24,000 bases of DNA from Candidatus Methanoperedens sp. (GCA_027460585.1 JAPZAP010000084.1:20454-44453); one strand, 5' to 3'; counted from the stretch's first letter, positions 1-24,000 are shown. Notes: generated by a model not told the origin, from the letters alone. Numbers and translations are program-made.

Positions 1-1
1 G

Positions 2-1150
2 CTCCAGATACATACAAGAGGTATGCCGCTTGCGGAAGATATGGCCGAAGAAACTGGTTTGCGTGAGATCGCAGACATGACGCACGGTTTTGTTGGCGCT
101 GATCTCTCATCGCTGTGCAAGGAAGCTGCCATGCATTCTATACGAAAGATACTTCCTGAAATCAATATTGAAGCCGATATCCCCCAGGAAATAATGGAAA
201 AGATCGTTATAACAAGAGAAGATTTCCAGAACGCGCTCCAGAATATCGAGCCATCTGCGCTGCGGGAGGTATTTATCGAAGTGCCTGCTGTGAGGTGGAC
301 TGAAATCGGCGGATTGGAATCAGTTAAGCAGGAACTTATCGAGGCTGTTGAATGGCCGCTCAAATACCCTGAAGCCTTCATTGCAATCAATACCAGGCCG
401 CCAAAAGGAGTGCTGCTTTTCGGGCCTCCAGGCACTGGTAAGACAATGCTGGCAAAGGCGATAGCTACAGAAAGTGAAGCAAATTTCATAAGCATCAAAG
501 GTCCTGAACTTTTGAGTAAGTATGTCGGGGAATCTGAAAAAGCAATAAGGGAAACCTTCAGGAAAGCAAGGCAGGCAGCACCTACCATCATCTTTTTTGA
601 TGAAATAGATTCGATGGTTCCCACACGCGGAACCGCGTTTGATTCTGGCGTGACTGAAAGGATCGTAAGCCAGATCTTGACAGAGATTGACGGGCTTGAG
701 GAACTCAAGAACGTTGTCGTAGTGGCAGCCACCAACCGTCCTGATATGGTAGATCCGGCATTGCTGCGCCCGGGAAGGCTTGAGCGGTTCATTTATATCC
801 GTCCGCCTGACCAGAATGAAAGAGAGCTTATATTCGACATCCATCTTAAAGGTAAGCCGCTTGCTGCTGATATTGATATTAAGGAGCTTGCAAATAAGGC
901 AGAGGGGTATGTTGGTGCAGATATCGAGGCAATATGCCATGAAGCCGCCATAATCGCCCTTCGCGACTGGATAAAGCCGGGAATGGATCGGGAGACCGTT
1001 AAGAAAGAGGTCCAGAATGTAAGGATACAGAAATGGCATTTTGAGAAAGCTTTTAATATGGTAAGACCTACACAATGGGACCCAAAAGAATATGAAGCCA
1101 TGGCTGACATAACAAAAGCTATTGAAAAGAACAAAAAGGAAAAAATATGA
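2..1150 (+). CDS. cdc48: CDC48/VCP-type AAA+ ATPase, C-terminal (D2) part. The 5' end lies outside the window.
   Basis: The frame is open from nt 2 ([13 protein letters not shown]...), so the ATG at 23 is internal. Walker A GPPGTGKT, Walker B IIFFDEID and the [16 protein letters not shown] second-region-of-homology motifs are typical of archaeal CDC48. Confidence 0.9.
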
Positions 1151-1578
1151 AGAAAACCAATGATTTCGAGGAGTTCCTGAACCTGCTTGAAAAGGCTGTG
1201 AATAAGATCGCTGATGAGAATAATATTCCTGAAAAACGACCTGTGAACATCAATATTAACATAAACCTTTATCCCGTTATGGCTGCAAATCCCGGCGATA
1301 TTTTTGTCCAGCAGGAAGAAATGCCTGTGGATATACTTGAGACAAAGGATAAAATCCATGCAGTGATGCCGCTTCCCGGAATGGAAATGGAAAATATCAC
1401 GATTATTTGCAGAGGGAAATCTCTTGAAATAATGGCTGTGAATTCCGAAAATACGTTCAGGGAAATAATCGAACTTCCTTCGAAGGTCAACAGGACAGGC
1501 ATTGCGGCGACCTGCAAGAATGGGATACTTGAAGTAGTGCTGAACAAGCCGAAAAATGAAAGGAAGAAACTGGGGTAG
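1147..1578 (+). CDS. Small heat-shock protein, Hsp20/alpha-crystallin-like
   Basis: 143 aa. The C-terminal half (KDKIHAVMPLPGMEMENITI...LEI...REIELPSKV...ATCKNGILEVVLNK) follows the alpha-crystallin-domain beta-sandwich pattern. The start overlaps the cdc48 stop (ATGA). Confidence 0.7.
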   Translation: MKKTNDFEEFLNLLEKAVNKIADENNIPEKRPVNINININLYPVMAANPGDIFVQQEEMPVDILETKDKIHAVMPLPGMEMENITIICRGKSLEIMAVNSENTFREIIELPSKVNRTGIAATCKNGILEVVLNKPKNERKKLG

Positions 1579-1616
1579 GATTTACAGGATGGGGAAGTGC
1601 CTTTATGAATTACTTA

Positions 1617-1838
1617 TTATAATAGTTCTTCAAATTCTTCCACAGAAAGCCCGGCAGCCTTAATTAATTCTCTCAACAAACCGGGTTTTAATTCTTTATG
1701 TTTTGGAACCGATAATGTAACTTTAGATCCTTCTTTTCTCAGAACAACATGACTTCCTACCTGTCGGTGAGGAATCCAACCAGCCCTGGAAAATGCTTTC
1801 ATAGCTTCCATTCCTGAAATTATTGGAAGTTTGGACAT
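1617..1838 (-). CDS. hicA: HicA family mRNA-interferase toxin
   Basis: 73 aa. It shows the pattern LPIISG.E..KAF.RAGW...RQVGSHVVLRK, the classic HicA/YcfA signature including the GSH motif. Its start overlaps the hicB stop by 1 nt (TAATG). Confidence 0.85.
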   Translation of the reverse strand: MSKLPIISGMEAMKAFSRAGWIPHRQVGSHVVLRKEGSKVTLSVPKHKELKPGLLRELIKAAGLSVEEFEELL

Positions 1839-2056
1839 TATGCAACTACATCAACTATTTTGGCTGAGGGATTGGCCAGGTACGATTTAATTTTATCTTC
1901 AGCTAATGATTCAAGACATGCCTGTATAGCTTCTTTAATATTTTCCAGTGCTTCTTCCTTTGTATCTCCCTGGGAAAAACAGCCTGGAAGACTTGGACAG
2001 CTAACAACAAAGCCCCCTACTTCCTCATCTTCTTCCAGAACAACTTTAAGATGCAT
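1838..2056 (-). CDS. hicB: HicB family antitoxin (UPF0150-type, no obvious DNA-binding extension)
   Basis: 72 aa. GGFVVSCPSLPGCFSQGDTKEEALENIKEAIQ is the canonical HicB N-terminal domain signature. It lies immediately upstream of hicA. Confidence 0.8.
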   Translation of the reverse strand: MHLKVVLEEDEEVGGFVVSCPSLPGCFSQGDTKEEALENIKEAIQACLESLAEDKIKSYLANPSAKIVDVVA

Positions 2057-2067
2057 ATTAGTCTTTA

Positions 2068-2214
2068 TTATTGTATATCTTTAAATTCCTTTTGGATGTA
2101 TTCCATTGTTGGTATGGAAGGATACGGCCTTTTCTGCCTGCAATCAGAAGAATATTGTTCATCCTCTTTTGTTGAGGCGATGAAAACATTTGCATCAATA
2201 CAAATTGGCTTCAT
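2068..2214 (-). pseudogene. Truncated PIN-domain (VapC-like) toxin remnant, 48 codons
   Basis: This ORF is below the track cutoff: MKPICIDANVFIASTKEDEQYSSDCRQ.... The ATG at 2214 overlaps the TGA of the upstream 73-aa gene (ATGA), and the I-x-I-D-A-N-V-F-I-A start is the typical first strand plus catalytic Asp of PIN domains. It ends 12 nt before the hicB start, far short of the roughly 130 aa of a PIN domain. Confidence 0.45.
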
Positions 2215-2432
2215 TCATTATGTCTCCTGTCCTTTTTTATCATATCGAGGACAGAAGGAGCTGTTTTTGGCCATTTTTTTTCGAGTTTTTTAGCTTCAGC
2301 AAGCCATGCTCTTGCTGCCGTCCTTGTCTCATCTTCCTTTATGCGGCTGCCGCTTTCTAGAACCATTTTCCTGAGGTCATGTATCTGTTCGTCTATGAAC
2401 GTGATCTTCTCCATTAGTTCTCCGTTTGCCAT
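2211..2432 (-). CDS. Small hypothetical protein, putative VapB-like antitoxin (function inferred from context only)
   Basis: 73 aa, charged and helical. It is translationally coupled (ATGA) to the PIN-like remnant downstream. I recognise no family signature with certainty. Confidence 0.45.
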   Translation of the reverse strand: MANGELMEKITFIDEQIHDLRKMVLESGSRIKEDETRTAARAWLAEAKKLEKKWPKTAPSVLDMIKKDRRHNE

Positions 2433-2890
2433 AACACTTAGTTCTCTTTTCTTGGTTTATATATTTGTTTTTTTGCTGACTTGCCAGCTATGATCTTAAA
2501 CCCGGCTTTTTCTAATTTCCATAAACTGCATGTTTTGCGGGATTGGTTACACGAAGGCATTGCCCAAGGCTGTGCAGGGAGCGAGCCAGTGGAATTTATC
2601 AGAGTCAGAAAAGACCTTTTCGGAAAAACGCTTTTAATTACGAGGCGCGCCGGATAATCTTGTTTCTGCGGCGCTGGGGCGAAGCTGATGAGAGCAGCCT
2701 GCTGTATTTAGCAATGGAGGCGCGGATATCCCGCAGATACCGAGGGGAGTAGTGACTTTATTTTGCGTGTTCCTTTAGGGTGGACGGCAATCCTCATGTT
2801 TTTGATTTGATGGCTTCGTCTTGGTATATTTACTAGTTTGTGTATATTAAAATTGAAAAAAAGGTATAGTGACAATAATTGGACAAAGCA

Positions 2891-2905
2891 ATATATATAT
2901 AAATA
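2891..2905 (+). promoter_or_regulatory. Candidate archaeal TATA-box tract for the TIR-like/TPR cassette
   Basis: The tract atatatatataaata lies 40-54 nt upstream of the ATG at 2945, within an AT-rich divergent intergenic region. This rests on position only. Confidence 0.3.
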
Positions 2906-2944
2906 ACTTAACCTATATTTCACCAAAGAATAGACGAGCAAGGA

Positions 2945-3562
2945 ATGTCTGACGAAAAAGAGGAAGTAAACAATATATTCACTGAAAAAGGTGAGACAAA
3001 AGTCAAATCAGAAAATATTACAGAGGGAGAGCTATCATGTGTTATTGTCTATTCTGATAGAAAACACGTCAATTATATTAATTCAGTTATATCTTTTTTT
3101 GAATCTGTATTGAAAAAGGATGGTTTTAGACCACAAAGACTGGGAGATGAAATCAGAAGTACTGAAGATTTTCTGGAAAAATTAGAAAAGTTGATTGATA
3201 ATTGCGTTTTGGGTATCATAATACTTGATGGCTTTAGACCTAATGTAATATTCGAGTTTGGTCTTTTAAAAGGAAGAAAAAAACCTATAATCGTATTACA
3301 GTCAGTAAATGCATCAATTAATATAAAAACATTGTTTGAATCGTATGAAGAAGCAGGCTTATCCGAAAAAAAATTTAAACTGATGAAAGATCCTTTAATC
3401 AAAATTTCAAATCATTTATCAGATTTTGGGGGAAAGTATATAGCATATTTTGATTGGGGTGCTATGGAAAGCGAAAATAAACATCCTTCAGTAGTATTAG
3501 AAAATGAACTTAAGAAGAATAAAGACCAAGTAACTAAAGAGAAATTGAAAATGTTACAATAG
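2945..3562 (+). CDS. TIR-like domain protein (Cap12/Pycsar-effector-type 'predicted nucleotide-binding, TIR-like' family)
   Basis: 205 aa. The motif order is CVIVYSD (strand 1), FLEKLEKLIDNCVLGIIILDG, RPNVIFEFGLLKG (conserved Glu, E104, nt 3254-3256), KPIIVLQ, and SDFGGKYIAYFD. It parallels the family consensus as I remember it (VFIVHG ... AVVLLTPDD ... RQNVIFELGyF.GklGr.rV..L ... PSDysGv.Y...D). This comes from memory of the family, not from a search. Confidence 0.6.
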   Translation: MSDEKEEVNNIFTEKGETKVKSENITEGELSCVIVYSDRKHVNYINSVISFFESVLKKDGFRPQRLGDEIRSTEDFLEKLEKLIDNCVLGIIILDGFRPNVIFEFGLLKGRKKPIIVLQSVNASINIKTLFESYEEAGLSEKKFKLMKDPLIKISNHLSDFGGKYIAYFDWGAMESENKHPSVVLENELKKNKDQVTKEKLKMLQ

Positions 3563-3578
3563 GGATTATATCGAAATT

Positions 3579-5825
3579 ATGACACCATCACATACTCAAG
3601 ATTTCCATGAGTTTTTACAACCATTGACAAGTATTATTATAAAATATTATACGGGTGATGAAGAATTCAATATTACAGATCTCAGAAAAATACATAAAAA
3701 AATAACTTCTACAGCGCGGAGAAAAAATTTTCAGGTGCCTAATGATGTTTATAGCATGATTGCGGCTACTTATTTATCCAAAGCTAAACAAATAAAAGAA
3801 AGTCCTGAAATTATTGATTACCTCAACTCTGCCTTAGATACATATCAAGAAATATTTAAATCAATCTCAAATGAGGAGAATCCCATTCCATACAGTGAAA
3901 CACGGAAAAAAATTGGAGGGGTTTATTGGGAGCTTTCACAATATATAAACACGAAAGAAAACGCCAAAAATGCAATATATGAATATGAAGAAGCCCTCAA
4001 AGTCTATACTCTTGATAACTACCCCATTGACTATGCAACGACTCAGAACAATCTTGGGAATGCATACGGAACGCTTGCTGAGGTAGAAGATAAGGACGAT
4101 AACTGCAGGAAAGCAATCAATGCATACGAGGAAGCTCTTAAAGTTTATACTCTTGATCTTTACCCAATTGACTATGCAAAAATTCAGAACAATCTTGGAA
4201 ACTTATACATCAATTTGAAAAAGTTTGAGGATGCGGAGAAGGCATACACAGAGGCTTTGAAAATTCGTAGGGAACTGGCAAAAAAAAGTCCTGATACTTA
4301 CTTGCCTTCCGTGGCTACGTCTCAGAACAATCTTGGAATATTATATAGAAATTTAGGGAAATTTGAGGAAGCGAAGAAGGCATACATAGAGGCTTTGAAA
4401 ATTCGTAAGGAACTGGCAAAAAAGAGTCCTAATATTTACTTGCCTTCTGTGGCCACGTCTCAGAACAATCTTGGAATCTTATATGGAAATTTAGGGATGT
4501 TTGAGAAAGCAGAGAAGACATACATAGAGGCTTTGAAAATTCGTAAGGAACTGGCAGAAAAGAGTCCTGATGCTTACTTGTCTGCTGTGGCTATGACTCA
4601 GAACAATCTTGGAAACTTATATAGAAATTTGAAAAAGTTTGAGGATGCAGAGAAGACATTCAAAGAGGCTTTGAAAATAATTAAGTTACTCGTAAGAAAA
4701 AGTCCTGATGTTTACTTGTCTGATGTCGCTATGATTCAGAACAATCTTGGAAACTTATACAGCGATTTGAAAAAGTTTGAGGATGCGGAGAAGGCATTTA
4801 CAGAGGCTTTGAAAATTCGTAAGGAACTGGCAGAAAAGAGTCCTGATGCTTACTTGTCTGCTGTGGCTATGACTCAGAACAATCTTGGAAACTTATACGG
4901 CGATTTGAAAAAGTTTGAGGATGCGGAGAAAGCATACCTAGAGGCTTTGAAAATTTTTAAGGAACTAGCAGAAAAGAGTCCTGATGCTTACTTGCCTGAT
5001 GTCGCTATGACTCAGAACAATCTTGGAATCTTATATGGCGATTTGAAAAGGTTTGAAGATGCGGAGAAGGCATATACAGAGGCTTTGAAAATTCGTAAGG
5101 AACTAGCAGAAAAGAGTCCTGGTGCTTACTTGTCTTATGTCGCTACGACTCAGAACAATTTTGGAAACTTATATAGAAATTTAGGGAAATTTGAGGATGC
5201 GGAGAAGGCATATACAGAGGCTTTGAAAATTCGTAAGGAACTGGCAGAAAAGAGTCCTGATGCTTACTTGCCTTATGTCTCTACGACTCAGAACAATTTA
5301 GGAAACTTATATAGAAATTTGAAAAAGTTTGAGGATGCGGAGAAGGCATTTACAGAGGCTTTGAAAATTCGTAAGGAACTGGCAAAAAAGAGTCCTGATG
5401 CTTATTTGCCTGCTGTGGCAACGACTCAGAACAATTTTGGAAACTTATATAGAGATTTGAAAAAGTTTGAGGATGCGGAGAAGGCATTTACAGAGGCTTT
5501 GAAAATTCGTAAGGTACTGGCAAAAAAGAGTCCTGATGCTTATTTGCCTGCTGTGGCAACGACTCAGAACAATCTTGGAAAATTATATAGAGATTTGAAA
5601 AAGTTTGAGGATGCGGAGAAGGCATTTACAGAGGCTTTGAAAATTCGTAAGGTACTGGCAAAAAAGAATCCTGATGCTTATTTGCCTGCTGTTGCAACGA
5701 CTCAGAACAATCTTGGAAAATTATATAGAGATTTGAAAAAGTTTGAGGATGCGGAGAAGGCATTCGTTGAGGCTTTAAAAATTCTTAAAGAATTGGAAAA
5801 TAAGGTTTCCAATCCAAGACAATGA
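3579..5825 (+). CDS. Tetratricopeptide-repeat protein (TPR_10/TPR_12-like long repeats), 748 aa
   Basis: It starts 16 nt after the TIR-like gene. There are 13 QNNLGNLY-type units with the consensus FEDAEKAyTEALKIRKELAEKSPDAYLP.VATTQNNLGNLYRDLKK. No Walker motifs or any other enzymatic signature are visible. Confidence 0.9.
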   Translation: MTPSHTQDFHEFLQPLTSIIIKYYTGDEEFNITDLRKIHKKITSTARRKNFQVPNDVYSMIAATYLSKAKQIKESPEIIDYLNSALDTYQEIFKSISNEENPIPYSETRKKIGGVYWELSQYINTKENAKNAIYEYEEALKVYTLDNYPIDYATTQNNLGNAYGTLAEVEDKDDNCRKAINAYEEALKVYTLDLYPIDYAKIQNNLGNLYINLKKFEDAEKAYTEALKIRRELAKKSPDTYLPSVATSQNNLGILYRNLGKFEEAKKAYIEALKIRKELAKKSPNIYLPSVATSQNNLGILYGNLGMFEKAEKTYIEALKIRKELAEKSPDAYLSAVAMTQNNLGNLYRNLKKFEDAEKTFKEALKIIKLLVRKSPDVYLSDVAMIQNNLGNLYSDLKKFEDAEKAFTEALKIRKELAEKSPDAYLSAVAMTQNNLGNLYGDLKKFEDAEKAYLEALKIFKELAEKSPDAYLPDVAMTQNNLGILYGDLKRFEDAEKAYTEALKIRKELAEKSPGAYLSYVATTQNNFGNLYRNLGKFEDAEKAYTEALKIRKELAEKSPDAYLPYVSTTQNNLGNLYRNLKKFEDAEKAFTEALKIRKELAKKSPDAYLPAVATTQNNFGNLYRDLKKFEDAEKAFTEALKIRKVLAKKSPDAYLPAVATTQNNLGKLYRDLKKFEDAEKAFTEALKIRKVLAKKNPDAYLPAVATTQNNLGKLYRDLKKFEDAEKAFVEALKILKELENKVSNPRQ
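4185..5795 (+). repeat. Intragenic tandem repeat array with an exact 138-nt (46-codon) period, about 11.5 units
   Basis: The CAGAACAAT landmark recurs at 4185, 4323, 4461, 4599, 4737, 4875, 5013, 5151, 5289, 5427, 5565 and 5703, every interval being 138 nt. An older, degenerate unit lies at 4044 (141-nt spacing). The units starting at 5427 and 5565 differ at 4 of 138 positions by my manual comparison. Confidence 0.9.
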
Positions 5826-5984
5826 ATCAAAATATTGCATATTGAATTATCAGCATGAAGAGGGGATGATTCAGATGGCATAAACGTAACCCTAATCAAC
5901 AATAAGTCTATTGCTAGCGTTTTTAGTGTGATGTACATCTTAAGTTTTCAATATATTTACCCACGACATCCCGCCTTCCATTCC

Positions 5985-6013
5985 CACGATTTTTCCCTTA
6001 ACCGCTGACGCAT
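5985..6013 (+). repeat. Copy A of a conserved intergenic 29-nt motif (cacgatttttcccttaaccgctgacgcat)
   Basis: 26 of 29 nt are identical to 13320-13348 on the same strand, with weaker flanking similarity (tttac.., tccatt, catgaat, attaac). Confidence 0.6.
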
Positions 6014-6073
6014 GAATCGCAATCTTCATTAACTATCCAAACAAATTGTCTATATATCCGGGAGGCGAAAACA

Positions 6074-7183
6074 ATGCAAATTGATGAACAAATATTCGAA
6101 TTTACTGATGAATTAGGTCCTGAAAAGATAATTCATTTATATGAGCCCAGAACAAGGATGAAAGCGATCGTTGTTGTGGATAATACCGCGGCAGGTCCTG
6201 CTATCGGAGGGATCAGGATGGCTCCCGATGTTACCGTTAATGAGGTACGAAGGCTGGCCCGCGCGATGACATATAAGAATATCATGGCTGGACTTCCCCA
6301 TGGCGGCGGGAAATCAGGCATTATTGCTGACCCGAAAACCGTGAACAAGGAGCAGATCATCAGGACTTTTGCACGGGCAATAAAAAATCTCCTTGAATAC
6401 ATTCCCGGACCCGATATGGGTACTGATGAATCAAGCATGGCTTATGTCTATGACGAGACTTCGCGTGCAGTTGGGCTTCCCAGGGAACTTGGCGGGATAC
6501 CACTTGATGAAATTGGCGTGACCGGATACGGGGTAGCGGAATGCGCGGATGTTGCGAAAGATTATATCAATCTTGACCTGAATGGAGCGCGCCTTGTAAT
6601 TGAAGGATTCGGGAATGTGGGAAAACCCGCTGCCAGGTTTCTGGCAGGGAAGGGTGTAATCCTTGTAGGAGCAAGTGATTCCAGAGGCACGATCTATAAT
6701 TCAAAAGGTCTGGATGTCGAGGAATTGATAAGAGTCAAGGAATCCACGGGTTCAGTGACGAATTATAAAGACGGGGAGGTTTTAAAAATAACAGACCTAT
6801 TGATGATAAATACGGATATCCTCATCCCTGCCGCAAGACCCGATGTCATAAGCGATGCAAACTCGGATGTAGTGGATGCAAAATTGATAATCGAGGGAGC
6901 AAATATCCCGATCACCGAAAGTGCGGAAAGGGCGCTTCATGACAGAGGAATACTTGTCGTTCCTGATTTTGTGGCAAACGCAGGCGGTGTCATTACAGCT
7001 TCAGTTGAATACCACGCAGGTACAGAAGCGTCAGCTCTTGACAAGACCAAAAATACCATCAGGAGAAACACAAAGGAGATCCTTGATAAGGTATATAGCG
7101 ATAAAACATATCCCAGAGAGACAGCCGTCGGAATAGCAAGACAAAGGGTTTTGAGGGCAATGAAATACAGGGAATGGATGTAA
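6074..7183 (+). CDS. Glu/Leu/Phe/Val-family amino-acid dehydrogenase (short, LeuDH-like architecture)
   Basis: 369 aa. KAIVVVDNTAAGPAIGGIRM and LARAMTYKNIMAGLPHGGGKSGIIADP (catalytic Lys motif) are present, followed by the Rossmann motif EGFGNVG. The length resembles Leu/Val/Phe dehydrogenases more than the 415-450 aa of hexameric GDH. A GGAGG Shine-Dalgarno (SD) sequence lies 8 nt upstream. Confidence 0.85.
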   Translation: MQIDEQIFEFTDELGPEKIIHLYEPRTRMKAIVVVDNTAAGPAIGGIRMAPDVTVNEVRRLARAMTYKNIMAGLPHGGGKSGIIADPKTVNKEQIIRTFARAIKNLLEYIPGPDMGTDESSMAYVYDETSRAVGLPRELGGIPLDEIGVTGYGVAECADVAKDYINLDLNGARLVIEGFGNVGKPAARFLAGKGVILVGASDSRGTIYNSKGLDVEELIRVKESTGSVTNYKDGEVLKITDLLMINTDILIPAARPDVISDANSDVVDAKLIIEGANIPITESAERALHDRGILVVPDFVANAGGVITASVEYHAGTEASALDKTKNTIRRNTKEILDKVYSDKTYPRETAVGIARQRVLRAMKYREWM

Positions 7184-8571
7184 TGCTCTCCTCCATATTT
7201 GAGCCTGCTTCAATAGCAGTTGTAGGCGCTTCCAACAATGAAACAAAATGGGGCGGCATGATCCTTAAGAATTTACGCAGCGGATACAAGGGAGCCGTAT
7301 ATGCGGTAAATCCAATGGAGAAAGAGGTGCAGGGTTTGACTTCATATCATTCAATCCTTGATATTCCGGAGGATGTGGAAATGGCTATTACGGCAATCCC
7401 AGCCCAACTGGTACTTGAGGTCGTTGACGAATGCGGGAAAAAAGGAGTAAAAGGGCTTGTTGTATTGACGGCCGGTTTTAGCGAGACCGGGAAAAGTGGT
7501 GGAGAGCTTGAAAAGCAGCTTGTTTCGCTTGTAAGAAAATATGGGATGCGAATGATAGGACCAAACACCCTTGGCATCGTAAATGAGCCTTTCAATCTTA
7601 ACGCAAGCGTTATCGGGAAGCTTCCAAGGCCGGGTCATATCTCTTTTATCACGCAGAGCGGAACACTTGGGCTTGCGATAGCTGACTGGACTATCGATAT
7701 GGGTATCGGGATGTGTAAGATAATAAGCACTGGGAACAAAGCAGATACTGATGATGTTGACCTCATAAAATATCTGGATAACGACTCCTCGACGGGCGTT
7801 ATTGCGATGTATATTGAAGGAATAAACCGGGGAAAGCTGTTTCTTGAGACGGCGCGGCGGATAAAGAAGCCAATTGTCGCGATCAAGACAGGACGGTCTA
7901 AAAGGGGTCAAAAAGCGGTTTTTTCACATACTGGTTCAATAGCAGGTTCAGATGAAATATATTCAGCCGCTTTCAAACAGGCAGGAATTCTCAGGGTTGA
8001 CACCATCGATGAGGTTTTCGATGCTGCTCTTGCTTTCACATGCCAGCCGCTTCCGAGAGGTAATAATGTTGCAATTATTTCAAACGGGGGAGGCGCTTCG
8101 ATCGTCGCTGCGGATGAATGTGAACGGCAGGGGTTGAACATTGTTGATCTTACCCCGGAAACGAGGGATAAAATAAAGGCAGTTATTCCTGAATTTGCCT
8201 CAAGTTCAAATCCTGTCGATACTGCGGGAACCGTTTCGTTTAAAATCTATACCGAGTCGATCAAAGCACTTCTTCGCGATCCTAATGTGGATGCTCTTAT
8301 CGTAATTTATGTGCATACCCAGATGTCAAATGCAATACCGCCTGCCGAGGCAGTTGTGGAAATAAAGCAAAAGTGCACAAAACCCGTGATAGCATGCTGG
8401 ATGGGTGGCTCTGGCACGGAACAGGGTGTGGATATCCTGAAAAGCGGATGTTTGCCCAATTATTCGGTGCCTGAAAGAGCAGTAAAAGCGCTGGCAGCTC
8501 TTGTAAAACACAGGGATTTCCTGGCAAAAACAAAAACAGATGATGCAATGCCAGAAAACCTGGGGGGATAA
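7174..8571 (+). CDS. acdA: ADP-forming acyl/acetyl-CoA synthetase, alpha subunit (CoA-binding plus ligase-CoA domains)
   Basis: 465 aa. It has the N-terminal IAVVGAS..KWG CoA-binding motif and a phosphohistidine-loop-like SHTGSIAG. It overlaps the dehydrogenase stop by 10 nt; an alternative ATG lies at 7183. Confidence 0.85.
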   Translation: MDVMLSSIFEPASIAVVGASNNETKWGGMILKNLRSGYKGAVYAVNPMEKEVQGLTSYHSILDIPEDVEMAITAIPAQLVLEVVDECGKKGVKGLVVLTAGFSETGKSGGELEKQLVSLVRKYGMRMIGPNTLGIVNEPFNLNASVIGKLPRPGHISFITQSGTLGLAIADWTIDMGIGMCKIISTGNKADTDDVDLIKYLDNDSSTGVIAMYIEGINRGKLFLETARRIKKPIVAIKTGRSKRGQKAVFSHTGSIAGSDEIYSAAFKQAGILRVDTIDEVFDAALAFTCQPLPRGNNVAIISNGGGASIVAADECERQGLNIVDLTPETRDKIKAVIPEFASSSNPVDTAGTVSFKIYTESIKALLRDPNVDALIVIYVHTQMSNAIPPAEAVVEIKQKCTKPVIACWMGGSGTEQGVDILKSGCLPNYSVPERAVKALAALVKHRDFLAKTKTDDAMPENLGG

Positions 8572-8573
8572 AG

Positions 8574-9224
8574 ATGAGTTTAGTTCTTACGGAGCATGAG
8601 TCAAAAAAGCTTCTTGCAAAATACGAAATTGCAGTCACAAAAGAGAGCATTGCAAAAAACGCGGATGAAGCTTATGCGATAGCATCACAAATAGGAACAC
8701 CAGTGGCTATGAAAATATCTTCTCCTGATATTTCCCACAAAAGCGATGTGGGCGGCGTGGAACTCAATATCCCGGCCAGTGAAGCGAAAGCGACTTATGA
8801 TAAGATCATATCGAGGATCAAGAAAGCCCTTCCTGATGCGAAGATCGAAGGCATCCTCGTCCAGCAGATGGCGCCGCCCGGTCATGAGATAATCGTGGGT
8901 TTAAAGAAGGATGCACAGTTCGGTCATGCCCTGATGTTCGGTCTTGGCGGCATTTTCGTAGAAGTCTATAAAGATGTTTCATTCAGGGTCGCACCTATTG
9001 GAATAAAAGAAGCGTTGGATATGATTTCTGAGATCAAGGGGTATCCAATTTTAAAAGGCATCCGCGGAAGGAAGCCTGCGGATATTGATGCTATTGCCCG
9101 CGTACTTGTTTCTGTGTCAGAGATGGCGCAGAAAGAGAATATTATCGAGCTTGATATAAATCCTCTTATTGCGGGAGAAACAGGAGCGATAGCGGTGGAT
9201 GCAAGGGCGATGATAGAGGAGTAG
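8574..9224 (+). CDS. acdB: ADP-forming acyl/acetyl-CoA synthetase, beta subunit (ATP-grasp)
   Basis: 216 aa. LTEHESKKLLAKYEI.. and KISSPDISHKSDVGGV are typical of the ACD beta/ATP-grasp_5 domain. It starts 2 nt after acdA. Confidence 0.85.
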   Translation: MSLVLTEHESKKLLAKYEIAVTKESIAKNADEAYAIASQIGTPVAMKISSPDISHKSDVGGVELNIPASEAKATYDKIISRIKKALPDAKIEGILVQQMAPPGHEIIVGLKKDAQFGHALMFGLGGIFVEVYKDVSFRVAPIGIKEALDMISEIKGYPILKGIRGRKPADIDAIARVLVSVSEMAQKENIIELDINPLIAGETGAIAVDARAMIEE

Positions 9225-9225
9225 T

Positions 9226-10833
9226 TCACAGTCTTTTCGTCATGTAAGGACCTTCCCTCACATACCCGAATTTGCGATAATAATCCCGTACGCCAATCCC
9301 GCTTGTTACAGCTATTTTATCATAACCCTCATTTTTTGCCATTTCCTGGGCCCTGGAAAGAAGCTCCTCCCCATATCCCCTGTGCTGCCATTGCGACACT
9401 CCGGCATCTTCACCCGGCGCCACCATGGAACCATAAACATGCAATTCCCGTACAAGCGCTGCACGTTCAAGTTCTGCCCTGTGAGGCGCTGCCGGGAAGC
9501 GAAGCCTCAGGAAACCGATTAACACATCCCGGTCTGCATCTTCATATGAAATGAAATGTTCAATTCCGCCGCATGCCCTGTATTTTTCAACCATCAATTC
9601 GATACTCCCAGGTTTTATCCCTGAAAGCTCCCTGTGCCCCACCTCACGGCACCGAATGCATTTGCATTTTCCCCCCATTTCCTTTAGCCTCTCGTTTGCA
9701 AGCTGCCTGATATTGCTTTTTCGTATCCCTGCAAGCACCTGGTATGCAGGGATATCTCGCTGTATCCTTTGCAGGCGCACCCATTTTGGCAGAATGGATT
9801 TGATCTTTGCAAGTAATTCCACTGCTTCAAGCACTTCAAGAGGGGCATAATTCCCAAGTTCCCACATCCCGTGAAGCCTTGTTCCTTCAGTTACAAGCGT
9901 TGGATATATCTTCAGGTAATCTGGCATGAAGCGCTCGTCTTCGAATAATCTCTTGAACATGCGAAGGTCTGAATCCACACTTGAGCCTGGGAGGCCTGGC
10001 ATCATATGGAATCCCACTTTTAGTCCGCTGTCCCGAAGCCTCATGTTGGCATTTGAGCTCTCTGAAACCGTATGCCCGCGCTGAATACCTGAAAGGATGA
10101 AATCATATGTGCTCTGAACGCCTATTTCAACTTTTGTGGCTCCAAGGTCAAGAATGGTATCGATATGCTCTTTTTTTGTCCAGTCGGGTCTTGTCTCTAT
10201 AGTTATCCCAACATTGCGTACACCGGCGCTTTCGTTAGCTGCCTGGACATCCTCAACTGTTACATATTCCCTGCCTTTTCGCCATTCTGTGCCATCAAAA
10301 TCATTCATGGCCTCGATGCATCGTTTCACGAACCATTCCTGGTAACACAGAGCACGTGATGTATATGTCCCGCCCATTACGATAAGTTCAGCTTTAGCGA
10401 TCGAGTGGCCTATCTGTGATAGTTGTTTTAACCGGGATGAGACCTGCAAATATGGATCAAAATTATTCTCAAAAGCCCGCTTTGCAGCAGGCTCGGCTCC
10501 CATATAACTTTGTGGTGATTGGAATTTCGATTCGATCCCTCCGGGGCAGGGGACGCAAAGGCCGTGAGGACATGGCGCAGGAGATGTCATGGCGGCTATG
10601 ACAGCGACGCCTGAGATCGTACGTACAGGTTTTAAAAGGAGACGTTGGAGAACCTGCTGTTTTTCCTCATCGGTTCTTGCGGCGGCTAGGATTTGGGAAT
10701 TCCCAAGAAGTGATGAAAGTTTATAGCGTATGCTGACGGCCTTTTTTGCTGCGTTTAGAGCTTTTTCTTCTGTGATCTCGTTTCGCAGGAGCTGCTCTAT
10801 GATTTCCCTGGCTGCTGATTCGATGGCGGTCAT
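9226..10833 (-). CDS. elp3: Elp3-type radical-SAM/GNAT tRNA uridine(34) modification enzyme
   Basis: 535 aa. The Cys cluster CPHGLCVPCPGG (C-x4-C-x2-C) is followed by a radical-SAM core and a C-terminal GNAT with QHRGYGEELL. Confidence 0.9.
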   Translation of the reverse strand: MTAIESAAREIIEQLLRNEITEEKALNAAKKAVSIRYKLSSLLGNSQILAAARTDEEKQQVLQRLLLKPVRTISGVAVIAAMTSPAPCPHGLCVPCPGGIESKFQSPQSYMGAEPAAKRAFENNFDPYLQVSSRLKQLSQIGHSIAKAELIVMGGTYTSRALCYQEWFVKRCIEAMNDFDGTEWRKGREYVTVEDVQAANESAGVRNVGITIETRPDWTKKEHIDTILDLGATKVEIGVQSTYDFILSGIQRGHTVSESSNANMRLRDSGLKVGFHMMPGLPGSSVDSDLRMFKRLFEDERFMPDYLKIYPTLVTEGTRLHGMWELGNYAPLEVLEAVELLAKIKSILPKWVRLQRIQRDIPAYQVLAGIRKSNIRQLANERLKEMGGKCKCIRCREVGHRELSGIKPGSIELMVEKYRACGGIEHFISYEDADRDVLIGFLRLRFPAAPHRAELERAALVRELHVYGSMVAPGEDAGVSQWQHRGYGEELLSRAQEMAKNEGYDKIAVTSGIGVRDYYRKFGYVREGPYMTKRL

Positions 10834-10861
10834 GTTTGTCTCTGGTTCTTTCTATAAGCTC

Positions 10862-11317
10862 TCATTTTTCAGGATAATTACCCAGATTAGAAACTATAAA
10901 CTCCATCAATGAATTCAATATAAAATCAGCTTTTTTGATTGCTTCTCTTGCATCATCTTCAACATATTCTCCGGATGGAATCCATATAGGTTTATCCGGT
11001 CGTGAAAAAAGAGGATATCTGGATTTTATTCCTTGAATCTCAAGTTCCCTCGCATAAGTTAAAATTTCAGAAAAAACTTTTTTATCAAAATCATTACTGA
11101 ATTCCTTTTCAAAGAATGCAGTCACTTTGTGTTCCCCTGAGATGATATTTCTGATAGCCAGGCATGATTTTATCGCTTTCTCAGATGATTGATGGGCAAA
11201 ATATATCGCCCTGCTATAAATTCCGTTTTCAAAAAGAAGTTTTGCCGACTTCAAATCAAGTTTTGATTCTGTTAGGAAGGCACTGGCTATTTTTGTGAAA
11301 TCAAACATTAATTTCAC
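10862..11317 (-). CDS. HEPN domain protein (toxin partner of a HEPN-MNT pair)
   Basis: 151 aa. YFAHQSSEKAIKSCLA and the ..SRYP.. motif are characteristic of PF05168-type HEPN domains. It overlaps the upstream MNT gene by 17 nt. Confidence 0.8.
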   Translation of the reverse strand: MKLMFDFTKIASAFLTESKLDLKSAKLLFENGIYSRAIYFAHQSSEKAIKSCLAIRNIISGEHKVTAFFEKEFSNDFDKKVFSEILTYARELEIQGIKSRYPLFSRPDKPIWIPSGEYVEDDAREAIKKADFILNSLMEFIVSNLGNYPEK

Positions 11318-11738
11318 CAGTAATTTTCCATGTATTTATTCCTATTCTGAGAATGTTCCCGCTAATATTTTTTGAATATAAATGGAATAATCTATCTATA
11401 CAAGATTTCCCGTGCAATATTTTAATAGGGTGATCGAAAATGTTCATCATTATTGGATTTACGGAATTTATTGCATCTTCCATTTCCTTTTCAGTGTAGA
11501 GGAGTATGTCAGAAATACCATGTCGATCAAGTTCCAGAATTATATTATCACGCTTGCGCCAGTCTAAAGGGAGATTTTCAGCAAGTACAAGTAAGTCATA
11601 ATCTGAATATTTTCTTGCCATTCCACTGGCGCGGGAGCCAAATAGAACAATGGCTTTCAGGTTATTTCCGAATAACTTTTTAGAAATATTGATGAACGTT
11701 TGTAATGTCTTATCCTCATCTTTAAATTGAGAAATCAT
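11301..11738 (-). CDS. Minimal nucleotidyltransferase (MNT, antitoxin partner)
   Basis: 145 aa. LFGSRASGMARKYSDYDLLVL matches the G-S-x(n)-D-x-D polymerase-beta-fold NTase motif. Confidence 0.85.
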   Translation of the reverse strand: MISQFKDEDKTLQTFINISKKLFGNNLKAIVLFGSRASGMARKYSDYDLLVLAENLPLDWRKRDNIILELDRHGISDILLYTEKEMEDAINSVNPIMMNIFDHPIKILHGKSCIDRLFHLYSKNISGNILRIGINTWKITGEINV

Positions 11739-11862
11739 GAAATCTCCTGGTGCAAATCGATATATGCTAAATTACTTTCTTCATGGCTATATAAAGTATA
11801 TGTACTTATAGATATAAATTTGTTCTCTCTTAGCAATTACTGTTTTCACATTTCATAAGTCG

Positions 11863-13089
11863 TCACTCAAAATCCAACAATGACCTCTGTGGCTCACCAT
11901 TTCTCACACAATTCTTCCCCGCATGATATGCATCTGAACCCGGCAACTCAACCGTACCATACTGACCCCCTCCGCCCGGACACACCTTCACTTTTCCCTC
12001 CTTGAAGGCATTAATAGCGCCGATAACCCGTTCATCGATCCCGGAATTATTGATATCAGCATCTACAAGCACTGCAACCTCAGTCCCGTATTTGTCAATA
12101 AGCGCCTTCCATATCGTCTGGACACCTTTTGTATTTGGGCCAATACCAAGAGCCTTCGCGATTATTTCCGATAGTGGTATTATATGAACATACTTTGGCC
12201 TGTGTGACGGATATTTCGGTTCAGTGTAAGATGCAAGCTCATTGACCCTGTCTTTTACCCCTTTTTTTATTGTTGCGCCACAGGAACATTTCCAGTTTTT
12301 CATGATGCTCTCTCGAATCGTATAATGCCTGAAACACCGGATGCAAGCGCTCTCATTGTATTTTCCTTCTTCCGGCGGCATTCCTACATTCAGGACAGGT
12401 TCTCTTCCCTTTTCCCGGATTATAGCCATTTTAAGCTCATCAAAACTTACATCTTCCATTTTGAACCTGTTGAATTCCCTCGCAAGTTTGTTCACATAAG
12501 GTGAATGGGCATCAGAGTTTGTAAGGAACGTGAGGCATTGAAGCTCGGATATCCTGTCTGCATACGATGTATCAGCGCTAAGCCCCAGTTCTATGAAGTA
12601 AATATGATCTGCCATGTCTCCATAGCATTCTTTAATTGAATTATAATATGCATACATCGCTGTCCAGGGCGTGAAAGCATGCGCCGGACCGATAAGAGCA
12701 CCAGCCGAAATTGCGGCTTCGGCGATCTCTTCCGCGCCAAGTCTCACACCTGGTCTTCCGTCAGAATCGATGTCTTTAGAATGAGGTTTCATGAATTCAT
12801 ATAATTCTTCAGCCTTGGATACCGAAGGGACGATCAGGAGATGATGCACCTGGTTAATATCCTCAACTTCAGTGGTAAGGATAAAATTCATATTGTCCAG
12901 CTTGAAAATCCCGTTCTCTTCTTTTAACTTTTTTATTTCAGCAAGCCATCCGGGATGAAGGCAATCACCAGTGGCAACAAGCTGGATACCTTTCTTCCTT
13001 GATTCGGTTGCTAATGTTGGAAGGTCCATCTTAGGGGATGTTGCCATACTGTATTTTGAATGAATATGAAGGTCTGCGTTAATGAGCAT
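11863..13089 (-). CDS. Endonuclease Q (PHP-domain, Zn-finger-containing DNA repair endonuclease)
   Basis: 408 aa. The N-terminal ADLHIHSKYS PHP motif, internal TNSDAHSP, a CIRCFRHY...CSCG zinc-finger-like Cys cluster and a C-terminal GGGGQYG match the EndoQ layout. Confidence 0.8.
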   Translation of the reverse strand: MLINADLHIHSKYSMATSPKMDLPTLATESRKKGIQLVATGDCLHPGWLAEIKKLKEENGIFKLDNMNFILTTEVEDINQVHHLLIVPSVSKAEELYEFMKPHSKDIDSDGRPGVRLGAEEIAEAAISAGALIGPAHAFTPWTAMYAYYNSIKECYGDMADHIYFIELGLSADTSYADRISELQCLTFLTNSDAHSPYVNKLAREFNRFKMEDVSFDELKMAIIREKGREPVLNVGMPPEEGKYNESACIRCFRHYTIRESIMKNWKCSCGATIKKGVKDRVNELASYTEPKYPSHRPKYVHIIPLSEIIAKALGIGPNTKGVQTIWKALIDKYGTEVAVLVDADINNSGIDERVIGAINAFKEGKVKVCPGGGGQYGTVELPGSDAYHAGKNCVRNGEPQRSLLDFE

Positions 13090-13319
13090 AACTCAAGCTA
13101 ATGAGCTGGAAGGCATATAGGGATTGCGATTGCGCAAAGCTCAGTGATGCCTGTTATCCGAATAAAACGGCTGATACATCACGATTTATGACAGCCATGT
13201 TAATGCTCAGCCGTGTTAATGCTCAGCTTCTAACCTTAGTTGGGCAAAATTCATGGATTACACGGATAGTGCAGATCTTTACAGATACCCGTTTCATCCA
13301 TTAAATCCATTTTCTATTT

Positions 13320-13348
13320 CACGATTTTTCCCTTATCCGATGATGCAT
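13320..13348 (+). repeat. Copy B of the conserved intergenic 29-nt motif (cacgatttttcccttatccgatgatgcat)
   Basis: 26 of 29 nt are identical to 5985-6013. It lies 12 nt beyond the stop of the minus-strand 98-aa gene. Confidence 0.6.
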
Positions 13349-13360
13349 ATATCATGAATA

Positions 13361-13657
13361 TTAACCGAAAATCATTCCCATGCCGCATGCTGCGCTCTCT
13401 TCTTCAGCAACAAATGCGGCAGTTATTATTTTATTTTCCTCTCCAGTGAGTTTCAAAAGTTTCAGCCCTTCTAACATATTTTCTGCGCGGTCGATATCTT
13501 CAGGACTCCCTTTTATGTAAAGGAAAGAGCCCTTGCGTTGCGACCCCATGAGCTTGCATTCTCTTACCGTATATCCAATGCGCTTGAAAAAATCATCTTC
13601 CAATAGGGTTAAAACATCTTTATTTTTGGTATCTTCATAATAATATACTGATTCCAT
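13361..13657 (-). CDS. Small conserved-looking hypothetical protein (98 aa) with a ribosomal-stalk-like C-terminal tail
   Basis: I prefer the internal ATG at 13657 over the track start at 13792. A GAGGA SD sequence lies 6 nt upstream, and the upstream 45 codons look non-coding (AT-rich, odd composition). The C-terminus is EEESAACGMGMIFG. Confidence 0.55.
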   Translation of the reverse strand: MESVYYYEDTKNKDVLTLLEDDFFKRIGYTVRECKLMGSQRKGSFLYIKGSPEDIDRAENMLEGLKLLKLTGEENKIITAAFVAEEESAACGMGMIFG

Positions 13658-13944
13658 AATATTTCCTCTGGGACTTACATGGCAGTAACAGTTAATAAAT
13701 AATTCTGGGAAATGTGCTGGATATTCAAGAGAGTTATGATTCGCGTTGGCAAATTTAAATGATCCAAAATAATGATTTATTTTACGTTTCAATATCTATT
13801 AAAATACAATTTGGTGTTTAATTCAGTATTAACTAATATATTTTAATAATAAACGCATAAATTATTTTTTATTTTAAAAAACGACATTATGGTGATTTAT
13901 TCTTAATCATAGCTTTATTGCTTGGTAATTACATATAAGGGAAT

Positions 13945-14208
13945 ATGATAAGAATAATCGATCAATTCCTTCATGATCTGAAAATTAATGGCACGACAGA
14001 GAAAACCATCACGGAATATAGTAAATTCCTGAAGGGAATCAATAGGATTAAATCGCTCGAAAAGTGGGATAAAACCGATGTAAATAGGTACATTATGGAA
14101 AAGCATAACGAATGTTTAACAGGAACAGTTGTAATTTGCAAAACCAAGATAAAACACTTCTTTACATGGGCAGGCAAATCTGAAATCGTAAGCCATCTTA
14201 ATACTTAA
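13945..14208 (+). pseudogene. Tyrosine recombinase/integrase fragment, N-terminal SAM-like core-binding domain only
   Basis: 87 aa. FL.DL...G.TEKTI.EY..FLK......DV.RYI......TG.VVICKTKIKHFF.W has the phage-integrase N-terminal domain pattern. No catalytic domain follows. Out-of-frame residues after the stop (..IILTIEAIN..) resemble the linker. The convergent gene begins at 14263. Confidence 0.45.
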
Positions 14209-14262
14209 ATACCTGCGAATAACCTTTGCAGGTCAGATAATTCTGACGATTGAAGCTATAAA

Positions 14263-16218
14263 TCACGATTTCGGCTTTGAAAATAGCACCACCCTGTATT
14301 CTGAGGGTGCACGGTCCATCTTCCTGAATAAAATGTAATCCAAGGTAATGTCTGATGGTTTGAACCAGTACCATGACATCTTTGCGCTGTCAAGCCTATC
14401 ATAATCTGAGTGCAGGTTTTGTTTCGCTATAATAGCATCGGAGTCATTTCCATCTCCATCATGAACTATTATCAAAGGGGCATCAAGCGTTGAATCGACA
14501 TTTACCCTCCATTGGACTCTGTCAAAATGCCGTAAATACCAGAGGAACTGTGTCTCAAGCTCACCATCGGTGATCTGAATATCAGTAGAATTGCCCTGGT
14601 ATTGTAACGAGACTTCATTTATTTTCTCAAGTAACAGTGAAAATTTCTGGGGTGGCTGAGAAGCCTGGATAAGAGGTTCAGCCGGATCTGTATAGCGATA
14701 AAAGTTCAATCCCACACTTGAATATATAAAAAAAGATGCTGCTATTATGATTAGACTTGTCCTGATAATTCCATTATGGGACTTGAAATTCATTCCCGAA
14801 AGAATTTCACATAAATAAACAGCCGCAATTATCAAAAGTGGAAGTAGTGGATTAAGGACAAGCCATGGGACTTTTTCCTGGATATATGAATATACAACGA
14901 AATTAGTAAGAGCCCAATAAACAAGGAAACTGAGAAACAAATTACTTGATCGTAGAACCGTTATGATCGCATAAATCAATAAAGGCAAGTAGATTATAAT
15001 TGAATCGGGAATATATGTGATCGGTAAGAACCTGCCTGTATCCGGATAAATAGATTTCAAATAATACATTATATCCATTATTATCCAATAACTTAGAATC
15101 GCGATCAGGATCCTCTCATTCTTTTTTTGAATGCCACCGTAATGAGCAATTCCCAGAATACCTAAAATAAATATTGGAAGTTCATATAAGGCCATTATCG
15201 GCAGATAGAAAAAGAACGGTCCTGCCATTCGCTCTATCTTGTGCATTTCGTACCAGTGGGATATCGCTTTCATGAACGCATCTGTCATACCATGAAGATC
15301 AAGGAAATTTCCGGTATAATACATTGAAAAAAAGATCGCAAAAACAAAAATGAACAATATAACTTCGGTAAATACAACAATAACAGCGTTATCAAGAGAC
15401 TTTATTTTTCCAATTAATCCTATATAGCATTTTTCCTTTATGAATAAAAGAAACAGGAAAAAGCCTATCAATGCCATTGCGACATAGGCGTTCTCTTTTA
15501 GCGCTGCAAGAGATGCAAGCGCGAGAGCAGAAATGATAAGATAGACGACTTTGCGGACAGGATAACCGCCATTAATTAACAATATAAAGCATAATGCCAA
15601 CAATGCAATTGAAACATAAGTCAATCCTCTGAATGTTAATAATAATGAAAGTTTAAGAAAAACTGCGGGGATAACCCATGAAGCTGCGATTAATATAATG
15701 AGGAAGATCACCGTTAATAAATAGTGTCTTTTTTGGGTAATTCTCTCATTTGAATAATCCCCGGCAAATTTTATGGCGCATACAAATAATAACAGGGAAA
15801 AAAATGATATGAAAATATCCTCCCTGTAGAAACGGGAATAATATAAGAACGATGGCGAGAGAGCAAGGAAAAAAGCCGCAATGAGTATTCCTTTCTTGCC
15901 GAGATATTTTTGAAGGGGTAGCAAAAAGAATAACATGGCAGAACCAAGTATCGCGGGTAGAAGACGTGCAGAGTAAATGGAGTCCCCAAATCTTTTAAAT
16001 ATTTCCGTGGTCGCATAATACATAAAAGGCCCATGGAAAGCAGGGTCGTAATTATAGATATGATCATTGAATAACTTATACGTAAAATAGCCTACAGCAG
16101 CCTCATCATGATGGAAGACCCTTTCATCAAGCCTGTAGAATCTTAACAAAAATGCAATGGCTACAAGAAGAAAAAAACCAGTGTAAAAAGCAAAGTTTTT
16201 TTTATTCATCCAGTTCAA
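14263..16218 (-). CDS. Polytopic membrane protein, TIGR03663/Agl23-like (GT-C/PMT_2-like glycosylation-associated family)
   Basis: 651 aa with many hydrophobic segments. The N-terminal RFYRLDERVFHHDEA......YDPAFHGPFMYY matches the family signature I recall. The C-terminal roughly 170 aa are soluble. Confidence 0.6.
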   Translation of the reverse strand: MNWMNKKNFAFYTGFFLLVAIAFLLRFYRLDERVFHHDEAAVGYFTYKLFNDHIYNYDPAFHGPFMYYATTEIFKRFGDSIYSARLLPAILGSAMLFFLLPLQKYLGKKGILIAAFFLALSPSFLYYSRFYREDIFISFFSLLLFVCAIKFAGDYSNERITQKRHYLLTVIFLIILIAASWVIPAVFLKLSLLLTFRGLTYVSIALLALCFILLINGGYPVRKVVYLIISALALASLAALKENAYVAMALIGFFLFLLFIKEKCYIGLIGKIKSLDNAVIVVFTEVILFIFVFAIFFSMYYTGNFLDLHGMTDAFMKAISHWYEMHKIERMAGPFFFYLPIMALYELPIFILGILGIAHYGGIQKKNERILIAILSYWIIMDIMYYLKSIYPDTGRFLPITYIPDSIIIYLPLLIYAIITVLRSSNLFLSFLVYWALTNFVVYSYIQEKVPWLVLNPLLPLLIIAAVYLCEILSGMNFKSHNGIIRTSLIIIAASFFIYSSVGLNFYRYTDPAEPLIQASQPPQKFSLLLEKINEVSLQYQGNSTDIQITDGELETQFLWYLRHFDRVQWRVNVDSTLDAPLIIVHDGDGNDSDAIIAKQNLHSDYDRLDSAKMSWYWFKPSDITLDYILFRKMDRAPSEYRVVLFSKPKS

Positions 16219-16272
16219 GATAGTCTAAACTTATTCATAGCATTTATGGTTCTGAAAAGACATTCTCATGGC

Positions 16273-16545
16273 ATGCCAAAAATCAAGGTGAGGCTGTTCG
16301 CGAATTTCAGGGAATTCACAAAAACCGGTGAACTTGAGATCGAAGGAAATACGGTAAAAGATGTACTTGAAAGAATTTGCAGTAAATATCCTGAGCTTGA
16401 AAATATTTTGTTCAAAGATGGGAATTTACAGCCTTATGTCAATATTTTCTTAAATGGGGAAAATATTAATGAATCAGGCGGACTGGACAGCTCTCTTGAA
16501 CAAGGTGATGAGATCGCTATTTTTCCTCCTGTATCAGGTGGCTGA
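16273..16545 (+). CDS. moaD: MoaD/ThiS-family ubiquitin-like small protein (MPT synthase small subunit or SAMP)
   Basis: It begins MPKIKVRLFANFRE and ends ...IAIFPPVSGG with a terminal Gly-Gly. The track ORF starts at 16246, but the M at 16273 gives the usual family N-terminus. The stop overlaps the moeA start. Confidence 0.75.
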   Translation: MPKIKVRLFANFREFTKTGELEIEGNTVKDVLERICSKYPELENILFKDGNLQPYVNIFLNGENINESGGLDSSLEQGDEIAIFPPVSGG

Positions 16546-17723
16546 TGTTCAGGAAAAGGATTAATGCAGATGAGGCAAGGGAATTATTTCTGAATTCATT
16601 TCCTCCTATTCCGGAAATAGAGGTTTTGCCCATAGAAGCCTGCGATGGAAGGATAATTGCAGAAAATATCATTGCCAGCATTGATGTGCCTCATTACAGG
16701 CGGGCAGCCATGGATGGTTTTGCCGTTATCGCTTCGGAAACACTAGGAGCTGGCCCAGGTTCGCCTGTTATGCTAAGATTGGCGAATACAATAGAAAAAG
16801 GGACGTGCGTAAGGGTTCACACCGGCTCGCCCATGCCGGAAGGCGCAGATGCAGTCGTTATGATGGAAGATACGGAACTTTTGGACGACAGGGTGCAGAT
16901 TTTAGCCCAGATACATCCTTTCAAGAACGTCGGGGCAATCGGTGAAGATGTCCGGAAAGGTGAACTTATTCAAGAGCGGGGGCACAAACTTCGCCCTTGT
17001 GATATTGCTGTCCTTGCGTCCCTTGGTATTAGAAGTTTGAAGGTTTTCAGAAGGCCTTTAGTTGTAATAATTCCTACAGGAGAGGAGCTTGTACAGAGGG
17101 ATAAAAAGTACTTAAAGCCAGGGGAAGTGTATGAAACAAATGGCTTGATGGCTTCGATGTATGTAAAAAAATGGGGCTGTGACGTACGTTTGCTAAAGAT
17201 CGTGACTGATTCTCCTGATCTAATAAAAGAAGCGATTTTATCAAATCTTGATGCTGATATGGTCATAACAAGCGGCGGGACTTCTGTTGGGAAACGCGAT
17301 TATGTCCCTGCCGTTGTGGATTCTATAGGAAAACTGCTCGTGCATGGTGTCGGGATAAGTCCTGGCAAACCCACGGCGCTTGGAATTATAGAAGGAAAAC
17401 CTGTTGTATGTATGCCTGGATATCCTGTTGCAGGTATCGTTGCGCTGTTTTATTTTGCAAGATCAGCTATCAGGAAGCTTGGGAATATCCCGGATGAGCA
17501 AGATAGGATCGTTCGCGCCGAACTTAGCGAAAAGATCACAGGAAGAACAGGCTATAAAACATTTGCCCGTGTCAAATTGGATAATGGTAAAGCCATTCCT
17601 CTATCAACTTCAGGCGCGGGGATATTAAGTTCCGTGTCAAAGGCTGACGGTTTCGTGATACTGCCTGAAAATGTTGAAGGTTTTAATGCTGGTGAAGAAG
17701 TTGATATAGTATTGATTGAATGA
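16545..17723 (+). CDS. moeA: Molybdopterin molybdenumtransferase MoeA
   Basis: 392 aa. It shows RRAAMDGFAV, TGSPMPEGADAVV, IIPTGEEL, SGGTSVGKRDY, MPGYPVAG, and a C-terminal beta-barrel domain. Confidence 0.9.
   Translation: MFRKRINADEARELFLNSFPPIPEIEVLPIEACDGRIIAENIIASIDVPHYRRAAMDGFAVIASETLGAGPGSPVMLRLANTIEKGTCVRVHTGSPMPEGADAVVMMEDTELLDDRVQILAQIHPFKNVGAIGEDVRKGELIQERGHKLRPCDIAVLASLGIRSLKVFRRPLVVIIPTGEELVQRDKKYLKPGEVYETNGLMASMYVKKWGCDVRLLKIVTDSPDLIKEAILSNLDADMVITSGGTSVGKRDYVPAVVDSIGKLLVHGVGISPGKPTALGIIEGKPVVCMPGYPVAGIVALFYFARSAIRKLGNIPDEQDRIVRAELSEKITGRTGYKTFARVKLDNGKAIPLSTSGAGILSSVSKADGFVILPENVEGFNAGEEVDIVLIE
17675..17704 (+). repeat. Direct repeat copy 1 (30 bp, inside the moeA 3' end): tgaaggttttaatgctggtgaagaagttga
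   Basis: It is perfectly identical to 18029-18058 by my manual alignment. Confidence 0.9.
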
Positions 17724-17754
17724 ATTTATATCGTATAATGTTATTCGTATAACT

Positions 17755-18074
17755 ATGACAGAAGGAAAAGCAGTGCTTTATCCTCATCGTGGAAGCCCGG
17801 CATCTGTAAGGAGTTTGCATGATATCATCAAGCACGAAGGTACGATTGATGAAGGCATAGAAGAAGGATATGCAGCCATGGGAGCAGAATGAGATATACG
17901 CTTCATGAAGGGGAAAAAACTTACAGAGCATAAAATATCGAAAATATTGTTACCGATGACAACCATTTCGATAATGTTGAGAGATTAAAGAGATTAGATA
18001 TCATGGAATTCAAGTTTGAGTGAAATTTTGAAGGTTTTAATGCTGGTGAAGAAGTTGAAATCGTCCAGATATAA
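17755..18074 (+). pseudogene. Decayed duplicate of the last roughly 107 codons of a moeA gene
   Basis: MTEGKAVLYPHRGSPASV.. parallels moeA EGKPVVCMPGYPVAGIV. After a frameshift, ..EKTYRA*NIEN.. parallels GYKTFARVKLDN. It ends *NFEGFNAGEEVEIVQI*, against moeA ENVEGFNAGEEVDIVLIE*. Segment lengths are nearly collinear (38 against 40 residues between landmarks), and two in-frame stops are present. Confidence 0.55.
18029..18058 (+). repeat. Direct repeat copy 2 (30 bp) at the end of the moeA remnant
   Basis: It is identical to 17675-17704, and the core-to-core distance is 354 bp. Confidence 0.9.
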
Positions 18075-18122
18075 ATTGTTAAATACGATGTTATACCTAA
18101 AGATAGATGGAGACTAAACTAA

Positions 18123-19751
18123 ATGGCAGTATTAAACTTTAAGGGGAAAACATTTGTTCAAAATCATCATCTTGCAGTAAAGTATCATCAGCTTTTACCC
18201 CAGAAAGATAAAAGCCAGACAGATAAAGTCAGCCTGAATGATAATCTTATAATCCACGGGGACAACCTCAAAGCTTTGAAAGCTCTCCTACCATCATATG
18301 CAGGTAAAATAAAGTGCATTTACATTGATCCTCCTTATAACACAGGAAATGAAAATTGGGTTTACAACGATAATGTCAATAGCCCGATGATGCAGGATTG
18401 GCTGGGGAAGGTTGTAGATAAAGAAGATTTTACAAGGCATGATAAATGGCTCTGCATGATGATGCCGAGATTGAAGCTTTTGCGGGAATTGTTAAGAGAC
18501 GATGGAGTTATTTTTGTCAGTATTGATGACAATGAACAACATCGATTAAGATTTTTAATGGATGAGGTATTCGGAGAAGAAAATTTTATTGCCAATATTA
18601 TCTGGCAAAAAAAATTTTCACCTCAAAATGACGCTAAATTCTTTTCGGATAATCACGATTTTATAGTTGTTTATGCCAAGAAGAAAAATGGTGGAGAAGA
18701 AATAGGTGGCTGGGTACGTAAATTATTGCCTAGAACTGAACAAATGGAAGAGAGATATTCTAATCCCGATAACGATCATCGAGGGCCGTGGAGTTCCGGA
18801 GATTTATCAGTCAAAACATATTCTAAAGCGTATGATTATCCAATTACAACACCGTCAGGCAAAATAATAAATCCTACCAAAGGACGATGCTGGTACACTT
18901 CAAAAGAAAATCTGCAAAAGTTAATTGAAGATAATAGAGTTTGGTTTGGAGAAAAAGGAGATAATGTTCCACGCATAAAACGATTTCTTTCTGAAGTACA
19001 ATCTGGATTAGTACCTGTTACAATATGGTTACATCAAGATGTTGGGCATAATCAACAAGCACGACAGGAATTAAAAGAGATATTTTTGGATGTTGACTTT
19101 CCATTTGAAACGCCAAAACCAGTAGCATTACTTAAAAGAATATTACAACTTTCAACAAGTAAAGATTCCATCATCCTTGATTCTTTCGCAGGCTCCGGCA
19201 CAACAGCTCATGCTGTTTTAGAATTAAATAAAGAAGATAGTGGCAATCGCAAATTTATCTTGGTAGAGTGTGAAGACTACGCAGATAAAATAACAGCAGA
19301 AAGAGTAAGAAGGGTAATAAAAGGTGTCCCGAATGCAAAAGACGAAACTTTAAAGAAAGGATTAGGCGGCACATTCAGTTATTTTGAACTTGGCGATCCT
19401 ATTGAGATGGAAAGTATTCTGGAAGGAAAGAATCTTCCAGATTATCTTGAACTTGCCCGCTATGTCTTTTATACGGCTACAGGTGAAGAATTTGACTCCG
19501 AGAAAGTTGATGAAAAACGCAATTTTATTGGTGAATCTAAAGAGTATGAAGTATATTTATTCTACAAGCCTGATATTGAATATTTAAGAACGACGGCGCT
19601 TACTCTTGATAAAGCAAAAAATTTAGGTGAGTATAAAGATAAAAAACGGTTAGTTTTTGCGCCAAGCAAGTATTTAGACCATGATTATCTTCTGAAATAC
19701 CGCATAGACTATTGCCAGTTGCCTTTTGAGATATATAAACTGAAGAGTTAG
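18123..19751 (+). CDS. mod: Type III restriction-modification DNA methyltransferase (Mod), beta-class N6A/N4C methylase
   Basis: 542 aa. Motif IV IDPPYNTG (nt 18327-18338) precedes motif I DSFAGSGTTAHAV, with a variable region between them (the beta-class order typical of Type III Mod). It lies directly upstream of res. Confidence 0.85.
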   Translation: MAVLNFKGKTFVQNHHLAVKYHQLLPQKDKSQTDKVSLNDNLIIHGDNLKALKALLPSYAGKIKCIYIDPPYNTGNENWVYNDNVNSPMMQDWLGKVVDKEDFTRHDKWLCMMMPRLKLLRELLRDDGVIFVSIDDNEQHRLRFLMDEVFGEENFIANIIWQKKFSPQNDAKFFSDNHDFIVVYAKKKNGGEEIGGWVRKLLPRTEQMEERYSNPDNDHRGPWSSGDLSVKTYSKAYDYPITTPSGKIINPTKGRCWYTSKENLQKLIEDNRVWFGEKGDNVPRIKRFLSEVQSGLVPVTIWLHQDVGHNQQARQELKEIFLDVDFPFETPKPVALLKRILQLSTSKDSIILDSFAGSGTTAHAVLELNKEDSGNRKFILVECEDYADKITAERVRRVIKGVPNAKDETLKKGLGGTFSYFELGDPIEMESILEGKNLPDYLELARYVFYTATGEEFDSEKVDEKRNFIGESKEYEVYLFYKPDIEYLRTTALTLDKAKNLGEYKDKKRLVFAPSKYLDHDYLLKYRIDYCQLPFEIYKLKS

Positions 19752-19753
19752 GT

Positions 19754-22267
19754 ATGGAACTTAAAGAATATCAGAAAAAGACATTGGAAACAATAAAACT
19801 TTATCTTGATTCCCTGGCTGATTTTAAAGCAAAGAATGATAAGGCTGTTGAAATAGACCCTGAACTCTCTATCGATTTTCCATTAAAAGCATGGGAAAAA
19901 GTTATTGGGAGAACATATTATTCTAAGAAAAATGGCCTGGGTGAAGAACTACCGGATTTTTACATTAAGATTCCCACAGGAGGCGGTAAAACGGTACTTG
20001 CCTGCCATACTATAGACCTGATCAATAAAATATATCTTAAAAAACAAACCGGAATTGTTTTATGGATTGTTCCAACAACACAGATTTATAGACAAACACT
20101 TGACAATTTAAGAAATCGTGAGCATCCATATCGTCAGGTGTTAGATATTTCAAGCGGCGGCAGAACACAAATTCTGGAAAAAATGGATAAATTCAGCGCT
20201 TTAGATATAAAAGAAAATCTTGTTGTAATGCTTTTGATGCTACCGTCTGCAAGTAGACAGAATAAAGAAGTACTAAAGATATTCAAAGACAGCGGGAGTT
20301 TTGCGGACTTTTTTCCACAGGAAGATGATAGGGAAGGACATGAGAAACTCATTAAACAATTTCCCAATTTACATTATTTTGGCGATGAAATTGGATTTTT
20401 CGGGAAAATTGCAAAAACATCCCTTGGGAATACACTGAGGATTTTAGAACCCATAATTATTATTGATGAAGGGCACAAAGCATATAGCGAAATTGCACAA
20501 AAAACAATCCGGGATTTTAATCCTTCCATAGTTGTTGAATTATCAGCCACACCGCCTCATAACAGCAATAATTTAGTTAATATCAGCGGACAGGAACTTA
20601 ACTTGGAGGACATGATAAAACTTGATTTGCATATTACTAATAAAGCAGAACCAGACTGGCAAAATACAATGCTTGCAAGTGTAGAAAAAAGAAACTTTCT
20701 GGAACAAAAAGCCAAAGAATATGAAGCTAATACAGGTGAATTTATCCGCCCTATATGTCTCATACAGGTCGAACGAACAGGTAATGACCAAAAAGGTACA
20801 AAATATATTCATGCTGAGGAGGTTAAAGATTATTTAATCAAACAATGCGGTATCCCAATTGAGCAGATAGCAATAAAAAGTAGCGAAAAAGATGATATTG
20901 AAGGAATAGAGCTATTAGCTAAAGATTGTCATGTTCGTTATATAATCACCAAACACGCATTACAAGAGGGTTGGGACTGCGCATTTGCATATATTCTCAC
21001 AATTTTGACTAATCCGGGTTCAGAGCTTAGTATCACTCAATTGGTTGGACGGATTTTAAGGCAGCCAAAAGCAAGAAAAACTAAGGTTAAGGAGCTTGAC
21101 GAGAGTTACGTTTTCTGTTTCAGACCGCGAGCAACAGAAATCTTAGAAAATATAAGGAAAGGATTTGAAGGGGAAGGACTTGGGGATTTAGCTGGCAAAG
21201 TTGTAGTTGAAGAAGGCGAATCCGAAATTGTGGATGCTACAAAAGAAAGAATTGTAGGTTATAGAGACAAATTTAAAAAGTTTGAAGGGAAAATATATCT
21301 CCCCAAATTCGTAATTCAGGAAAATGGAGGTTGGCGGGATATCAATTATGAAATGGATATACTAAGTAGAATCAATTGGAGTATGGTTAATTTTGATGGA
21401 TTGATGAACATTTCACTTTCTGAGATAAAGGCTAAAGAAGAAAATGTTACAATAGGAATCAGTGAAGATACAAAGAAATTAATTGAAACAAAAGAAATAA
21501 TTTTTGGCGAAGGTGGATTGGAAATCGACAATGTTTTTATAACACGACAGATTTTAGATATTGTCCCAAATCCATGGGAAGCATTTGAAATTGCTAAAAA
21601 TACCATAGATATATTCCTAAAAAAGTATGATGAACATATATTAGCCAATAATCTTGTTTTTATTATTGATGAATTAAGAAAGCTTCTTGAAAAGGAACGA
21701 GATAAACTGGCAGAGTCTATTTTCAGAGAACAAATATCTAAAAAAACCATGTTCTTTTTCTTGCTTCACGGTAAAGGAGGATATGAATTACCAAGCAGAA
21801 TCAAAGTTAAAAAAAATTCAAAACCTCTTATTAGAAATGATTACACCTCTTTACAAAGAAGTTTATTTGATTTTGTAGAGGACGAAAAATTTAATAATAC
21901 TGAGAAAGCAGTGGCGCTTTATCTCGATGAGCAGGAAAAACTTCTATGGTGGTATAGAAACATGTCGAGACAAGATTACTATTTGCAAGGGTGGAAGAAA
22001 AATAGAGTTTATCCAGATTTTATTTTCTCCGAAATTGATAGTAATGTGCAGGATGATTATAGTAAAGTATTCGTTGTTGAAACAAAGGGATTACATCTAA
22101 AAAACGAGGATACTGATTACAAAAAGAATATCTTTGATTTTTGCAATAAGCTGGGGATACAAAAAAATTGGACTGAGTTGAACATAGAATTTGATCAAAA
22201 TATAGAATTTCAAGTGATTTTTGAAGATGAGTGGAAAGCAAAAATAAATGGAATATTTGGAGTATGA
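19754..22267 (+). CDS. res: Type III restriction enzyme Res subunit (SF2 helicase plus C-terminal PD-(D/E)xK nuclease)
   Basis: 837 aa. It has Walker A IPTGGGKT, DEGH box IIIIDEGHK, SATPP, and motif VI QLVGRILRQ. The C-terminal YPDFIF...VFVVETKG is a nuclease-like motif. It starts 2 nt after mod. Confidence 0.85.
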   Translation: MELKEYQKKTLETIKLYLDSLADFKAKNDKAVEIDPELSIDFPLKAWEKVIGRTYYSKKNGLGEELPDFYIKIPTGGGKTVLACHTIDLINKIYLKKQTGIVLWIVPTTQIYRQTLDNLRNREHPYRQVLDISSGGRTQILEKMDKFSALDIKENLVVMLLMLPSASRQNKEVLKIFKDSGSFADFFPQEDDREGHEKLIKQFPNLHYFGDEIGFFGKIAKTSLGNTLRILEPIIIIDEGHKAYSEIAQKTIRDFNPSIVVELSATPPHNSNNLVNISGQELNLEDMIKLDLHITNKAEPDWQNTMLASVEKRNFLEQKAKEYEANTGEFIRPICLIQVERTGNDQKGTKYIHAEEVKDYLIKQCGIPIEQIAIKSSEKDDIEGIELLAKDCHVRYIITKHALQEGWDCAFAYILTILTNPGSELSITQLVGRILRQPKARKTKVKELDESYVFCFRPRATEILENIRKGFEGEGLGDLAGKVVVEEGESEIVDATKERIVGYRDKFKKFEGKIYLPKFVIQENGGWRDINYEMDILSRINWSMVNFDGLMNISLSEIKAKEENVTIGISEDTKKLIETKEIIFGEGGLEIDNVFITRQILDIVPNPWEAFEIAKNTIDIFLKKYDEHILANNLVFIIDELRKLLEKERDKLAESIFREQISKKTMFFFLLHGKGGYELPSRIKVKKNSKPLIRNDYTSLQRSLFDFVEDEKFNNTEKAVALYLDEQEKLLWWYRNMSRQDYYLQGWKKNRVYPDFIFSEIDSNVQDDYSKVFVVETKGLHLKNEDTDYKKNIFDFCNKLGIQKNWTELNIEFDQNIEFQVIFEDEWKAKINGIFGV

Positions 22268-22330
22268 ACCATAATAATAAATTTTTAAAGAACACTAATC
22301 TTTACCAAAACGGATCTATGAGGAGGGGTC

Positions 22331-23437
22331 ATGAAACTCTATGAATATGCTGCCAAGGAAATCTTCTTAAAATATGACATCCCCATCCCAAAGGGCAGCC
22401 TTGTTTCAGATGTTAATAGCGCCGTTGATACAGTAAAACGGATGGGAGATGTTGTCCTGAAAGCACAGGTGCTGACAGGCGGGCGTGGAAAAGCCGGGGG
22501 CATTGCAAGGGCAAAAGATGCAAATGAGGCAACATCCAATGCACAGCGTATTCTCGGAATGGAAATAAAAGGATTTCCTGTGAAAAAACTGCTTGTGGAG
22601 GAATACAGGCAACCTTTAAAAGAGATGTATCTTGGAATAACCATCGACAGGCAGGCAAAATGTCCTGTAATAATGGTAAGTCCCAGCGGCGGCATTGATA
22701 TTGAAGAGGTAGCTAGGAATTCCCCTGATAAGATAATCAAGATGAACGTTCATCCTCTTTCAGGTTTACATGATTACCAGGCAAGGACACTTGCAAATTC
22801 GCTTGACAGGGCAAAAAGTCGCGAAATCATCGATATTATAAAAAAGCTGTATCGCATTTTCATTGATAATGATTGCCAGCTTGCCGAAATAAATCCACTG
22901 GCAGAGACCGAAAAAGGGATCATCGCCCTTGATGCGAAAATGATCATTGACGATAACGCCCTTTTCAGGCATGATTTTAAAGGAGAGGAAACAAACTCTC
23001 TTGAGGAAGTCGCACAGAAAAACGGAATGAGTTATGTGGGGCTTGATGGCGATATCGGATGCATAGTGAATGGCGCAGGACTTGCGATGGCGACACTTGA
23101 CATGGTAACACAATACGGAGGAAAACCTGCGAATTTCATGGACGTCAGGGCGGGAGCTAATGCGGAACAGGTAAAAGCAGCCCTGAGTATAGTTTCATCT
23201 AACAGGAATGTAAAAGCAATAATCATCAACATTTTCGGGGGATTGACTAAATGCGATGAAGCAGCCCGCGGGATAATAGAAATATTTCCCCTTATCAGGA
23301 AACCGATTATTGTCAGGCTTTCGGGGACAAATGAAAAAGAAGGAAGAGCCATGCTTGGAAAATACGGGATACATATGGCAGCATCAACAGAAGAAGCAGC
23401 TAAAGGAGTTGTAGAGCTTGGGAATCCTGATAAATAA
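22331..23437 (+). CDS. sucC: Succinyl-CoA synthetase beta subunit (ADP/GDP-forming)
   Basis: 368 aa. It begins [20 protein letters not shown], then [14 protein letters not shown], and a C-terminal ligase-CoA domain with INIFGG. A GAGGAGG SD sequence lies 4 nt upstream. Confidence 0.9.
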
Positions 23438-24000
23438 GGATACAAAAGTCATAGTGCAGGGAATCTCAGGAAAAGAAGGGTCACTACAGGCTAAATGGAT
23501 GATAGAGTTTGGAACAAAAATCGTTGGAGGGGTTACTCCTGGCAAAGGCGGTATTGAAGTCCAGAAAGTGCCTGTATTTGATTCTGTTAGGGAAGCAGTC
23601 GATGTGAATAAACCTGATGCTTCCGTAATTTTCGTCCCGCCGCAATTTGCAGCAGATGCCATTTTTGAAGCTGCCGATAACGGGATCGCATTAATTGTGT
23701 GCATCACTGAAGGTATCCCGGTTCACGATATGATGCGGGTATGCTCTTATCTTAAAACAACATCATCAAGGCTCCTGGGACCAAACTGCCCTGGCATTAC
23801 AGTACCGGGCGCTTCAAAGATAGGGATAATGCCAAATCCAATACACATGTCCGGCAATATCGGGGTCGTATCAAGAAGCGGGACGCTGACCTATGAAATT
23901 GTTGACCTGCTTTCAAGAAATGGCATCGGGCAGTCCGCATCTGTTGGTATTGGCGGCGACCCCGTCAACGGGACGTCATTTGTTGATGTACTGCAATTGT
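23418..24000 (+). CDS. sucD: Succinyl-CoA synthetase alpha subunit (3' end outside the window). The probable TTG start overlaps the sucC end.
   Basis: The frame opens after the TAG at 23412-23414. It reads (M)[21 protein letters not shown]...GVTPGKGG...FVPP.FAADAI.EA...[10 protein letters not shown]...GPNCPGI...SRSGTLTYE, the canonical SucD sequence. No ATG is available, and an AAGGAG SD sequence at 23403-23408 lies 9 nt before the TTG. Confidence 0.85.

Follow-up and report, generated by a model that had tools for sequence, protein, structure and literature searches.

Two co-directional genes make up the locus, which was analysed within a window comprising the whole 24,000-nucleotide stretch of Candidatus Methanoperedens sp. 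DNA (GCA_027460585.1, JAPZAP010000084.1:20454-44453). ORF A (2945..3562, + strand) encodes a protein of 205 aa with a TIR/NDT-like N-glycosidase-type domain at approximately residues 29-175, and ORF B (3579..5825, + strand) encodes an all-alpha TPR protein of 748 aa that lacks a P-loop. A 16-nt spacer (3563..3578, + strand) separates the stop codon of ORF A from the ATG of ORF B, and the two frames differ; coordinates, strand and spacing agree with the preliminary description of this DNA, which had been made from the sequence alone. An identical copy of the ORF A protein (100%) is annotated as hypothetical in a MAG of Ca. Methanoperedens. As that description had also noted, the pair is more AT-rich than its surroundings, with a G+C content of 0.30 to 0.39 over positions 3001-5500 versus 0.45 to 0.49 in the flanks, and it lies beside hicBA, with HicA and HicB directly upstream. 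On a larger scale, the pair is bracketed by genes for an Hsp20/AAA ATPase and for glutamate dehydrogenase. Scanning the window for Rfam families and tRNAs gave no match. The expectation that PADLOC would match neither gene holds as far as the enzyme domain is concerned, for which PADLOC-DB v2.0.0 (2023) contains no matching model.

The N-terminal 27 residues of ORF A (+ strand) are predicted to be disordered, and a pair of C-terminal helices (residues 180-204, + strand) extends beyond the TIR/NDT-like domain. The best Pfam match is PF10137 (CAP12/Pycsar TIR; E 3.5e-5), at 24.2 bits and thus 0.5 bit under the gathering threshold of 24.7 bits, followed by PF05014 (nucleoside 2-deoxyribosyltransferase; E 2e-4, 21.8 bits). 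The PF10137 cut-off is passed by a relative, P0063 (26.9 bits), and the same assignment is precomputed for several homologues; among long family members it is reached at E <= 1e-5 by 5 out of 83, the best at 1.9e-7. An AF2 model of ORF A (pLDDT 74, pTM 0.70) contains strands at residues 30-36, 61-66, 89-94, 115-120 and 166-169. In Foldseek searches, this model matches the TIR domain of plant RRS1, DNPH1, the CMP N-glycosidase BcmB and nucleoside deoxyribosyltransferases (E ~1e-4), with modest scores (TM 0.4-0.7), and flavodoxin-like folds match equally well (ArsH, the top match, and NQO1). When PDB sequences were searched with a profile built from alignment A1, just two matches appeared at E <= 10, both spurious. 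No match to PF13271 (DUF4062) was obtained for ORF A at E <= 1, nor any SIR2 Pfam match for the pair. The proposal that the 205-aa protein is TIR-like is therefore supported by both Pfam families and by the structural matches: ORF A belongs to the TIR/NDT-like fold class with PF10137 as the nearest Pfam family, and its TIR-like assignment amounts to more than chance.

Four motifs had been singled out in ORF A, and all of them are present in the order given, namely CVIVYSD (residues 32-38), GIIILDG (90-96), RPNVIFEFG (98-106, including E104) and SDFGGKYIAYFD (159-170). The signature loop and the helix that follows it are encoded at 3230..3262 (+ strand; codons G96-F-R-P-N-V-I-F-E104-F-G106) and carry the presumed catalytic glutamate. 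In the AF2 model, E104 lies within helix 99-110, after strand 89-94. A motif of the R-P-N-V-x-F-E-x-G type is a hallmark of PF10137, and the PF10137 effectors of CBASS (Cap12, TIR-SAVED) and Pycsar (PycTIR) are NADases. The DGFRPNVxFExG motif of ORF A is invariant or nearly so across homologues: D95, G96, R98, P99, N100, E104 and G106 do not vary in 18 of them, and in a wider set (n = 22) E104 is again invariant and the conservation of R98, P99 and N100 reaches 90% or more, in line with the glutamate having been described as conserved. On the level of the family, PN[VI]xxE-G was found in 142 of 166 proteins, and the TIR-like domain is thus marked by a conserved glutamate motif. A minority of relatives has lost this residue (E to K, Q or H), so that catalysis is not universal in the family. 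When the family profile is compared with DNPH1 by hhalign, E104 falls on the Glu of GVGYELG in a weak match (probability 4.8%) that is not significant alone; this DNPH1 residue is Gln in PDB entry 8qhq. A parallel in spacing is provided by BcTpr, an NADase in which N82 and E86 are mutationally essential (bioRxiv 10.1101/2023.05.26.542521), and N100/E104 of ORF A share the P-N-x3-E spacing of this residue pair.

ORF B begins with a linker domain (residues ~1-99; 3579..3875, + strand) that aligns with homologues of 275-306 aa and in other lineages is either attached to the C-terminus of the TIR-like protein or located between the two domains of a single chain; it shares 41% identity with residues 211-305 of P0006 (E 4e-18). 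Its characterisation as an all-TPR protein is confirmed by TPR_12, which matches in 13 stretches (E 9e-117), and by a tandem array at 4184..5804 (+ strand) of 138-nt (46-aa) units in 11.7 copies with 89% matches. The units are pairwise 78-99% identical at the DNA level. The best match of each unit is closer within the gene (0.88-0.99) than to the orthologue at locus L001 (0.80-0.88), where non-repeat DNA is 0.79-0.83 identical between the two loci, and the number of repeats differs between the two TPR genes. The repeats of the array thus undergo concerted evolution, i.e. they are homogenised. The idea of hypervariable ligand-contact positions was considered and set aside. Variation falls only partly on canonical groove positions, the most variable unit positions (10 and 36) are non-canonical, and codon differences among repeats (571 non-synonymous versus 287 synonymous) reveal no non-synonymous excess. 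Given this mixed signal, diversifying selection is not claimed. A chimeric AF2 model of ORF A joined to residues 1-326 of ORF B (pLDDT 84) most closely resembles, among PDB entries, the TPR superhelices with which LGN/Pins and kinesin light chain bind peptides; Foldseek returned TPR proteins only, and no two-domain match of the ASK1 or SARM1 type. A hidden NTPase in ORF B was likewise rejected, as no NTPase family is among the Pfam families listed for it or for ORF A and the Walker A motif is absent from both ORFs.

The relationship between the two genes is revealed by single-chain relatives, which occur in an anammox bacterium, Hodarchaeota, Nitrosocosmicus and Promethearchaeota. Placed end to end, the products of ORF A and ORF B align with the single-chain protein P0022 from Hodarchaeota (699 aa) without a break over the junction, with 50% identity across 393 residues (E 1e-131). 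ORF A and ORF B are therefore the gene-fission halves of one ancestral protein, which ties ORF A functionally to the TPR protein and makes the earlier term "stand-alone TIR-like protein" misleading. Fission has occurred in the family at two independent points, as the split forms of Methanothrix are divided ~80 residues further downstream and this second split is kept in several genomes. At L001, the one orthologous locus for which downstream DNA was examined, the genes overlap by 4 nt and the TPR gene is intact at 827 aa. An assembly or frameshift artefact was rejected as the cause of the split, since orthologues retain it with different junctions (16-nt spacer versus 4-nt overlap). The short form of ORF A is moreover found in four homologues (P0002-P0005, 62-67% identity). 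Wherever a split locus has its TIR-like gene intact, the next gene encodes a TPR protein (L001, L002, L007, L009/L010, L011, L012, L017-L019, L021 and L022); adjacency of the two genes is hence conserved.

The same observations bear on the reading that the pair is a decaying, non-working remnant of a frameshifted single-chain gene. The change of frame across the 16-nt spacer would fit such decay, as would the broken or interrupted TPR genes among the relatives (L011, L021 and L007, the last in pieces of 408 + 145 aa). Conversely, both ORFs are intact and full length here, the short ORF A form recurs in P0002-P0005, the L001 orthologue keeps its 827-aa partner behind a different junction, and the separate Methanothrix split persists in several genomes. 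Pseudogene decay is accordingly considered highly improbable.

A profile search collected 291 family representatives at 50% clustering. The enzyme domain is located at or near the N-terminus among the family matches listed, and 69 of the 166 proteins collected at that stage comprise at least 450 aa. Of 83 members with a length of 330 aa or more, 57 contain TPR_12, and the 25 Pfam families matched most often by these 83 long members include no NTPase family; a Walker-A-like string in three of 170 family proteins is probably due to chance. Both the window proteins and the family are thus devoid of an NTPase. Neither a SAVED or cNMP-binding sensor nor a cyclase was detected in ORF A, ORF B or the scanned flanking genes, and the reported absence of NTPase, cyclase and nucleotide sensor stands for this locus as well as for the wider family. 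A first word-indexed search of 5.8 billion clusters yielded 21 close matches, and a second one with the diverse domain alignment A4 gave 29 mostly short matches, with neither a single-chain member nor an informative protein name among them. Members are known from Methanoperedens, Methanothrix, Nitrosocosmicus, two Asgard lineages and an anammox bacterium, a patchy distribution over distant phyla. Some neighbourhoods contain conflict-related genes: a SLATT gene shares the operon at L009/L010, and L022 adjoins Lamassu LmuA/C/B together with PDC-S18 and PDC-M57B. At L002, a DUF4062-NB-ARC-TPR protein of the STAND type (1227 aa) is encoded directly upstream of the pair, and this separate protein is the only place where DUF4062 was encountered. 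At many loci, including the single-chain loci L013-L016 and the split Methanothrix loci L017 and L018, the flanks are ordinary or unrecognised, and PADLOC found nothing among the scanned neighbours of L014-L016.

These neighbourhoods also bear on a role in ordinary physiology, in which the TPR protein would act as a scaffold for a regulated nucleotide- or NAD-metabolising enzyme, or for a non-catalytic nucleotide-binding module. NDT, DNPH1 and LOG-type folds do include housekeeping enzymes, many loci have only metabolic neighbours, the window pair itself sits between Hsp20/AAA ATPase and glutamate dehydrogenase genes, and the glutamate is missing from some relatives. The low G+C content, the scatter across distant phyla, the scarcity of close matches (just 21 in the first word-indexed search) and the fast change in repeat number of a homogenised array all speak against this role. 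So do the SLATT, Lamassu, PDC and TA genes adjoining some loci, and the characterised proteins with a TIR/N-glycosidase-solenoid layout are all immune proteins. A non-defence function is therefore regarded as distinctly unlikely.

Contrary to what had been proposed, comparison with known systems does not support an undescribed layout, because TIR-II, BcTir/Tpr and ThsI already combine a TIR or N-glycosidase domain with TPRs and no NTPase, either in a single chain or across two genes. BcTpr and the type VIII Thoeris effector ThsI are N-glycosidase-TPR proteins (bioRxiv 10.1101/2023.05.26.542521; bioRxiv 10.64898/2025.12.03.692087). ThsI consists of a CMP-hydrolase-like domain and TPRs and is activated by cADPR, and SLATT and ThsI occur together in rare Thoeris operons (bioRxiv 10.64898/2025.12.03.692087). 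BcTpr binds cADPR, its TPR domain comprises just ~226 residues, and the "core Tpr architecture alone" is the commonest form, in 29 of 78 operons (bioRxiv 10.1101/2023.05.26.542521). Both papers note that TPR assemblies had been predicted earlier by Aravind and colleagues, with Burroughs and Aravind 2020 cited for this prediction in the BcTir/Tpr paper (bioRxiv 10.1101/2023.05.26.542521). The present family has in common with these proteins an N-terminal NDT/MilB-like glycosidase domain followed by TPRs and no NTPase, as well as stand-alone "core" forms, SLATT in an operon (L009/L010) and, for BcTpr, the P-N-x3-E spacing; this likeness is drawn from the published descriptions and the spacing. 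Type VIII Thoeris and BcTir systems include a ThsB/BcTir TIR partner gene, whereas the window pair has none, the best Pfam match of its enzyme is PF10137 rather than the CMP-hydrolase annotation of ThsI/BcTpr, its TPRs are long, near-identical and of the kinesin light chain (KLC) type, and its family is mainly archaeal, with the window protein split over two genes.

One rival reading is that of an orphan effector of the ThsI/BcTpr type. The TPR protein would then sense, instead of a viral protein, a small nucleotide derived from NAD+, for example cADPR, whose source would be a TIR protein at another site in the genome, and the enzyme would deplete NAD+ or nucleotides. Activation of ThsI and binding by BcTpr of cADPR, the common catalytic spacing, the prevalence of core Tpr architectures, the structural match of ORF A to BcmB and the resemblance of L009 to rare SLATT-ThsI operons all agree with it. 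The TPR-S family (PF20308; cut-off 27.6 bits) gives a divided picture: it is matched by the partner TPRs of the Methanothrix-type loci L007 and L009 (57 and 69 bits) and by P0022 (30 bits), always below TPR_12, so that the match is not specific. In ORF B, TPR-S was found neither in the separately scanned N-terminal 234 aa or last three repeats at E <= 1e-3 nor among the best 25 of 41 Pfam families for the whole protein. Moreover, a separate TIR gene (ThsB/BcTir) is absent from the window flanks and from every related locus examined, and the window array of 13 units resembles the peptide-binding KLC/LGN type, in contrast to the short TPR domain of BcTpr. On balance, the orphan-effector reading appears unlikely.

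TIR-II of E. coli, a validated anti-phage system, is described as TIR plus TPR on one protein or two, with an ATPase in only ~30% of homologues (PMC11350192); the likeness is drawn from this description. Searched by tblastn, phage and plasmid collections contained no match to the window enzyme, which is therefore no more than a remote relative of TIR-II, if related at all. PF10137, the best Pfam match of ORF A although 0.5 bit short of the cut-off, is the family of Cap12, TIR-SAVED and PycTIR, which share with ORF A the motif and the conserved glutamate, but CBASS and Pycsar rely on a SAVED or cNMP-binding sensor and a cyclase, where the window pair has a TPR array as its input module. In Vulcan, a phage protein triggers a TIR-like NADase (DUF4062) that is fused to HEAT repeats; the activator of Swarozyc is the phage portal. 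Together with DSR2, these systems follow the same logic, in which an NADase is directly linked to its sensor, an alpha-solenoid or auxiliary one, without an NTPase, and they act by abortive infection through NAD+ loss upon activation by a phage protein. Their DUF4062 or SIR2 enzymes have no Pfam counterpart in the window pair, and they are single polypeptides with HEAT-type or other repeats, whereas the pair is split and carries TPRs. STAND/Avs/NLR-like proteins similarly combine an N-terminal effector with C-terminal TPR sensor repeats, but the central P-loop NTPase switch is missing from the window proteins and the family.

In summary, the pair is best read as a divergent, mainly archaeal, split variant of the TIR/N-glycosidase-TPR design already described. 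We consider it probable that it constitutes a naturally split TIR/NDT-like N-glycosidase with a helical linker and a TPR array, acting as an NTPase-free antiviral sensor-effector. Low G+C, homogenised repeats, the SLATT gene in L009/L010, Lamassu and PDC genes beside L022 and HicAB at the present locus are signals of a conflict system. In the proposed mechanism, the two products would reassemble by way of the helix pair that ends ORF A and the linker domain that opens ORF B. The TPR superhelix would serve as input module, most likely by means of an Asn-lined groove that binds a protein or peptide of the invader, and the bound ligand may relieve inhibition of the TIR-like domains or bring them together. 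These would then cleave NAD+ (or another nucleotide) at its N-glycosidic bond, which would halt growth of the infected cell or yield a signalling nucleotide. Where relatives have a SLATT gene upstream, this product probably gates a membrane pore. BcTpr, TIR-II, Vulcan and Swarozyc would provide precedents for such a mechanism by analogy. A more far-reaching version is possible but tentative: a distinct, mostly archaeal, NTPase-free family of pattern-recognition immune proteins with a PF10137-like TIR on a fast-evolving, self-homogenising TPR array, twice split by fission and, in some lineages, both sensing the invader and generating the signal for a SLATT pore. This would amount to a Thoeris-like pathway of nucleotide signalling that is native to archaea, including Asgard.

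The pair opens no new category. Still, the two natural fissions of the family mark where the protein separates into enzyme and sensor parts, which facilitates reconstitution in vitro and studies of the control that a TPR array exerts on a TIR-like active site. Few archaeal immune systems have been studied experimentally. If active, the family would bring to archaea, and to the PF10137 branch of TIR-like enzymes, a design in which an NADase is coupled to an alpha-solenoid sensor without an NTPase and of which TIR-II, ThsI/BcTpr, Vulcan, Swarozyc and DSR2 are the examples known to date.

Both open reading frames of the pair are real. ORF A (2945-3562, + strand) encodes 205 aa with a TIR/NDT-like domain (NDT, nucleoside deoxyribosyltransferase) and is 100% identical to a hypothetical protein of a Candidatus Methanoperedens MAG. 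ORF B (3579-5825, + strand) follows after 16 nt and encodes 748 aa of TPR throughout. All four motifs quoted in the preliminary description were found in the order claimed, and its observation was confirmed as a whole, including the AT-richness of the pair (G+C of 0.30-0.39 vs. 0.45-0.49 in the flanks) and the location beside hicBA, with HicA/HicB encoded directly upstream. Genes for an AAA ATPase and Hsp20 lie further upstream, and those for glutamate dehydrogenase and ADP-forming acetyl-CoA synthetase downstream. The “decayed TA” gene referred to previously may be a 73-aa ORF without a Pfam match (2211-2432, - strand), which lies in the interval from hicB to the TIR-like gene; with only some 150 nt from its end to the start of hicB, there is no room for a full-length downstream partner gene. 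Elsewhere in the window, a low-G+C patch (10862-11738, - strand) holds a HEPN/MNT-type toxin-antitoxin module, whose overlapping genes encode a 151-aa HEPN protein (E 1e-17) and a 145-aa nucleotidyltransferase. A DNA methylase gene (N6_N4_Mtase, E 1.4e-43), followed 3 nt on by an 837-aa ORF of helicase/restriction-like appearance (18123-22267, + strand, low G+C of 0.31-0.37), resembles a type III restriction-modification pair.

Most decisively, ORF A and ORF B are, judged by homology, halves of one protein. In longer ORF A homologues (275-306 aa), the C-terminus is extended by a segment homologous to about the first 100 residues of ORF B (E 4e-18, 41% identity). When A and B are joined end to end, a 393-residue alignment with the single chain P0022 (699 aa; counterpart of the 710-aa ORF of L014, from a Hodarchaeota MAG) shows 50% identity (E 1e-131) and passes the A/B junction unbroken. 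Searching the profile of the family, i.e. proteins sharing the domain of ORF A, against 1.84 billion representatives (E <= 1e-3) returned 291 proteins, many of them 450-1200 aa long; in these, the TIR-like domain is N-terminal or nearly so. Among the 83 members with a length of 330 aa or more, 57 matched TPR_12; no NTPase occurs among the 25 Pfam families most frequently matched in these 83, and Walker A strings are essentially absent from family proteins. Among GTDB genomes, an anammox planctomycete, Hodarchaeota, Nitrosocosmicus and Promethearchaeota encode the single-chain form. In Methanothrix the protein is split (279 + 704 aa and similar), with the cut ~80 residues downstream of that in the window clade; the family has undergone fission twice, independently.

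An assembly error as the origin of the split was ruled out, because four homologues (62-67% identity) share the same short ORF A, and L001, the only window-type orthologous locus with downstream DNA examined, has a different junction, a 4-nt overlap with an intact 827-aa TPR gene. Wherever the TIR-like gene of a split locus is intact, a TPR gene follows it directly (L001, L002, L007, L009/L010, L011, L012, L017-L019, L021 and L022), the only exception being a truncated 154-aa TIR-like copy. The TIR/NDT-like domain is obligatorily tied to a TPR array, via fusion or adjacency. In three loci (L021:1710-2863, L011:1044-2506, L007:6492-8140), stops or frameshifts divide the TPR gene into two to four ORFs; this could reflect decay or metagenome repeat-assembly errors.

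ORF B matches TPR_12 (E 9e-117, 13 stretches) and holds a 138-nt tandem repeat in 11.7 copies (89% matches). Each 46-aa unit contains QNN[LF]G as an invariant motif, and the 11 regular units show pairwise DNA identities of 78-99%. Best unit matches within the gene reach 0.88-0.99, compared to 0.80-0.88 to the L001 orthologue, whose non-repeat DNA is 0.79-0.83 identical to that of the window locus. As units resemble each other more within the gene than between orthologues, and unit number differs (13 in the window, 14 in L001), the sequences indicate recent expansion or concerted evolution. Units one and two belong to the “EDKxxNC” type (AEVEDKxxNCxxAIxAYEEAL) found throughout the Methanothrix and Hodarchaeota proteins, and the remaining eleven are of a lineage-specific type (3579-4183 vs. 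4184-5804); thus, one unit type has undergone recent amplification. A chimeric AF2 model of A+B(1-326) (pLDDT 84) gave LGN/Pins and kinesin light chain as best PDB matches in Foldseek, TPR superhelices that wrap extended peptides. Some of the variation between units affects canonical groove positions (2, 9, 12 and 13 of the TPR); because the two most variable positions lie outside these, no diversifying selection is claimed.

ORF A matches PF10137 (CAP12/Pycsar TIR; E 3.5e-5, 24.2 bits, cut-off 24.7 bits) and PF05014 (nucleoside 2-deoxyribosyltransferase) near threshold, and NCBIfam not at all. As expected in the preliminary description, no PADLOC v2.0.0 model matches the enzyme domain. The AF2 model, built from 18 homologues, is a five-stranded alpha/beta sandwich (pLDDT 74, pTM 0.70). 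Its Foldseek matches in the PDB (E about 1e-4) include a plant TIR domain (RRS1), DNPH1, nucleoside deoxyribosyltransferases and the CMP N-glycosidase BcmB, with flavodoxin-like folds (e.g. ArsH, NQO1) reaching equal scores. Family alignments show no or almost no variation at D95, G96, R98, P99, N100, E104, G106, S159 and D160, and the PN[VI]xxE-G motif occurs in 142 of 166 family proteins. E104 is modelled on the helix after the third strand; local and global hhalign, in an alignment not significant by itself, place it opposite the Glu in the human DNPH1 segment GVGYELG (sequence checked against the PDB, where entry 8qhq has Gln at this position). ORF A has a TIR/NDT-like domain, and the Glu in it is conserved. 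A minority of members replace this presumed catalytic residue, by K in P0117 (3473 aa), P0131 (3530 aa) and P0122 (840 aa), by Q in P0067 and by H in P0160, recalling the natural E-to-K change of BcTir.

The earlier interpretation stands as regards fold, functional coupling and lack of an NTPase, but the layout is not undescribed. PMC11350192 presents E. coli TIR-II as a validated anti-phage TIR+TPR system, with an ATPase in only about 30% of homologues and the two parts residing in one protein or in two. BcTpr joins a MilB-like glycosidase (residues 1-189) to a TPR domain and is an NADase requiring N82 and E86 (bioRxiv 10.1101/2023.05.26.542521), in the same P-N-x3-E spacing as N100/E104 here. 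The type VIII Thoeris effector ThsI combines a “CMP hydrolase” domain with TPR and responds to cADPR; the type VII effector is SLATT, and rare operons hold both (bioRxiv 10.64898/2025.12.03.692087). Vulcan (DUF4062/NIR plus HEAT repeats, phage-protein-triggered) and Swarozyc (activated by phage portal) share the NTPase-free logic, with a different TIR-like family. Compared with ThsI, BcTpr and TIR-II by description rather than by sequence, the pair is probably a variant of the described TIR/glycosidase + TPR design. It is distinguished by a PF10137-like enzyme domain, the lack of a partner TIR gene, long, near-identical TPR arrays, mainly archaeal hosts and two independent fissions. Seven members of 1033-1103 aa (P0063, P0068, P0079, P0080, P0101, P0128, P0129) carry ~850 residues behind the TIR-like head, without Pfam match, TPR included, at E <= 1e-4 in the three scanned (P0063, P0068, P0101); by analogy to Vulcan's HEAT repeats this could be a different sensor module.

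Some related loci have defence neighbours. A SLATT gene (L009:768-1706, L010:720-1658; 312 aa, SLATT_1 E 4e-18, DUF4231) precedes the pair by 4 nt, in the same orientation, in what looks like a three-gene operon, resembling Thoeris SLATT (ThsH) and ThsH+ThsI operons but lacking a separate TIR gene. A 1227-aa DUF4062-NB-ARC-TPR STAND protein is encoded directly upstream in L002 (2081-5764), so that NTPase-containing and NTPase-free TIR-like-headed designs stand side by side. On the metagenomic contig L022, complete Lamassu LmuA, LmuC and LmuB (10088-16282; LmuB E 1.7e-75) and the PADLOC candidate systems PDC-S18 (E 1.7e-93) and PDC-M57B (E 5e-59) adjoin the pair. Ordinary or unrecognised genes flank the single-chain loci L013-L016 and the split Methanothrix loci L017 and L018, and PADLOC found nothing among the scanned L014-L016 neighbours. 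Thus, the defence-island signal is real, in some loci only.

We propose that the two products reassemble, the C-terminal helices of ORF A packing with the linker of ORF B, and that the TPR superhelix would act as sensor, its ligand most likely being an invader protein or peptide. The main rival, in which the TPRs sense a cADPR-type nucleotide instead, draws on such sensing having been proposed for ThsI and BcTpr. Binding of the invader protein or peptide would switch on cleavage of NAD+ or a nucleotide by the TIR-like domain, leading to growth arrest or signal production; in the SLATT-containing relatives the signal would gate a pore. The pair is a good candidate for an archaeal defence module.
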